Origin: Candidatus Eiseniibacteriota bacterium
Lineage (GTDB): Bacteria > Eisenbacteria > RBG-16-71-46
NCBI GenBank assembly: GCA_963707915.1
Contig: OY970178.1
Span: forward strand, 701,821 to 765,820
Length of the DNA: 64,000 nt
Reading direction: 5' to 3'
The notes under the pieces are model-generated. The model was not told the DNA's origin, made no database searches, and was given only the letters and a program-made list of their open reading frames with translations. Shown piece by piece: positions 1 through 64,000 of this stretch. The first letter of the stretch is position 1. Every line of letters begins with the position of its first letter. The position numbers and the translations under genes were made by a program.

Positions 1-1599
1 GACACCGACGAGAGCAACCTGGTCTCGATCCTCGCGGACGGCCACGGCGGGGTGTTCGCGGGCGGCGACTCCAAGGGCCGCGTCTACCACGCGCTCGCCG
101 ACGGCTCGATCCGCACGGTGTTCGACGCCAGCGAGGACGAGGTCCGCGCCCTCGCCTTCGGTCCGGACGGCGCCCTCTACGCGGCGGCCTTGAGCACCCC
201 GGGCACGACCGAGGAAGAGAAGGCCGGGACACCCGCGCCGGTGGAGAGCGCCCCGGCGGGCGGACGGGCGACGCTCTACCGCATCGTCCCGGACTCCTCG
301 GCGATGGCATGGTGGACTTCGCCGCAGTCGCTCGTCTTCGCCCTCGCCGGGGCGGGTGGGGCCTCCGGGGAACGCAGGGGGCTGGTCGCGGCCACCGGGA
401 GCCGGGCGGCCGTGTACCTGGTCGAGCGCGCCGGCGGCGCGACCCAGTGGCTCGCCAGCCCCGCCGGGCAGGTCACGGCCCTGGCAGCGGGCCCGGATGG
501 CCGCTTCTACGCCGCGACCTCGAACCCGGCCACAGTGTGGCAGCTCGGCCCCGATCCCGCGCCGCGGGGCGAGCTGCTCTCCCAGGCCCTCGACGCGCGC
601 CGCGTCGCGCGCTTCGGACAGCTCCGGTGGCGGGGGGACGCCGCCGGGGGCCGGGTCTCGGTCGGCACGCGCAGCGGCAACACGGACGAGCCCGATTCGA
701 CCTGGGGACCGTGGGCCCCGGTGACCGGCGGCGAACACGGTGGCGCGATCCGCTCCCTGCCCGCGCGCTACCTGCAGTGGCGGGTCGTGTTCGAAGGCGG
801 CCACCCGCGGGTCGAGTCGGTCGAGGCCGCCTGGCGGGAGCAGAACCAGGCACCCCGGGTCGAGGACGTGCTGGTCTCGCCCCAGGGGGGAGCGTTCCGC
901 GAGGGCGAGCTCCAGCCCCGCATGGACGCCGTCACCCAGACGTTGCCCGGCGGGCAGCGCGTCGAGTACAGCGCCCCGTCCGCCACCACGCCGGCCCGGT
1001 TGCGCGACCTGCCGATGTGGGCCCGCGGACTTCGGACGGTCCAGTGGCGGGCGAGCGACCCCAACGGCGACCCGCTGCGCTTCCGACTCGACGTCCGGCC
1101 CGAGCCCGCCGGGCCCTGGACCCCGGTCGCGAAGGACCTCGAGCAGACGAACCACACCTGGGACACGAGCGCGCTGCCCGACGGGCGTTACCGCCTGCGG
1201 GTGACGGCCAGCGACGCGGACGGCAACGCAGTGGGCGAGGAGCTGCGCATCGAGGCCCTCAGCCAGCCCTTCACGCTCGACAACACGCCACCGCTCGTCA
1301 CCGACCTGGAGGCGCGCGGCGAGGCCGGTGCCGTGGTCGTGACCGGCAGGGCCGAGGACGCGGTGGGCCCGCTCCAGCGCATCGAGGTTTCGCTCGACGA
1401 CGCGGGCTGGCGCGCGGTGACGCCCGAGGGCGGGTTCACCGACCAGGCCGCGCACTCGTTCCGCGTCCGGCTGGAGGACGTGGCCCCGGGTGATCACACC
1501 GCCAGCGTGCGCGTGGTGGACCTCTCGGGCAACCCCGCCGTGCGGTCCGTGCGTGCCACGGTGCCGGCCCGGGCGGGCCCAGCGCCCCCGGGCCGCTGA
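1..1599 (+). CDS. Hypothetical secreted protein with beta-propeller-like N-terminal repeats and Ig-like C-terminal region; 5' partial (reading frame open from base 1)
   Basis: Frame 1 open from window start through stop at 1597-1599; repeated G-x-x-Y/WD-like segments (GRVYHALADGS, GPDGALYAA, GPDGRFYAA); no family recognised with certainty. Confidence 0.55.
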   Translation, partial: DTDESNLVSILADGHGGVFAGGDSKGRVYHALADGSIRTVFDASEDEVRALAFGPDGALYAAALSTPGTTEEEKAGTPAPVESAPAGGRATLYRIVPDSSAMAWWTSPQSLVFALAGAGGASGERRGLVAATGSRAAVYLVERAGGATQWLASPAGQVTALAAGPDGRFYAATSNPATVWQLGPDPAPRGELLSQALDARRVARFGQLRWRGDAAGGRVSVGTRSGNTDEPDSTWGPWAPVTGGEHGGAIRSLPARYLQWRVVFEGGHPRVESVEAAWREQNQAPRVEDVLVSPQGGAFREGELQPRMDAVTQTLPGGQRVEYSAPSATTPARLRDLPMWARGLRTVQWRASDPNGDPLRFRLDVRPEPAGPWTPVAKDLEQTNHTWDTSALPDGRYRLRVTASDADGNAVGEELRIEALSQPFTLDNTPPLVTDLEARGEAGAVVVTGRAEDAVGPLQRIEVSLDDAGWRAVTPEGGFTDQAAHSFRVRLEDVAPGDHTASVRVVDLSGNPAVRSVRATVPARAGPAPPGR

Positions 1600-1624
1600 C
1601 CGGGCCGACCGGAGAGACACGGCC

Positions 1625-2047
1625 ATGCAGATCCAGCCCACCCGCTACGGGTACGCCGTCAGGATCGAGACCGGCGAGGAGATCATCGCCTCGCTGGCCG
1701 GGTTCGCCCGCCGCGAGAACGTCCGCGCCGGGCTCATCTCCGGGCTGGGGGCGGTCGGGGAGTGCGAGCTGGGCTTCTTCATCCGCTCCACGAAGGAGTA
1801 CGTCCGCCGCGTGTTCACCGGCGAGCACGAGATCGGCTCGCTCACCGGCAACTTCAGCGAGCTGGACGGGGAGCCGTTCCCGCACTGCCACGTCCTGATC
1901 GCAGGGGAGGACCTCGTCGCCTGGACCGGGCACCTGTTCCGTGGCGTCGTCACGGTGACCTGCGAGGTCCAGGTCGTGACGGACCCCGGAACGCTGCGGC
2001 GGGTGCGCCGGCCGGACCTGGGCTTCAACCCGCTCGAGCTGGGATGA
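1625..2047 (+). CDS. PPC-domain (DUF296-like) protein
   Basis: ATG at 1625; 140 aa; conserved-looking core (GEHEIGSLTGNFS...PHCHVLIAGED) typical of small PPC/DUF296 proteins; family assignment from memory. Confidence 0.55.
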   Translation: MQIQPTRYGYAVRIETGEEIIASLAGFARRENVRAGLISGLGAVGECELGFFIRSTKEYVRRVFTGEHEIGSLTGNFSELDGEPFPHCHVLIAGEDLVAWTGHLFRGVVTVTCEVQVVTDPGTLRRVRRPDLGFNPLELG

Positions 2048-2113
2048 GCAGGAGGCACGCTCCGCGAACCCTGCTATAATCGGCGCCGCCCTTTGCGCCC
2101 GTGCGGGCCGCGC

Positions 2114-2869
2114 TCAGGCGCGCAGGGCCGCGAGGCCCCAGTGGCGCCCGGTGAGACCGGCGTCGCGGCGGTGGGAGAAGTACCGCGTGCGCTCGCAGCA
2201 GGTGCAGGCGCCGACGTCCTCGAGGGCTTCCGCGGGGAGGCCGGCGTCGGTCAACTGGACGCGGGCGGCACCCGGCAGGTCGAGATGCAGGCGGCCGTCC
2301 ACGGTCCTCACGGCCGAGGCGGGGAAGCGCCGGGCGACGTCGGGGCCGACTTCGTAGCAGCAGGCGCGGATGCACGGCCCGATGGCCACTCGCACCGCCG
2401 CCGGCGGCACGCCGCCGGCGGCGCAGAGGGCGTCCAGGGTGGCGGCGGGAAGGCCGGCGGCGGCTCCGCGCCAGCCGGCGTGTGCGGCGGCAACCGCGCC
2501 CGGGGCGGAGTAGAGCAGGCTCATGCAATCGGCGGTCGCGACGGCGAGGACGACGCCGCGCGAGAGGGTCAATAGCGCGTCGCAGCCGGGCTCGTGCCCG
2601 GGGCGCGAGACGGAACGGATGGAGACCCCGTGGACCTGGCCGGCGGTGGCGAGGTTCGCGGGATCGAGCCCCAGGCTCTCGAGCAGGCGGCGGCGGTTCT
2701 CGAGCACGGATTCGGCCCGGTCGCCGCAGGAGAGCCCGAGGTTGAGCGTGTCCCAGGGCGGGAGGCTCATCCCGCCAAGCCGCGTCGAGAAGGCGAACAC
2801 GCGGGCCGGGTCGGCGGGCGCCGGGCGCCAGCCGGGCACGGTCGCGGCGGAATCGAAGGTCCAGGTCAC
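2114..2869 (-). CDS. yfiH: YfiH/PgeF family protein (purine nucleoside phosphorylase / laccase-domain, DUF152)
   Basis: C-terminal 251 aa of the 1472-aa antisense ORF carries YfiH-type motifs (GWRG, CxxxxC...TCCERTRYFSHRRD); GTG start at 2869 in frame with stop at 2114; remainder of the long ORF is antisense to the PPIase gene. Confidence 0.7.
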   Translation of the reverse strand: MTWTFDSAATVPGWRPAPADPARVFAFSTRLGGMSLPPWDTLNLGLSCGDRAESVLENRRRLLESLGLDPANLATAGQVHGVSIRSVSRPGHEPGCDALLTLSRGVVLAVATADCMSLLYSAPGAVAAAHAGWRGAAAGLPAATLDALCAAGGVPPAAVRVAIGPCIRACCYEVGPDVARRFPASAVRTVDGRLHLDLPGAARVQLTDAGLPAEALEDVGACTCCERTRYFSHRRDAGLTGRHWGLAALRA

Positions 2870-2935
2870 AGCTCCGCACGCTAGTGAAGGGCGCGCGGCA
2901 GCGTCAAGGCGGCGGTCAGGAAGGGAGAGTTCCGG

Positions 2936-5899
2936 ATGAACGAGTCCAGGTGGCGGACCGTGGCGGCGGTGGTGGCGGTGTCGGCGATGGCCGCATGCAT
3001 CGCGGGCGCGCAGGTCGCGCCGCGGGCCCCGGCCGCGCCTCCGGCCGCTGCGACCGTGGGCGACCTGCGTATCGCGCAGGCCGAGCTCGATCGGCGCGGG
3101 CAGATGACGATCTCGGACTACAAGGCCCGCACGGGCAGCGACCTGCCGGCCGAGTTCCAGCCCCTCATGCGCCGCCAGATCCTCGAGAGCCTCATCCGCC
3201 GCGACCTGCTCACGCTCGAGGCCAGGCGCCGCGGGCTGCTGGCCAGCGAGCAGGAGGCCGAGGCCCAGCTCAAGAAGGACCCGTTCTTCCAGGTGAACGG
3301 GCGTTTCGATCCCGCGCGATACGAGGCGGCCCGTCTCCAGAACCCCGCCCTGCTGGCGAGCACCCTGCAGAACCTGCGGGCGACCCTCGGCGCGCAGGTT
3401 CTCATCGAGCGGGTGCAGAAGGAGAAGGCGCCGGGCGAAGCCCGGCTGCGCGCCCGGGCCGCCCGCGCGCTCACCCGCGCCTCCATCGACTACCTCGCCT
3501 TCCGCACTCCCGATTTCGACGACACGCCGACCGAGCCGCGCGAGATCGACGTGCTGAACGAGTATCGCGCCCATGCCGCCGACTACCTCCAACCGGCGCG
3601 CGCCGTGCTTTCCATCGTCTTCGTCGATCAGCCGGAGCTCCCCGCCGCCGAGGCTGCGGCCCCGGCGGCGCTCGCGGCCTGGAGCGCCCGCATGAAGCAG
3701 CGCGCCGACAGCGTCCTTGCCGCGGTCGCCGGTGGCGCGACGCTGGAGACGGCCTCGGTGGACCTCGGCGGCCCGCGCCCGAACCAGGTCGTCCTGCCCG
3801 GCAACTTCCCGGGCTACTGGCGCGGCGACCCCGCGACGAACGCCGCCCTCTTCGCGTCCCCGGCCGGCACCGTCCTGCCCCGGCCGGTACCGGCGCAGAA
3901 GGGCTGGCTGGTCGTGCGTACCGACGAGGTCGAGCCGGCCCACACGCGGCCGCTCGAGGAGGTCGCCCGCGAGATCCGTTCGCGGCTGCGCTCCGGGCAG
4001 CGCGCGGCGCTCGATGAGCGCGAGCTCCGGGCACTGTACGGCGAGGTGCGGGACAGCCTGAAGGTGACGGCGTATCGGCTGCGATACGCCGTCGCCGACA
4101 CCGCCGTCGTCGCGGTCGCCCGGCCGACCGCGGCGGAGGTCGAGCGGTACTACCGCGGTCACCTGGCCGACTATTCCTCGTTCAGCAGCCGGACGGGAGG
4201 CGTCGTGGCCCGGAGTCTCGACGAGGTGGAGGGCGACGTGCGGGCGCGGATGCTGAGCGAGCGCCGGTTCGAGCAGTCCCGCGTGCTCGCGAGCCAGCTG
4301 GCCGACACCTGGGCGCGCGGCCGGCGGGACGCGGCGCTCGAGCGGCGGTTGCGGACATGGGACGGTGACCCGGTCGTCCCGGGCCTGCCGGCGGATAGCG
4401 GGAGCCTGGGGGCGATGCTGGGGGACACGCTGGCGGGCCGCGCGGGCGCGCTCGGGTCCGGCCTCGCTCGTGCCACGCGGGGTTGGGTCGCGTTCGACAT
4501 CTACCAGGAGGTCCCGGGACACGTGCCGTCGTTCGAGCAGGCCCGCAAGGACCTCGCGGACCGCCGGGCCGCGCGGCGGCTCGCGCGCGAGGAGGAGGGG
4601 GCGCGACGGCTCTACGATTCCTCGCCGCAGCGATTCACCGGGGCACCCGTCATCCACTATTCGCGCGCGTTCGTGCCCATCCCGAAGGCGCTCACGATCC
4701 ACCTCACGCGGGCGGAGGTCGAACGGTTCCACCGCGACCACATGGATCTCTTCTCGGCCCCCGAGTTGGTGCGCGCGAGCCACATCCTCATCAGCCCGCG
4801 CGACTCGACGCCGGCGGCCGACCGCGAGGCCCGGGCCCGGGCCGACAGCCTGCTCGCCCGCCTGCGCGAGGGTGAGGACTTCGCGGAGATGGCGGCGCGG
4901 GTGACCGACGACCCGGCCACGAAGGATACCGGCGGGGATCTCGGCACGTTCGGACGCGGCGCGATGCTGCCCGAGATCGAGCGCGCCGCGTTCGCGATGC
5001 GTCCCGGGGACCTGAGCCCCGCGCCGGTCCGCAGCCCGGTCGGCTATCACCTCATCAAGACGCGGGAATACGTGCCGATGGTCGCGCAGCCCCTGGCGCA
5101 CATCTACTCCGACGTCGCCGAGATGGCGGCCGAGCAGAAGGCGGACTCCGTGGCGGCCCGGCGCGCCGACAGCCTGCTGCGCGTCCTGAAGAACGCCGGC
5201 CAGGCGCGCGAGGCGGCGAGGCGCATGGACCTCACGACCTACTCCTACCAGTACTCGATCGGCGAGTGGAGCAAGAACCCGCCGAACCTCCAGGCCTACT
5301 ACCAGCAGCTCGAGCGGCTGGCGGTCGGGCAGCTCGTCCCGCTGCACCCCCGGATCGGCGCACTGGGCTACGCGGTGACCTGGGTGGACAGCATCAGCCC
5401 GCCCGGCCCGGCGAGCTGGGAGAACGCCCGTGACCGGGCGCTCGAGGCCTACCGTGCCGACGGGGCCCTGCGCACGCTCACGGCCAAGCGGGTCGAGCTG
5501 GATTCCCTCCTGCAGGGCGGCTGGTCGTTCGACAGCATCGGCGCGCTCTGGGGCGGACTGCGGCACGCCGCGGACGTCGCTCCGGGCCAGACCATCGCCG
5601 GGATCGGCACCAGCGGCGCGGTGGACACGTTGATCTTCGGGCTCCACGGCACCGACGGTCTCGCGCCCGGCGTCCTCAGCGACTGGGTCACGCTCCCGGC
5701 CGGAGTCCTTCGCCTGCGCACGAAAGAGATCCGGCCGCCGGACGCGGGCGCCCTGACGACCCGGGTGGAGACCGAGCGCCGGACCGAGACGGAGCGTGCG
5801 CTGGTCGGCTTCTTCGAGGACCTCAAGAAGCGCTACCCCGTGCGGATCCTGGACCGCGGGCTGCGCGACGTGACGTTGCCTCCGCCGCCCACGCGCTGA
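2936..5899 (+). CDS. Periplasmic peptidyl-prolyl cis-trans isomerase, SurA/PpiD-like (parvulin domain) chaperone
   Basis: 987-aa ORF; N-terminal signal/TM (VAAVVAVSAMAACIAGAQ); SurA-N-like region; parvulin-type PPIase motif (HILISPRD...GGDLGTFGRGAMLPEIERAAFAMRPGDLS...GYHLIK); RBS aagggagag upstream. Confidence 0.75.
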   Translation: MNESRWRTVAAVVAVSAMAACIAGAQVAPRAPAAPPAAATVGDLRIAQAELDRRGQMTISDYKARTGSDLPAEFQPLMRRQILESLIRRDLLTLEARRRGLLASEQEAEAQLKKDPFFQVNGRFDPARYEAARLQNPALLASTLQNLRATLGAQVLIERVQKEKAPGEARLRARAARALTRASIDYLAFRTPDFDDTPTEPREIDVLNEYRAHAADYLQPARAVLSIVFVDQPELPAAEAAAPAALAAWSARMKQRADSVLAAVAGGATLETASVDLGGPRPNQVVLPGNFPGYWRGDPATNAALFASPAGTVLPRPVPAQKGWLVVRTDEVEPAHTRPLEEVAREIRSRLRSGQRAALDERELRALYGEVRDSLKVTAYRLRYAVADTAVVAVARPTAAEVERYYRGHLADYSSFSSRTGGVVARSLDEVEGDVRARMLSERRFEQSRVLASQLADTWARGRRDAALERRLRTWDGDPVVPGLPADSGSLGAMLGDTLAGRAGALGSGLARATRGWVAFDIYQEVPGHVPSFEQARKDLADRRAARRLAREEEGARRLYDSSPQRFTGAPVIHYSRAFVPIPKALTIHLTRAEVERFHRDHMDLFSAPELVRASHILISPRDSTPAADREARARADSLLARLREGEDFAEMAARVTDDPATKDTGGDLGTFGRGAMLPEIERAAFAMRPGDLSPAPVRSPVGYHLIKTREYVPMVAQPLAHIYSDVAEMAAEQKADSVAARRADSLLRVLKNAGQAREAARRMDLTTYSYQYSIGEWSKNPPNLQAYYQQLERLAVGQLVPLHPRIGALGYAVTWVDSISPPGPASWENARDRALEAYRADGALRTLTAKRVELDSLLQGGWSFDSIGALWGGLRHAADVAPGQTIAGIGTSGAVDTLIFGLHGTDGLAPGVLSDWVTLPAGVLRLRTKEIRPPDAGALTTRVETERRTETERALVGFFEDLKKRYPVRILDRGLRDVTLPPPPTR

Positions 5900-6153
5900 T
5901 GGGAGCAGCGGGCGCCAGGGTCTCCCGGGACCGGGCGCCCGCTGGACCGGCGTCTCCGGCCGCCCGGGGGACAGCACCCGGACCCGCGGACGATACCGCC
6001 ATTCCGCAACCCCCCCGGCTCCACGTCGTGCGCGATGCCCGGCCGCGTTCGCTCCGGCTCGGCCGAAAGGGCGGCCGAACCGCGGACTGCGGGAGCCCGG
6101 CCCGTGGTACGGTCCCTGCATTCGCCGTAGCGGCCCTGGGCCAGGAGCTCTCC

Positions 6154-7485
6154 GTGACTTCATCCGCGACGACGTCCAACGAGTCCATCCCCAAGCGGGT
6201 CGTGCTGGTCGACTTCGACTGGCGCGACGCCGACCTGATGCCCGAGCTGCTGGCGCGGCCGGGGCTCTCGGTACGCCTGGTGGCGGGCCCGGCGGGGGAC
6301 GGGCCGGGGCTGAAGATGGCCGAGCTCTGCGAGCTGCCGCGCACCACGGACCTGGCGGACCTGACCCGCGAGATCTTCGATCTGGCCATCGTGAGCGAGC
6401 GGAGCCCGCGGCGCACGCAGGTCGAAGGCCTGCTGCTCGCGCTGGGCACCCCCTGCGTCTCGCCCGAGTCCCTGCTGCACGGGACCGACCTGGAGCACGC
6501 CCACACCCCCGGCGTCGAGGCGCCGCTCGCACTGCACGCGATCGCGCTGGAGAACGCCCTGGGCGGAGCGGAGTTCGATGCGCTGATCGAGCACGCGCTC
6601 CCGGACATCGGCGAGGGCGGTACGACCGCCCCGCGGGAGGTAGCGCCCATCGGACGCTCCGAGCTGCAGGTGCGAAGCCTCGCGGAGTTCCCCTCGATCG
6701 AGGACCGGCAGGGGCTCGAGCGGGCGCTCGCCGATCTCGCCAACGGCACCGGGGCGCGGTCGGCCGAGATGCGCGCGGGCCGCTCCGGAGCGGTCCAGTT
6801 GCTGGCGCGCGTCGGGGAAGAGGACACGCTGCTCGCCGGCCTGATCGACCTCGCCTTGAGCGAGAACACGCCCCAGGTGATCACGCGCCTGACGGGGCCG
6901 CAGGAGGGCAAGGCCTGGGGGGCGTGGCCGTTCCGCACCACGCGCAGCCACGGAGTGATCGCGGCCGCCGCCATCGACCCGGCCTCGGGCTGGACGACGT
7001 GGCAGCAGACCGTCGAGGACCTGCGCCAGGCCTGGGACCAGCGCGACCGCGAACAGGTGGTCCCGGCCTTCCCGCTCGTGCCGGAGGACCAGCACGGGTG
7101 GCTCGACCTCGAGGGCTTCCGCTCCGCGCTCTCGCTCGCGGTCGCGCGCAACCAGCGCGACGGGCTCGCCTTCGCCGCGCACCACTTCGAGTTCGCGGAC
7201 CACGTGGAGGCGCTGGCCTGGCTGTGCGAGCGGCTCCCGTCACAGCTGCGCGACACCGACCGGCTGTTCCGGCCCCGGCAGAACGTCGTCGTGATGCTCA
7301 CGGCCTGCTCGCTCGTGGCCTTCGGACCGGTGCGGCGGCGCATCGCGGCGCTCTGGGAGGCGGCATGGCGGGAGGGCGGTGGCTCCCTGCCGGCCCCCGT
7401 GCCGGCCGAGGACCGCGTCCAGGTCGCCACGCCCGCCGAGGCGGAGCGCTTCCTGGCCACCGCCAGCGGCTGGCTGGCTCCGTAG
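6154..7485 (+). CDS. Hypothetical protein
   Basis: ORF 5899..7485; preferred start GTG 6154 preceded by AGGAG (6143-6147) with 6-nt spacer; the 5899-6153 portion translates as low-complexity Pro/Ala/Arg text; no family recognised. Confidence 0.5.
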   Translation: MTSSATTSNESIPKRVVLVDFDWRDADLMPELLARPGLSVRLVAGPAGDGPGLKMAELCELPRTTDLADLTREIFDLAIVSERSPRRTQVEGLLLALGTPCVSPESLLHGTDLEHAHTPGVEAPLALHAIALENALGGAEFDALIEHALPDIGEGGTTAPREVAPIGRSELQVRSLAEFPSIEDRQGLERALADLANGTGARSAEMRAGRSGAVQLLARVGEEDTLLAGLIDLALSENTPQVITRLTGPQEGKAWGAWPFRTTRSHGVIAAAAIDPASGWTTWQQTVEDLRQAWDQRDREQVVPAFPLVPEDQHGWLDLEGFRSALSLAVARNQRDGLAFAAHHFEFADHVEALAWLCERLPSQLRDTDRLFRPRQNVVVMLTACSLVAFGPVRRRIAALWEAAWREGGGSLPAPVPAEDRVQVATPAEAERFLATASGWLAP

Positions 7486-7641
7486 CCTCGAAGGCCGTCC
7501 CCCGGCGCGGCGACCGGCGATCCGCCGCCCGCCAGCCCATCCTTCCATCCCGCAGGACTGCGACGGCGCAGTTATCCACAGCTCGTTCTTGACCGGGCTT
7601 CCGGCGGTCGGGTATTGCTCCGCCCCTCAAGCGGAGGCCCG

Positions 7642-9381
7642 ATGGAAGGCTCCATCCGGCGGCTGCCGCCCGAGACCGCCTCCCGCATCGCGGCGGGGGA
7701 GGTCATCGAGCGGCCGCTCTCGGCCCTGAAGGAGATCCTCGAGAACGCGCTCGATTCCGGGGCGCGCTCGGTCGAAGTGCGCGTGGAGCGGGCGCTCGAC
7801 CACCTCTTCGCGGTCGCCGATGACGGCTCCGGCATCCGCGCCGACGAGCTGGACCTGGCGCTGGAACGTCACGCGACGAGCAAGCTCGCGCGCCTCGAGG
7901 ACCTCGACCGCCTCGCCTCCCTCGGGTTTCGCGGCGAGGCCCTGCCGAGCGTCGCGGCGGTGAGCCGGCTGCGGCTCACCAGCCGCCCCGCCGCCTCGGC
8001 GTCCGCCGCCTTCGTCGCGCTCGAGGGGGGCGCGGTCACCGACCGCGGCAGCGCGGCGCGTGCGCCCGGGACCACGGTCGAGGTCGCGGAGTTGTTCTAC
8101 AACACGCCGGCGCGGCGCAAGTTCCTGACCTCGCCGACCAGCGAGTTGCGCGCGGCCCTGCGGCTGCTGGAGGCCTACGCGCTGGCCTATCCGCAGGTCG
8201 GCTTCCGGCTGGTGGTGGACTCCAAGGAGCGGCTGCAGTGGCCCGCCGTGCCGGGGACGGGCCTCGCGTCCCGGCGCGACCGCGCCTCCGCGCTCTGGGG
8301 GGCCCGCCACGCCACGCAGTTGCTCGAGGTGGAGGCCGAGCGCGAGGGCATGAGGATCGAGGCGCTGCTCGGGCTTCCCGAGCACGCGCGCGCCACGCGC
8401 GAGGGGCAGATCTACATCGTGAACGGGCGCTGGATCCAGAGCCCCATGCTGGGTGCGGCGCTGCGGCAGGCCTACGGCAACCTGCTCCCGCCGGGACGCT
8501 TCCCCGCGGCGACGCTGTGGCTCACGGTGCCCCCCGAGCGACTCGACGTCAACGTGCACCCGACCAAGCGCGAGGTGCGCTTCGCGGACGAGGACCGCGT
8601 CTTCTCACTGGTCACCTCGGCCTGCTCCCGGCCCCTGTCCCAGGTCGCGCCGCCCTTCGCGGTCGTGGCCGGCGGCACGCGGGAGACCGGTGCGTACCCG
8701 GCGTGGTCCGAGCGCGTGCGCGAAGGGCCGCCGGAACAGACCTACCTCGGCCTCGAGCTCCCGGGTGCACCCGCGACGGCCGCCCCGCCGGCCGCGCCCG
8801 CCGCCGGGGCCGAGCCCGTGCTCTGGCAGCTCCACCAGACCTACGTGCTGGCCCCGGTGCGGGGCGGCCTGGTGATCATCGACCAGCACGCCGCGCACGA
8901 GCGCATCCTCTACGAGGAGGCGCTGGCGCGGCTGCAGGGCGAGCACGGGGTCGCGCAGCAGCTGCTCTTTCCGACGCTGGTGGACCTCACCAACGACCAG
9001 TTCGAGCTGCTGCTCGAGCTGGGCCCGTACCTCAAGCAACTGGGCTGGGACCTCTCCCTGCTGGGCCCGCCCACCGTGGTCGTCCAGGGCGTGCCCTCCG
9101 GGCTGCGCCACGAGCGCCCGGGCCAGCTCCTCCAGGACGTCCTCGACGGCATGAACGAGAGCACCGGCCGTTCCCCGGACGAGGACCTCTCGCACCGGCT
9201 CGCCGCGTCCTGGGCCTGCCATGCCGCGACCCGCGCCGGCGACCCGCTCACGCAGGAAGAGATGCGCTCGCTGGTGGACCGGCTGTTCGCCACCTCGCGG
9301 CCCCACGGCGACCCGCACGGGCGCGTCACCTTCGTGCGGCTCGACCTCGACGAGCTGCACCGGCGCTTCGGCCGGGCGTAG
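7642..9381 (+). CDS. mutL: DNA mismatch repair protein MutL
   Basis: N-terminal GHKL ATPase motifs (IAAGEVIERPLSALKEILENALDSGA, DDGSGI, GFRGEAL); C-terminal dimerisation region; ATG 7642 with GGAGG 5 nt upstream. Confidence 0.9.
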   Translation: MEGSIRRLPPETASRIAAGEVIERPLSALKEILENALDSGARSVEVRVERALDHLFAVADDGSGIRADELDLALERHATSKLARLEDLDRLASLGFRGEALPSVAAVSRLRLTSRPAASASAAFVALEGGAVTDRGSAARAPGTTVEVAELFYNTPARRKFLTSPTSELRAALRLLEAYALAYPQVGFRLVVDSKERLQWPAVPGTGLASRRDRASALWGARHATQLLEVEAEREGMRIEALLGLPEHARATREGQIYIVNGRWIQSPMLGAALRQAYGNLLPPGRFPAATLWLTVPPERLDVNVHPTKREVRFADEDRVFSLVTSACSRPLSQVAPPFAVVAGGTRETGAYPAWSERVREGPPEQTYLGLELPGAPATAAPPAAPAAGAEPVLWQLHQTYVLAPVRGGLVIIDQHAAHERILYEEALARLQGEHGVAQQLLFPTLVDLTNDQFELLLELGPYLKQLGWDLSLLGPPTVVVQGVPSGLRHERPGQLLQDVLDGMNESTGRSPDEDLSHRLAASWACHAATRAGDPLTQEEMRSLVDRLFATSRPHGDPHGRVTFVRLDLDELHRRFGRA

Positions 9382-9385
9382 TCCC

Positions 9386-10327
9386 GTGGCCGCGCCCCGC
9401 GTCATCGCCGTCGTCGGCGCGACCGCCACCGGCAAGACCGACCTCGGCGAGGCGCTGGCCGATGCGATCGGCGGCGAGGTGGTGTGCGCCGACTCGCGCC
9501 AGGTCTTCCGCGAGCTCGAGATCGGCACCGGCAAGCCGTCGGCCGCCGAGCGCGGGACGCGGCCGCACCACCTGTTCGACGCGCTCGAGCTCGGGCAACG
9601 GCCGAGCGCCGGCTGGTACGCGAAGGCGGCCGGCGCGGTCTGCGGGGCGATCCACTCGCGCGGCCGCACTCCCGTGCTGGTGGGCGGCTCGGGGCTCTGG
9701 CTGCGCGCCGCCCAGCACGGCCTCTCGGGGGAGCCGCCGCACGACGCCGCGGTGCGGGCCCGCGTCCAGGCGGAGCTGGACGCGGCCGGCCCCGAAGCAC
9801 TGCACGAACGACTGGCCGCCGTCGACCCGGTCACCGCCGCGCGGCTCTCGCCCCGCGACCGCCAGCGCGTCACGCGCGCGCTCGAGGTCCACGAGGCCAG
9901 CGGCCGGCCGCTCTCGTGGTGGCACGAGCGCGAGGGCGAGCCCGCGGTGGTGGGGGAGTGGGCGGTGCTGGAACTGGCGCTGCCGTCACCGGAGCTGGAC
10001 GGGCGGATCGAGCGGCGCACGCGCTGGATGTTCGAGAACGGGCTGGTCGACGAGACGCGGGCGCTGGTCGGGGCGGGAAAGGCGGAGCCGCTGCGGGCGC
10101 TGCGCGCCGTGGGCTACGACGAGGCGCTCGACCTGATCGCGGGAGGAATCGGTCGCGCCGAGGCCGAGGCACGCACGAGCCTGCGCACCCGCCAGCTGGC
10201 CAAGCGCCAGCGGACCTGGTTCCGGCACCAGGGCGAGGCGATCCGGCTGGAGGCCGGCGGGCCCGCGGGTGGCCGGCTCCTCGAGGCCGCACTGCGGGCG
10301 CTGGGCCCCGGCCGGGCACGATCCTGA
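9386..10327 (+). CDS. miaA: tRNA dimethylallyltransferase MiaA
   Basis: P-loop AVVGATATGKTDL, VCADSRQVFRELEIGTGKP, SGLW motifs; GTG start 9386 just after mutL stop. Confidence 0.85.
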   Translation: MAAPRVIAVVGATATGKTDLGEALADAIGGEVVCADSRQVFRELEIGTGKPSAAERGTRPHHLFDALELGQRPSAGWYAKAAGAVCGAIHSRGRTPVLVGGSGLWLRAAQHGLSGEPPHDAAVRARVQAELDAAGPEALHERLAAVDPVTAARLSPRDRQRVTRALEVHEASGRPLSWWHEREGEPAVVGEWAVLELALPSPELDGRIERRTRWMFENGLVDETRALVGAGKAEPLRALRAVGYDEALDLIAGGIGRAEAEARTSLRTRQLAKRQRTWFRHQGEAIRLEAGGPAGGRLLEAALRALGPGRARS

Positions 10328-10341
10328 GCGCCCCAGCCCGG

Positions 10342-10370
10342 TTGACACCATCGCGTTCGGGCACTAGGTT
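10342..10370 (+). promoter_or_regulatory. Putative sigma70-type promoter for tRNA-Gly (TTGACA-N17-TAGGTT)
   Basis: Perfect -35 hexamer TTGACA at 10342-10347, 17-nt spacer, weak -10 TAGGTT at 10365-10370, about 30 nt upstream of mature tRNA 5' end. Confidence 0.25.
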
Positions 10371-10400
10371 CAGCCCCGGCTTGAAGCGGACCTCGTGTGG

Positions 10401-10476
10401 GCGGGCATAGCTCAGTTGGTAGAGCGCGAGCTTCCCAAGCTTGAGGTCGCGGGTTCGACCCCCGTTGCCCGCTCCA
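10401..10476 (+). tRNA. tRNA-Gly (anticodon CCC)
   Basis: 76-nt cloverleaf folded by hand: acceptor GCGGGCA/TGCCCGC, D-arm GCTC-AGTTGGTA-GAGC, anticodon loop TTCCCAA, T-arm GCGGG-TTCGACC-CCCGT, discriminator T, encoded CCA. Confidence 0.9.
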
Positions 10477-10581
10477 TATCATCATGGCCTGAGGCGCACC
10501 GGCGCGGGTGGAACATCCTGCCGGCGCGTCGAGCCTTCCGAGGAGGCTTCCCTGGCCGCACCCGCGACTCGACAGCCCATC

Positions 10582-11877
10582 GTGGCCATCATCGGCCGCC
10601 CGAACGTCGGCAAGTCGACGTTCTTCAACCGCGTGCTCGGCGAGCGTCGCGCGGTGGTGCACGACCGGCCCGGGATCACCCGCGACCGCAACACCGCGCA
10701 GGCCGATTGGGCCGGCTACACCTTCCTGCTGGTGGACACCGGCGGCTTCCTGCCCGGCGCTGCCGAGGGCCGCGACGCGCGGGTCCGCCGCCAGGCCGAG
10801 ATCGCCATCGAGCTGGCCGACGCGGTGATCTTCATGGTGGACGTCAAGACCGGCGTGACGGACCTGGACGTCGCCATCGCCCGCGATCTGCGCCGCCGCC
10901 AGGTGAAGAGCCTGCTCGTGGTCAACAAGGTGGACAAGCCGGGCGACCTCGGCACCCATGACTTCCACCGCCTCGGGCTGGGCGTGCCCCAGCCGGTCTC
11001 ATCGGAGAACGGCTTCGGTGTCGGCGACCTGCTGGACGAGGTGGTCGCGCTGCTGCCCGGGCGCTCCGAGGAACTGGCGCCCCCGAGCACGCGGGTCGCC
11101 ATCGTGGGACGGCCCAACGTCGGCAAGTCGTCGATCGTGAACATGCTGCTGCGCGAGGACCGTGTCCTGGTGGAGCCCCTGGCCGGCACCACGATGGACG
11201 CCATCGACACCGAGTGGAAGACCCCCGCCGGCACCTTCACCCTGATCGACACGGCCGGCATCCGCCGCGAGTCGCGCTACCAGGACGAGGCCGAGTTCTA
11301 TGCCGTGGTGAGGGCGCTGAACGCCCTGCAGCGCGCGGACGTCGCCTGCCTGGTCCTGGACGCGACGCAGGGGTTCCTCAAGCAGGAGGCCCGGCTCGCG
11401 CACAACGCCCTGGACGCCGGCTGCGCGCTGTTGCTGGTCTACAACAAGTGGGACCTGATCGAGGGCCGGCACGAGGCCTGGGAGCGCCTGACGCTCGAGC
11501 GGACCGACCGCTACCCGACGCTCAAGGACCTCCCCGCGGTCCCGGTGTCGGCCACCGAGAAGATCAACCTCGGCCGCCTTCCGAAGCTCATCCTGCAGCG
11601 CGTCGAGGAGCACTCGCGCAAGATCCCCACCCGCGCGCTGAACGACTGGCTGGAGCAGGTGCAGCGGCAGCGCGGCGTGCCGTCCACCGGGAGCGGACTC
11701 ATCCCCAAGCTGTACTACATCGCCCAGACCGGCTCCTCGCCGCCCGAGTTCACCCTGTTCGTGAACCACCCGCAGCGGCTCAACGACAACTACCGCCGCT
11801 TCCTCTGGCTGCGCTTCGCGGAGCACTTCGGCTTCCACGGCACGCCGCTGAAGATGCGCGTGCGCAAGAGCGAGTAG
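10582..11877 (+). CDS. der: Ribosome-associated GTPase Der (EngA), two GTPase domains
   Basis: Two G-domains (GRPNVGKSTFFN...DTGG and GRPNVGKSSIVN...DTAG) and KH-like C-terminus; no ATG between tRNA and first G1 motif; start placed at GTG 10582 but uncertain (alternative CTG about 10554 behind GAGGAGG). Confidence 0.8.
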   Translation: MAIIGRPNVGKSTFFNRVLGERRAVVHDRPGITRDRNTAQADWAGYTFLLVDTGGFLPGAAEGRDARVRRQAEIAIELADAVIFMVDVKTGVTDLDVAIARDLRRRQVKSLLVVNKVDKPGDLGTHDFHRLGLGVPQPVSSENGFGVGDLLDEVVALLPGRSEELAPPSTRVAIVGRPNVGKSSIVNMLLREDRVLVEPLAGTTMDAIDTEWKTPAGTFTLIDTAGIRRESRYQDEAEFYAVVRALNALQRADVACLVLDATQGFLKQEARLAHNALDAGCALLLVYNKWDLIEGRHEAWERLTLERTDRYPTLKDLPAVPVSATEKINLGRLPKLILQRVEEHSRKIPTRALNDWLEQVQRQRGVPSTGSGLIPKLYYIAQTGSSPPEFTLFVNHPQRLNDNYRRFLWLRFAEHFGFHGTPLKMRVRKSE

Positions 11878-11881
11878 CGCG

Positions 11882-12520
11882 GTGGCCGCGGCCCTGCTGC
11901 TGTGCGTCGCCATCGCCTACGGGAGCGGCTCGCTGCCCTGGGGACTGTGGATCGGCCGGCTGGCGCGCGGCGTGGACGTCCGCACGATCGGCTCCGGCAA
12001 CCTGGGGGCCACGAACGTCTACCGCTCCCTGGGCCCCGCGCTCGGCATCCTCACGCTCGTCCTGGACATCGCGAAGGGGGCATTGCCGGTGTGGCTGCTG
12101 CCGCACGCCGCCTTCGCCGCGGCGTTCCCGGGCGGTCCCGAGTGGTGCCGGCTGGCCGTGGGGGTCGCCGCGGTGGCCGGGCACGTCTGGACCTGCCTGG
12201 CCGGCTTCAAGGGCGGCAAGGGCGTGGCCACCACCACGGGCGTGCTGCTCGCGCTGGCCCCCGTCGCCTTCGGCGTCTTCGTGGGGGTCTTCCTGCTCAC
12301 CCTGGCGGCCACGCGCTTCGTCTCGCTGGGCTCGACGCTGGGCGCGCTCGCCTTCGCCGTGGCGCTCGGCTTCCTGGCGCCGGGCGGCCTGCGCAGCCCC
12401 ACGTTCCTGCTGGGCCTGTTGCTCGCGGTGCTCGTGGTGTTCCGGCACCGCGACAACTTTCGCCGGCTCGCGCGCGGCGAGGAGCGACGCTTCTCGTTCC
12501 GGGGAGGGCGGACGTCATGA
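11882..12520 (+). CDS. plsY: Glycerol-3-phosphate acyltransferase PlsY
   Basis: GTG start; PlsY motifs (GSGNLGATN, KGGKGVAT); multi-pass membrane protein; conserved der-plsY-gpsA order. Confidence 0.85.
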   Translation: MAAALLLCVAIAYGSGSLPWGLWIGRLARGVDVRTIGSGNLGATNVYRSLGPALGILTLVLDIAKGALPVWLLPHAAFAAAFPGGPEWCRLAVGVAAVAGHVWTCLAGFKGGKGVATTTGVLLALAPVAFGVFVGVFLLTLAATRFVSLGSTLGALAFAVALGFLAPGGLRSPTFLLGLLLAVLVVFRHRDNFRRLARGEERRFSFRGGRTS

Positions 12521-13506
12521 GCACCGTGGCGGTGCTGGGGGCCGGCTCCTGGGGAACGACGCTGGCGATCCACCTGTGCCGGGCCGGGTCCGACGTCCGG
12601 CTCTGGTGCAACGTGCAGGCGGACCTCGAGGCCATGCTCCGCGACCGGGAGAACCGGAAGTTTTTGGCTGGCATCAGGCTCCCCGATGGGGTTAAGGTTC
12701 TACCGGAGCTGGAGGCCGCGCTCGAGTCGGCGGATTTCACGTTTTACGTGGTGCCCTCGCAGGCGGTCCGCGAGGTGGCGCGCAAGGTCGCTCTCGTCGG
12801 GCACGGCGGCGTGCCGGTGTGCGCGGCCAAGGGCCTCGAGCTCGGCAGCCTCAAGCGCATGAGCGAGGTGCTCTCGGAGTGCCTCGGCGATCCCGGCCCG
12901 GTGGTCCTCACGGGCCCGAGCCACGCCGAGGAGGTCAGTCGCGGCATCCCGACCACGGTGGTGGCCGCCGCGGCGGACGAATCGCGGGGCCGGGCGGTGC
13001 AGTTGCTGTGCTCGACACCGGCGTTCCGCGTCTACACGAACACCGACGTCGTCGGCTGCGAGTACGCCGCGGCGTTGAAGAACGTCATGGCGATCGCCGC
13101 CGGGGTGTGCGACGGCATCGGCTGGGGGGACAACACCAAGGGCGCGCTGCTCACGCGGGGGCTGGCCGAGATCTCGCGACTGGGCGTCGCACTCGGCGGG
13201 CGCCGCGAGACCTTCTTCGGGCTCGCGGGCCTGGGGGACCTGATCACGACGGCCATGAGCCGCCATAGCCGGAACCGGCACGTGGGGGAGGAGATCGGGC
13301 GCGGCCGCCCGCTCGCCGACGTGCTGGGGGACATGGTGATGGTCGCGGAAGGCGTGACCACCGCCCGCGCGGCCCGCGACCTGGGCCGGGCACACGAGGT
13401 CGAGTTGCCGATCACGGAACAGGTGTGCGCGATGCTGTTCGAGGGCCGCAGCCCCCGCGAGGCGGTGCAGAGCCTCATGACGCGAGACCTGAAGAGCGAG
13501 CAGTGA
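12517..13506 (+). CDS. gpsA: NAD(P)H-dependent glycerol-3-phosphate dehydrogenase GpsA
   Basis: Rossmann motif VLGAGSWGT; GpsA core (KGLE, GPSHAEEV, YTNTDVVGCEYAAALKNVMAIAAG); ATG overlaps plsY stop (ATGA). Confidence 0.9.
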   Translation: MSTVAVLGAGSWGTTLAIHLCRAGSDVRLWCNVQADLEAMLRDRENRKFLAGIRLPDGVKVLPELEAALESADFTFYVVPSQAVREVARKVALVGHGGVPVCAAKGLELGSLKRMSEVLSECLGDPGPVVLTGPSHAEEVSRGIPTTVVAAAADESRGRAVQLLCSTPAFRVYTNTDVVGCEYAAALKNVMAIAAGVCDGIGWGDNTKGALLTRGLAEISRLGVALGGRRETFFGLAGLGDLITTAMSRHSRNRHVGEEIGRGRPLADVLGDMVMVAEGVTTARAARDLGRAHEVELPITEQVCAMLFEGRSPREAVQSLMTRDLKSEQ

Positions 13507-13958
13507 AACCCGCATCGCCCGCGCCACGCCGCGGCGGGACCGGCACGGGCCGGCAGGGGAGGATCGAATTGTCGCCGCTCAAGACGGAACCCGAGTCCGA
13601 GTCCAGGCTCTACCGGCCCATCAGCGATGTCGCCGAGGTCGTCGGCGTGAAGCCGCACGTGCTGCGTTACTGGGAGACGCAGTTCAGCATGCTGCGCCCC
13701 AAGAAGAACCGGGCCGGGAACCGCATGTACCGGCCCGACGAGGTGAAGCTGCTGTTCCGGATCAAGGAGCTGCTCTATGACCGGCGCTTCACCATCGCCG
13801 GTGCGAAGCGGCACCTGCTGGACCTGCGCAAGGAGCCCGCGCCGCAGCAGGTGGAACTGGTCTTCGGCGAGGCCGAGAAGAAGCTCGCGATCCACGAGGT
13901 GAAGACCGAGCTCAAGCAACTCCTCAGCCGCCTGCGCAAGCCGGGGCTGCACGCCTGA
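13503..13958 (+). CDS. MerR-family transcriptional regulator
   Basis: HTH resembling MerR family ([22 protein letters not shown]...NRMYRPDEV) followed by coiled-coil; start uncertain (GTG 13503 overlapping gpsA stop, or TTG near 13570). Confidence 0.65.
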
Positions 13959-13988
13959 TCGGCGCCCCGGCCCCGCCCGGACGCCCAC

Positions 13989-14017
13989 TTGCGCGATGGG
14001 CCGCGGTCGCATAGATT
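13989..14017 (+). promoter_or_regulatory. Putative promoter for tRNA-Pro(GGG) (TTGCGC-N17-TAGATT)
   Basis: -35-like TTGCGC 13989-13994, 17-nt spacer, -10-like TAGATT 14012-14017, 19 nt upstream of tRNA 5' end. Confidence 0.25.
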
Positions 14018-14036
14018 CACGTCGCAACGCATCGGT

Positions 14037-14113
14037 CGGGGCGTAGCGCAGCCCGGTAGCGCACCTGCATGGGGGGCAGGGGGTCGAAGGTTCAAATCCT
14101 TTCGCCCCGACCA
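14037..14113 (+). tRNA. tRNA-Pro (anticodon GGG)
   Basis: 77-nt cloverleaf: acceptor CGGGGCG/CGCCCCG, D-arm GCGC-AGCCCGGTA-GCGC, anticodon stem CCTGC/GCAGG with loop ATGGGGG (U33, G37), T-arm GAAGG-TTCAAAT-CCTTT, encoded CCA. Confidence 0.9.
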
Positions 14114-14200
14114 CTTTCACTGCGGCGTTCCCCACGCCGCCCGGCGCACCCCGCGCCTCCCGCCTCGCCCGCCCCGCGCCTTGACCGCGCTCCGTTCGTC

Positions 14201-14228
14201 GTGTTACGAAGTGCGCGAAAGGTCACAC
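14201..14228 (+). promoter_or_regulatory. Candidate NikR operator: imperfect palindrome GTGTTAC-N14-GTCACAC ending immediately before the nikR ATG
   Basis: Half-sites at 14201-14207 and 14222-14228; right half differs at one position from the exact reverse complement GTAACAC; resembles the NikR box consensus GTGTTAC-N13/14-GTAACAC as I recall it. Confidence 0.4.
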
Positions 14229-14229
14229 C

Positions 14230-14646
14230 ATGAACAGACCCCCGCTCACCCGGTTCACCATCTCGATGCCACGCGTCCTGGCCGGGCAACTCGACTCCAT
14301 GGCCAGGGCCAAGGGCTACGCCAACCGCTCCCAGGCGGTCGCGGACATGGTCCGCGCCCACCTGCTGGAACATCGCGCGCAGGCCGGGACCCACGAGATC
14401 GCCGGCACCATCACGCTGGTCTACGACCACCACCGGCGGAACATCCAGGCGCTCCTGACGAACCTCCAGCACGACCACGGCGACCTCATCGTGGCCACGC
14501 TGCACGTCCACCTGAGCCACCACGACTGCATGGAGGTGCTCGCGGTGCGCGGGCCGGCGGATGCCGTGAAGCGCCTGGCCGACCGCCTCACCGCCGCGAA
14601 GGGTGTCACGCACGGCCGGCTGACCGTGACGACGACCGGCGAGTAG
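14230..14646 (+). CDS. nikR: Nickel-responsive regulator NikR (ribbon-helix-helix plus C-terminal metal-binding domain)
   Basis: N-terminal RHH (RFTISMPRVLAGQLDSMARAKGYANRSQAVADMVR) and C-terminal His/Cys-rich domain (HVHLSHHDCMEVLAVRG). Confidence 0.85.
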   Translation: MNRPPLTRFTISMPRVLAGQLDSMARAKGYANRSQAVADMVRAHLLEHRAQAGTHEIAGTITLVYDHHRRNIQALLTNLQHDHGDLIVATLHVHLSHHDCMEVLAVRGPADAVKRLADRLTAAKGVTHGRLTVTTTGE

Positions 14647-14697
14647 CCCCGCGATCGCGCGGCGGCTGCCACCCGGCCCCGAGAAGGAGGGACCCCA

Positions 14698-15690
14698 GTG
14701 CACATCCCCGACGGCTTCCTCGACGCGAAGACGGCGGTGACGACCGGCGTGCTGGCGACCGCCGGCCTGGGGCTGGCGCTGGCAGCCGTGCGTCGCACCG
14801 TCCCCCCGCGGCGGATTCCGTTGATCGGCCTGGCGGCGGCCTTCGTCTTCGCCGCGCAGATGCTCAACTTCCCGGTCGCGGGCGGGACCTCGGGGCACCT
14901 CATCGGAGCCGTGCTCGCGGCGGTGCTGCTCGGTCCGGCCGCCGCGGTGCTGGTCATGAGCGCCGTGCTCATCCTGCAGTGCCTGATGTTCGCCGACGGG
15001 GGCGTGACGGCGCTCGGCGCGAACCTGTTCAACATGGCGCTGGTCGCGCCGACCGTGGGCTACGTCGTCTACCGCGTCCTGCGACGCGTCGCGGGGGAGG
15101 GGTTGCGCGGGCGGCTCTTCGCCACGGCCTTCGCCGCCTGGTCCTCGACCGTCGCCGCCGCGCTCTCCTGCGCCGGGCAGCTCGCGCTGTCGGGCACCGT
15201 CCCGCTGCGGGCCGCGCTGCCCGCGATGGGCGGCGTCCACATGTTCATCGGCCTCGGCGAGGCCGTCATCACCACCCTCGTGGTCGCGGCGGTCGCCCGG
15301 GCGCGCCCCGAGCTGCTGCTCGAACCGGCCGGACCGGGGCCACGGCCGCGCCTGGGCGAGCTCGCGGCGCGGGGTCTGCTGGTCGCGCTGGCGCTGGCGC
15401 TCTTCGTGGCGCCATTCGCCTCGCGCTGGCCCGACGGCCTCGAGCGGGTCGCCGCGACCCTGGGCTTCGAGCACCGGGCGGCGCCCCCCGTCCTCGCTTC
15501 CCCGCTCCGCGACTACCGCTTCCCCGGGATCGGCTCCGCCGCGCTCGCCACGGGCATCGCCGGCGGCGCCGGCACCCTGGTCGCGTTCGTCCTGGCCTGG
15601 TTGCTCGCCACCCTGCTGACGCCTTCCCGCGGCGCCGGCGCCCCGCGGGGCGGGAAGGGGCCCCATGGCGATGCGCCGCGCCCTGCTTGA
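14698..15690 (+). CDS. cbiM: ECF transporter substrate-specific component CbiM/NikM with C-terminal PDGLE-motif domain
   Basis: Canonical CbiM N-terminus MHIPDGFLD (GTG start translated as M); multi-TM; C-terminal extension containing WPDGLERVA (PDGLE-domain-like); RBS aaggaggga. Confidence 0.85.
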   Translation: MHIPDGFLDAKTAVTTGVLATAGLGLALAAVRRTVPPRRIPLIGLAAAFVFAAQMLNFPVAGGTSGHLIGAVLAAVLLGPAAAVLVMSAVLILQCLMFADGGVTALGANLFNMALVAPTVGYVVYRVLRRVAGEGLRGRLFATAFAAWSSTVAAALSCAGQLALSGTVPLRAALPAMGGVHMFIGLGEAVITTLVVAAVARARPELLLEPAGPGPRPRLGELAARGLLVALALALFVAPFASRWPDGLERVAATLGFEHRAAPPVLASPLRDYRFPGIGSAALATGIAGGAGTLVAFVLAWLLATLLTPSRGAGAPRGGKGPHGDAPRPA

Positions 15691-16285
15691 GCCGTACCAG
15701 CACCGCCCGAGCGCGATCCACCGGCTCCCGGCGGGGGTCAAGGCCGGCGCGGCGCTCGCGTTCGTGCTCGCCGTCGTTCTGCTGCCCCGCGCGTCGTGGG
15801 CCGCCTACGGGGCCGGGGCGGGGCTGCTGCTGCTGGTCGCCGGGCTCTCGCGCATCGCGCCGGCGGCGCTCGCCCGCCGGCTCCTGCTGGTCGAGCCCTT
15901 CGCCCTCGGCGTCGCGCTGCTCACGCTCCTGCAGCCGGACGGGGTCCGGGTCTTCGCCGTCACGCTGACCCGGAGCACGCTGTGCCTGTCCTGCATGGTG
16001 CTGCTCTCCGCCACGACGCGCTTCTCCGCCGTCCTCGGCGTGCTCCGGCGCGTCCGCGTCCCGTCCCTGCTGGTCACCACGCTGGCGCTCATGCACCGCT
16101 ACCTCTTCGTGCTCGCCGACGAGGGCGGCCGCATGGCGCGCGCCCGTCGCAGCCGCACCTTCACCGCGGACCGCGCGTCGGCCTGGCGCTCGTCCGCCTC
16201 GGTCATCGCGCACCTCTTCGTGCGCAGCAGCGAGCGCGCCGAGCGCATCTACGCGGCGATGTGTGCGCGGGGCTGGAGGACATGA
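15665..16285 (+). CDS. cbiQ: ECF transporter transmembrane (T) component CbiQ/NikQ
   Basis: 206-aa hydrophobic protein with CbiQ-like Arg-rich C-terminal region; overlaps cbiM by 26 nt and cbiO start. Confidence 0.75.
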   Translation: MAMRRALLEPYQHRPSAIHRLPAGVKAGAALAFVLAVVLLPRASWAAYGAGAGLLLLVAGLSRIAPAALARRLLLVEPFALGVALLTLLQPDGVRVFAVTLTRSTLCLSCMVLLSATTRFSAVLGVLRRVRVPSLLVTTLALMHRYLFVLADEGGRMARARRSRTFTADRASAWRSSASVIAHLFVRSSERAERIYAAMCARGWRT

Positions 16286-17030
16286 ACGCGCTGGAGGTCC
16301 GGGGCCTCGGCTACCGCTACCCCGACGGCACGACCGCCCTTCACGACGTCCGATTCGACGTGGCCGAAGGCGAACGCGTGGCGCTCATCGGTCCCAACGG
16401 CGCCGGCAAGTCCACGCTGCTGCTCCACCTCAACGGGCTGCTGCCCGAGCGTGCGGCCGCGGTCCCCGCCGTCCACGTCTTCGGCAACCCGGTCGCCGAG
16501 CCCCACCTGGCGGCCATCCGGGCCCGCGTCGGACTGCTGTTCCAGGACCCGGACGACCAGATCTTCTGCCCGACCGTGTGGGAGGACGTCGCGTTCGGCC
16601 CGCAGCAGCTCGGCCTGCGCGGGGCCGACCTCGCCGCCCGCGTGAACGCGGGCCCTCGACCAGGTCGGCCTCGCGGGCTTCGACGAGCGCCTGCCCCATC
16701 ACCTCAGCCGGGGCGAGAAGCGCCGTGTCTGCCTGGCGGGCCTGCTCGCCTGCGAGGCCCGCCTGCTGGCGCTGGACGAGCCGACCAGCGACCTCGACCC
16801 GCGCGGCCGCCGGGAGCTGAAGGGCCTGCTCGCGAACCTCCCGGTGGCCCAGGTGATCGCGACCCACGACCTCGAGCTGGTGGTCGAGCTCTGCCCGCGC
16901 GTGATCGTGCTCGACCGGGGGAGCGTGGTGGCACAGGGGCCGACGCGCGGAGCTGCTCGCGGACGAGGACCTGATGCTGGCGCACGGCCTCGAGCGACCG
17001 CACGTCCTCCGCCACCGGCATCCGCACTGA
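16282..17030 (+). pseudogene. cbiO: ECF transporter ATPase CbiO/NikO, disrupted by two +1 frameshifts (pseudogene or sequence error)
   Basis: Walker A GPNGAGKST and Q-loop LLFQDPDDQ in frame 1 (16282 to about 16647); signature LSRGEKRR, Walker B LLALDEPTSDLD, H-loop IATHDLE in frame 2 (about 16652-16948); C-terminus ELLADEDLMLAHGLERPH in frame 0 to stop 17028-17030. Confidence 0.8.
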
Positions 17031-17092
17031 GCCCGCGGCGCCCCGGGCGCGGGCTTGCAAGTTGCCGGTCCGCGCCGCAAAGTGACTCCGAC

Positions 17093-17914
17093 ATGCTCAC
17101 CTGGATGCTGTATCTCGCCGCCGACCGGCTGGTCCGCGCGCTGCCCGCCGCGGCGGCCGACCGCCTGGCCGTGGGGATCGCGCGGCTGGTCTTCGCGCTG
17201 CGGGTGCCGGCCCGTGCCCGCCTCGAGGAGAACCTGGCGCGGCTGCTCGCGGGCGAGCCCGGGGCGCCGTTCGACGCCGTGGCGCGCGAGGCGTTCGACA
17301 ACTTCGCGAGAAACTTCGTCGACTTCCTGAGGCTCGGCCACGCTCCGCCCGGCGCCCTGGCCGGGGCGGTCGAGGTGCACGGCGCGGAACACCTCGAGGC
17401 CGCGCGCAACTCGGGGCGCGGCGTGATCCTGCTGTCGGCGCACCTCGGCAACTGGGAGCTGGGCGCCGCCTGGCTCGCCGCCGGCGGCACGCCGGTCCAC
17501 CTGGTCGCGCGTCCGCACGGGAGTCCGCGGGTCGAGCGCTTCTACGCGCGCCGCCGCCGCGCCTGGGGCGTGCGCCTGATGCCCGAGCGGCCGCTCTGGC
17601 GCCCGGCGGCCGCCGCCCTTCGCCGCCGCGAGTGGGTCGCCCTGATGGCGGATCGCGGGGCGCCCGGACCGCAAACGGGCCGGCGCGCCTCGGTCTGTGC
17701 CTGGGCCGCGGTGCTGGCCCGGCGCACCGGCGCCCTGGTGCTCCCGGCGGTGATCGTGCGCCGGCCCGGCGGACGCTACGCGCTCCACTTCGAGCATCCG
17801 CTCGAGCCCGCCGCGGTGCGCGCCGACGGCTTCGTCGAGAGCCTGCGCCGTCACCTGCGACAGCATCCGCGGCAGTGGTCCGCGTTCGAGCCCCTGCCGG
17901 AGGGCCTGGCCTGA
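17093..17914 (+). CDS. Lysophospholipid/lipid A acyltransferase family protein (HtrB/LpxL-like)
   Basis: LPLAT-type motifs (GVILLSAHLGNWELG, ADRGAPGP, LPAVIVRRPGGRY); ATG 17093. Confidence 0.7.
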   Translation: MLTWMLYLAADRLVRALPAAAADRLAVGIARLVFALRVPARARLEENLARLLAGEPGAPFDAVAREAFDNFARNFVDFLRLGHAPPGALAGAVEVHGAEHLEAARNSGRGVILLSAHLGNWELGAAWLAAGGTPVHLVARPHGSPRVERFYARRRRAWGVRLMPERPLWRPAAAALRRREWVALMADRGAPGPQTGRRASVCAWAAVLARRTGALVLPAVIVRRPGGRYALHFEHPLEPAAVRADGFVESLRRHLRQHPRQWSAFEPLPEGLA

Positions 17915-18660
17915 TGCGTCTCGCCGCACTCGTTCCCGCGTACCAGGCGGCCGCGAAGCTCGGCGACGTGCTGCTGCGGCTCGCCGCGCTCGAGCAGCCT
18001 CCGGCCGTGCTGGTGGTGGATGACGGCTCGCCCGACGACACCGCCGAGGTCGCGCGACGGCACGGCGCCCGCGTGCACTCCTTCGCGACGAACCGCGGCA
18101 AGGGACACGCCCTACTGGCGGGCTTCGCCGCGCTCCGCGACGAGTTCGACGCGGTGGTGACGCTGGACGCCGACGGCCAGCACCCGCCCGAGTGCCTGCC
18201 CGCCCTGGTGCGCGCGGCGGAGCGCGGCGCGGACCTGGTGCTGGGGACGCGGGCGCGCACCTCCGACATGCCGCTGGCGCGCCGCTTCGCGAACGCGTTC
18301 TCCTCGCGGTGGGCGACCTGGCTCGCCGGGCAGCGCGTCTCCGACAGCCAGTGCGGCTACCGCCTCCACTCGAGCCGCCTGCTCGAACGCACACCGCTCA
18401 CGCCCGGTCGCTACGAGGTCGAGACCGAGATGGTGGTGCGCGCTGCGCGCCTCGGCTTCCGCATCGCCGAGGTCGAGATCCCGACGATCTACGGCGAGGA
18501 GCGCAGCCAGGTCCGCGCCTTCCAGGACGTGCCACGCATCATCGGCACGCTGCTGCGCCTCACCGGCGAGGGCGTGATGCCGCCCGCCGCGATGCGCGCG
18601 GCGCACCGGGCCGGGATCGCGGGGCCACGCTCCGCCGGAGCGGGAGGGACGGTCCGGTGA
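17914..18660 (+). CDS. Family 2 glycosyltransferase (polyprenol-phosphate/dolichol-phosphate glycosyltransferase-like)
   Basis: GT2 motifs (VVDDGSPDDT, TLDADGQHPP, QCGYRL); ATG overlaps upstream stop. Confidence 0.8.
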   Translation: MRLAALVPAYQAAAKLGDVLLRLAALEQPPAVLVVDDGSPDDTAEVARRHGARVHSFATNRGKGHALLAGFAALRDEFDAVVTLDADGQHPPECLPALVRAAERGADLVLGTRARTSDMPLARRFANAFSSRWATWLAGQRVSDSQCGYRLHSSRLLERTPLTPGRYEVETEMVVRAARLGFRIAEVEIPTIYGEERSQVRAFQDVPRIIGTLLRLTGEGVMPPAAMRAAHRAGIAGPRSAGAGGTVR

Positions 18661-19403
18661 ACGTGCTGCTCACCAACGACGACGGCATCCAGGCGCCCGC
18701 GCTGCGTCACCTCAAGGACGCGCTGACCCCGCTGGGACGGGTGATCATCGTCGCGCCGGACCGCGACCAGAGCGCCACCTCGCACGCCCTCACGCTCCAG
18801 CGCCCCTTCCGCATCCAGCAGCACGAACCCGACGTCTACAGCGTCGACGGCACGCCGACCGACTGCGTGATCACGTCGTTCTACGGTCTGCTGGATCGCG
18901 CCCCCGACCTGGTCATCTCCGGCATCAACCTGGGACCCAACATGGGGGAGGACGTGTTCTACTCGGGCACGGTGGCGGCGGCCATCGAGGGTTCCCTGCA
19001 GGGCACCCCGGCGATCGCGGCCTCCTTCGCCACGCGGACGGTGCCCGACATGGCTGAGCCCGCGCGGTTCATCGCCCGCCTGGTCGGGCGGCTGCTCGAC
19101 GAGGGCCTGCCGCGCCGCCACCTGCTGAACGTCAACTTCCCCGGCGGCCCGTGGTCCGAGTCCCGCGGGGTCAAGGTCACCCGCCTCGGCAGCCGCGTCT
19201 ACCACGACACGCTGGTGAAGAAGGTGGACCCGCGCGGCCGCGACTACTATTGGATCGGCGGGGAAGACCCCGAGTGGGAGTCCATCGAGGGCACCGACTT
19301 CCATGCCGTGCACGACGGCTGGATCTCGGTTACCCCGTTGCGTCTGGACTTCACCGCCGACACGGCGCTCGCGGAGCTGGAGGCATGGCGCCTGGAGAAG
19401 TAG
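18657..19403 (+). CDS. surE: 5'/3'-nucleotidase SurE
   Basis: N-terminal LLTNDDGIQAPAL, SGINLGPNMGEDVFYSGTVAAA; GTG start overlapping GT2 stop. Confidence 0.9.
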   Translation: MNVLLTNDDGIQAPALRHLKDALTPLGRVIIVAPDRDQSATSHALTLQRPFRIQQHEPDVYSVDGTPTDCVITSFYGLLDRAPDLVISGINLGPNMGEDVFYSGTVAAAIEGSLQGTPAIAASFATRTVPDMAEPARFIARLVGRLLDEGLPRRHLLNVNFPGGPWSESRGVKVTRLGSRVYHDTLVKKVDPRGRDYYWIGGEDPEWESIEGTDFHAVHDGWISVTPLRLDFTADTALAELEAWRLEK

Positions 19404-20095
19404 CGCCGGATCCGGGGCAGGCGGAGCCCGACGCCTTCGCGTCCGAGCGGGCTCGCATGGTGGACGAGCAGCTCCGCGCGCGCGGGGTGCGCGATCCGCG
19501 GATCCTGGCCGCCATGCGCGAGCTGCCCCGGCACCTGTTCCTGCCGCGCGAGCGGTGGAGCGCGGCGTACGGCGACTGGGCGCTGCCGACCGCCTGGGGG
19601 CAGACGATCTCCCAGCCCTACATCGTGGCACGCATGCTCGAGCTGGCCGAGCTCGAGCCTGGCCACCGCGTCCTGGAGATCGGCACCGGGAGCGGCTACC
19701 AGGCCGCACTGCTGGCCCGGCTGGTCCGCGAGGTCTGCAGCGTCGAGCGGATCGGCGGACTGCTGGCGGAGGCGCGGGAACGCCTGACCGCCCTGGGCGC
19801 GGCGGACGTTCGCCTGCTCGAAGGCGACGGCACCCTCGGCTGGCGGGAGTTCGCGCCCTATGATAGGGTCGTTGTCGCTGCGGCGGCTCCCCGGGTTCCG
19901 GAGGCCCTCAAGGAACAACTCGGCGCGCGGGGCGTGCTCGTGATTCCCGTGGGCGGGGCCGCGATCCAGCGCCTGGAGGTCTGGCGCCGGTCGCCGGTCG
20001 GCGAATGGCAGTGCAGCCGACACGGGGAGTGCCGTTTCGTCCCGCTGCTCGGACTTGACGCGTGGCGGGAGGAACGGCACCCATCTCGGGATTGA
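19385..20095 (+). CDS. pcm: Protein-L-isoaspartate O-methyltransferase
   Basis: PIMT motifs (QTISQPYIVARMLE, VLEIGTGSGYQAALLA); conserved surE-pcm adjacency; start ATG 19385 (alternative 19457). Confidence 0.85.
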   Translation: MAPGEVAPDPGQAEPDAFASERARMVDEQLRARGVRDPRILAAMRELPRHLFLPRERWSAAYGDWALPTAWGQTISQPYIVARMLELAELEPGHRVLEIGTGSGYQAALLARLVREVCSVERIGGLLAEARERLTALGAADVRLLEGDGTLGWREFAPYDRVVVAAAAPRVPEALKEQLGARGVLVIPVGGAAIQRLEVWRRSPVGEWQCSRHGECRFVPLLGLDAWREERHPSRD

Positions 20096-20103
20096 TCATC
20101 GGT

Positions 20104-20180
<77 letters not shown>

Positions 20181-20271
20181 CTTCTTCCCTCGTCGTCTCC
20201 CCGCCTCCGCAGGACCGCCGGCGCGCCGCCCGGCCGGCGGGGACCCGCTGCGCACCCCTGCGGCCTGAGCC

Positions 20272-20550
20272 ATGGACCGCGTCGTCCTCGTGATCACGGG
20301 AAGCGTGCAGGGAGTGGGCTTCCGCTGGTACGTTCTCCAGGCGGCGAGGGCCCTCGGGCTCACCGGCGAGGTCCGCAACCGGTCCGACGGCGCCGTGGTG
20401 GTCGAGGCCGAGGGCGCGCGCGACGCGCTCGAACGACTCATGGAGATCGCGCGAGAGGGCCCCGCGATGGCGATAGTCGGGCAGGTGGAGGCGAGCTGGA
20501 GCGAGGGGCCCGCGCGATTCCGCGAATTCCGCATCGGCCGCTCGAGCTGA
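20272..20550 (+). CDS. acyP: Acylphosphatase
   Basis: 92 aa; acylphosphatase signatures (VxGxVQGVGFR, GEVRNRSDGAVVVEAEG). Confidence 0.8.
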   Translation: MDRVVLVITGSVQGVGFRWYVLQAARALGLTGEVRNRSDGAVVVEAEGARDALERLMEIAREGPAMAIVGQVEASWSEGPARFREFRIGRSS

Positions 20551-20558
20551 GGGGGCCC

Positions 20559-21632
20559 ATGGTCACCGGCCTGGTTCGGTTCCGCGATCGGCTCGCCGCC
20601 GCCCTCGCGGCGGCGCAGCCCCGCGGCGCGGTCCTCCAGGACGAGTACGAGGGCCTGCTCGTCGATCCGGACTTCGACGACGTCGAGTTCGAGCGCTTCC
20701 GTGCCGACGCGCTCCAGGCCGGGGTGGAACTGCCGGAGCCGGAGATCGAGCCCGGGGCGGGGACGCGGGAGCCCGCCGTCGGGGCGGACCGGGCCGAGCG
20801 CGACCTCCTGGACATCTACCTCGCCGAGATCGGGCGCGTGCCGCTGCTCGAACATCCCGAGTTGATGGAACTGGCGGGCCGCGCCCGCGCCGGCGACGCC
20901 GAGGCCCGCAAGCGGATCATCGTCGCGAACCTGCGGCTCGTGGTGTACCTCGCGCGCGCCTACCGCAACCGCGGCCTGCCGATGCTCGACCTCATCGAGG
21001 AGGGCAACCTCGGGCTCATCCAGGCGGCGGACCGCTTCGACCCGGGACGCGGACTGCGGTTCTCGACGTACGCCGCGATCTGGATCCGCCAGGCCATCCT
21101 GCGGAGCGTGGCCGAGCAATCGCGCACGGTCCGCATCCCGGTGCAGATGTTCCAGCAGGTCAACCGCTTCGTGCGGGTCGAGCGCGCGTTGCGCGCGCGC
21201 CTCGGGCGCGACCCGACCGCCGAGGAGGTCGCGCACACGATGGAGATCTCGACCCCGCGCGCGGCGCGGCTCGGGGGCCTGCTCGCGAGCCTGCGGTCGC
21301 TCGACGAAGGCACCAGCGTGCAGGCCTACGAGCAGCTCTCGACCGAGGACCTGGCCGAATCGCCCCCCTCGGTCGAACGCCTCATCGAGCTGCAACTCGA
21401 GCACGAGCAGGTGGGCCGCCTGCTGCGCTCGCTGAGCCAGCGCGAGGAGCAGATCGTGCGCATCCGCTACGGCTTCTACGACGGGGTGGCGCGAACGCTG
21501 GCGCAGACCGGCGGCCTGTTCGGGATCTCGCGCGAACGCGTGCGGCAGATCGAGGCCCGCGCCCTGCAGAAGCTGCGCCGGGCGATCGAGTTGCAGGAGA
21601 CGGCGCGCGCCGGCGACGGCAGCGTCCAGTGA
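20559..21632 (+). CDS. Sigma-70 family RNA polymerase sigma factor (group 2-like, RpoS/RpoD-type)
   Basis: Region 1.2-2.4 (DLLDIYLAEIGRVPLL, NLRLVVYLARAYRNRGLPMLDLIEEGNLGLIQAADRFDPGRGLRFSTYAAIWIRQAI) and region 4 (TLAQTGGLFGISRERVRQIEARALQKLR); closely parallels E. coli RpoS core as I recall it. Confidence 0.85.
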   Translation: MVTGLVRFRDRLAAALAAAQPRGAVLQDEYEGLLVDPDFDDVEFERFRADALQAGVELPEPEIEPGAGTREPAVGADRAERDLLDIYLAEIGRVPLLEHPELMELAGRARAGDAEARKRIIVANLRLVVYLARAYRNRGLPMLDLIEEGNLGLIQAADRFDPGRGLRFSTYAAIWIRQAILRSVAEQSRTVRIPVQMFQQVNRFVRVERALRARLGRDPTAEEVAHTMEISTPRAARLGGLLASLRSLDEGTSVQAYEQLSTEDLAESPPSVERLIELQLEHEQVGRLLRSLSQREEQIVRIRYGFYDGVARTLAQTGGLFGISRERVRQIEARALQKLRRAIELQETARAGDGSVQ

Positions 21633-21687
21633 GGGCCGCGGGGAGCTCGCGACGCCGCCCGCCAACCGGAACCATGGAGAGCCGCGC

Positions 21688-22209
21688 ATGGACGACCTGA
21701 AGAAGTACATCCGCGACGTCCCCGACTTCCCCCGCAAGGGGATCGTCTTCAAGGACATCACGCCGCTGCTGCACGATGCGGCGGCCCTCGGCCGTGCCGT
21801 CGAGCGGATGAGCCAGCGCGCCGCGCGGCCGGCAGGCGTCGTGGCCATCGAGTCGCGCGGCTTCGTGTTCGGCACCGCGCTCGCGCTGCACTGGCGGGTG
21901 CCGCTGGTGCTGGCGCGCAAGTTCGGCAAGCTGCCCGGCCGGACCGTCCGGCAGGTCTACTCGCTCGAGTACGGCGAGGACACGCTCGAGATCCACGCGG
22001 ACGCACTCGGCCCCGGGCAGCAGGTCGTGGTGGTGGACGACCTGCTGGCGACCGGCGGCACCGCCCTTGCCACGGTCCGCCTCGTCGAGCAACTCCAGGC
22101 CCGGGTGCTGGCGACGCTGTTCCTCATCGAGCTGGCCGGGCTCGGCGGCCGTGAGCGCCTTGCCGGATACCCGGTGGAGTCGCTGCTGCGCTACGAGGTG
22201 ACGGGGTAG
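21688..22209 (+). CDS. apt: Adenine phosphoribosyltransferase
   Basis: 173 aa; PRTase motif VVVVDDLLATGGT and Apt N-terminus (IRDVPDFPRKGIVFKDITPLL). Confidence 0.9.
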   Translation: MDDLKKYIRDVPDFPRKGIVFKDITPLLHDAAALGRAVERMSQRAARPAGVVAIESRGFVFGTALALHWRVPLVLARKFGKLPGRTVRQVYSLEYGEDTLEIHADALGPGQQVVVVDDLLATGGTALATVRLVEQLQARVLATLFLIELAGLGGRERLAGYPVESLLRYEVTG

Positions 22210-22308
22210 GGGCGGCTCGACGTCCGCAAAGAGAGGGGCGCCGTGCCGGCCCATGTCGCAGGTGCCGGACGGCGCCCCTCCCGTATGGCGTGCTGGTCCC
22301 GGGGCCTG

Positions 22309-22509
22309 CTAGACCTTGCGGACGTTCGCGGCCTGAAGTCCCTTGGGGCCCTGGTTCACGTCGAACTCCACGGCATCGCCTTCGGCGAGCGTCTTGAATC
22401 CTTCGCCAGAGATCGCCGAGAAGTGGACGAACACGTCCTCGCCACCCTCCTGAGAGATGAATCCGAACCCCTTCGCTTCGTTGAACCACTTCACGGTGCC
22501 ACGAGCCAC
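22309..22509 (-). CDS. Cold-shock protein (CspA family)
   Basis: 66 aa; RNP1/RNP2 motifs ([23 protein letters not shown]); GTG start with AGGAG 6 nt upstream on minus strand. Confidence 0.85.
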
Positions 22510-22754
22510 TTGGAACTCCTTGATGCCGGGTCCGGGGACCCTCTCGTGCCGCCTGGACGCGGCGGCTGCGCCCGGCCACTCTGACCGGCTTCGGTCTGCC
22601 CGCGATGACGGAACCAGCGGCCGGGGCCGGGGCGGACCCCGACGCACGGACCGGAGGTTCGACCCCCCGCAGGTGACCAAGGCGGACGCAAGTATCGGCA
22701 GGGCCCGCTGGAGTGTCAAGCTCCCGGTGGGGCCTGCGGCGCTCCATCCCCCGG

Positions 22755-22784
22755 TTCGCACGGACCCGGAGCGAGAGGTAGAAT
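22755..22784 (+). promoter_or_regulatory. Putative promoter upstream of GH57-like gene (TTCGCA-N18-TAGAAT)
   Basis: -10-like TAGAAT 22779-22784 and -35-like TTCGCA 22755-22760; by-eye only. Confidence 0.2.
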
Positions 22785-22844
22785 CATCGCCCGCGCGCGT
22801 GGAGCCGTCACGCACTCGCAGGCACCATCGACCAGGAGTCCCCC

Positions 22845-25800
22845 ATGCGGGCGCCAAAGGCCGCCGCACTCGCAGCCCTCCTCCTCCTCCCGGAGGCTTT
22901 CGCCGCCGCGGCGGCCCCGGCCGCGGCCGCCGCGGATCCGCCCATCTACGTCGCCTTCCTCTGGCACATGCACCAGCCGATCTACTGGCCCTACGAGTCC
23001 GTCCTCCAGACCGAGGCCGGCCAGCGCTACCCCTACTCGGTGGTGGACATCCACAGCCAGCGCAGCGGGCCGTATACGGGATGGCCCAGGGACGCGGTCG
23101 AGAAGGGGATCGCCGCGGGCCTCGGCCATCTCGGTGCACAGGTCAGCCTCAGCGGCTCCCTGATCGAGAACCTCGACGCCCTCGAGGCGGGCGGCAACCC
23201 CAACTTCCAGCAGTGGAAGAGCCCCTGGACCTCGATCCACTCCCAGACCACCGTCCTCGGCCACCCGCGCGTCGACCTGGTCGGCTTCGGCTACCACCAT
23301 CCGCTCATGGGCCTGATCGAACCCGCCGACCTGCGCAGGCAGATCCAGGCCCACCGCGGCCGCCTCGCCTCCGCGTTCGGCGGCGCCACCTCGCGCGGGA
23401 TCTTCCCGCCCGAGAACGCGTTCACGCAGCGCATGATCCCGGCCCTCGCGGCCGAGGGGCTCGAGTGGGTCCTGGTGGACAACGTCCACTTCGACCGCGC
23501 CGCGACGGCCTACCCCTACAGCACCGGCGGGAACCTGGTCGAACCGAACCGGGCCGACGTGCGCAACCCGGACCCTGCCGACTGGGTCCAGCTGAGCGGG
23601 GTCTGGGCCCCGACGCCGGTCTCCGGCGCGTGGGGCCACCGCCCGCACTTCGTCCAGTACCGCGACCCGGCGAGCGGGCAGACCTCGCGCATGATCGCCG
23701 TCCCGGCCGATCGCTACCTGGGCAACGAGGACGGCCGCGGCGGCTTCGGCGCCCTGCAGTACGACGCCGTCATGAGCCAGCTCCAGCCCTACAACACCGA
23801 TCCCGCGCATCCGCTCCTCGTCGTGCTCCACCACGACGGTGACAACTACGGCGGCGGGAGCGAGAGCTACTACCACGGGAACTTCCAGGCCTTCGTGGAC
23901 TGGCTCGCGGCCAACCCCGGCCGCTTCGTCGGCACGACGGTCGAGGACTACCTCGAGATGTTCCCGCCCGACACCGGCGACGTGATCCACGTCGAGAACG
24001 GCTCGTGGAGCGGCGCGGACAACGGCGACCCCGAGTTCAAGAAGTGGCTCGGCGATCCCGGATCGACCGGCTACAGCCCCGACCGCAACTCCTGGGCGGT
24101 GGTGACCGCCGCCCGGAACGTCGTGGCCACCGCCGAGCTGATCGCCCCGGCGGCGTCCGGCACCATCGACGCGTGGCGCGACCTGCTCAACGCCGAGGCC
24201 AGCGACTACTGGTACTGGGACGGCGCGCAGGGCGGCATCTGGGACGCGCACCCCACGCGGGCAGCGAACCAGGCCGTGCTGCACGCCCAGCCGGTCGTGA
24301 GCGGCGGCGCGGACCTCGCCGGGCCGACCGTGTTCGTCCCACAGCGCGAGCCCTACAACCCCGGCGGCACCGAGTGGACGATCGCCCAGTCCGGCGATTT
24401 CGAGGTCTGGACCTTCGCCTACGACGTGAGCGGCCTCGCGTCGGTCACCCTCCGCTACCGGCTCGACGATGACGGGCAGCTGGCGGTGGACGCGGCGGCG
24501 AACGACACCTACGCCGGCGGGGCCGGCGTGGGCGCGTGGGTCTCCGTGGCCTGCACGGCCAGCGACCTGGCCTCGACGACCGACCCGCTGCCGCTGCGCC
24601 GGGCGAAGCGCTACGCCGCCCGCGTCACCGGGCTCGCCAGCGTCCTGGTGGACTACTACATCGAGGCCGCCGACTCGCTCGGCAACCTGAGCCGCTCCGC
24701 CATCCAGCACGTCTGGGTGGGCGCGGGCGGCGCTGGCCCGACCGGCGTCACCGTCATCCCCGGCGCCCCGCAGCAGACCGACTCCGTCACGATCACCGTG
24801 CACGGCACGACGCAGCCGGCGCGGCTCCACTGGGGCGTCAACGGTTTTGCCACCCCGATCCCGGCCTACCGTCCGGCCGGCACCACGCTCTACAACGGCA
24901 CCGGCCCGGCGGTCGAGACCCCGTTCAACGTGACGGGCGGCGACCTGGCGCTCACGCTCGGCCCGTTCGCCGCCACCGGCCAGGCCGTGACCTCGCTGGA
25001 CTTCGTCATCCACTACGACGCCGGGGCCTGGGACAACAACGGCGGCCAGGACTGGCACGTCCCGGTCGCGGGCGGCGCCGGCCGGAGGCTCTACGTCATG
25101 GACGGCGCGCTCGACGCGGGCGTCGCCGTGGCCTGCAGCAACGCCGGCGTGGACCTGTACCTGGACTGGAACGGCACCGAGCTCTACGCCGCCACGCCGG
25201 CCGCCGGCGCGGCGGGGTGTGACGTCTTCATCCTGGTGGCCGGCACGCGTGGTGTCCTGCGCGGCGCGCCCTGGGCGAAGGCCGGCCAAATCGGCACGTG
25301 GGCCGCCTTCCTCGGCAACGAGAGCTCCAACAACTGGTGCGGATGGTCCGACCAGCAGGGGACGGTGGGCAAGGCCGCCGCCAGCTTCCTCGAGGGGACC
25401 ATCGACCTCGGCGCCGAGCTGGGGAGCGTGCCGCCGAGCGTCTTCGTCGCGGTCGGGCGCTACGCAACCGCCGACGGCGGCGCCCTGCTCGCCCAGGCGC
25501 CGGCCGGCAACGGCGACGCGAACCTCGACGGCACCGAGTACCTCGAGTTCCCGCTCGGCACCACGGCCGTGCGGCCGGAGCCCCGGGGGACGGCAGTGGC
25601 CCTGCTGCCCCTGGCGCCGACCCCGCTCCACGGACCGGCCTCGATCACCTACGTGCTGCCGCGCGCAGCGCACGTATCGCTCGAGGTGTTCGACACCGGC
25701 GGCCGGCGCGTGGCTGCGCTGGTGGACGGGGTGGAGCCCGCCGGCACGCGCGGGGCGCGGTGGGACGCGGCCGGCCTCGGCCCCGGCGTCTACTTCGTGC

Positions 25801-25853
25801 GGCTGCGCGCCGCGGGGGAGAGCATCACCCGGCGCGCCGTCGTGATCCGCTAG
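22845..25853 (+). CDS. Secreted glycoside hydrolase, GH57-like N-terminal catalytic region, C-terminal FlgD-Ig/T9SS-type sorting domain
   Basis: Signal peptide; [13 protein letters not shown] resembles the GH57 conserved HQP region; C-terminal about 80 aa ([30 protein letters not shown]...GVYFVRLRA) matches the FlgD-like C-terminal sorting domain pattern. Confidence 0.6.
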
Positions 25854-25997
25854 GGAAGCCGGGCCCGCGTTCCGGCCCGCATCCGGACGGGGCAGCGTGC
25901 ATCGAAGGGGTATCCACGCGCCCGGTGCTAAGATGCCACCGCGCCGGGCGCCCGCACGGGCCCCTCCCTTCGATCACCCACTCCCAGGAGGTTTCAC

Positions 25998-26603
25998 ATG
26001 GGCGTTCTGGTCGGCCGCAAGGCCCCCGACTTCACGGCGGCCGCCGTCCACGGCGACGGCAGCATCGTGGAGTCCTACAACTTCTCCGCCGCCACCCGTG
26101 GCAAGTACGCCGTCGTCTTCTTCTGGCCGCTCGACTTCACCTTCGTCTGCCCCTCCGAGCTCATCGCCTTCCACCACCGCCTCGAGGACTTCAAGTCCCG
26201 CAACGTCGAGGTGGTCGGGGTGTCGGTGGATTCGCAGTGGACCCACAACGCGTGGCGCAACGTCCCGGTGGCGCAGGGCGGCATCGGAGCGGTGGGCTAC
26301 ACCATGGTCGCCGACCTCTCGCACGCGGTCTGCAAGGCCTACGACGTCGAGCATCCCGACGGCACGGTCGCCTTCCGCGGATCCTTCCTCATCGACCGCG
26401 ACGGCGTGGTGCAGCACCAGGTGGTGAACAACCTGCCCCTCGGCCGCAACATCGACGAGATGCTGCGCATGGTGGACGCCCTGCAGTTCCACGAGGCGAA
26501 CGGCGAGGTCTGTCCGGCCGGCTGGCAGAAGGGCGGGAAGGGCATGAAGGCCACGCCGCATGGCGTCGCCGACTACCTCGCCGCCAACGCCGCGAAGCTC
26601 TGA
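25998..26603 (+). CDS. Peroxiredoxin (typical 2-Cys, AhpC/Prx1 subfamily)
   Basis: Peroxidatic Cys motif FFWPLDFTFVCPSE and resolving Cys in GEVCPAGW; RBS caggagg. Confidence 0.9.
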   Translation: MGVLVGRKAPDFTAAAVHGDGSIVESYNFSAATRGKYAVVFFWPLDFTFVCPSELIAFHHRLEDFKSRNVEVVGVSVDSQWTHNAWRNVPVAQGGIGAVGYTMVADLSHAVCKAYDVEHPDGTVAFRGSFLIDRDGVVQHQVVNNLPLGRNIDEMLRMVDALQFHEANGEVCPAGWQKGGKGMKATPHGVADYLAANAAKL

Positions 26604-26683
26604 GCCCGCGCGTCCGCCGCATCACGGGCCTGCGGGCGGCGTGCCCGCCCGCCGGCCCGCAACGTTCCCGGAGGGAGCGCACC

Positions 26684-28309
26684 ATGAGCCGTCTGCATCC
26701 TGTCGTCGCCGGTCTCGCGTTCGCCTCGGTCCTCGCCGCCGCGCTCCCCGCGCATGCGGTGCGGGCGGGCGAGGCCCTGCCGGTGTTCGCGCCGGAGACG
26801 TTCGAGGCGCACCTGCGCTTCCTCGCCGACGACCTGCTCGAGGGCCGCGGGATCGGCACGCGCGGCGGACGGTTCGCCGCCGCGTACGTCGAGTCGGTGT
26901 TCCGCACCGCCGGGCTGCAGCCCGGCACGCGCGGCGGGTTCCTGCAGAAGGTCCCGATGGAGGCGTTCGCGCCGGACCCGCAGGCGAGCATCACGCTGGA
27001 GCGCGGGGACGCGCGGGCCCAGCTGTCCACGGGCGACGACTTCGCCGTGGTCAACTGCGGGCTGCCGGGCGGCGTGCTGAGCACCGAGCCGCTGTTCGTC
27101 GGCTACGCCATCAGCGCGCGCGAGGAGGACTGGGACGACTACAAGGACACCGACGTGCGCGGCCGCCTGCTCGTCGCGCTGGTGAACGAGCCGGGGCGCG
27201 ACGACTCCACGCGGTTCCGCGGGCGCGCGCTGACCCTGCACGGGCGCTGGCGGACGAAGCTCGAGGAGGCGGCGCGACGCGGGGCCGCCGGCATGCTGCT
27301 GATCCACACCGACGCCGACGCGGGCTACTCCTGGGACGTCGCCCGCAGCACGGCGACCAAGCGCACGCTTGCGCTGGCGGACGACCCCGTGCGCCTCCCG
27401 GTGGGCGGCTGGATCCGGGAGGCCGCCGCGCGCCAGCTCCTGCGCATGGCGGGCCAGGACCTCGACGAGCTGCGCCGGCTGGCCGAGCAGCGCTCGTTCC
27501 AGCCGGTGCGGCTGCCGGTCAGCGTGCGCATCGCGTCCCGCCTGTCCCGCAGCCCGCTGGCCGGCACCAACGTGGTCGGCGTGCTGCCCGGGGCGGGCCC
27601 GGACGCCATCGTGCTGACCGCGCACCTGGACCATCTCGGGATCGGCCGGGCGGTGGACGGCGATTCGATCTACAACGGCGCCGTGGACAACGGCACCGCC
27701 CTGGCCGTGCTCCTCGGGCTCGCGCAGGGCTTCGCGCGCGCCGGCTCCGCATCGCATCCCACGCTGGTCTTCGTCGCGGCCGACGCCGAGGAGGAGGGCC
27801 TGCTCGGGTCGCTCTACCAGGTGCGGCACCCCGCAGTCCCGCTGGAGCGGACGCTGGCCGCCCTCAACTTCGAGATGTCCAATCCCTGGGGCCTGACGCG
27901 CGACGTGCTGCTCATCGGCGCCCCGTTCGCCGCCTTCGCCCGCGCGCTCGCGCCCGTGCTCGGCCCCCGCGGCATGCGCGTCAGCCGCGACCCGGCCCCC
28001 GAGCAGGGCTTCATGTTCCGCTCGGACCAGCTCGCCTGGGCCCAGGCCGGCGTCCCCGCGGCATGGATCGACGGCGGGACCGACTACGTGGGCCGACCGG
28101 CCGGGTGGGGGGAGGCGAAGCGCGCCGAGTACCGCGCCCGGACCTACCATCGCCCCACGGACGACGTGCGCGCGGACTTCGACTACTCCGGGCTCGCCCA
28201 GCTCGCCGAGATCTCCGCCGCGCTCGTGCAGCGGATCGGAGCCGGCGGCACGGCCGCGTGGAAGACCGACCCGGAACTCGTGGGCATGCGGAGCAGCGCG
28301 AGCCGCTGA
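26684..28309 (+). CDS. M28-family metallopeptidase (aminopeptidase) with PA domain, secreted
   Basis: Signal peptide; M28 zinc-ligand region (TAHLDHLG...DNGTALAVLL...DAEEEGLLGS); RBS ggaggg. Confidence 0.8.
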   Translation: MSRLHPVVAGLAFASVLAAALPAHAVRAGEALPVFAPETFEAHLRFLADDLLEGRGIGTRGGRFAAAYVESVFRTAGLQPGTRGGFLQKVPMEAFAPDPQASITLERGDARAQLSTGDDFAVVNCGLPGGVLSTEPLFVGYAISAREEDWDDYKDTDVRGRLLVALVNEPGRDDSTRFRGRALTLHGRWRTKLEEAARRGAAGMLLIHTDADAGYSWDVARSTATKRTLALADDPVRLPVGGWIREAAARQLLRMAGQDLDELRRLAEQRSFQPVRLPVSVRIASRLSRSPLAGTNVVGVLPGAGPDAIVLTAHLDHLGIGRAVDGDSIYNGAVDNGTALAVLLGLAQGFARAGSASHPTLVFVAADAEEEGLLGSLYQVRHPAVPLERTLAALNFEMSNPWGLTRDVLLIGAPFAAFARALAPVLGPRGMRVSRDPAPEQGFMFRSDQLAWAQAGVPAAWIDGGTDYVGRPAGWGEAKRAEYRARTYHRPTDDVRADFDYSGLAQLAEISAALVQRIGAGGTAAWKTDPELVGMRSSASR

Positions 28310-28461
28310 TCCGCGTCCGCCGGATGGCAACGGGAGCGCCGGAAGCGTCGCTTCCCCGCGCCGCCCTCACGCGGTAGGGTGCCGGCATGCCGCCTCCCCG
28401 TGCGCCCGCGGGCCGCGGGGTCGATCCGTCCCGCAACGTCCCAGGTCACGGGAGCCCTGCC

Positions 28462-30450
28462 ATGCGACGCCTCGTCCTTGCCGCGCTAACGCTCACCGTC
28501 GTGCTGTCCGCCCCACCGGCGGCGGCCGCGACGGACTCGCCCGCTCGCCCCACGATCCAGCAGTTCCTTCGCATCCGCACCCCCGGCGCCCCGGTCATCC
28601 TGCCGGACGGCTCGCTGCTGCTGCGCGACTGGCCGGACGGCGTGCGCCAGCTCTATCGCGTCGTGCCGAAGCTGCGTGACGGACAGGAGCCCTCGTACCA
28701 GCCGGGCGAGGCGACGACCCTCCGGCTCACCGACTTCCCGGACGGGCTCTCGGGCTTCTCGCTCTCGCCCGACGGGAGCAAGGTCATCCTCTCGCATGCG
28801 CGCGGCGGCAACGAGAACACGCAGCTGACCCTGCTCGACCCGCTGGCGGAGCCCGGCAAGGGACTCACCCCGCTCTTCGCGAACCCGAAGGCGCAGGCCG
28901 CGGTGAACGCCTGGCTGCGGGACGGCTCGGGCTTCGTCTACTCGGCGAACGACGAGAGCCCGAACGACTTCTACCTCTACCGCTACGACTTCGCGACCGG
29001 CCGCACGACCCGGCTGCTGGGGGAGAGTGGCTCCTGGTCGGCCCAGGACATCACGGACGACGGCCGGCGCCTGCTCGTGCAGAAGTACCTCTCGGCTTCC
29101 GACGCGCAGTGCTACGAGCTGGACCTCGCCACCGGCCGGCTGAAGGACCTGACCATCCGGCCCGAGGGCGGGACCGCCGCCTGCTCGTTCGCGGGCTACA
29201 TGCCGGGCGAGCGCTCCGTGCTCATGCTGTCGGACCTCAAGGACGGGATGCAGCGCCTGTACCTGAAGGACCTCAGGAGTGGCGCGGTGCGCGAGCCGGT
29301 CCCCGCGCTCGGCCGCTTCGAGCTGGACGGCGCCGGTCCCAACGACGGGCGCGACTACCTCTTCGCCATCGCGAACGAGGACGGCTACGGCGTCCTGAGC
29401 GTCTTCACCCTGCCGGACTTCAGGCCGGTGCCCATGCCCGCGACGGACCCCGGGGTGATCTCCGTCGCCTCGTTCCGGGGCCCCACGCTGGTCTGGACGC
29501 TCGGCAACTCCCGCACGGCCGGCACCGCCTCCGCCACCACCTTCACGCGGCCCGCCCGCGGCCCCACGACGCAGCACACGCGCCAGCTCACCTGGACCCA
29601 GGACCAGGGCATCGACCTGAAGAGCTTCCCGCTGCCCCGGCTGGTCCGCTACCCCGCGTCCGACGGCCGGCAGATCCCCGCCTTCCTGTTGCTGCCGCCG
29701 GGCCACGTCGCGGGGACGCCCGTCCCGTTCGTGATCGAGTACCACGGTGGCCCGGAGGGCCAGAGCCGGCCGGGCTTCAGCGCCACCGACCAGTACCTGC
29801 TCTCGCGCGGCTTCGGCATCCTGCTGCCGAACGTCCGCGGCAGCACCGGCTACGGGCGGGCCTACCAGATGCTCGACGACTACAAGGGCCGCTGGGGCAG
29901 CGTCCGCGACGGGGTCGACGCCGCCGAGTGGCTGGTGAAGAGCGGGTACGGCGCGCCCGGGAGGATCGCCGCCTACGGCGGCTCCTACGGCGGCTTCATG
30001 TCCGTGGCCTGCGTCGTCGAGGACCAGGAGCGCGTCGAGCGCGGCGAGCGCCCGGAGCGCCTGTTCGGCGCCTGCGTGGACATCGTGGGCATCGTGAACC
30101 TGAAGACCTTCCTCGAGAAGACCAGCGGGTACCGGCGCAAGCTGCGCGAGGTGGAGTACGGCCCGCTCACCGATCCGGAGTTCCTGACCAGCATCTCGAG
30201 CCTCGAGCGCGTGGACAAGATCCGGGTGCCGGTCTTCATCGCGCACGGCTTCAACGATCCGCGCGTGCCGGTGCAGGAGGCGATGCAGCTGGCGACGGCG
30301 CTGAAGGAGCTCGGCCGCGAGCCGCGCCTGTTCGTCGCCCCCGACGAGGGACACGGCTTCGCGAAGCTCGACAACCGGGTCTACTTCAACGAGCGGATGA
30401 CGCAGTTCCTCGACGAGACCATCGGTGGCGGGAGGGGGGCGGCCCGGTAG
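28462..30450 (+). CDS. S9-family serine peptidase (prolyl oligopeptidase/acylaminoacyl-peptidase-like) with N-terminal beta-propeller
   Basis: Signal peptide; C-terminal alpha/beta hydrolase with nucleophile elbow GGSYGG and catalytic Asp/His region (HGFNDPRVP...DEGHGF). Confidence 0.8.
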   Translation: MRRLVLAALTLTVVLSAPPAAAATDSPARPTIQQFLRIRTPGAPVILPDGSLLLRDWPDGVRQLYRVVPKLRDGQEPSYQPGEATTLRLTDFPDGLSGFSLSPDGSKVILSHARGGNENTQLTLLDPLAEPGKGLTPLFANPKAQAAVNAWLRDGSGFVYSANDESPNDFYLYRYDFATGRTTRLLGESGSWSAQDITDDGRRLLVQKYLSASDAQCYELDLATGRLKDLTIRPEGGTAACSFAGYMPGERSVLMLSDLKDGMQRLYLKDLRSGAVREPVPALGRFELDGAGPNDGRDYLFAIANEDGYGVLSVFTLPDFRPVPMPATDPGVISVASFRGPTLVWTLGNSRTAGTASATTFTRPARGPTTQHTRQLTWTQDQGIDLKSFPLPRLVRYPASDGRQIPAFLLLPPGHVAGTPVPFVIEYHGGPEGQSRPGFSATDQYLLSRGFGILLPNVRGSTGYGRAYQMLDDYKGRWGSVRDGVDAAEWLVKSGYGAPGRIAAYGGSYGGFMSVACVVEDQERVERGERPERLFGACVDIVGIVNLKTFLEKTSGYRRKLREVEYGPLTDPEFLTSISSLERVDKIRVPVFIAHGFNDPRVPVQEAMQLATALKELGREPRLFVAPDEGHGFAKLDNRVYFNERMTQFLDETIGGGRGAAR

Positions 30451-30453
30451 CGG

Positions 30454-31500
30454 TCACCGCCCCGCGCCCGGCGGCTCGCCTCCGCCCCGCCGCGAGGCGT
30501 CGCGCGGGCTGCCGCCGAAATCCATGCGGCGCAGCGCCGTCGCGGTGATCAGCCCGATGACGATCATCGCGACGGCGAAGCCGAGGTACGCGATCCGCCA
30601 GTTGATGCCGCTGGTCATCATGCTGTACTCGGACATGCCCCCGATCCCCGCGATCAGGTTGAGCGGCAGGAACACCACGTTGATCCGGGTCAGGTTCTTG
30701 AGCAGCTGGTTCATGTTGTTGTTGACCAGGCTGCCGCGGGCGTCCATCAGCCCCGAGAGCACCGTGGAGTAGATCTCCGCCTGCTTGAAGCACTGGTCGT
30801 TCTCGATGACCAGGTCGTCGAGGAACTCCAGATCGGCGGTGGAGAACCCGGTCTTCTCCGCGTGGACCCGCAGCCGCGCCAGCGCGACGCCGTTGGAGTT
30901 GATGGCGTTGAGGTAGTAGATCAGGCTCTCGCTGAGGTTGAACATCTGGATGAGGTGCTTGTTCTCCATCGAGGTGTTGATCTTCTGCTGGAGGTCCCGC
31001 GCGATCATCTTGATGACCTTGAGGTGCTCGAGGTAGTGCTGGATGGTGTGCGCCAGCAGCCCGAGCAGGACGTCGGCGGGACGGTGGAACGCGGGAACAT
31101 GCCGGGCCCCGCTGGTCAGGGGCAGGGTGTCCGTCACGATGACGGCCATGCGCCGCTCGAGCAGCAGGATCCCGATCGAGGCCACGTCGAAGTAGAACGT
31201 GTCCCTGCCCGAGTAACTGGTCGGCCGTTTCCAGATCAGCAGCACGCGGCCGGGCGCCAGCTCGACGCGGGGCACCTCGTCGGGGTCCAGCGCGGAGGAC
31301 AGCGTGTGCTCGTCCAGGCCGAAGCCGGTGCGCAGCAGGTCCCGCTCGGCGGCGTCGGGGTTCACGAAGACCTGGATGGCGGGGTCCAGCGAGGTGGCCG
31401 GTACCATGGCGCCGTCCGCCAGGTCGAAGAGTTGGATCATCTGCGCCTCCCGCAGCGGGTGCCGGTGGACCTCGGGGACATCGCGCTGCGTTCGAAGCAT
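30454..31500 (-). CDS. corA: CorA-family divalent cation transporter with non-canonical GMS in place of GMN
   Basis: C-terminal two TM helices around FLPLNLIAGIGGMSEYS (canonical CorA is YGMNF); start ATG 31500 (alternative 31440). Confidence 0.7.
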   Translation of the reverse strand: MLRTQRDVPEVHRHPLREAQMIQLFDLADGAMVPATSLDPAIQVFVNPDAAERDLLRTGFGLDEHTLSSALDPDEVPRVELAPGRVLLIWKRPTSYSGRDTFYFDVASIGILLLERRMAVIVTDTLPLTSGARHVPAFHRPADVLLGLLAHTIQHYLEHLKVIKMIARDLQQKINTSMENKHLIQMFNLSESLIYYLNAINSNGVALARLRVHAEKTGFSTADLEFLDDLVIENDQCFKQAEIYSTVLSGLMDARGSLVNNNMNQLLKNLTRINVVFLPLNLIAGIGGMSEYSMMTSGINWRIAYLGFAVAMIVIGLITATALRRMDFGGSPRDASRRGGGEPPGAGR

Positions 31501-31665
31501 GGGAGCCCCACCCGCGGACCGGTCCCATCCGATCCGCGCGTCCCGCAGCCGCGCACCGGCCAATATGGCGCGGGTGCGCATGCCGGGCAAGCGGGCCCGC
31601 GCGGGCCGGCCCACGCCACGCGGCGGTCGCTTGACGCGGGCCGCGCGGCTCCCGAACATGCCGCC

Positions 31666-32928
31666 ATGAACCCGCTCCCGACGCAGTCCCCGCTCGCGCC
31701 GTCCCGCTTCCCGTTCTACCCCGCCGTCTCGAGCATCCACGACGGCCAGGCGCTCCGCGACCTGGTCGAATCCTACGCGGCGCCGCTGCGGGCCCTCGGG
31801 GGCGAGGCGTGGGCGCCCGCCGCCGGGCCGGCGTCGTCCACCCCGCTGGTCTTCGTCGCCACCGGCGGCACGGAGCGCCTGATCCTCGACGGCGCGGGCT
31901 TCGACGCGCGCGAACCGGCTTTGCTGGTCGCGCACCCGGGGCACAACTCGCTGCCGGCCGCGATGGAGGTGCTCGCGCGCGTCCAGCAGCTCGGCATCCG
32001 CGGGGAGATCGTCTACCTCCGCGGGCCGGAGGACGACGCCGGGCTGCAACGGCTCGCCGCGGCACTCCACGACCGGCAGGTGCGGCGGGCCCTCCGCGCG
32101 AGCCGCATCGGGCTGGTGGGGGAGCCGTCGGACTGGCTGGTCGCGAGCAGTCCTCCGCTCGCGACGGTCACCGAGGTCTGGGGGCCGGCCGTGGTCCCGG
32201 TCCCGCTCGAGTCGATCCTCGCCGACCCCGACGCCGAGGTCGCGGCCCGCGGAGCCGCTCTCGCCGACGATTTCCGTGCGGGCGCGAGCGCGCTGGTGGA
32301 ACCGGCGGAGTCCGACCTGCTGGCCGCCGGAAACGTTTACGAGCTGCTCCGCCGGGTGGTGCAGGCCGGGCGCTTCGACGCGGTCGCGGTGCGGTGCTTC
32401 GACCTCGTGGTGCGCAAGCGGACCACCGGCTGCCTGGCACTGGCCCGCATGAACGAGCAGGGCGTGATCGCCGGCTGCGAGGGCGACCTGATCGCCACCG
32501 TCGCGATGCTCTGGGTCCGCCGGCTGCTCGGCAGCATCTCGTGGATGGCCAACCCGTCACGGATCGACCTGGACGGCCCCCGCCTGAGCCTCGCCCATTG
32601 CACCGTCCCCCGCAGTCCGGGCGGCGCGTATCGCCTGCGCTCGCACTTCGAATCGGGCCTGGGGGTCGGCATCCAGGGCACGCTCCCCGCCGGCCCGGTC
32701 ACGCTGGTGCGCATCGGCGGCGCCCGCATGGAGCGGCTGCTGGCCGTCGACGGGGACCTCGTCCGCAACACCGACCACCCGGACCTGTGCCGCACGCAGG
32801 TCGAGGTCGAGGTCGGCCGCGACGTGTTGCAGGAGTTGCTCGACCGGCCGCTCGGCAACCACGTGGTGGTCGTGCCGGGTCACCACGCCGCCGCCCTCCG
32901 GCGGTGGCACGGGACGATGATCGCCTGA
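31666..32928 (+). CDS. Hypothetical protein, possibly sugar isomerase-like fold
   Basis: 420-aa ORF with good start context; weak resemblance to L-fucose/L-arabinose isomerase-like proteins (FVATGGTE, RCFDLVVRKRTTGCLALARMNEQGVIAGCEGDL); product not secure. Confidence 0.5.
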   Translation: MNPLPTQSPLAPSRFPFYPAVSSIHDGQALRDLVESYAAPLRALGGEAWAPAAGPASSTPLVFVATGGTERLILDGAGFDAREPALLVAHPGHNSLPAAMEVLARVQQLGIRGEIVYLRGPEDDAGLQRLAAALHDRQVRRALRASRIGLVGEPSDWLVASSPPLATVTEVWGPAVVPVPLESILADPDAEVAARGAALADDFRAGASALVEPAESDLLAAGNVYELLRRVVQAGRFDAVAVRCFDLVVRKRTTGCLALARMNEQGVIAGCEGDLIATVAMLWVRRLLGSISWMANPSRIDLDGPRLSLAHCTVPRSPGGAYRLRSHFESGLGVGIQGTLPAGPVTLVRIGGARMERLLAVDGDLVRNTDHPDLCRTQVEVEVGRDVLQELLDRPLGNHVVVVPGHHAAALRRWHGTMIA

Positions 32929-33818
32929 TGCTCCGACCCGCCGGACAGAGCGCGCCGGAACCCTGCCGGCCGGCGCTGGTCGTGCTCGACTTCGACGGGA
33001 CGCTGACCGACGCGGACGCCCACGCTCCGGCCTTCCACGAGGCCTCCGGCCGGGAGCTGGCGCGCCGGCTCGGCTGGGACGACGCCACGCTGAAGTCGGA
33101 ATGGCGGCGCGCGCGGGGCGCGGTGGCGCGGCTGCCGGCGAGCGCGGCGTGGATGGTGGACGGGCGTGGAGTCTGTCCCGCGGCGGCCGACCCGTACCTG
33201 GTCGCGAACAGCGTGACCCGGCGGCTGCTGCGCGAGCACCGCCCCGGCCTCGACGACGCGGCGCTCACCGCCGGCGTGCTCGAGGTGCACCGCGCGACCT
33301 ACCAGCGCGTGGCGCCGCCCTTCCGGCCGGACGCCCGCGGGCTGCTCGAGGCGCTCTGCGCGGACGGTCTCCACGTGCGGGTGGTCACCAATTCGGACAC
33401 GCGCGCCGTGGCCGCGATGCTGGACGCGCTGGGCTTCGCCGGCCGGCAGCGGGTGGTCGTGCGCGGGGAAGCGGGCAAGTTCTCGGTCTGCGCGAGCTCC
33501 CGACCGGACGAACGCTTCGACGCGCTGCCGGAGACCGTGGACTGGCCGGGGGTCGGCCGGCCGATCCACCTGCGCCGCGGCAGGTACTTCGACCTGCTGC
33601 GCGCCGCCTGGGACGAGACCGGCACCGCTCCGGCGTCGACACTGGTGGTGGGCGACGTCTTCGAGCTCGACCACGCCATGCCGGCCGCGCTCGGGACTCA
33701 CGTCCACCTGGTCACGCGCGCCGGCACGATGCCCCACGAGGAGAGGCTGGCGCGGATGATGGTCCGGGGCGACGCCGACGGGCGGCTGGCGGCCATCGTG
33801 GAGCGGGTCCTCCGATAG
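32928..33818 (+). CDS. HAD-superfamily hydrolase
   Basis: Motif I VVLDFDGTLTD; later VVTNSD and GDVFELD motifs; ATG overlaps upstream stop (TGATG). Confidence 0.75.
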   Translation: MLRPAGQSAPEPCRPALVVLDFDGTLTDADAHAPAFHEASGRELARRLGWDDATLKSEWRRARGAVARLPASAAWMVDGRGVCPAAADPYLVANSVTRRLLREHRPGLDDAALTAGVLEVHRATYQRVAPPFRPDARGLLEALCADGLHVRVVTNSDTRAVAAMLDALGFAGRQRVVVRGEAGKFSVCASSRPDERFDALPETVDWPGVGRPIHLRRGRYFDLLRAAWDETGTAPASTLVVGDVFELDHAMPAALGTHVHLVTRAGTMPHEERLARMMVRGDADGRLAAIVERVLR

Positions 33819-34086
33819 CCGGGGCCGTCACGGCGCGGCGGCGTCCTTCGCCGGCCCGGGACCCGCGGCCGGGCGATCGTCCGCGTCCTTTCGCGCGGTG
33901 GGCGACAGGCCGCCGTGCTCATCCACCGGCGGGCGCCGCTGACCCTGCTTCCGCCACGCCGACTCCCGCGCTCGTCACCCGATTGCACCCTTCCCACGGC
34001 ATGCGCGCGCGGTGTACTCTTCCCGCTTCCGCCGCCAGCCCATGGCGGCCATCCATTTTGGCGCCACGCGCCTCGGGAGGTCTTCG

Positions 34087-35595
34087 ATGGCAGCACAGCC
34101 CGCCGTCCCCACGTACGCCCCGCGCGGCTACGAGTTCGCCGACGCGGGCCTGGCCCGCAACTGGATCGGCGGCGAGTGGCGCGATTCGTCCACCGGCGCC
34201 ACCCTGGACGTCGAGAACCCCCGCCACGGCCGCACGATGGGCCGGGTGGTCGTCTCGCCCCCGGCCGACGTGGACGCCGCCGTGCAGGCGGCCCGTGCCG
34301 CCCTGCCGGGCTGGCGCGCGCTGGCGCTGCGCGAGCGCGCCCAGGTGCTCTACCGCCTCAAGGCCATCCTCGAGCGCGACATGGAAGAGCTGTGCTGGCT
34401 GCTCTCCGCCGAGAACGGCAAGGTCTACAGCGAGGCCCTCGGCGACGTCGGCAAGGGCATCGAGTGCATCGAGTTCGCGGCCTCGCTCGCGATGGGCGGC
34501 GCCGGACCGCAGCTCGACGTGAGCCGCGGCGTGAACTGCAAGGTCAGCTACGAGCCGCTCGGCGTGGTCGCCGGCATCACGCCGTTCAACTTCCCGATGA
34601 TGGTGCCGCTCTGGATGATCCCGAATGCGCTGATGGGCGGCAACGCCTTCATCCTGAAGCCCGCGTCCAGCGTCCCCTTCGGCCCGACCCGCATCGCCGC
34701 CGCGTTCGAGGAGGCCGGCCTGCCCCGGGGGATCCTCAACATCGTCAACGGGCGCCGCGAGGTGGTGAGCGCCATCGTCCAGCACCCCGGCATCGCCGCC
34801 GTGCAGTTCGTCGGCTCGACCGCGGTCGCGAAGAGCCTCTACGCGCAGGGCGCGTCCCTCGGCAAGCGCATGATGTGCCTGGGCTCGGCGAAGAACCACG
34901 CCATCGTGGTGCCCGACGCCGATCCCGAGCTCACCGCCTCGACCATGGTGGCCTCGGCGTACGGCTGCGCGGGCCAGCGCTGCATGGCCGCCACGCTCAT
35001 GGTCGCCGTCGGCGACGTGCAGCACATCATCGACGACATGGCCCGGCGCACGCGCCTGCTGAAGCTCGGCCAGGACATGGGCCCGATCATCACCCGCGAG
35101 GACCACGCGCGCATCCTGGCGCACATCGACCGGGCCGAGGCGATGGGCGCCCGGATCCTGGTGGACGGCCGCAAGGCCACCGTCGACGGCTGCGCCGGAG
35201 GCCACTGGATCGGCCCGACGCTCCTCGATGGCGTCACCCCGGACATGCCGTGCGCCCGCGAGGAGATCTTCGGGCCGGTGTTCGGCATCGTGCACACCCG
35301 GACGCTGGACGAGGCCATCGACTTCGCCAACGGCAGCCCTTACGGCAACGGCGGCGCCATCTTCACGCAGAGCGGCAACGTCGCCCGGATCGCGGCCGAG
35401 CGGCTCGACGTCGGCATGTTCGGCGTGAACATCGGCATCCCGGTGCCGCGCGAGCCGTTCGCCTTCGGCGGCTGGAAGGACAGCGGCTTCGCCCACATGG
35501 ACATCACCGGCCTGGACGGCTTCCGCTTCTGGACCCGTACCAAGAAGACCACCGAGAAGTGGGCGCAGCAGGCCGGCGGATCGTGGATGTCGTGA
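34087..35595 (+). CDS. mmsA: CoA-acylating (methyl)malonate-semialdehyde dehydrogenase
   Basis: ALDH superfamily; MMSDH-type features (catalytic Cys in GQRCMA, GSAKNHAIVVPDAD); RBS gggagg. Confidence 0.85.
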   Translation: MAAQPAVPTYAPRGYEFADAGLARNWIGGEWRDSSTGATLDVENPRHGRTMGRVVVSPPADVDAAVQAARAALPGWRALALRERAQVLYRLKAILERDMEELCWLLSAENGKVYSEALGDVGKGIECIEFAASLAMGGAGPQLDVSRGVNCKVSYEPLGVVAGITPFNFPMMVPLWMIPNALMGGNAFILKPASSVPFGPTRIAAAFEEAGLPRGILNIVNGRREVVSAIVQHPGIAAVQFVGSTAVAKSLYAQGASLGKRMMCLGSAKNHAIVVPDADPELTASTMVASAYGCAGQRCMAATLMVAVGDVQHIIDDMARRTRLLKLGQDMGPIITREDHARILAHIDRAEAMGARILVDGRKATVDGCAGGHWIGPTLLDGVTPDMPCAREEIFGPVFGIVHTRTLDEAIDFANGSPYGNGGAIFTQSGNVARIAAERLDVGMFGVNIGIPVPREPFAFGGWKDSGFAHMDITGLDGFRFWTRTKKTTEKWAQQAGGSWMS

Positions 35596-35727
35596 GCCCG
35601 GCCCGCCGGCGGGGCGGGGCGCTTCGGCTGGACCGGTAGGTTCACGCGCGTGGCATCGCCGGCGTCCGCGCGACGGCTTCGATCGGCACGGGCTCGATCG
35701 GTTTACGTCTCACTGGAGGCTTCCGCC

Positions 35728-37116
35728 ATGCGGGTGCTCATCAAGAACGGCACCGTCACGACCTCGGTCGACTCCTGCAAGGCCGACGTATGGATCGACG
35801 ACGGGACCATCGTCGCGGTCGCCGCCCCCTCGGCCCGCGCCCGCTTCGAGGCGGACCGCGAGATCGACGCCACCGGCAAGCTGGTGATGCCGGGCGGCAT
35901 CGACGTCCACACCCACCTCGACATGCCCTTCATGGGGACGGTGTCCAAGGACGACTTCGAGACCGGCACGATCGCCGCGGCCCACGGCGGCACGACCACG
36001 ATCATCGACTTCGCCATCCAGGCGCGCGGCGCGGCGCTGCGGGCCGGCCTCGACGCCTGGCACGCCAAGGCCGAGGGCAAGGCGGTCATCGATTACGGTT
36101 TCCACATGATCATGTCCGACGTCAACCCGGCCACGCTCGACGAGATGCAGGGGCTGGCCGGCGAGGGCATCACCTCCTACAAGCTGTTCACGGCCTACCC
36201 GGGCGCGCTCTACTCGGACGACGGCCAGATCCTCCGCGCGCTGCAGCGGGCCCGGGAGGTCGGGGCGCTGGTGCAGATGCACGCCGAGAACGGCATCGCC
36301 ATCAACGCGCTCATCGAGCAGGCCGTCGCGCGCGGCGAGACCGCGCCCCGCCACCACGCCCTCAGCCGGCCGGAGATCGCCGAGGCCGAGGCCACGCACC
36401 GTTCGCTGTGCCTCGCCGAGATCGCGGGCGCACCCATCTACATCGTGCACCTCACCGCCACGCGCGCGCTCGAGGCGGTGACGCGCTTCCGCGAGCGCGG
36501 GCTGCCGGTGTACGCCGAGACCTGCCCCCAGTACCTCTATTGCTCGCTCGACGACATCTCGCGCGAGGGGTTCGAGGGCGCCAAGTTCGTCTGCAGCCCG
36601 CCGGTCCGGCCGAAGGCCATGCAGGACGACCTCTGGCGCGGCCTCGCGAACGGCAACCTCCAGGTGGTGGCCACCGACCATTGCCCGTTCGACTTCGCCA
36701 CCGACAAGCAGATGGGGCGCGAGGTGTTCACCCGGATCCCCAACGGCATGCCGACCATCGAGACGCGGCTGCACCTGCTGTGGGAGGGCGTGCACACCGG
36801 CCGCATCACCGCGCAGCGCTTCGTCGACGTCGTCTCGACCGCCCCGGCGAAGCTGTTCGGGCTCTATCCCCGCAAGGGCACCATCGCCCCCGGGGCCGAC
36901 GCCGACCTGGTGGTCTGGGACCCCGCGAAGCGCCAGGACCTCTCGGTCGCCCACATGCACATGCGCGTCGACTACTCACCCTACGAGGGCAAGGTGGTGC
37001 AGGGCGCTCCCGACCAGGTCCTGTCCCGCGGCCGTGTCATCGTCGACGGCGGCACGTTCCTCGGCCAGCGCGGCACCGGCCGGTTCCTCAAGCGCGCGGC
37101 GTTTTCGCCCATCTAG
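35728..37116 (+). CDS. Dihydropyrimidinase / D-hydantoinase
   Basis: Cyclic amidohydrolase motifs (PGGIDVHTHLDMPFMG, carbamylated-Lys region TSYKLFTAY, VATDHCPF). Confidence 0.85.
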   Translation: MRVLIKNGTVTTSVDSCKADVWIDDGTIVAVAAPSARARFEADREIDATGKLVMPGGIDVHTHLDMPFMGTVSKDDFETGTIAAAHGGTTTIIDFAIQARGAALRAGLDAWHAKAEGKAVIDYGFHMIMSDVNPATLDEMQGLAGEGITSYKLFTAYPGALYSDDGQILRALQRAREVGALVQMHAENGIAINALIEQAVARGETAPRHHALSRPEIAEAEATHRSLCLAEIAGAPIYIVHLTATRALEAVTRFRERGLPVYAETCPQYLYCSLDDISREGFEGAKFVCSPPVRPKAMQDDLWRGLANGNLQVVATDHCPFDFATDKQMGREVFTRIPNGMPTIETRLHLLWEGVHTGRITAQRFVDVVSTAPAKLFGLYPRKGTIAPGADADLVVWDPAKRQDLSVAHMHMRVDYSPYEGKVVQGAPDQVLSRGRVIVDGGTFLGQRGTGRFLKRAAFSPI

Positions 37117-37125
37117 GAGAGCACG

Positions 37126-37998
37126 ATGAGCCCTGTCGTCCGCTGTGGCCTGATCCAGTGCAGCAACCCGCTGAACGATCCGTCGCGTCCGATCGCCGAG
37201 ATCCAGCGGGCGATGATCGACAAGCACCTGCCGTTCATCGAGGCGGCGGGGGAGAAGAAGGTCCAGATCCTCGGCTTCCAGGAGATCTTCAACGGGCCGT
37301 ACTTCTGCCCGAGCCAGGACCCCCGGTGGTACGAGGCGGCCGAGCCCGTCCCGGGGCCCACCACCGAGCTGATGGCGGGCTACGCACGGCGCTTCGAGAT
37401 GGCGATGGTGGTGCCGGTGTACGAGCAGGCCGCGCGCGGCGTGTTCTTCAACACCGCGGCGGTCCTCGACGCCGATGGCCGCTATCTCGGCAAGTACCGC
37501 AAGCAGCACATCCCGCACGTCGCCGGCTTCTGGGAGAAGTTCTTCTTCACCCCGGGGGACGGCGGCTACCCGGTGTTCGCCACGCGCTACGCCCGGGTCG
37601 GCGTGTACATCTGCTACGACCGCCACTTCCCCGAGGGCGCGCGCTGCCTCGGCCTGAACGGGGCCGAGATCGTCTTCAACCCGAGCGCGACCGTGGCAAG
37701 CGTCTCGCGGCACCTGTGGAAGCTCGAGCAACCCGCGCACGCGGTGGCCAACGGCTACTACGTGGCCGCGTCGAACCGCGTCGGCACCGAGCCGCCGTGG
37801 AACATCGGCCGCTTCTTCGGCAACTCGTACTTCGTGAGCCCCCGTGGCCAGATCCTCGCCGAGGCCAGCGAGGACCAGGACGAACTGCTGGTCGCCGACC
37901 TCGACCTCGCCTTCATCGACGAGGTCCGCAAGTCCTGGCAGTTCTACCGTGACCGTCGGCCCGATGCGTACCACGAGATCGAGCGTCGATTCTCGTAG
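37126..37998 (+). CDS. Nitrilase-superfamily N-carbamoyl amidohydrolase (beta-ureidopropionase / N-carbamoyl-amino-acid hydrolase)
   Basis: CN-hydrolase catalytic triad context (FQE, YRKQH, VYICYDRHFPE); adjacent to dihydropyrimidinase. Confidence 0.75.
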   Translation: MSPVVRCGLIQCSNPLNDPSRPIAEIQRAMIDKHLPFIEAAGEKKVQILGFQEIFNGPYFCPSQDPRWYEAAEPVPGPTTELMAGYARRFEMAMVVPVYEQAARGVFFNTAAVLDADGRYLGKYRKQHIPHVAGFWEKFFFTPGDGGYPVFATRYARVGVYICYDRHFPEGARCLGLNGAEIVFNPSATVASVSRHLWKLEQPAHAVANGYYVAASNRVGTEPPWNIGRFFGNSYFVSPRGQILAEASEDQDELLVADLDLAFIDEVRKSWQFYRDRRPDAYHEIERRFS

Positions 37999-38055
37999 CC
38001 GCGGGCCCGCCGGCGCCCGCGGTGGCGCCGGTCCCCCGGCTTCGGCGACTGGAGA

Positions 38056-39381
38056 GTGGTGATGAACACGCAGGAGATGATCGATCTCTGCAAGCAGCAC
38101 ACGATGTACACCTGGGCGGCCACCGACCAGGTCACGCCACTGCCCGTCGCCCGCGCCCAGGGCGTCTACATCTACACGCCCGAGGGCCGGCGCATCCTCG
38201 ACTTCAACAGCGCAGCTGATGAGCGTGCTCATCGGCCACCACCACCCCCGCGTCATCGCGGCGATGAAGGCCCAGCTCGACGAGCTGATCTACGCGTACC
38301 CGCAGACCGCCACGGCGGTACGCGCGCGGCTGGGCAAGCTGATGGCCGAGGTCATCCCCGGCTTTCACACCTTCTTCTTCACGCTCGGCGGCGCCGAGGC
38401 CAACGAGAACGCCATCCGCGCCGCGCGCCTCTACACCGGGCGCCAGAAGATCCTGAGCCGCTACCGCAGCTACCACGGCGCCACCAACCTCACGATGCAG
38501 CTCACCGGCGACCCGCGCCGCTGGCCGAGCGAGCCCGGCTCCCCGGGCATCGTCCGCGTGATGGACCCGCAGCCCTACCGGTTCTCGTTCGGCAGGACCG
38601 ACGAGGAGAAGACCGCCGCGAACCTCGCCTACCTCGAGGAGATCATCGAGTACGAGGGCCCGCACACCATCGCGGCGATGATCATCGAGACGGTCACCGG
38701 CACCAACGGCGTGCTCCCGCCGCCCGCCGGCTACCTGCAGGGCCTCAAGCGGCTGCTCGAGAAGCACGGCATCCTGCTGATCTGCGACGAGGTGATGTGC
38801 GGCATGGGCCGCACCGGCAAGATGATGGCCTACGAGCACGGCGGCATCGTTCCCGACATCGTGCACGATGGCCAAGGGGCTCACCAGCTCCTACTTCCCG
38901 CTCGGCGCCATGGGCGTCTCCGACGCCATCGCCGCGCACTTCCGCAAGAACGTCTTCTGGGGCGGCCTCACCTACAACTCGCACCCGCTCGGCCTCGCCA
39001 CGGCGGAGGCGGTCATCCAGGTGATGATCGACGAGAAGATGATCGAGAACGCCGCCCGGCTCGAGCGGGTGATGCGGCGGGAGATGGACCGGCTCCAGGC
39101 GAAGCACCGCTCGGTGGCCGAGGGCCGCTGCATCGGCCTGTTCGGGATGATCGACATCCGCAAGAACGCCAAGCGGCGACTCGATCGCGCCGTACAACGG
39201 CAGCCACCCGGCCATGGCGAAGCTCCAGGCGTTCTTCCGCGAGAACGGCCTGTTCACCTTCGTGCGCTGGTCCAGCTTCACCTGCAAGCCGCCGCTGTGC
39301 ATCACCGAGGAGCAGCTGCTCGAGGGCTTCGAGATCATCGATCGCGGCCTCGACATCACCGACGCGGCGTTCGAAGGATAG
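38056..39381 (+). pseudogene. Class-III (omega) aminotransferase, likely beta-alanine aminotransferase; disrupted by three +1 frameshifts
   Basis: Four in-frame segments that concatenate into a roughly 440-aa class-III aminotransferase: frame 1 38056-38211, frame 2 38213-38863, frame 0 38868-39173, frame 1 39175-39381 (stop TAG 39379-39381). Confidence 0.8.
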
Positions 39382-39462
39382 GAGAGAAAGGCGTGACCGC
39401 AACACCCCGGTGCGAGCTCGCGGCAGAGACCGTGACTTCCCCGCTCCACGGCCGCAACCCCC

Positions 39463-40857
39463 ATGGCGATTTCGCACCTGTCGGGAGGTGACGTGCTGAA
39501 AGCCGCAAGACGGACGACCCAGAGGCTCAAGAACCTGACGGACATGGAGGTCGGGTTCACGCTGTCCCAGGCCATCGCGGAGGCCTCGCGCTGCCTGCTG
39601 TGCCACGACGCGCCGTGCTCCAGGGGTTGCCCCGCCGGCACCGACCCGGGCACGTTCATCTGGAAGCTGCGGGTCCGGAACGTCCGCGGGGCGATCCGGA
39701 CGATCCGGCAGAACAACCCGCTGGGCGGGGTCTGCGGCGTCGCCTGCCCGGTCGAGCGCCTGTGCCAGAAGAACTGCAGCGCCACCGGCATCGACCGGCC
39801 GATCGAGATCGGCCGGCTCCAGCGGTTCCTGGTCGAGCAGGGCTGGGGCATGGGGTTCGACCCCATCGCCCAGGCGCCACCGCGGAAGGAGTCCGTGGCC
39901 ATCGTCGGGTCGGGCCCCGCCGGGCTCACCTGCGCCGTGGAACTGGCGCGCGCCGGCATCCAGGCCACGGTCTTCGAGGCCCGACCGCGACCGGGCGGCG
40001 TGCTGCGCTACGGCGTGCCCCGGTTCCGCCTGCACGAGGAGTTCCTCGACCGCGAGCTCGAGGACGTCCGCAAGCTCGGCGTCACCTTCCGCTGCAACAC
40101 CACGATCCAGCGCGACCAGGCGGGACGGCTGCTCGAGAAGGGCTACGCCGCGGTGTTCATCGCCCCGGGGGTGTGGGAGCCCCGGCGCCTGCCCCTGCCG
40201 GGAGCCGGCCTCCGGAACGTGACCACGGCCACCGAGCTGCTCGCGGGGGTCCGCGCCGGCGCCGCGGCCGCGGTCGCCCGGATGGTCCGCAAGAAGAACG
40301 TCGCCATCATCGGCGGCGGCTCCGTCGCCATGGACGTCGCCAGCACCTGCAAGGCCCTCAGCGCCGCCAAGGTGTACTGCATCTGCCTCGAGAGCCTGGC
40401 CGAGATCCCGGCGTCGAAGGCCGATCTCGGCATGGCGCTCGAGAACTTCGTGGTCGTCAAGCCGCAGGCGCAGGTCACGCGGATCCTGGGACTGGCCGGC
40501 AAGGTCACCGGCGTGCAGGGCATCGAGACCGTGTGGAAGCGGCCCGGCTCGTTCGCGCCCGCCAACGCCCGGCCCGTGCCTGGCACCGAGTTCAAGCTGC
40601 GGGTCGACGCGGTGGTCTTCTCGATCGGCTCCGGCCCCGCCGCGGAGGGCCGGGAGCTCGCCGCCGGCCTCAAGACCGCCCGCGACGGGCTGATCCAGAC
40701 GAAGCGGGACGGGGTCTCCACCTCGAAGCCCGGGATCTTCGCCGGCGGCGACATCGTGCGCGGACCGGCGCTCATCGTGAACGCCGTGGCCGACGGCAAG
40801 GCGGCCGCGAAACGCATCCTCGAGTCGCTGGGCGCGGGGGAGAACCACCATGACTAG
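39463..40857 (+). CDS. preT: NAD-dependent dihydropyrimidine dehydrogenase subunit PreT (glutamate synthase small-subunit-like)
   Basis: N-terminal Fe-S cluster Cys motifs (EASRCLLCHDAPCSRGCPAGTD, CGVACPVERLCQKNC) matching E. coli PreT as I recall it; FAD/NAD Rossmann motifs (IVGSGPAGL, IIGGGSVAMD); start ATG 39463 or GTG 39493. Confidence 0.8.
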   Translation: MAISHLSGGDVLKAARRTTQRLKNLTDMEVGFTLSQAIAEASRCLLCHDAPCSRGCPAGTDPGTFIWKLRVRNVRGAIRTIRQNNPLGGVCGVACPVERLCQKNCSATGIDRPIEIGRLQRFLVEQGWGMGFDPIAQAPPRKESVAIVGSGPAGLTCAVELARAGIQATVFEARPRPGGVLRYGVPRFRLHEEFLDRELEDVRKLGVTFRCNTTIQRDQAGRLLEKGYAAVFIAPGVWEPRRLPLPGAGLRNVTTATELLAGVRAGAAAAVARMVRKKNVAIIGGGSVAMDVASTCKALSAAKVYCICLESLAEIPASKADLGMALENFVVVKPQAQVTRILGLAGKVTGVQGIETVWKRPGSFAPANARPVPGTEFKLRVDAVVFSIGSGPAAEGRELAAGLKTARDGLIQTKRDGVSTSKPGIFAGGDIVRGPALIVNAVADGKAAAKRILESLGAGENHHD

Positions 40858-42091
40858 TCACCGGGACCTCAGCGTCGAGATGTGCGGGGTGACGTTCCCC
40901 AACCCGTTCATGCTCTCGTCCTCGCCGGTCTCCAACACCGCCGAGATGATCGGCCGCGCGTTCGATCACGGTTTCGGCGGCACGGTCTACAAGACCATCG
41001 TCGACGACAAGACCAAGATCATCCACCCCTCGCCGCGGATGGCGAGCTACGACGTCGGCACCCGGCGGATCGTCGGCGTGCAGAACGTCGAGCAGACCAC
41101 CGACCGCTCGCTCGCCGACAACCTGGCCGACATCCGCTACCTCAAGAAGAACTGGCCCCGGCACGTGCTGATCGTGAGCATCATGGGCTTCAGCGAGGAC
41201 GAGTGGGTCATGCTCGCCCGGGCCAGCGAGGACGCCGGCGCCGACATGGTGGAGCTCAACTTCTCCTGCCCGCACATGACGGTCGAGGGGTCGGGGATGA
41301 AGGTCGGGCAGGCGATGGAGCTGGTCGAGCGGTTCACCGCCGCCGCGCGGCGCGCCATCCAGGTCCCGATCCTGGCCAAGCTCACCTCCAACGTCACCGA
41401 CATCACCGTGCCCGCGCGGTACGCGAAGAACGGCGGCGCGGACGGCATCACCGCCATCAACACCGTCCGGGCCCTCACCGAGGTCGGGCTCGACGACCTG
41501 GTCCCCAGGCCGAACGTGTTCGGCAGGGGCGCGATGAGCGGCTACTCGGGGCCGGCGATCAAGCCCATCGGACTCAAGTGCGTCACCGAGCTGGCCAAGT
41601 GCGCGGAGCTGGGCCTGCCGATCTCGGGCTGCGGCGGCGTCGAGACCTGGGTCGACGCGGTCGAGTACCTGGCCTGCGGGGCCTCGACCGTCCAGATGAC
41701 CACCGGCGTCATCCACTACGGCCAGCGCATCGTCGAGAGCCTCAACGAGGGGCTGGCCGACTACCTCGACCTGAAGGGACTCGCGAGCGTCGGGCAGCTC
41801 GTCGGCGCCGCCCTGCCCAACGTCCATCCCACCGACGCCTTCGACCTCACGCGCCAGGGCGTGGCCGACTACGACCTCACGCGCTGCGTCGGCTGCGGCC
41901 AGTGCTTCATCGTCTGCCAGGACGCCGGCGGCCAGAACCTGCGATGGGACGACCGGAAGCGGCGGCCGATCCTCAACGACGAGGGCTGCCTGAGCTGCAT
42001 GGTCTGCAGCTTCGTCTGCCCGGTCGACGGCCTGATCACCTACCGCGAGGTCAAGGACAAGAAGGCCGTCGTGCCGCCGGTCTCGGTCTAG
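40850..42091 (+). CDS. preA: NAD-dependent dihydropyrimidine dehydrogenase subunit PreA (DHODH-like TIM barrel plus C-terminal 2x[4Fe-4S] ferredoxin)
   Basis: DHOD-like motifs (GVTFPNPFMLSSSP, ELNFSCPHM, GADGITAINT) and two C-x2-C-x2-C-x3-C ferredoxin motifs; overlaps preT stop by 8 nt. Confidence 0.85.
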   Translation: MTSHRDLSVEMCGVTFPNPFMLSSSPVSNTAEMIGRAFDHGFGGTVYKTIVDDKTKIIHPSPRMASYDVGTRRIVGVQNVEQTTDRSLADNLADIRYLKKNWPRHVLIVSIMGFSEDEWVMLARASEDAGADMVELNFSCPHMTVEGSGMKVGQAMELVERFTAAARRAIQVPILAKLTSNVTDITVPARYAKNGGADGITAINTVRALTEVGLDDLVPRPNVFGRGAMSGYSGPAIKPIGLKCVTELAKCAELGLPISGCGGVETWVDAVEYLACGASTVQMTTGVIHYGQRIVESLNEGLADYLDLKGLASVGQLVGAALPNVHPTDAFDLTRQGVADYDLTRCVGCGQCFIVCQDAGGQNLRWDDRKRRPILNDEGCLSCMVCSFVCPVDGLITYREVKDKKAVVPPVSV

Positions 42092-42102
42092 CGGGAAGAC
42101 GA

Positions 42103-44130
42103 ATGGCTCGCGCCGCGATCGCCGCGATCGCTGCAGCACTGGCGTGGGGACCGGGGGCTGCCGCCCAGCCACCGGCGCCCCGCGCCGATTCCGCGGTCGT
42201 GCAGCTGCCCGAGGTCCTCGTGCGGGGCTCGCGCCCGGTCGTCACGCCGGGCGGGGCGGGGGCGATCACCGCCGCACTCGACTCGATCCCGCTGACGCCC
42301 GACCCGACGATGGAGGAGGTGCTGCGCGCGCTCCCGGGCACGCACCTGCGGACGAACTCCCGCGGCGAGGCCGAGGTCACCGTGCGGGGCTCCGAATCGC
42401 GGCAGGTCGCCGTCCTGCTCGACGGCGTCCCGCTGACCTTCGCCTGGGACGGCAGGGCGGACGTCTCCGTGATCCCGGTGCTCGCCGTCCGTGAAGTGAC
42501 GCTGGTGCGCGGCCTGTCCTCGCTGTCCCACGGACCGAACACCCTGGGCGGCGTCGTGGAGTTCGACACCCGCGACCCCGACCCGGCCGGCGTCCGGCGC
42601 GAGCTGCAACTGCGCAGCGGCGTGGACCAGTTCGGCGCCTACGGCGTGGCCGCTTCCGTGGCGGCGCCGCTGCGCCTGCGCCCGGGGGTCTTCACCGCCC
42701 GTGCCGGTGCGGGGTTCCGTGACTCCCCGGGCCAGGGGCTGCCCGGGACCGTCGCCGAGCCCGTGCCGACCGGCCGCGGCATGCGCCGCAACACGGACGT
42801 CCGGCAGGCCAACGGTTTCCTCTCCCTGCGTCTCGACACCGACGGCGGCGCGTTCCTCTCGCTGCTCGGCACCGGCTACCAGGCGGAGCGCGGCATCGCC
42901 GCCCAGCTCGGAGTCGCCTCCGCCCGGTTCTGGCGCTACCCCAGGCTGGCCCGCGGGATCGGCATCCTCTCCGCGGGCAGCGGGCGGCACCCGATGCCGT
43001 GGGGCGGGCGCGCCGACGTCCAGGTCAGCGCCGGGCTCGACCGGGGCCGGACCGAGATCGACGCCTACTCCTCGCGGCAGTACTCCACCGTGACCTCGCA
43101 GGAGGACGGCGAAGACCGGATCTGGACCCTGCGCTCCGTCGCCTCCCAGTCGCTCGGGCAGCGCGCCAGCCTGGCGCTCGGGTTCTCCCGCGGCGACATC
43201 CTCCACGACGAGGTCCTGGACGGCGTCCTCAACCCCTACGAGCAGCATCTCTGGGACGCCTTCGGCCAGGCGACGATCGGCCTCCCGGGCTTCGGTGCGG
43301 CGCGGCGTTTCGACCTGAGCCTGGGCACGGCGCTGGACGGCGCCAGCACGCCGGTGACGGGGGACAAGCCGTCGCTCGGGGACCTGCAGCGCTGGGGCGG
43401 GCGCTTCGGCCTGGCCGTGCATCTCGACGGCGGGACGACGGCCCACGCCAGCGTGAGCCGCAGGGCGCGCTTCCCGTCACTGCGGGAGCTGTACTCGGGC
43501 GGACTGAAGCGGTTCGAGCCGAACCCGGCGCTCCTGCCCGAGAACCTGCTGGCCGTCGAGACCGGCGTCACCTCGCGTACCGCTCACGGCGACCTGCAGC
43601 TGGTGGGGTTCCACCACCTGCTCTCGGACGCCGTCGTGAAGGTCCGTCTGCCGGGGCCGGCCAAGATGGATCAACGCGTGAACCAGCGGGGCATCCGCAG
43701 CACCGGCGCCGAGGCGCTCGCCTCCCGGGCCTTCGGCCGGCTGGAGCTCGGCGGGGACCTCGTGGTGCAGAGCGTCCGGGTGCTCGACCCGGCGGCCGGG
43801 CTCGCGCGGCCGGAGAACATGCCCGGGGTCATGGCGGGCCTCCGCGCGCGCGCGCCGCTCGCGGCGGGGTTGTCGGTGGCGACGGAGGTGCGTTTCACCG
43901 GGGAGCAGTTCGTGCTCGACCCCGACTCCGGTCTCGAGTCCCGGCTGGCCCCGGCGGGGCGATGGGACCTCGAAGTCTCCCGCGAGTGGCCGCTCGGCGC
44001 CGGGACCGCGTGGTTCGACCGCATGCAGGTCCGCGCGTCCCTCGACAACCTGACCGACGCCGTCCAGTACGATGCCTTCGGCCTTCCGCGACCCGGCCGG
44101 ACCCTCCGAATGGACGTCTGCGTGAACTGA
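42103..44130 (+). CDS. TonB-dependent outer-membrane receptor
   Basis: Signal peptide; plug-domain motifs (AEVTVRGS...VLLDGVPL); long beta-barrel with periodic aromatic residues; substrate unknown. Confidence 0.75.
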   Translation: MARAAIAAIAAALAWGPGAAAQPPAPRADSAVVQLPEVLVRGSRPVVTPGGAGAITAALDSIPLTPDPTMEEVLRALPGTHLRTNSRGEAEVTVRGSESRQVAVLLDGVPLTFAWDGRADVSVIPVLAVREVTLVRGLSSLSHGPNTLGGVVEFDTRDPDPAGVRRELQLRSGVDQFGAYGVAASVAAPLRLRPGVFTARAGAGFRDSPGQGLPGTVAEPVPTGRGMRRNTDVRQANGFLSLRLDTDGGAFLSLLGTGYQAERGIAAQLGVASARFWRYPRLARGIGILSAGSGRHPMPWGGRADVQVSAGLDRGRTEIDAYSSRQYSTVTSQEDGEDRIWTLRSVASQSLGQRASLALGFSRGDILHDEVLDGVLNPYEQHLWDAFGQATIGLPGFGAARRFDLSLGTALDGASTPVTGDKPSLGDLQRWGGRFGLAVHLDGGTTAHASVSRRARFPSLRELYSGGLKRFEPNPALLPENLLAVETGVTSRTAHGDLQLVGFHHLLSDAVVKVRLPGPAKMDQRVNQRGIRSTGAEALASRAFGRLELGGDLVVQSVRVLDPAAGLARPENMPGVMAGLRARAPLAAGLSVATEVRFTGEQFVLDPDSGLESRLAPAGRWDLEVSREWPLGAGTAWFDRMQVRASLDNLTDAVQYDAFGLPRPGRTLRMDVCVN

Positions 44131-44272
44131 GACGGCCGCGCGGGCCCCCACGATCACCGTGCCGCGAATGCGATCCCGAAGCGGCCGGCGGCGGCGACGC
44201 CGGGCGTGACGCGCCCGCGTCCCGTGCCGCCGGCACTCCCAGCGAATCCCGACGAGAGGAGAGACGACACCG

Positions 44273-45310
44273 ATGGCCCACCGATTCCAGACCCCCGCCG
44301 GCTACCGCCCCGCACTGACCGCCCTCGAGACGGAGAAGGCGATCAAGGAGGTCAAGGACTTCTTCCAGGCCGCCCTGGCCCAGGCCCTGAACCTGCGCCG
44401 CGTGACGGCGCCGCTGTTCGTGGAGGCCGGCACCGGCATCAACGACGACCTGAACGGGGTGGAGCGCCCGGTCACGTTCACCGTGAAGGACCTCGGGAAC
44501 ACGACGGTCGAGGTCGTGCAGTCGCTGGCCAAGTGGAAGCGGTTGGCCCTGGCCGACCTGGCGATCCCCGCGGGCGAAGGGATCTACACCGACATGAACG
44601 CCATCCGCCCGGACGAGACGCTGGACAACCTCCACTCCATCTACGTCGACCAGTGGGACTGGGAGCGCGTGGTGGTCGCCGGGGAGCGCAACCTCGACCT
44701 GCTGAAGGCGACGGTGCGGGACATCTACCGCGCCATCCGCCGCGCCGAGGCGTTCGTCGGCGAGCGCCATCCGGTCCTCGGCGCCAGCCTGCCCGAGGAG
44801 ATCACGTTCGTGCACGCCGAGGAGCTCCAGGCGCGCTTCCCGCACCTGTCGCCCTCGGAGCGGGAGACGCAGGTCGTCCGCGAGCACGGGGCGGTCTTCG
44901 TGATCGGGATCGGCGCGCCGCTGGCCGACGGCAAGCCCCACGACGGCCGGGCCCCCGACTACGACGACTGGAGCACCCCCAACGGGCGCGGAAACGGCCT
45001 GAACGGGGACATCCTGCTCTGGTACCCGGTGCTGGACGCGGTCTTCGAGGTCTCCTCGATGGGCATCCGCGTGACCCCGGAGTCGCTGCGCCGGCAGCTC
45101 GCGATGTCCGGGCAGACCGCCCGCGAGGGCCTCTACTTCCACCGCCGCCTGCTCGCCGGCGAGCTGCCGCTCTCGATCGGTGGCGGCATCGGGCAGTCGC
45201 GGCTCTGCATGCTGCTCCTGAAGAAGGCGCACATCGGCGAGATCCAGGCCGGCATCTGGCCGGCCCGGATGCGCGCCGAGCACAAGGAGCGCGGCATCCT
45301 CCTGCTGTGA
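44273..45310 (+). CDS. asnA: Aspartate--ammonia ligase (asparagine synthetase A)
   Basis: Strong collinear similarity to E. coli AsnA from memory (SLAKWKR, GEGLYT, RPDE, SVYVDQWDWERV, RAPDYDDWSTP, GLNGDIL, SSMGIRV, IGGGIGQSRL). Confidence 0.9.
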   Translation: MAHRFQTPAGYRPALTALETEKAIKEVKDFFQAALAQALNLRRVTAPLFVEAGTGINDDLNGVERPVTFTVKDLGNTTVEVVQSLAKWKRLALADLAIPAGEGIYTDMNAIRPDETLDNLHSIYVDQWDWERVVVAGERNLDLLKATVRDIYRAIRRAEAFVGERHPVLGASLPEEITFVHAEELQARFPHLSPSERETQVVREHGAVFVIGIGAPLADGKPHDGRAPDYDDWSTPNGRGNGLNGDILLWYPVLDAVFEVSSMGIRVTPESLRRQLAMSGQTAREGLYFHRRLLAGELPLSIGGGIGQSRLCMLLLKKAHIGEIQAGIWPARMRAEHKERGILLL

Positions 45311-45457
45311 GCCCGCCCCCGCGCCGGGTGGTGGCCGGGGTCGGGGTCCCGGGCCTTCGGCGCGCAGTTGGAAGTCGCCGCCGCTGCGCGTAGGCTCGGC
45401 GCGGCGCGGCGGGAGACCCGCGGCGGTTCGTCGGAACCTGGGAACGGGAGGGACTCG

Positions 45458-45874
45458 ATGAGACTCGGGAGCGTTTGCCTGGTGGCGGCCGCGATCACGG
45501 TGCTGGCGTGCGGCGAGGCGGCCGCGGTCAAGCGAGCGGCCCAGGCCCGGCCGGCCGTCCAGGGCGCATGGGAACTGGTGTGGCCGGAGAAGACCGGCCA
45601 CGAGCGGCAGATCAAGCTCATCACGCCCACGCATTTCACCTGGACCTGCTGGGACACGGAGACCCGCCTCGTGCTGGCGAGCGGCGGCGGCGGCTACACG
45701 CTGGTGGGGGACGGCTACTGCGAGCAGCTGCTCTTCGCCCAGGGTTACGCGGAGCACCTCGGCGGACAGGTCCTGTGCTTCCAGGTGAAGGTCAAGGGCG
45801 ACACGCTGTTCCAGTTGAGCCCCCCCGGCGAGGACGGCATGCGCTCGCGCGAGGTGTGGAAGCGGATCCGCTGA
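45458..45874 (+). CDS. Hypothetical small secreted/lipoprotein-like protein
   Basis: 138 aa; N-terminal hydrophobic signal with Cys (VLACGE); RBS gggaggga; no family recognised. Confidence 0.5.
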   Translation: MRLGSVCLVAAAITVLACGEAAAVKRAAQARPAVQGAWELVWPEKTGHERQIKLITPTHFTWTCWDTETRLVLASGGGGYTLVGDGYCEQLLFAQGYAEHLGGQVLCFQVKVKGDTLFQLSPPGEDGMRSREVWKRIR

Positions 45875-46218
45875 CGCATGGATCCGCGGCGCCGTCAGGG
45901 AGGCGGGAGGAGAGGGCCGGCGGTGCCGTCCAAGGCGATCCCATGCGACGGGCATCCCCGGGCGCTCCCGCCTCACCCGTCGTCGATGCTCCACACCCGC
46001 CGGGCTCCCGCCGGCCGCGTCGGCCCCGGTGGCGCCGCAATCGCCGCAGCGGCCACGCACCGTCCCTCTGGCACGCGTGATGCTGTAGCCCGGCGTGGGG
46101 TGGGGGGTGTGCGGCTCGGCATGCACCAGAGCATGACAGCCTCTCCGGGCCAGCCCCACCCGCCTCACCTGGCCGACGACACTTCACGCGGCTCCCTGGA
46201 CTCACCCGCCGAGAGGGA

Positions 46219-47103
46219 ATGGACACCATGCGCAGACCGATCACGCTCGCCATGGCCGCGGCCATCGTGCTGCTGGCCGGGGCCGCCGGCCTCTTCTTCA
46301 CCAAGTACATGACCACCAAGTACGAGTACAACGACGTGAAGAACGCCGAGGAGTCGGCCCGCTCGCAGTACGCCGACGCGTTCAGCGCCATCGCGGAGAT
46401 CCAGGACAGCCTCAACGCGATCGCCATCGGCGACCGCGGCCTCCCGATGGTCTCGGACGGGCTCCGGGCCGAGCAGCGCCTGACGCAGCCCAACAAGCGC
46501 GAGGCCCTCGAACGCATCGCCATGCTCAACGCGGGCGTCGAGCGCACCAAGGAGAAGATCCGGCGCCTCGAGGGGACCCTCCATCGGAAGAACCTCCGCC
46601 TGGACGGCCTCGAGAAGCTGATCGCCACCCTCAAGCGCGACCTCTCCGGCAAGGAGATGCTGATCGCGCAGCTCTCGGGCAGCGTGGACTCCCTGCAGAC
46701 CGAGGTCACCGGGCTGCAGGGCACGGTCGTGGCGAACCAGACCGCGATGCGGGTGCAGGAGCAGACCATCGAGGAGAAGCGGCACGAGCTCGCCACCGTC
46801 GAGGTCATCGTCGGGACCAAGAAGGACCTGACGTCGTCCGGCGTCATCACGGCCAGGGGCGGCGCGCTGGGCCTGGGTCGAACCCTGGTCCTCTCCGGCC
46901 GCTTCGACCAGGGCCGCTCCACCCCGCTCGACACCGACCAGGAGACCATCGTCCGGGTCCCGGCCGCGAAGGTGGAGATCCTGAGTCCTCAGCCCGCCTC
47001 GAGCTTCACGGTGCAGGCGGTCGGCGGCCAGACCGAGATCCGCATTCTCGACCCGATGGAGTTCCGGAAGGTCAGGCACCTCGTCATCATGACGAAGGCC
47101 TAG
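46219..47103 (+). CDS. Hypothetical membrane-anchored coiled-coil protein
   Basis: 294 aa; N-terminal TM (ITLAMAAAIVLLAGAAGLFF), long heptad-like central region, C-terminal beta-rich region; lower GC than neighbours; stop TAG lies within the IS target-site duplication. Confidence 0.5.
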   Translation: MDTMRRPITLAMAAAIVLLAGAAGLFFTKYMTTKYEYNDVKNAEESARSQYADAFSAIAEIQDSLNAIAIGDRGLPMVSDGLRAEQRLTQPNKREALERIAMLNAGVERTKEKIRRLEGTLHRKNLRLDGLEKLIATLKRDLSGKEMLIAQLSGSVDSLQTEVTGLQGTVVANQTAMRVQEQTIEEKRHELATVEVIVGTKKDLTSSGVITARGGALGLGRTLVLSGRFDQGRSTPLDTDQETIVRVPAAKVEILSPQPASSFTVQAVGGQTEIRILDPMEFRKVRHLVIMTKA

Positions 47104-47104
47104 G
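47099..47104. repeat. Target-site duplication CCTAGG (left copy) of the IS481-family element
   Basis: Identical palindromic hexamer immediately flanks both IS termini. Confidence 0.7.
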
Positions 47105-48165
47105 TGTGGAGTCTCAGGACGTTGTTCTCACCCGGGGTCGCAACCGACTGAAGGGTGGTAGGCCGTCCAGACTACCGTGTGGACGTCTCTGGTTGTAGTA
47201 GCGAAGCCAGCGGGGCAGGACGCGGGCCCGGACCTCGGAGGTCAGGTAGGCGGCCCCGTAGGCCCACTCGCGGATCAGGGTCTGGATGAAGCGCTCGGCC
47301 TTGCCGTTCGTCCTCGGGCGGTAGGGCCGCGTACGTTTGTGGACCAAGCGCAGCCGTTCCACCTCGTGAGCAAAGCAGCGCGCGAGGTAGCCCGAGCCGT
47401 TGTCACTGAGGATTCGGCGGATGCGGATGCCCAAGGTGCGGAACCAGGCCACAGCACGACGCAGGAACGCTGCCGAGGTCACGCCGGTCTCGTCCCGCAG
47501 CACCTCGGCATAGGCGATCCGGCTGCGGTCGTCGATGGCGACGTGCACGTAGTCCCAGCCCACCCGATGACCCCGTCGCCGGCGGTCTCCGGTGATGCGG
47601 TGACCGTAGAAGCCACTGATCCGCCCCAGTTTCTTGACGTCGAAGTGGAGCAGGTCCCCCGGGCGACGATGCTGGTAGCGGTTCGCGGGCTCCTGCGGCT
47701 CGAGCTTCTGGAGCCGTTCCAGCCCGGCGCGTTTGAGCACCCGCGCCACCGTTGCCCGCGGACGCTTCAGGTCCCGGGCGATCTGCGGCCCGGTCATCCT
47801 CGTGCGCCGCAGCAGCAGGATCATCTCCCGCCATTCGATCGGGGTCGCGTGGGGGTGGCGCCGAGGCCGCGAGCTGCGGTCCTGCAGGCTGGCCGAGTCC
47901 TCGGCCTGGTAGCGGCCCAGCCACTTGTGGGCCGTCCGGCGGCTGATCCCTGCGGCCGTGGCCGCTCGGGTCACGCTCCAGCCCGACTCCCGTACCCGGC
48001 CAACAAGCAGTGCTCGACTGGCAGGGCAGGTCCGTGCTCCACTGTGGAGGTTCATCCGGGGTTCCTCGCTGGTCAGACGTTGACGGCTTCGAACACCACC
48101 AACATCTGTCAGAAGGACCCCGGTTGAACAGTCTCAACCTGTGAACAACCTAGTGAGACTCCACA
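47105..48165 (-). mobile_element. IS481-family insertion sequence, 1061 bp, apparently intact
   Basis: Imperfect terminal inverted repeats beginning TGTGGAGTCTCA (left 47105-47129 vs reverse complement of 48141-48165, about 20/25 identical); single DDE transposase ORF; 6-bp CCTAGG duplication. Confidence 0.8.
47114..48055 (-). CDS. IS481-family DDE transposase (integrase core domain)
   Basis: 313 aa; N-terminal HTH; rve-type catalytic core (HFDVKKLG...DNGSGY...RTNGKAERF). Confidence 0.9.
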   Translation of the reverse strand: MNLHSGARTCPASRALLVGRVRESGWSVTRAATAAGISRRTAHKWLGRYQAEDSASLQDRSSRPRRHPHATPIEWREMILLLRRTRMTGPQIARDLKRPRATVARVLKRAGLERLQKLEPQEPANRYQHRRPGDLLHFDVKKLGRISGFYGHRITGDRRRRGHRVGWDYVHVAIDDRSRIAYAEVLRDETGVTSAAFLRRAVAWFRTLGIRIRRILSDNGSGYLARCFAHEVERLRLVHKRTRPYRPRTNGKAERFIQTLIREWAYGAAYLTSEVRARVLPRWLRYYNQRRPHGSLDGLPPFSRLRPRVRTTS

Positions 48166-48171
48166 CCTAGG
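48166..48171. repeat. Target-site duplication CCTAGG (right copy) of the IS481-family element
   Basis: See left copy at 47099-47104. Confidence 0.7.
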
Positions 48172-48187
48172 CGTCCGACGCCCCGCC

Positions 48188-48224
48188 CTGGACCCGCGCG
48201 GCACCACCCCGCCGCGCGGTCCAG
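48188..48224. other. GC-rich hairpin (about 13-bp stem with one bulge, 9-nt loop) between the IS and the convergent downstream gene; possible terminator remnant
   Basis: CTGGACCCGCGCGG-caccacccc-GCCGCGCGGTCCAG; no U-tract on either strand, so not a canonical intrinsic terminator. Confidence 0.3.
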
Positions 48225-48246
48225 GCGCCGGGGGCCGTGCCCTGGT

Positions 48247-50052
48247 CTAGGCCGTCTCGCCGGGCCCCGCCACCTTCAGCCACGAGAACCACAGCGGGTG
48301 GTGCCGCTTGTACCAGCGCAGCACCTCGAGCAGCACCTTCTGCTGCTCGGGCGGGATCACCTCGGGCGGGATGCGATCGAAGTGGATGCGCATCTGCTGC
48401 TGGTCCAGGTACTCGATCGCCTCGGAGCACAGCGTCTGGAGCTCGTTGCGGATCCGGCCCGAGTCGGAGATCTTCACCGGCCGGGTGCGGAAGTCCTCGC
48501 CGTAGATGAAGCGGGTGAGCAGCGGGTTGAACACCAGCCGCGACACCCGGCGGTCCTCCATCAGGCGCAGGGTGAACAGCAGGCGCTTGTCGCCACGCGC
48601 CGTCGCCAGCCGCACCCCCACGCGGTAGGTGCCCGGCGCCGTCTCCACGACGCCCGCGGCGCCGGAGTAGGGGTCGTCGCGCATGTAGCCGGAGAGCGCC
48701 ACGACCTCCCAGCGCTTCTCGGGGAAGAAGTCGTCGGCGCCGATGACCGGCTTCTCGAGCGGGATCCCCGAGTCGCGGGCCTCGAGGATCAACCCGCGGT
48801 AGGCGGTCTGCCCGGCCTCGTCCACCGGATGCCCCAGCCGCGCGGCCAGCCGCCCGGCGAAGTCCGGGCCCTCCGGGTCGAGGTGCATGATGTGCTGTTC
48901 GGATTCGTAGGGCAGCTCGAACCTCGACGTGAACACCGCCAGCGAGGCCTCGAGGCCCAGCATCGGCGCCAGGCTCGCCGCCTGCATCGCCTCGGCCGAC
49001 GCCGCGTAGCCGTCGCACAGGAAGAGGTGCGACTGGCCGTCGCCGTCGGTCCACGCGCCGATCCGGTAGGTCGGGGCGTAGGTGCCGGACTCGTTGAAGG
49101 CCTTCATCCCCGAGGGCAGCACCCAGCCGTCCTCGACCACGTGCGCGCCGGCCGCCCGCCACTCGTCCCAGAGCTTCCCGATGCGCACCTCGCGGCTCTT
49201 CCCGCCCAGGGTCCAGACGTGGACGTTCCCGCGCTGCAGCCCGGGATAGGCCGCCTCGATGACCTCCATGACCCGCCCCCGCGGCGTACGGTAGTCGATC
49301 AACAGCGACTGCTCGGCGGCCTTCTCGACGACGACGCGGGGGAGGAACAGGTTCCCGACGTAGCCTTCGTAGGGGCGCCTCATCCGCAGCGGCTGGTCGA
49401 ACAGGTGCAGCACCGTCAGCGGCCCGGTGAGCTCGCCCTTCGCGAAGCGGGAGGTGTTCTCCAGCGTGTCGATGGCGGCGCCCCAGATGGTGATGCCGGC
49501 CGCCTTCACCTCGCGGTAGAAGGTGTCCCAGCCGTACTCCGGGAAGTTCAGCATCCGCGTGACCCGCTGCTCGAGCCAGCGCGCCACCTGCGGCCGGGCG
49601 TAGATGCGGCCGTAGCCGAGCTGGGGGTTGGAGCCCATCTCGGGCGTCTCCCCGGCCTTGGGCATGAGGCCCTCGCCCAGGCACACCATGATCGCGTGGT
49701 TCTCCGGCAGGTGCCGCGAGGCGAACCACAGGCCCTCGCTCATGGCGTAGGCGGAGATCGCGTCGGCGTCCTTCTTGACCTGGTTGAGCCCGGTCTTGTC
49801 CTTGCCCTGGCCCTCGCCGAAGCGGCCGAAGAGCTGGGTGCCCAGCGCGGTGACCGCCACCGTCATGGCCATCAGCCGCTCCATGCGGCCGTCCAGGAAG
49901 GAGATCTCGCCGGTGAACTCGGCCACGGGCTCGCCCCGGATCCACTCCACCGAGACGTCCTCGAGCCACAGGTGCAATCGACCCAGGATGGGACGGGTGT
50001 CGAAGGCCCACTGCGCGATCCGGTCCCGCTTGAGTCGATCCGCCTCGCTCAT
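48247..50052 (-). CDS. Large GlpX-like (class II fructose-1,6-bisphosphatase superfamily-like) protein with about 200-aa C-terminal extension; function unknown
   Basis: 641-aa ORF; preferred start ATG 50052 (601 aa); segments paralleling GlpX motifs as I recall them (IMVCLGEGLMPKAGETPEMG; WGAAIDTLENT; CDGYAASAEAMQAASLAPMLG). Confidence 0.45.
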   Translation of the reverse strand: MSEADRLKRDRIAQWAFDTRPILGRLHLWLEDVSVEWIRGEPVAEFTGEISFLDGRMERLMAMTVAVTALGTQLFGRFGEGQGKDKTGLNQVKKDADAISAYAMSEGLWFASRHLPENHAIMVCLGEGLMPKAGETPEMGSNPQLGYGRIYARPQVARWLEQRVTRMLNFPEYGWDTFYREVKAAGITIWGAAIDTLENTSRFAKGELTGPLTVLHLFDQPLRMRRPYEGYVGNLFLPRVVVEKAAEQSLLIDYRTPRGRVMEVIEAAYPGLQRGNVHVWTLGGKSREVRIGKLWDEWRAAGAHVVEDGWVLPSGMKAFNESGTYAPTYRIGAWTDGDGQSHLFLCDGYAASAEAMQAASLAPMLGLEASLAVFTSRFELPYESEQHIMHLDPEGPDFAGRLAARLGHPVDEAGQTAYRGLILEARDSGIPLEKPVIGADDFFPEKRWEVVALSGYMRDDPYSGAAGVVETAPGTYRVGVRLATARGDKRLLFTLRLMEDRRVSRLVFNPLLTRFIYGEDFRTRPVKISDSGRIRNELQTLCSEAIEYLDQQQMRIHFDRIPPEVIPPEQQKVLLEVLRWYKRHHPLWFSWLKVAGPGETA

Positions 50053-50278
50053 GACGCGTCCCTTTCCGGCGGGTTCGCCCCGACCGCTTGCATCCCGTCC
50101 CTGGCCCCGTCCACGCCGTCCCGGGAGCCGCCCGCGCGGGCCCGCTCCCGGTGGGGCACCCACCGAAGCCACCGCAGGCTAGCAGGACCGCGAAAGCCGG
50201 GGCAAGGACGACCGGATCGCGGACATCGCGCGTGGACGCGGCCCGCGCGCCCCTGCAGGACGAGAGGCGAGACGGAAC

Positions 50279-50935
50279 TCAGCGAGTCGAGCCTGGCCCG
50301 CCGTTCCAGCGCGGCGCGGGGAGGATGAACTCGCGTGCGACGTTCCACCCGGCGTTGAGGAGCAGGCTGTACGCCCCGCTCAGGAGGCCATCGGCGTACG
50401 TATACCGTGCCGGGTAGAGCGTGGTCGTCGTCACCACCGGCCCCACGAAGGGCGCGAGCGTCTTGCCGGGGGAGAAGCGCGCGGCCCCGCTCCGGTCGCG
50501 CGCCATGACCGTCATCGACGCCGCATGCCACAGGCGCGGGCCGAAACCGTCACGCGGGGAGCGGTAGTACTGCGCGTCCTGCCGCATCGCCGCCATGCTG
50601 AGCGAAAGCGAGGTCTCGCTCACGAAGGTCGTGAGCGAACCTGCACCGAAGCGCCGCCCGAAGCCCCGTCCGTCGGTGTCCCACTCGGCGGGCTCGTCCG
50701 TCACCCAGTGCCGCCACGAAGCGCCGACGAGATTGCCGGCGATCGCGGACGGGCCGACGGCATTGCTCGCCCACGCGCGGAACTGCACCCGCGGGGAGGG
50801 GAAGACGTACCCGGCGGGATCCGTGGCCCGCAGCGAGGACGAGTCGGGCGCCGCCGGCGCCACGCCGAGCGCGCGGCCGGGCATCAGGGCCCCTGCAAGC
50901 ACTGCGATCACGACGGTCCACCGCGGCCACGCCAT
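50279..50935 (-). CDS. Hypothetical secreted protein
   Basis: 218 aa from ATG 50935 with signal peptide (MAWPRWTVVIAVLAGALMPGRALG); the annotated 403-aa ORF upstream portion is low complexity. Confidence 0.45.
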   Translation of the reverse strand: MAWPRWTVVIAVLAGALMPGRALGVAPAAPDSSSLRATDPAGYVFPSPRVQFRAWASNAVGPSAIAGNLVGASWRHWVTDEPAEWDTDGRGFGRRFGAGSLTTFVSETSLSLSMAAMRQDAQYYRSPRDGFGPRLWHAASMTVMARDRSGAARFSPGKTLAPFVGPVVTTTTLYPARYTYADGLLSGAYSLLLNAGWNVAREFILPAPRWNGGPGSTR

Positions 50936-51260
50936 CGCCGACTCCTCGCGCGTCCCTCGCCGGGTCGGCGGGGAGGTCCGTGCCCCGCGCCCGACCGGCA
51001 CTGCGGGAGCATCTTCGCGCATCGGCTCCCGAGTGCCAAGCGGCCATCCCGGGTCGAGCTCCGTCGGAGCCTGTCCGGGACCCGTGCAGCTTCCGGATTG
51101 AACTCGCTCCGGCGCGGGTGCTAGCCTCCGCACGGTTCTGGATGCAACCTCGTGCCACCTCAACGTCGCGGGCGCGGGGGAGTGGTTGTCGTGTGCCGCG
51201 GCCGCGCCTCGACCCACCGCGCAGCGATGCGCCGCCGCGATCACCTGGGATGGCGGATCC

Positions 51261-53519
51261 ATGATGACCGCACGCATCGTGATGCCGTTGCTGCTCCGGC
51301 TGCTCTGCGCCGTGGCGATCGTGGCGCCTCCGTTGGCCCACCCGGACGACGCCGGAGCCGTCCCACCGGACCGGCCCCGCATCGGACTGGCGCTCAGCGG
51401 CGGCGGCGCCCGTGGCGCGGCCCACATCGGCGTGCTGAAGGTGCTCGAGCGGCACCGCATCCCGGTCGATCTCATCGCCGGCACCAGCATGGGCGCGCTG
51501 GTCGGCGGGCTCTACGCCTCCGGGCTTTCGCCCGCCCAGCTCGACAGCGTCGTCTCGGAGACCGACTGGGCGGAGGCGTTCGCGGACAACATCCCCCGGG
51601 GCGAACGCTCGTTCCGCCGCAAGCGCGACGACGACCTCTACCTCGTCAAGCACAAGCCCGGGTTCCGCGGCGGGCAACTGCTCCTGCCGCCCGGCATCCT
51701 CGACGGCCATCGCATCGACCTGCTGCTCAAGCGGCTGTCCCTGCCGGTCACCTCGGTGCGCGACTTCGACCAGCTCAGCATCCCGTACCGCGCCGTCGCC
51801 GCCGACATCGTGACCGGCGAGGCGGTGGTGCTCGACCACGGCGACCTGGCGCTCGCCATGCGCGCCAGCATGTCCATCCCCGTCGCCTTCGCGCCCCGGG
51901 AGATCGACGGCCGCCTGCTGGTGGACGGCGGCATCGTGAACAACTTCCCCATCGACGTCGTGCGCCGGATGGGGGCGGACGTCATCATCGCGGTGGACAT
52001 CGCCACGCCGCCCACGGACCGCGAGCACCTCTACTCGCTGCCCGCCATCTCCGGCCAGCTCGCCACGCTCGGCTCGGAGCAGAACAAGCGGCAGCAGATC
52101 GCCTCGCTGGCCGAGGGTGACGTGTTCATCCGGCCCGAGCTCGGCTCGATCACGGTGGCGTCCTTCGACCGCGCCGCCGAGGCCGTGCCGATCGGCGAAC
52201 GCGCGGCCGAGGCCGTGCTGGGCCGCCTCGAGCGCCTCGCCCTCCCGCCCGACGAGTACGCCGCGTACCGCGACCGCCGGGCGGAACGCGCCGCGCACGG
52301 ACCGCCCCCCACCCTCGCCGCGACCGTGTTCGTCAACCGTTCCCGGCTGGCCGACGAGGTCATCGCCGATCGCCTCGAGGCGCCGCCCGGCGGGCCCGTC
52401 CGCGTCGCGCGCATCGAGGAGGGGTTGAACCAGATCTACGGGCTCGAGCTGTTCGAGTCGGTGTACTACGACATCGCCCCCACGCCCCGCGGCGACGTGA
52501 TGACCGTCACCGCCCGCGAGCGCGCCTGGGGCCCCAACTACGTGCAGGGCGGCATCGCGGTGTTCGAGGACTTCGAGGGCCCGAACTTCAATCTCGCCGT
52601 GGCCTACAGCCGCACCGCGGTCAACCGCCTGAACGGGGAGTGGCGCACCGGCGTGCAGGTGGGGCAGGAGCCCACCGCGTGGACCGAGTTCTACCAGCCG
52701 CTCGACACCGGCCTGCGCAAGTTCGTCCATCTCGACGTGCTGGCGGCGGAGCGGACGATGAACCTGTTCGACCCGCGCGGCCACAAGCTCTCCGAGCTCG
52801 GCATCACGCGCTTCGGCGCCACGCTGGCCGCCGGGAGGGAGATCGGGACGTGGGGCGAGCTGCGATTCGGCGTGGTGCGCGAAGGCGGCGTCATCCGCGT
52901 CCAGGTGGGCGACCCCGCGCGCCCGGAGAGCCGCTACGACACCGGCGAAGCGTTCGCCCAGTACTTCGTCGACAAGCTCGACGAGCTCGCATTCCCTCAT
53001 CGGGGCGCGAGCCTGCGGGCGCGCGTCTCGGCCGGGCGCGATGCGCTCGGCTCCACCGTGAACTACGAGCAGGCCAGCCTCGAGGGCTCGCTGGCCGCCA
53101 CGCGGGGCCTGCTCACCGGCGGGTTGGGCGCGCTGTTCGGCACCACGCTGGAGAGCGACGCGCCGCTCGAGAAGCGCTTCGTCCTCGGCGGCCTCGGCCA
53201 GCTGTCCGGGCTCGAACAGGACGAGTTGATCGGACAGCACGCGCTGATGCTGCGCGCGACGCTCTACCGCCGCCTCACGCGTTCGCAGGTGGTCCGCGCC
53301 TACGCGGGGCTCTCGGCCGAGTACGGGAACGTGTTCCAGTCGCGGTCGGCCATCGGCCTCGAGCACGGGATATCGACCGGCAGCGTGTTCCTCGGTTTCG
53401 AGACGCTGCTCGGCCCCCTTTGCCTGGCCTACGGCCGGGCCGAGGGCGGTCGCAGCAACTACTACCTCACCCTGGGCCAGCCGGTCGGCGGCCGGCGGCC
53501 CGGATTCGGGGCCCGCTGA
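51261..53519 (+). CDS. Patatin-like phospholipase fused to C-terminal Omp85/surface-antigen beta-barrel (PlpD-like)
   Basis: Oxyanion hole GGGARG, nucleophile elbow GTSMG, catalytic DGG (LVDGGIVNNFP); C-terminal about 400 aa beta-rich ending in aromatic-rich strands; N-terminal signal. Confidence 0.8.
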   Translation: MMTARIVMPLLLRLLCAVAIVAPPLAHPDDAGAVPPDRPRIGLALSGGGARGAAHIGVLKVLERHRIPVDLIAGTSMGALVGGLYASGLSPAQLDSVVSETDWAEAFADNIPRGERSFRRKRDDDLYLVKHKPGFRGGQLLLPPGILDGHRIDLLLKRLSLPVTSVRDFDQLSIPYRAVAADIVTGEAVVLDHGDLALAMRASMSIPVAFAPREIDGRLLVDGGIVNNFPIDVVRRMGADVIIAVDIATPPTDREHLYSLPAISGQLATLGSEQNKRQQIASLAEGDVFIRPELGSITVASFDRAAEAVPIGERAAEAVLGRLERLALPPDEYAAYRDRRAERAAHGPPPTLAATVFVNRSRLADEVIADRLEAPPGGPVRVARIEEGLNQIYGLELFESVYYDIAPTPRGDVMTVTARERAWGPNYVQGGIAVFEDFEGPNFNLAVAYSRTAVNRLNGEWRTGVQVGQEPTAWTEFYQPLDTGLRKFVHLDVLAAERTMNLFDPRGHKLSELGITRFGATLAAGREIGTWGELRFGVVREGGVIRVQVGDPARPESRYDTGEAFAQYFVDKLDELAFPHRGASLRARVSAGRDALGSTVNYEQASLEGSLAATRGLLTGGLGALFGTTLESDAPLEKRFVLGGLGQLSGLEQDELIGQHALMLRATLYRRLTRSQVVRAYAGLSAEYGNVFQSRSAIGLEHGISTGSVFLGFETLLGPLCLAYGRAEGGRSNYYLTLGQPVGGRRPGFGAR

Positions 53520-53520
53520 G

Positions 53521-56016
53521 ATGGGCGGCTCACCGGCTTCCGACCGCCCGCGCCGGCCACGTGCGTGGCGGGCATTCGCGCCCCTGCTGGCCACGGCGCT
53601 GCTCGCGCCCCCCGCGTCCGCATACTCGGACCGTGCCGGCACCGACGTCGTCATGGACGCCCCCTGGCGGAGCGTGCGGGACTACATCCCCGTGCTGTTC
53701 TTCTTCCCGCAGTTCGAGGGCGGGCGCCGGGTGGAGCGGATCCGGATCTTCGAATGCGTCGCCGGCGTCCCGACCGGCCCGGCGGTGGTCACCGACGCGG
53801 CAGCCAGTCCCGACACGCTCCACGGCGCGACCTTCGTCGGTCCGCTCGGCGAGGCCCGCGGCGGGCTGGACGCCGGGGAGCGCGTCACCAGCTTCTGGCA
53901 CTACATCGTGCGCGTCCCGCACGCGGCGCTCTCCGGGCACGCGACGCCCGACGTCCACGAGCTGCGCGCCGAGGTCGATTGGACGCGGCCCGGGCTGCTC
54001 GGAGTCCGGCACTTCCGCAGCTTCCGCGTGGTGCGCGTCCTCGTCGACCCGGCGCGGTTCCCCTCCCTGCACCCGGAGGACCGCTACCTCGACACCCACG
54101 TCCATACCATCGCCGAGCAGACCACCTCCGCCGCGCTCGACGTGGACGGCGGGAGCAAGGCCTACGGCGGGCCCGTGGTCATGCTGCTCGAGTCGGCCTA
54201 CGCCCTGGGGCTGGTGGAGACGCAGCCGCGGGACGGCAACTGGGGAGCGTACCGGGACAGCATCGTGGTCACCGACCACAATCTCTTCTACTCGCGCGAG
54301 CCGTACGACGCCGGCGTGGCGCCACGCTTCGGCCCCACCGCGTCCACCGACGGGCACGCGGGCGAGGCCGCGTGGTACCGCGCCAACCTCGGGCGGCTGG
54401 CGGGGGAGGAGATCACGCTGCGACGCGGCTCCAACCAGGATGGCTCGCTCGCGCCGAACCTCGGCCACCACCTGCTGGCCTACGGCACGCGTCACTTCGA
54501 GGGGACGTGGCACGGCGGGCGCTTCCTGACCTCCCGGCTCGAGAACCCCAACACGCTGGAGACGGTCCTGGCGGGCATGAAGTCCGCCGGCGGCCCCGGC
54601 TTCCTCTACGCGGCCCACCCGAACCTCGACGGCTTCGTCTGGCCGGCCGAGTACTACGCGCAGGGGATCGGCTTCCCGCCCTACAACTCGCTCGCCGGCC
54701 CGCTGGTGGATTCCAGCGGCACGGAGTTCCTGTTCAAGGGCTCGGAGGTGTGGAACACCAGGATCGCACGGGTCGCGCGCGACAGCGGGCGCCTGCCCGC
54801 CTCGAGCGCCTTCGACGCGATGGACCCGTTCCCCGGGGGGCCCGAGGCGCAACGCTTCCGCCCGGTCGCGTGGGACGGCGAGTTGATGCGCTCGCTCGAC
54901 ACCTTCCTCGGGCTGCTCGGCCGCGGACTCCGCTTCTCGTTCAAGGAGGCCCCCGCGGACCGCTTCATCCGCAAGCTGTACATGACCGCCGGTTCCGACG
55001 CTCACGGCGACTTCAACTACTCCGACGAGGTCTCCGCCACGGTCGTGCCCTACTCCGGCGCGCTCCACGACAACGCCTACGCGCGGGCCCGCACCTACCT
55101 GCTGGCGCACGACCTCCCCGCGGACTCGCGCGGAGCGCTCGAGGCGCTGCGCAAGGGCAATGCCCTGATCACGGACGGGCCGGTGTTCGAGTACCAACTG
55201 GATGCGGATGGACGGCACGACCCCGATGCGGGAGCGGCCCGCTGGCACGACGCGGCCGTCCGCTGGGAGAACCCGGACGGCCGGATCGGCGGGTCCGGGG
55301 CGTTCGACGGCGCACGCACGATGCTGGTGCCGCTGCCGGGCGACGGCGTCTGGATCCGCAGCCGGTGGAAGCGGTCCGTGACCCCCGGCGCCGGGGACGT
55401 CACCCGGTTCAAGTTCGACCGCGTGACGGGCACCGCGCGGGACTCGTTCCACGTGGCCGCGGGCCCCGAGGGCGTCGAGGACTCCCGGCCGCTGCCGCGG
55501 GCGCTGGACAGTCTCGCCGCGCTGGTCGCCACCGCGCGCGACCTCGACCGGGACGAGCGCTGCATCGCGAACCCGGTGTGGGTCGCCCCGGTCCGCATCG
55601 AGATCGCGAGACCGGAGGGCGGGGGGCAGGCTCGAGCCGGGGTGGCGCTGCCCGCCGGGACCTTCCGGGTCACGTTCCGCTTCCCGATCTCCATGTCCGC
55701 GGCGCCCGGCACCCGCGCCTGCCTGCGGCCGCTGGACGCGCGCGGGAACAGCACGGATCCCGAGATCGAGCTGGCCGCGGACCCCGGCTGGCAGGAGGAT
55801 GACGGCGTCGGCTCCGCCCGCTACACTGCGGTCAACGTCGCGGACGTGGCCGATCCGCCCGGGGACTGGGACGCCGACTCGCACGCCGGCGTGTCGGGCG
55901 TCCGCTCCTTCGTCGTATACCTGAAGGGCCCGGCGGATCTGCATGGCAACCGCTTGAACGACGTCGCGAGGGCCTTCGCGGTCACGGGGCCGCGGACGTC
56001 GCCAGCGGCGCCGTAG
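53521..56016 (+). CDS. Large PHP-domain-like (CehA/McbA-type metallophosphoesterase) protein, probably secreted
   Basis: 831 aa; PHP motif I-like YLDTHVHT and terminal PHP motif-like GSDAHGD with long insertions between; ATG 2 nt after patatin stop. Confidence 0.55.
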   Translation: MGGSPASDRPRRPRAWRAFAPLLATALLAPPASAYSDRAGTDVVMDAPWRSVRDYIPVLFFFPQFEGGRRVERIRIFECVAGVPTGPAVVTDAAASPDTLHGATFVGPLGEARGGLDAGERVTSFWHYIVRVPHAALSGHATPDVHELRAEVDWTRPGLLGVRHFRSFRVVRVLVDPARFPSLHPEDRYLDTHVHTIAEQTTSAALDVDGGSKAYGGPVVMLLESAYALGLVETQPRDGNWGAYRDSIVVTDHNLFYSREPYDAGVAPRFGPTASTDGHAGEAAWYRANLGRLAGEEITLRRGSNQDGSLAPNLGHHLLAYGTRHFEGTWHGGRFLTSRLENPNTLETVLAGMKSAGGPGFLYAAHPNLDGFVWPAEYYAQGIGFPPYNSLAGPLVDSSGTEFLFKGSEVWNTRIARVARDSGRLPASSAFDAMDPFPGGPEAQRFRPVAWDGELMRSLDTFLGLLGRGLRFSFKEAPADRFIRKLYMTAGSDAHGDFNYSDEVSATVVPYSGALHDNAYARARTYLLAHDLPADSRGALEALRKGNALITDGPVFEYQLDADGRHDPDAGAARWHDAAVRWENPDGRIGGSGAFDGARTMLVPLPGDGVWIRSRWKRSVTPGAGDVTRFKFDRVTGTARDSFHVAAGPEGVEDSRPLPRALDSLAALVATARDLDRDERCIANPVWVAPVRIEIARPEGGGQARAGVALPAGTFRVTFRFPISMSAAPGTRACLRPLDARGNSTDPEIELAADPGWQEDDGVGSARYTAVNVADVADPPGDWDADSHAGVSGVRSFVVYLKGPADLHGNRLNDVARAFAVTGPRTSPAAP

Positions 56017-56062
56017 CCGGAGGCCCGCCAGCGCGGCGGGCACCCCGGGCGCCCCGGAGACT

Positions 56063-56722
56063 GTGGAGACCACTCGAATGAGATCCAGGATTCCCACCCG
56101 TCGGATGTGGACGCTCGCCGCGATCGGCCTGCTGTGCGTCGCGATGGCCGTGAACCTCCAGGGTTGCACCGCGGTCGGTTTCGCGGTCGGCGCCGCCGCC
56201 GATGCGCAGGAAGGCAGCGGCGGTCCCGCGCTGCTGCTGAGTGTGAAGACCGGTCGCCCGGTGACGTTGACGCTGTGGGACGGCCGCTCGCTCGAAGGCC
56301 GCTTCGCTGGATGGTCGCGCGATACCGCGGTCGCGATCGCGGCGGCCGACTCGATCTATCCGCGGGGAGCGACGGTGCGGCTCGCGACCCGGGACGGCGA
56401 GCTCCGCATACCGGCGGAGCGCATCGCCAAGGTCACGATCTCGGTCAACAGCCGCAAGTTCGTCGGGCTGCTGATCGGGCTCGCGGCGGACGCGCTGGTG
56501 ATCTCGACGCTCCGGTCGGCGTGGCATCCGACTCCGCTCGGTTGCGAGGGGGATAACCTCGGCTCCCCCTGGGCTCGGGTCGCCCCGGCCGGCGCACCCG
56601 CATCGGACCGACTGCCAGGGCGGTCCGTAGCGCGCGGCAGCTCCGTGTGGCCGTCGTCGGAATCCCCGGCGATGGGCTTCCGCCCGCGGGCTCGAGCCGG
56701 ACGAGGTGGAGGCCGTGGCTAG
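56063..56722 (+). CDS. Hypothetical lipoprotein
   Basis: Signal peptide with lipobox-like LQGC; 219-aa ORF with low-complexity C-terminal tail, true end uncertain. Confidence 0.45.
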   Translation: METTRMRSRIPTRRMWTLAAIGLLCVAMAVNLQGCTAVGFAVGAAADAQEGSGGPALLLSVKTGRPVTLTLWDGRSLEGRFAGWSRDTAVAIAAADSIYPRGATVRLATRDGELRIPAERIAKVTISVNSRKFVGLLIGLAADALVISTLRSAWHPTPLGCEGDNLGSPWARVAPAGAPASDRLPGRSVARGSSVWPSSESPAMGFRPRARAGRGGGRG

Positions 56723-56876
56723 AGCATCGTGGCTGAAGGTCGGCGCCGGGTTGAGCTTCTTCATGGCGGCATGCCAGGCGGTGATCTCGCACCTGGTGTT
56801 CCTGGCGGCAGGGATCGCGTACACGGTGGGGACCGTGGTCAACTGGCGAACCATGAAGTCCAATCGATAGGCCGCC

Positions 56877-57629
56877 ATGTCCAGACCGCGGACGATACTT
56901 CTTCTCGGCGGCACCGGGCGCACCGGCCGGCGCGTGCTGGAGCAGCTCCTGGGTCGCGGCTTCGCGGTACGCGCCATCGTGCGCTCGCGCGCCGGGCTGC
57001 CAGCGGGCGCACTGGCGAACCCCGACCTCACGGTGATCGACGCCGACCTGCTCTCCCTGACCGACGAGGACCTGCAACGTCACCTTCGCGGCTGCGACGC
57101 CGTGATCTCCTGCCTGGGCCACTTCCTCAGCCTCAAGGGGGTCTTCGGCCCACCGCGCGATCTCGTCACCCGGGCCACCTCGACGCTGTGCCGGACGATC
57201 GAAACGCTGGGGCCCGCCGCGCCGGTCAAGTTCGTCCTGATGAACAGCGTCTCGGTCCATCGCCCCGGGGGGCTCGACGCGCGACGCGGCGCCGTCGAGA
57301 GGGCGCTCCTCTGGATGCTGCGCGGCGTGCTCCCGCCGGCCCTCGACAACCAGCGCGCGGCGGACTTCCTGCGCGAGAGCGTCGGGGCGCTCCATCCATC
57401 CATCCAGTGGACGGTGGTCCGCCCCGACTCGCTGCTGGAAGGCGACGTGACGCGCTACACGCTGCACCAGGGGCTGGTGAGCAGCCTGTTCAAGCCCGAC
57501 AGCACGAACATCGCCAACGTCGCCCACTTCATGTGCGAGTTGGTGGCGAACCCGGCGACGTGGCGGGAATGGAACGCCGGCTTCCCCGTGATCATCAACG
57601 CGGCCGCGTCGGGCGGCACGGCCCCGTAG
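56877..57629 (+). CDS. NAD(P)-binding Rossmann-fold protein (NmrA/SDR-like)
   Basis: N-terminal LLLGGTGRTGRRV dinucleotide-binding motif; 250 aa. Confidence 0.7.
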   Translation: MSRPRTILLLGGTGRTGRRVLEQLLGRGFAVRAIVRSRAGLPAGALANPDLTVIDADLLSLTDEDLQRHLRGCDAVISCLGHFLSLKGVFGPPRDLVTRATSTLCRTIETLGPAAPVKFVLMNSVSVHRPGGLDARRGAVERALLWMLRGVLPPALDNQRAADFLRESVGALHPSIQWTVVRPDSLLEGDVTRYTLHQGLVSSLFKPDSTNIANVAHFMCELVANPATWREWNAGFPVIINAAASGGTAP

Positions 57630-57789
57630 CTCGGGCCGCCCCGTCCCCCGGCGAATCGCGGCGGGCGCCCGGGGCGACCCGACGCGGCGGCGTTCGACCG
57701 CCGTTCCTGCTACGCTCGGGGGAAGACGAGGCCGAGCGGTGCGGCGGCCGGCCGGCCGAGCCCGAGTCCAACCCCGGAGGCGATACCCG

Positions 57790-59010
57790 ATGGCGACCGT
57801 CGCAGACGTCCAGCAGCGCGTGCAGCAGCGCCGCGGCGAGATCATCCAGTTCCTGCGCGACATATGCGCCATCCCCTCGATGGACTCCCAGCTCGGTCCG
57901 GTCGGGGAGCGCATCCAGGCCGAGATGCGCAAGCTCGGCTTCGAGGAGGCGCGCTTCGACCGGATGGGCAACACCGTCGGGCGCATCGGCGACGGCCCCC
58001 GGGTCATCGTCTACGACTCGCACATCGACACCGTGGGCGTGGGCGACCCCACGGAGTGGGCCTGGGACCCGTTCGTGGGCAAGGTCGAGGACGGCCGGCT
58101 CTACGCGCGCGGCGCGGTGGACGAGAAGGGCAGCACGCCCGGCATGATCCACGGGCTGGCCATCGCCCGCGATCTCGGCCTGCTCGACGGCACGACCGTC
58201 TACTACTTCGGCAACATGGAGGAGTGGTGCGACGGCATCGCGCCCAACGCCTTCGTCGAGGTGGACCCGAAGGTGCGGCCCGACCTCGTCGTCATCGGCG
58301 AGCCGACCAACCTCGATATCTACCGCGGGCACAAGGGACGCATCGAGATGAAGATCACCGCCACCGGGCGGTCCGCGCACGCCGCCTCGCACTATCTCGG
58401 CGACAACGCCGTGTACAAGATGGCCGCGCTGATCAGCGACATCCGCGACCTCGACCGCCGGATGCGCTTCGGCATGGGCGCGCACCCGGTCCAGGGCTTC
58501 GCCTCGATCGCCGTGACCGACGTCGAGGCGCGCACCGCCTCGCTCAACGCGGTGCCCGACCAGTTCACCATCTTCCTTGACCGGCGCATCACCCTGAACG
58601 AGCCGCACGACGAGGTCATCGCCCAGGTCCGCGGCCTGATCCCCGACTACCTGCAGGACGAGATCTTCGTCGAGGAGCTGGTATTCGATCAGCCCTCGTA
58701 TACCGGCTTCCGCTTCCCGGTGACGAAGTACTACCCGGCCTGGCTGCTGGAGGACGCCCACCCACTGGTGCGCGCCGGGCAGCGGACCCGCGCGCAGCTC
58801 TGGGGACCGGAGCGCCCGCTCGGCACCTGGGACTTCTCGACCAACGGCACCTACTGGGCGGGCAAGGCCGGCATCCCCGCGATCGGCCTCGGGCCCGGCG
58901 ACGAGAAGACCGCCCACATGACCCACGAGAACGTGCCGCTCGACGAGGTCGTGCGCGCGGCCGAGTGGTACGCCTGGCTGCCCAAGGTGCTCGCCGACGG
59001 GGAACGCTGA
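57790..59010 (+). CDS. M20-family metallohydrolase (ArgE/DapE/YgeY-like)
   Basis: M20 metal-ligand motifs (YDSHIDTV, GAVDEKG, GEPTNL, dimerisation insert); ATG 57790 with RBS. Confidence 0.8.
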   Translation: MATVADVQQRVQQRRGEIIQFLRDICAIPSMDSQLGPVGERIQAEMRKLGFEEARFDRMGNTVGRIGDGPRVIVYDSHIDTVGVGDPTEWAWDPFVGKVEDGRLYARGAVDEKGSTPGMIHGLAIARDLGLLDGTTVYYFGNMEEWCDGIAPNAFVEVDPKVRPDLVVIGEPTNLDIYRGHKGRIEMKITATGRSAHAASHYLGDNAVYKMAALISDIRDLDRRMRFGMGAHPVQGFASIAVTDVEARTASLNAVPDQFTIFLDRRITLNEPHDEVIAQVRGLIPDYLQDEIFVEELVFDQPSYTGFRFPVTKYYPAWLLEDAHPLVRAGQRTRAQLWGPERPLGTWDFSTNGTYWAGKAGIPAIGLGPGDEKTAHMTHENVPLDEVVRAAEWYAWLPKVLADGER

Positions 59011-59021
59011 GAGGGACAAGA

Positions 59022-59525
59022 ATGGACTTCCAGGACCTGATCCGCGCCCGCTACAGCTGCCGTGCCTACCTCGACACGCCGGTCGAGGAGGAGAAGCTCG
59101 CGGCCGTGCTCGAGGCGGCTCGCCTCGCGCCGACGGCGGCCAACCGCCAGGCCTTCCGCGTGCACGTGCTCACGACCGCCGGCCGCCACGACGAGTTGCG
59201 CCGGCTCTACGCGCGCGACTGGCTCGCGCAGGCGCCGCTGGTGATCGGCGTCGCCGGGGAGCCCGCCCGCGGCTGGGTGCGCCGCGACGGGCGCAACTAC
59301 GTGGACGTGGACTGCGCGATCGTCATGGACCACCTCGTGCTGCAGGCCGCCGACCTCGGCCTCGGCACCTGCTGGATCGCGGCGTTCGACCCGCCCGCTG
59401 CGCGTGAGCTTCTCCAGCTGCCGCCCGGGTGGGAGCCGATCGCGTTCACGCCGCTGGGGTATCCCGCCGACACCTGCCCGCCCAGGAAACGCCGGCCGCT
59501 CGAGGAGATCGTGACCCGGCGGTAG
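59022..59525 (+). CDS. Nitroreductase-family protein
   Basis: 167 aa; nitroreductase fold motifs (RYSCRAY, LAPTAANRQAFRVHVL, DLGLGTCWI). Confidence 0.8.
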   Translation: MDFQDLIRARYSCRAYLDTPVEEEKLAAVLEAARLAPTAANRQAFRVHVLTTAGRHDELRRLYARDWLAQAPLVIGVAGEPARGWVRRDGRNYVDVDCAIVMDHLVLQAADLGLGTCWIAAFDPPAARELLQLPPGWEPIAFTPLGYPADTCPPRKRRPLEEIVTRR

Positions 59526-59607
59526 GCCTCATCCGCTGGCGCGCTTTCGGGGAGCCGGTTGAACCGCCTGCGCCGCTGATCGCGGCGACGAATCCGTGAC
59601 TGCTTCC

Positions 59608-60831
59608 CTAGGAGAGGAACAACCTGCGGTCGAGGTCGCCGGCCCGGACGGGCTTGCCTTGCAGGATGGTCCACTCGGGGATGATCCGCCTGGAGGTCCG
59701 GCGGATGTCGCCGGTCACGTCCTTGCAGGTGAATTCACCCTCGGCCAGTCTGAAGACGGTGAGGAAGGCTTCGGCGCCGGGCCGGATCTCCCGCTCGAGC
59801 TTGAGGAACTTCGCCGGCCCCGTGCTCGCCCGTTCCATGATCGCGGCGAGTGGCAGGCCCAGCGCCAGGAACTTGGTCAGCACATTGGCAAGAGTCTTGG
59901 CAGAGCCCGTGCTGAGGATATAGAGGTCGGAGCTGATGGTGAAATCGAGAAAGCCCTGGTCGAGCGCCTGCTCGGCCGCCTTGAACTCGAAGCTCGCCAT
60001 GCCGTGGCCGACGTCGAACTTCACGCCCCGGGCCAGGGCGTCTTTCACCGCCTCGTGAATCTTGCCGTTCTGGTCAATGATGCTGTTGCCATGGCCGCGC
60101 AAGAAATGCGTGACGACGTCGCCTTCCTTGAGATAGGGAAGCATATCCGTGAGGTAGGGCGGCGGTGGGCCGATATGGGCCATGCCCGGCAGATGGAGCA
60201 GGTCGCCGGCCTCGCGCAGCTTCTTCACGTAGTAGAGCTGGTCGGAGCGCGGCGACACCTGCTTGTCGGCCCGCACCTTGAGACCCACGATGCGGTGATT
60301 GCCTCCGGCGATGAGCTTCTCCATGGCCGGCAGATCGGCCCAGCCTTCCTTGGTCCGATAGTACTTGGTGATCTCGATCCCGTTCTTGACCACGCTCAGG
60401 AGGGCGAAGCAGGGCACTTCAGGGTTCGGTCCGACCGCGCGCTCCAGGCGGTCATAGTTGTTCACGCCCGTGGTGCCGGCGTCGAGCAGCGCGGTCACGC
60501 CGTGCGCCGCGCCCAGCCGCGAGATGGGTGACCCCGCGCTCTTGCCGTGTTGCCAATCCACGTAGTGAACGTGCAGGTCCACCCAGCCCGGGGAGACGTG
60601 GAGATCCCGGCCGGAAATCGTCTGGCCGGCTGAGGCCAGACTTCCCGGCGCGGCAATCTCGGCGATCCGGCCGTCCCGGATGCCCAGGTCGCAGCGCGAG
60701 AAGGACCCGCCCATCAGGGCCTGCACGTCGCGGAGCACCAGGTCGGCGACCGGCGCGGCCCAACCGCGGCCGGCCACCATCAGCCCCGCGGCGGATGCCG
60801 CGGTCCGCTTCACGAAGTCACGGCGCTTCAT
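59608..60831 (-). CDS. Tat-secreted metal-dependent amidohydrolase-family protein
   Basis: Twin-arginine signal MKRRDFVKRTAASAAGLMVAG; amidohydrolase-like metal ligands (HVHYVDW, GHG, FDVGHG); GGAGG RBS; lower GC than flanks. Confidence 0.7.
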   Translation of the reverse strand: MKRRDFVKRTAASAAGLMVAGRGWAAPVADLVLRDVQALMGGSFSRCDLGIRDGRIAEIAAPGSLASAGQTISGRDLHVSPGWVDLHVHYVDWQHGKSAGSPISRLGAAHGVTALLDAGTTGVNNYDRLERAVGPNPEVPCFALLSVVKNGIEITKYYRTKEGWADLPAMEKLIAGGNHRIVGLKVRADKQVSPRSDQLYYVKKLREAGDLLHLPGMAHIGPPPPYLTDMLPYLKEGDVVTHFLRGHGNSIIDQNGKIHEAVKDALARGVKFDVGHGMASFEFKAAEQALDQGFLDFTISSDLYILSTGSAKTLANVLTKFLALGLPLAAIMERASTGPAKFLKLEREIRPGAEAFLTVFRLAEGEFTCKDVTGDIRRTSRRIIPEWTILQGKPVRAGDLDRRLFLS

Positions 60832-61186
60832 CCTTCTGCCTCCGCAAGCTGGTACGTCGGCCACTATCCCGCCCCCGGACTCGCGGTTCAAGCGGCATCT
60901 TTCTTCCCATCGATCGCCCTCCGATCCCGGGACCGATCACGCGTGTTCGATAGAAGGGTGGAGGCGCCCTTGCTGCCCCTCCCGGCGATGAGGCCCAGGC
61001 TCCCTCTGGGCCGGGCACCGTCGGGCCGCCCGTGCCGCATCCTGCCGGCGGGGTGCTATATTGCCCACGAGGTTCATGGGAGGGAGGGGCTCGCTGGCCG
61101 CGCTTCCCGAGCAGCTCGCGATCTTCAGCGCACGTACCACCGTTTCCGCCGCGCCCCTCGGTGCGGCCGACGAAGGAGGTCCAAGC

Positions 61187-61786
61187 ATGAAGACGGCACT
61201 TGCTCTCGCGTTGGGAATGCTCCTCGCATCCTCCGCACTTGCCGAGCCTCCGCAAAGGAAGAATGAGGTCTTCATCGGAGTCGGCTCTGGCCCCGTCGTC
61301 TTCGTCCTGCAGGCGATTGGGGACGTGTTCGTCGACGTCGCATTCCACGGCGGGGGCAGCTACCGGACCGAGGGTTCGGGCGGCGGGCAATTCGTGGCCG
61401 GATACCAGCATCGGTTCAACCGTTTGCTGGGGGCTGGCGCGAGCGGATCCTGGGCCAAGATCAGCGAGGATCTGTACCGGGAGGGCGAGAACCAGAAGCT
61501 CTCCACGACCACCCGCCAGATGGTGACGATTCAGGTGGACGGGCGCCTGCACTGGGTCGACTGGCGTTGGGGGGGGCTCTACTCGAACGTCGGCCTGGGC
61601 TTCGCCGCGCGCCACTACGAGTACACCGACGATGAGTACCACGTCTCGTTTTCGCACGACTGGAGCCACGCCGCCGTGAACCTGATCCCGCTGGGCGTCC
61701 GCCTCGGGGGCGACGTCGCCGGGCACCTCGAGATCGGCGGCGTCACGAACAGCTGGGTCACCGCCGGGCTCTCCTACCGCTTCTAG
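61187..61786 (+). CDS. Small outer-membrane beta-barrel protein (OmpW/OmpA-like), C-terminal Phe
   Basis: Signal peptide MKTALALALGMLLASSALA; alternating hydrophobic beta-strand pattern; ends ...SYRF; RBS gaaggagg. Confidence 0.6.
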   Translation: MKTALALALGMLLASSALAEPPQRKNEVFIGVGSGPVVFVLQAIGDVFVDVAFHGGGSYRTEGSGGGQFVAGYQHRFNRLLGAGASGSWAKISEDLYREGENQKLSTTTRQMVTIQVDGRLHWVDWRWGGLYSNVGLGFAARHYEYTDDEYHVSFSHDWSHAAVNLIPLGVRLGGDVAGHLEIGGVTNSWVTAGLSYRF

Positions 61787-62905
61787 GCTCCAGGCGATGG
61801 CTGGCATCCCCGGCGTGCGGCTCCATCAAGCCGGCGCGCCGGGGATGTCGGTTTCCGCACGGCAAAGGCCAGCGCCACGCCATTCAGGACGTTGCCGTGG
61901 TGGTCAGCCGGGTGTTCGAAATCGGCGACCGCAGCCAGTCTGCTCCGAGTCCCTACGGAGGAGCCGGAGGAACGGGCAAGGCCACTTGGCATATCCTTGA
62001 AGGCCCTGGGGCCGCTGTCTCGGCAGCCGCGCGGCTCAGACGCTTCGGGACAGGAAGAGTGACGCTCGAGACCAGCACCAAAGCGGGACCAACAACCCGT
62101 GCACTTGCGCCCACAACCGCGGACCCGTAGCCACGCAGGGTAAGCAGGGTGCTGACCAGCTGCGTAGGTCCGCCGACCTGCCGGCTTCAGGCTGACCGAT
62201 GGCGGGAAGGCCACCACGCTGGCCAGGTCCTTCCGGCCGATGGTGAGCGTACCGAGGTGGCCGGTCCCGGCCCTCCGTGCTCAGGCACGGGCGAACGCCT
62301 GCCGTTGAGCTCTTCGTGTAGGTTCCTGCGATGTCCGGCAGATTGCAGCGTTCCACCGCCGCGGGAGACGGTGCCGGGGTCGCCGACCGCGGAGTCTCCG
62401 CGCGCTGTAGCCCGAGCAGAATGCACGCGGCGAGCGCACAAGGGATGAACCAGGGGAGGAAACGCGCGACCGTCCGGGTGAACGCAGAGCGACGAGGGTC
62501 CAGGTCTTGGTGGCACTCCTTCGACCTGGGGGAGGGCCTCCTGCACGATCGAGTGTTGCGACTCACAACGGAGTCGCCTGCGAAGCCGTCAGCACGCCAC
62601 GGCGGCCACCGGGGAGTTCGCAGCCACGACGCGGTTGCGTGGCCAGATCCTCCGAGACCACGAGGCGACATGTTACGCCTCGACCCGTCATGTACAAGGC
62701 TTCTTCGGACGACGGTCTGACGGACCGCGTGCCTGCTTGATTTCCCCCCTGAGCGAAGTGCGCTATCTTGCTGCCGCGTGGCCCCGTAGCTCAGACGGAT
62801 CGAGCAGCGGTTTCCCAAGACGTCACGGGCAAGCTGCGTCGCATCGTGTCGGCACGCGCCGAACCGTGCGCGCCCGGCTGCGGGGCCACCGAGGAGACGC
62901 CCCCG

Positions 62906-63679
62906 ATGTCGGACTTCTCGCTCGACAAGTGGTACATGGACGCCGCCGACGGCGAAGGCAATGTCTACATCGGCTACTGGGCGGCGCTGCACTGGAAGGG
63001 GCTGTCGTCCCACTTCGGCCACCACCTGTGGCGTGCCGCGACGGGCCGCTCATGGTCGCGGGCCGATCTCGGGGCGCCGCCCGCGCCAGACCGCGCGGCC
63101 TCCGACGTGTTCCACTGGCGCACTGCGCATGTCGATGCGACCTGGCGGCGGTCGGAGACGCCGCGCCTCTCCGAAACGCTGCTCGACACCGAACAGGGCC
63201 GGATCGAGTGGACCTGCCTGCTTCCCCGTGCGCGCGCGACGGTGCGCTCGCCGCGGCTCTCGGTCGAGGGCTGGGGCTACGTCGAGCGGCTCGAGCTCAC
63301 GCTGCCGCCGTGGGGCCTGCCACTCGAGACGCTCCACTGGGGCCGCTGCCTGTCGGACCACCACAGCCTGGTGTGGATCCGCTGGGACGGTCCCGACCCG
63401 CGGCGGCTGCTGTGGGTGGACGGCCGGCGCGGCACCGAATACGAGCTCACGGAAGACGGCCTCGTCGCTCCCGGTGCCCGCTGGGAGATCGAGAGCACGA
63501 TGACGCTCCGCACGGGCACGATCGGCGCGACGGTGTTGCGGCCGTTTCGCCGGCTATTGCGGCTGCTGCCCGACGCGGTGACACGCATCGACGAGCACAA
63601 GCGCTTCGCCCGCGGCGTGCTGCATGTCGGGGGCGCGTCTGAACCGGCCACCGCCATCACGGAGCGGGTGACGTGGTGA
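62906..63679 (+). CDS. Hypothetical protein
   Basis: Start ATG 62906 preceded by GAGGAG; 257 aa; no family recognised; ORF track start 62768 less likely. Confidence 0.5.
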   Translation: MSDFSLDKWYMDAADGEGNVYIGYWAALHWKGLSSHFGHHLWRAATGRSWSRADLGAPPAPDRAASDVFHWRTAHVDATWRRSETPRLSETLLDTEQGRIEWTCLLPRARATVRSPRLSVEGWGYVERLELTLPPWGLPLETLHWGRCLSDHHSLVWIRWDGPDPRRLLWVDGRRGTEYELTEDGLVAPGARWEIESTMTLRTGTIGATVLRPFRRLLRLLPDAVTRIDEHKRFARGVLHVGGASEPATAITERVTW

Positions 63680-64000
63680 CGAACGGCCGCGGGCTCGCGG
63701 GCCGGGTCGGCTACGGACTGCTGTTCGTGGCCGTGCTGCCGGCGCTCCTCCTGTCCTGGGCGAACCGGCTCGACGCCGTGCTCCGATGGCCCGTGCCGGA
63801 GTGGCACACGCCCGGCCTCGTGCTCGCCGGCGCGGGCTCCCTGCTCGCGCTTGCCGGCATGCGCGCGCTGATCGTCCGCGGGCGCGGGCTGCCCATGAAC
63901 GCCTATCCACCCCTCGTCTTCGTCACCAACGGCGTATACGCGCTCCTGGCGCACCCGATCTACGCGGGCGCCTTCCTCGCCGCGGTGGGCGCATCGCTCT
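63676..64000 (+). CDS. Membrane methyltransferase-family protein (isoprenylcysteine carboxyl methyltransferase/phospholipid methyltransferase-like); 3' partial
   Basis: GTG start overlapping upstream stop; TM segments and motif LVTNGVYALLAHPIYAG resembling the ICMT-family signature; runs off window end. Confidence 0.55.
   Translation, partial: MTNGRGLAGRVGYGLLFVAVLPALLLSWANRLDAVLRWPVPEWHTPGLVLAGAGSLLALAGMRALIVRGRGLPMNAYPPLVFVTNGVYALLAHPIYAGAFLAAVGASL

Follow-up and report, generated by a model that had tools for sequence, protein, structure and literature searches.

A gene-poor kilobase with a truncated tRNA-Arg(CCU) gene and a lipoprotein pseudogene, a probable junction within a genomic-island array

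The window, by which we mean the whole 64,000-nt stretch of DNA analyzed herein, contains at positions 61787-62905 an interval that lies between a 241-aa gene on its left and an operon that begins with a 257-aa gene on its right. The features that we recognized in and beside this interval, many of them through comparison with related loci (designated by L numbers), are the following.

61061-61786, flanking gene on the left, 241 aa, no Pfam match, a putative outer-membrane beta-barrel gene according to the initial annotation
61805-61847, plus strand, terminator-like hairpin with no clear T run (inverted repeat I3)
61848-62029, no strand assigned, about 180 nt of non-coding DNA without a Pfam match in any frame
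62030-62525 (approximate), minus strand, pseudogene of a 165-aa predicted lipoprotein, with its homologue at L135 1680-2177
62526-62533, no strand assigned, approximate deletion junction, at which L135 716-1721 is missing
62534-62712, no strand assigned, spacer common to L124 and L135, where it lies between a divergent DUF7670 gene and the tRNA module
62713-62779, plus strand, module "U", found conserved upstream of tRNA-Arg(CCU) genes, presumed promoter
62780-62818, plus strand, tRNA-Arg(CCU) 5' half, comprising the acceptor strand, the D arm, the 5' anticodon stem, and the anticodon loop
62819-62833, plus strand, left end of a recurrent island type ("Fam1"), of which the initial 15 nt are present, GACGTCACGGGCAAG
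62834-62905, plus strand, leader preceding the 257-aa gene, also kept in L001 and L009

Our measurements uphold the view of the initial annotation that the interval is poor in genes. Specifically, the difference in GC between its codon phases is 0.027, relative to a mean of 0.315 for the 1119-nt stretches of the window, and this near absence of codon periodicity falls in the lowest 0.6% of same-size window stretches; the flanking genes have GC3 values of at least 0.9. Six-frame Pfam scans of 61787-62905, together with scans of the ORFs in it, returned no match. The lower GC that had also been claimed for the interval is real but modest (0.683, relative to a window mean of 0.724, which is in the lowest 7.6% of same-size stretches). 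The low-GC zone, at about 59600-62900, is wider than the gene-poor stretch, given that two genes to the left, an amidohydrolase-like gene (59608-60891, minus strand) and the 241-aa gene, share low values (0.666-0.667, against 0.724 for the window), and this zone may represent further island-derived DNA. As for the good start that had been proposed at 62906, the ATG at that position is indeed the start called in the relatives (we took it from the representative of the identical 257-aa cluster), although strong coding-type periodicity seems to run from about 62846. Directly after the stop of the 241-aa gene, the I3 hairpin has 14-nt arms that are 93% complementary and enclose a 15-nt loop; a terminator scan did not call it. 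The non-coding DNA behind it, at 61848-62029, gave a single 26-nt match, at chance level, when compared with the 135 fetched loci, and may be a diverged pseudogene tail or more island debris.

The tRNA-like 5' half that had been noticed near the right end of the interval was confirmed and could be assigned. Positions 62780-62818 read GGCCCCG-TA-GCTC-AGACGGATC-GAGC-A-GCGGT-TTCCCAA and agree with the 5' half of intact tRNA-Arg(CCU) genes at 37-38 of 39 bases, with point changes in the D loop (A to C) and in the anticodon (CCU to CCC). The piece spans tRNA position 1 to the end of the anticodon loop and is an end fragment, not an internal one. Behind the loop, the T arm and the 3' acceptor strand are absent, the sequence continuing with GACGTCACGGGCAAG, as opposed to ACCGCGTGCCGG..GTTCGA in intact genes. 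A profile built from the related loci (the island-end family) matched 62712-62833 with an nhmmer E value of 1e-32, ended at 62833, and had no other match in the window, and the tRNA-like piece is therefore, as judged by this profile, far beyond chance. In the closest relatives (L003 and L005-L008), the 5' half reads GGCCCCGTAGCTCAG(G/A)CGGATAGAGCAGCGG(T/C)TTCCTAA. We rejected TTCCCAA as a Gly(CCC) loop, given that it is a mutated Arg(CCU) loop, the counterpart of which is TTCCTAA in L003 and L005-L008 and TTCCCAT in L135. The intact tRNAs of the window (10401-10476, 14037-14113, and 20104-20180) are Gly-CCC, Pro-GGG, and Pro-CGG, and the Gly-CCC gene was also dismissed as the source of the fragment, its likeness being confined to generic tRNA positions.

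Covariance-model and tRNA scans, which the initial annotation had put forward as checks along with an alignment to related genomes, call no RNA gene in the region. ARAGORN placed all 3 tRNAs of the 64-kb window elsewhere and none at 61787-62905, and with lowered thresholds and introns allowed it produced implausible models only; the tRNA detectors recognized no complete cloverleaf. Rfam identified no RNA family in the region, with RF00005 absent even at E values up to 10, and an Rfam scan of the sequence cut at the anticodon loop, aimed at a truncated tRNA, returned nothing. A tRNA 3' half sought with a loose regular expression gave chance hits only; a T-arm-like string at 61915-61936 failed on inspection and was dropped. 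In the alignment with related genomes, the closest relatives share the 5' half, as do the 72 intact tRNA-Arg(CCU) genes listed in the survey described below.

Upstream of the fragment, the 67-nt module U also occurs 5' of intact tRNA-Arg(CCU) genes in L046, L076, L106, L108, and L033, as well as 5' of other fragments, and it is therefore the native upstream region of that gene. It is presumed to carry the tRNA-Arg(CCU) promoter; a sigma-70 consensus scan called no hexamers in 62713-62779. Downstream of the fragment, positions 62819-62833 match, base for base, the 15 nt directly behind the fragment in L030 and L135; in those two loci, ATGAGCCCG... comes next.

Exact look-ups of the two flanking proteins and of P0001 returned no entry, and the context was drawn from cluster members and homologues. 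Near-identical relatives of the 257-aa protein were found in metagenome contigs, together with a homologue at 88% in a MAG that bears the label Candidatus Eisenbacteria, and a profile search of genome contigs with a 5-sequence alignment yielded 6 loci. The homology of the window to its >90% relatives (L005-L008) breaks off precisely at the fragment's first base. Flank identity thus changes at the fragment boundary, and the sequence behind the loop falls into several recurrent families. Further, blastn revealed that the module and 5' half (62713-62819) recur 3 kb downstream in the close relatives, where the second copy comes after the 257-aa gene, the PEMT/LGT gene (585 aa), and some 310 nt of non-coding DNA; the three-gene unit of these relatives is therefore flanked by direct 5'-half repeats. 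Ahead of the upstream copy, L005-L008 retain 60 codons of a tyrosine recombinase C terminus (LGHASIETTQRDAR), and this remnant has its stop codon inside the tRNA piece. Assemblies were also seen to break in or at the tRNA-Arg 5' half (L003, and the starts of L002 and L004), and L003, at 3052 nt, runs exactly from copy to copy; contig ends of this type are what a repeat-bounded, circular or tandem unit would produce.

Scanning metagenome contigs with a 33-nt pattern of the 5' half, we obtained at least 120 loci, with 125 matches listed. ARAGORN recognized 72 of the 125 listed matches as intact tRNA-Arg(CCU) genes; the other 53 were not tRNAs, a few of them lying at contig ends, and about 48 copies among the matches listed (120 loci) are fragments. 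When the 49 listed fragments with enough flank were classed by regular expression, 37 diverged right after ...TTCCTAA and 9 did so four bases later. Wherever a listed locus held multiple copies, these were direct repeats (15 of 15), and in each of the five listed multi-copy loci that include an intact tRNA, the intact tRNA was the downstream-most copy. In 13 listed loci, a tyrosine-recombinase signature lay on the same strand no more than 1 kb upstream, before intact tRNAs in 8 of them, and Pfam confirmed PF00589 for L064, L119, and the L100 fragment. The bounded units of L060, L076, and L089 contain 2-6 kb of ordinary genes, none with a complete integrase. The nearest to a full array is L100, with a fragment, cargo, an integrase remnant, and a fragment; a fragment, cargo, an integrase, and an intact tRNA were found together in no single listed contig.

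The DNA to the left of the fragment can be read against L135, which shares the window's junction (a 5' half, then the 15-nt island end, then the operon leader) and whose left side is intact. That side carries a divergent DUF7670 gene and genes for a 146-aa protein and a 165-aa predicted lipoprotein, the set being delimited by one more tRNA-Arg 5' half. The spacer to the left of module U lies in homology that amounts to 84.5% over 303 nt to L124 and 88.5% over 323 nt to L135. Relative to L135 716-1721, about 1 kb has been deleted, such that the DUF7670 gene and the 146-aa gene are absent from the window. This deletion is bracketed by matches on both sides (62534-62850 corresponds to L135 715-396, and 62130-62470 to L135 2085-1722), and both of its ends carry short GGCCC(C/T)...CCCC repeats. 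Beyond the deletion, the blastn match of 62130-62470 to L135 2085-1722 has 75% identity over 366 nt (E = 7e-51), and tblastn of the lipoprotein gave 51% identity over residues 7-86 (E = 1e-23). In a MAFFT alignment, the ATG is lost to a 5-nt deletion, the lipobox Cys codon is destroyed, and the gene is frameshifted by indels (-4, -1, and -2). Read from these alignments, 62030-62525 is a pseudogene of the 165-aa predicted lipoprotein family, and it is because of this pseudogene that a weak one-phase GC3 signal (0.77) appears at 62280-62640, in the matching phase.

On the right, the initial annotation had pointed to a downstream CGGGGCC-ACC as the complement of the acceptor strand. The complement exists, given that a 13-nt inverted repeat, GTGGCCCCGTAGC / GCTGCGGGGCCAC, at 62778-62790 and 62877-62889 is complementary at 12 of 13 positions, but an over-long tRNA closure is the wrong reading of it, as the 3' arm is part of a conserved leader and drifts without compensation. 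Specifically, the leader contains a hairpin at about 62848-62877, CGGGGCC-ACC at 62881-62890, and GAGGAG at 62891-62896, followed by the ATG at 62906, and L001 (85%) and L009 (88%), which are without the tRNA piece, yet keep 60-70 nt of leader that include the CGGGGCC-ACC region. The counterpart of CGGGGCC is CGTGGCC or TGTGGCC in the closest relatives and, among the relatives as a whole, also GCGACC or GCAGCC, none of them compensated. Since the 3' arm sits in a leader that is kept by relatives without the tRNA piece, the acceptor-like pairing GGCCCCG/CGGGGCC-ACC is, by this comparison, fortuitous, an accident of the fusion. The GC-rich leader hairpin (GGCACGCGC-CGAACC-GTGCGCGCC, 62848-62877) is also present in L009 at about 9945-9975 and in L001 at about 455-485; it is kept in these relatives of 85-88% identity, with some changes on both arms, and could be a regulatory or terminator-like element.

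Very probably, in our view, the stretch combines the decayed interior of a genomic-island array with one of its junctions, the array being located at a tRNA-Arg(CCU) gene. In the process that we envisage for this lineage, the relatives of which are labelled Candidatus Eisenbacteria, elements with tyrosine integrases would recombine in the anticodon loop of tRNA-Arg(CCU), each bringing its own upstream module and tRNA 5' half beside its integrase gene. On insertion, the 5' half of the element and the resident 3' half would rebuild the tRNA, and the resident module and 5' half would be displaced upstream as a dead fragment. Repeated insertions would then stack such fragments as direct repeats, with the sole intact tRNA coming last. 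Positions 62713-62833 would represent one such junction, in which the upstream module and the 5' half are followed by the outermost 15 nt of the next element on its left side, and a later deletion would have fused this island end with the 257-aa / PEMT-LGT operon, at its leader. The preceding array member, on the left side, would have decayed, with its lipoprotein gene dead and two further genes deleted. We infer the order of these events, the promoter activity of the module, and recombination as the maker of the window's copy. Among the candidates offered by the initial annotation, a decayed gene or tRNA was right, in the form of the tRNA-Arg(CCU) 5' fragment and the minus-strand lipoprotein pseudogene, and so was a remnant of an integrated element, in the form of a displaced tRNA-Arg(CCU) fragment at an island junction; an unannotated ncRNA found no support, there being neither an Rfam or ARAGORN call nor compensatory changes.

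Counting against the island reading, an integrase motif scan of the 64-kb window found none, and neither tblastn nor six-frame Pfam searches revealed an integrase remnant in 61000-62950. Given that there is no integrase in the window, what it holds would be a remnant, not an intact island. A decayed integrase sought specifically in 61787-62712 (by six-frame Pfam and by tblastn with 13 integrases of related loci) yielded noise only. Neither an intact tRNA-Arg(CCU) nor a second fragment is present in the window, which ends 1 kb after the junction, and, the sequence stopping at 64000, no intact gene comes into view. Around 61880-61900, where the window is similar to sequence upstream in L009, we considered another decayed fragment or attL-like site but rejected it, since the island-end profile matched the window only once. 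The 257-aa / PEMT-LGT operon is found, too, in relatives that are more distant and carry no tRNA fragment, and it may be island cargo or host DNA.

Several other explanations of the stretch can be weighed against the same observations. It seems quite improbable that the 113 nt at 62780-62892 form a functional structured RNA, tRNA-like or rod-like, that acts as an ncRNA or as a regulatory 5' leader of the 257-aa gene. The fold of this sequence is stable (-59.9 kcal/mol, z = -3.3, a stability equalled by 1 of 200 shuffles), its 10-pair closing stem is predicted in 4 of 4 close relatives, and the intact upstream module points into the operon. However, z is inflated because the ends of the stretch were chosen from complementarity, compensatory changes affect 0 of the 36 predicted pairs, the 5' arm being fixed as the 3' arm drifts (CGGGGCC, CGTGGCC, TGTGGCC), and this 3' arm lies in a leader that L009 and L001 carry without the 5' arm. 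Further, the putative RNA is without an Rfam or ARAGORN match, and at other loci many unrelated sequences adjoin this 5' half. An overlooked protein gene has next to no probability in our assessment, even though long ORFs are present, one of 329 aa on the minus strand (62036-63025) and one of 129 aa on the plus strand (62331-62720), and the GC3 at 62280-62640 favors one phase. Neither ORF has a Pfam match, the minus-strand ORF overlaps, in antisense, the beginning of the genuine 257-aa gene, and the weak GC3 signal is accounted for by the frameshifted, start-less lipoprotein pseudogene.

The remaining explanations concern the break in the tRNA itself. Since the break falls at the anticodon loop, which is where tRNA introns sit, one might suppose an interrupted but functional tRNA-Arg, with a group I or other intron in that loop or, as a split tRNA, with a distant 3' half, and group I introns are known in bacterial tRNA-Arg(CCU) genes. 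We regard the chance of this as extremely slim. Rfam at the gathering threshold found no intron or tRNA match in this region of the window, nor in L002, L005, L007, or L009 (a group I intron suspected behind the downstream fragment of L005 and L002 was discarded for lack of Rfam support), no group I intron fold with a 3' exon could be recognized, no 3' half was within reach, and ARAGORN with introns allowed gave junk only. In addition, a coding gene begins 87 nt after the break, the anticodon and the D loop of the window fragment are mutated, and the arrays elsewhere run from a fragment through 2-6 kb of ordinary genes to a complete tRNA. A non-specific break, by random deletion or by insertion of an insertion sequence and without site-specific recombination, is likewise very improbable, although deletions clearly occurred nearby and L002 provides an example of such an insertion. 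There, an IS5-like element (3043-3944, with DDE_Tnp_1 and DUF4096 ORFs and terminal inverted repeats GAGCTCCTA.../...TAGGAGCTC) sits exactly in the anticodon-loop TAA of the downstream fragment, with a TAA target duplication. Yet once this element is removed, the flank of L002 is the same non-tRNA sequence that follows the fragment in L005, and not a tRNA 3' half. Moreover, the truncation point recurs in about 48 listed fragments, mostly directly after the loop and joined to several recurrent families, and integrase genes are consistently adjacent.

Closer to the island-array reading is the idea that the units bounded by the module and the tRNA-Arg 5' half form a cassette array at tRNA-Arg(CCU), the integrase-less units of which are mobilized in trans by integrases nearby, and in which displaced modules serve as outward promoters for the next unit. 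We hold this to be unlikely. If it were true, the window module would drive the 257-aa / PEMT-LGT operon via a stable tRNA-derived 5' leader.

The island array that we favor can be placed among known systems. Classical phages and islands that integrate at tRNA genes, those of the P4 type, use the 3' part of the tRNA. Our proposed elements would resemble them in that the element carries a partial tRNA copy and the gene is restored after insertion, but the arrangement is their mirror image: the 5' half and its upstream module are duplicated, the integrase lies upstream and reads toward the tRNA, and the dead fragment is upstream. In Streptococcus thermophilus, cis-mobilizable, att-bounded remnants without an integrase stack in tandem beside ICESt1-type elements. 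The units of 2-6 kb described above are like these remnants in their att-like repeat bounds, their lack of an integrase, and their stacking at one site; they may also be simply decayed islands. For the 5' side, the Islander collection comprises 159 of 3919 tDNA islands with a 5' tDNA fragment, as opposed to 3760 with a 3' fragment, together with 125 tandem arrays, and islands whose 5' fragment lies upstream of the tDNA count there as valid (PMC4383910). As in the 5'-fragment islands of Islander (PMC4383910), the related loci have a tyrosine integrase adjoining the tRNA, a crossover region in the anticodon loop, direct repeats of the tRNA end, an intact tRNA regenerated at one end, and tandem arrays. 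With regard to the orientation that Islander demands, the related loci have direct repeats in 15 of 15 cases and the intact tRNA last in 5 of 5, and the view in the window ends at 64000; with regard to the integrase that it demands, none lies in the window, and integrases or their remnants stand at the equivalent place in L005-L008, L064, L119, and L100. Unlike intact Islander islands, the window presents a scar, with no integrase, no intact tRNA-Arg(CCU) in view, an island end of 15 nt, and a presumably later deletion that fused this end to another operon.

The stretch is an ordinary genomic scar of a known kind, with the 5'-side configuration, which is the less common one, from a lineage that has been little studied, and it is not a new RNA gene. 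The empty kilobase is thereby explained without a new RNA, and its annotation is corrected: a tRNA-Gly-like gene or an ncRNA would be mistaken labels, and the entry should read tDNA 5' fragment plus pseudogene. Our results also single out tRNA-Arg(CCU) as a hot spot of frequent integration in a soil lineage that is uncultivated and poorly known, the fragments (about 48) being more than half as frequent as intact genes (72) among the listed metagenome matches. In the minority 5'-side configuration, the element must supply a promoter plus half a tRNA, and the loci assembled here form a convenient natural data set on how such integrases choose sides and on island boundaries in these genomes.

Some further observations concern the operon and the island ends. 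The 257-aa gene that begins at 62906 has no Pfam domain and is followed by a gene for a 585-aa fusion of PEMT-like and LGT-like parts, the two genes overlapping by 4 nt in the window (63676-63679); the same pair occurs at L005 5938-8803 and L002 97-2962. Homologues of the 257-aa protein are encoded in MAGs labelled Anaerolineales, Hymenobacter, Phycisphaerales, and Acidobacteriota, and a 256-aa ORF of the island in L088, when tested as a further homologue, proved not to be homologous. Among the island ends, one recurrent family consists of a variable hairpin followed by CACG(T/C)TAAG(T/C)CATT(C/G)GGAACA... and is found in L005 (8882-9170), L002 (3945-4100), L018, L027, L035, L036, L059-L062, L069, L091, L104, L112, L120, and L124. 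Rfam gave no match in the two loci of this family that were scanned (L002 and L005), and the motif could serve as an arm site for an integrase, mark where an antisense gene ends, or belong to a small RNA. Fam1, of which 15 nt are left in the window, stands directly after the fragment in L030, L032, L077, L085, L096, and L135. Its start is a conserved run of about 46 codons, MSPTTEVVVTQCPACGCRRERG(I/F)VLWSGGDRKGQEWTLNRRPIGDQ, without a Pfam match, which may encode a cysteine-rich, possibly DNA-binding small protein or may be only conserved DNA.
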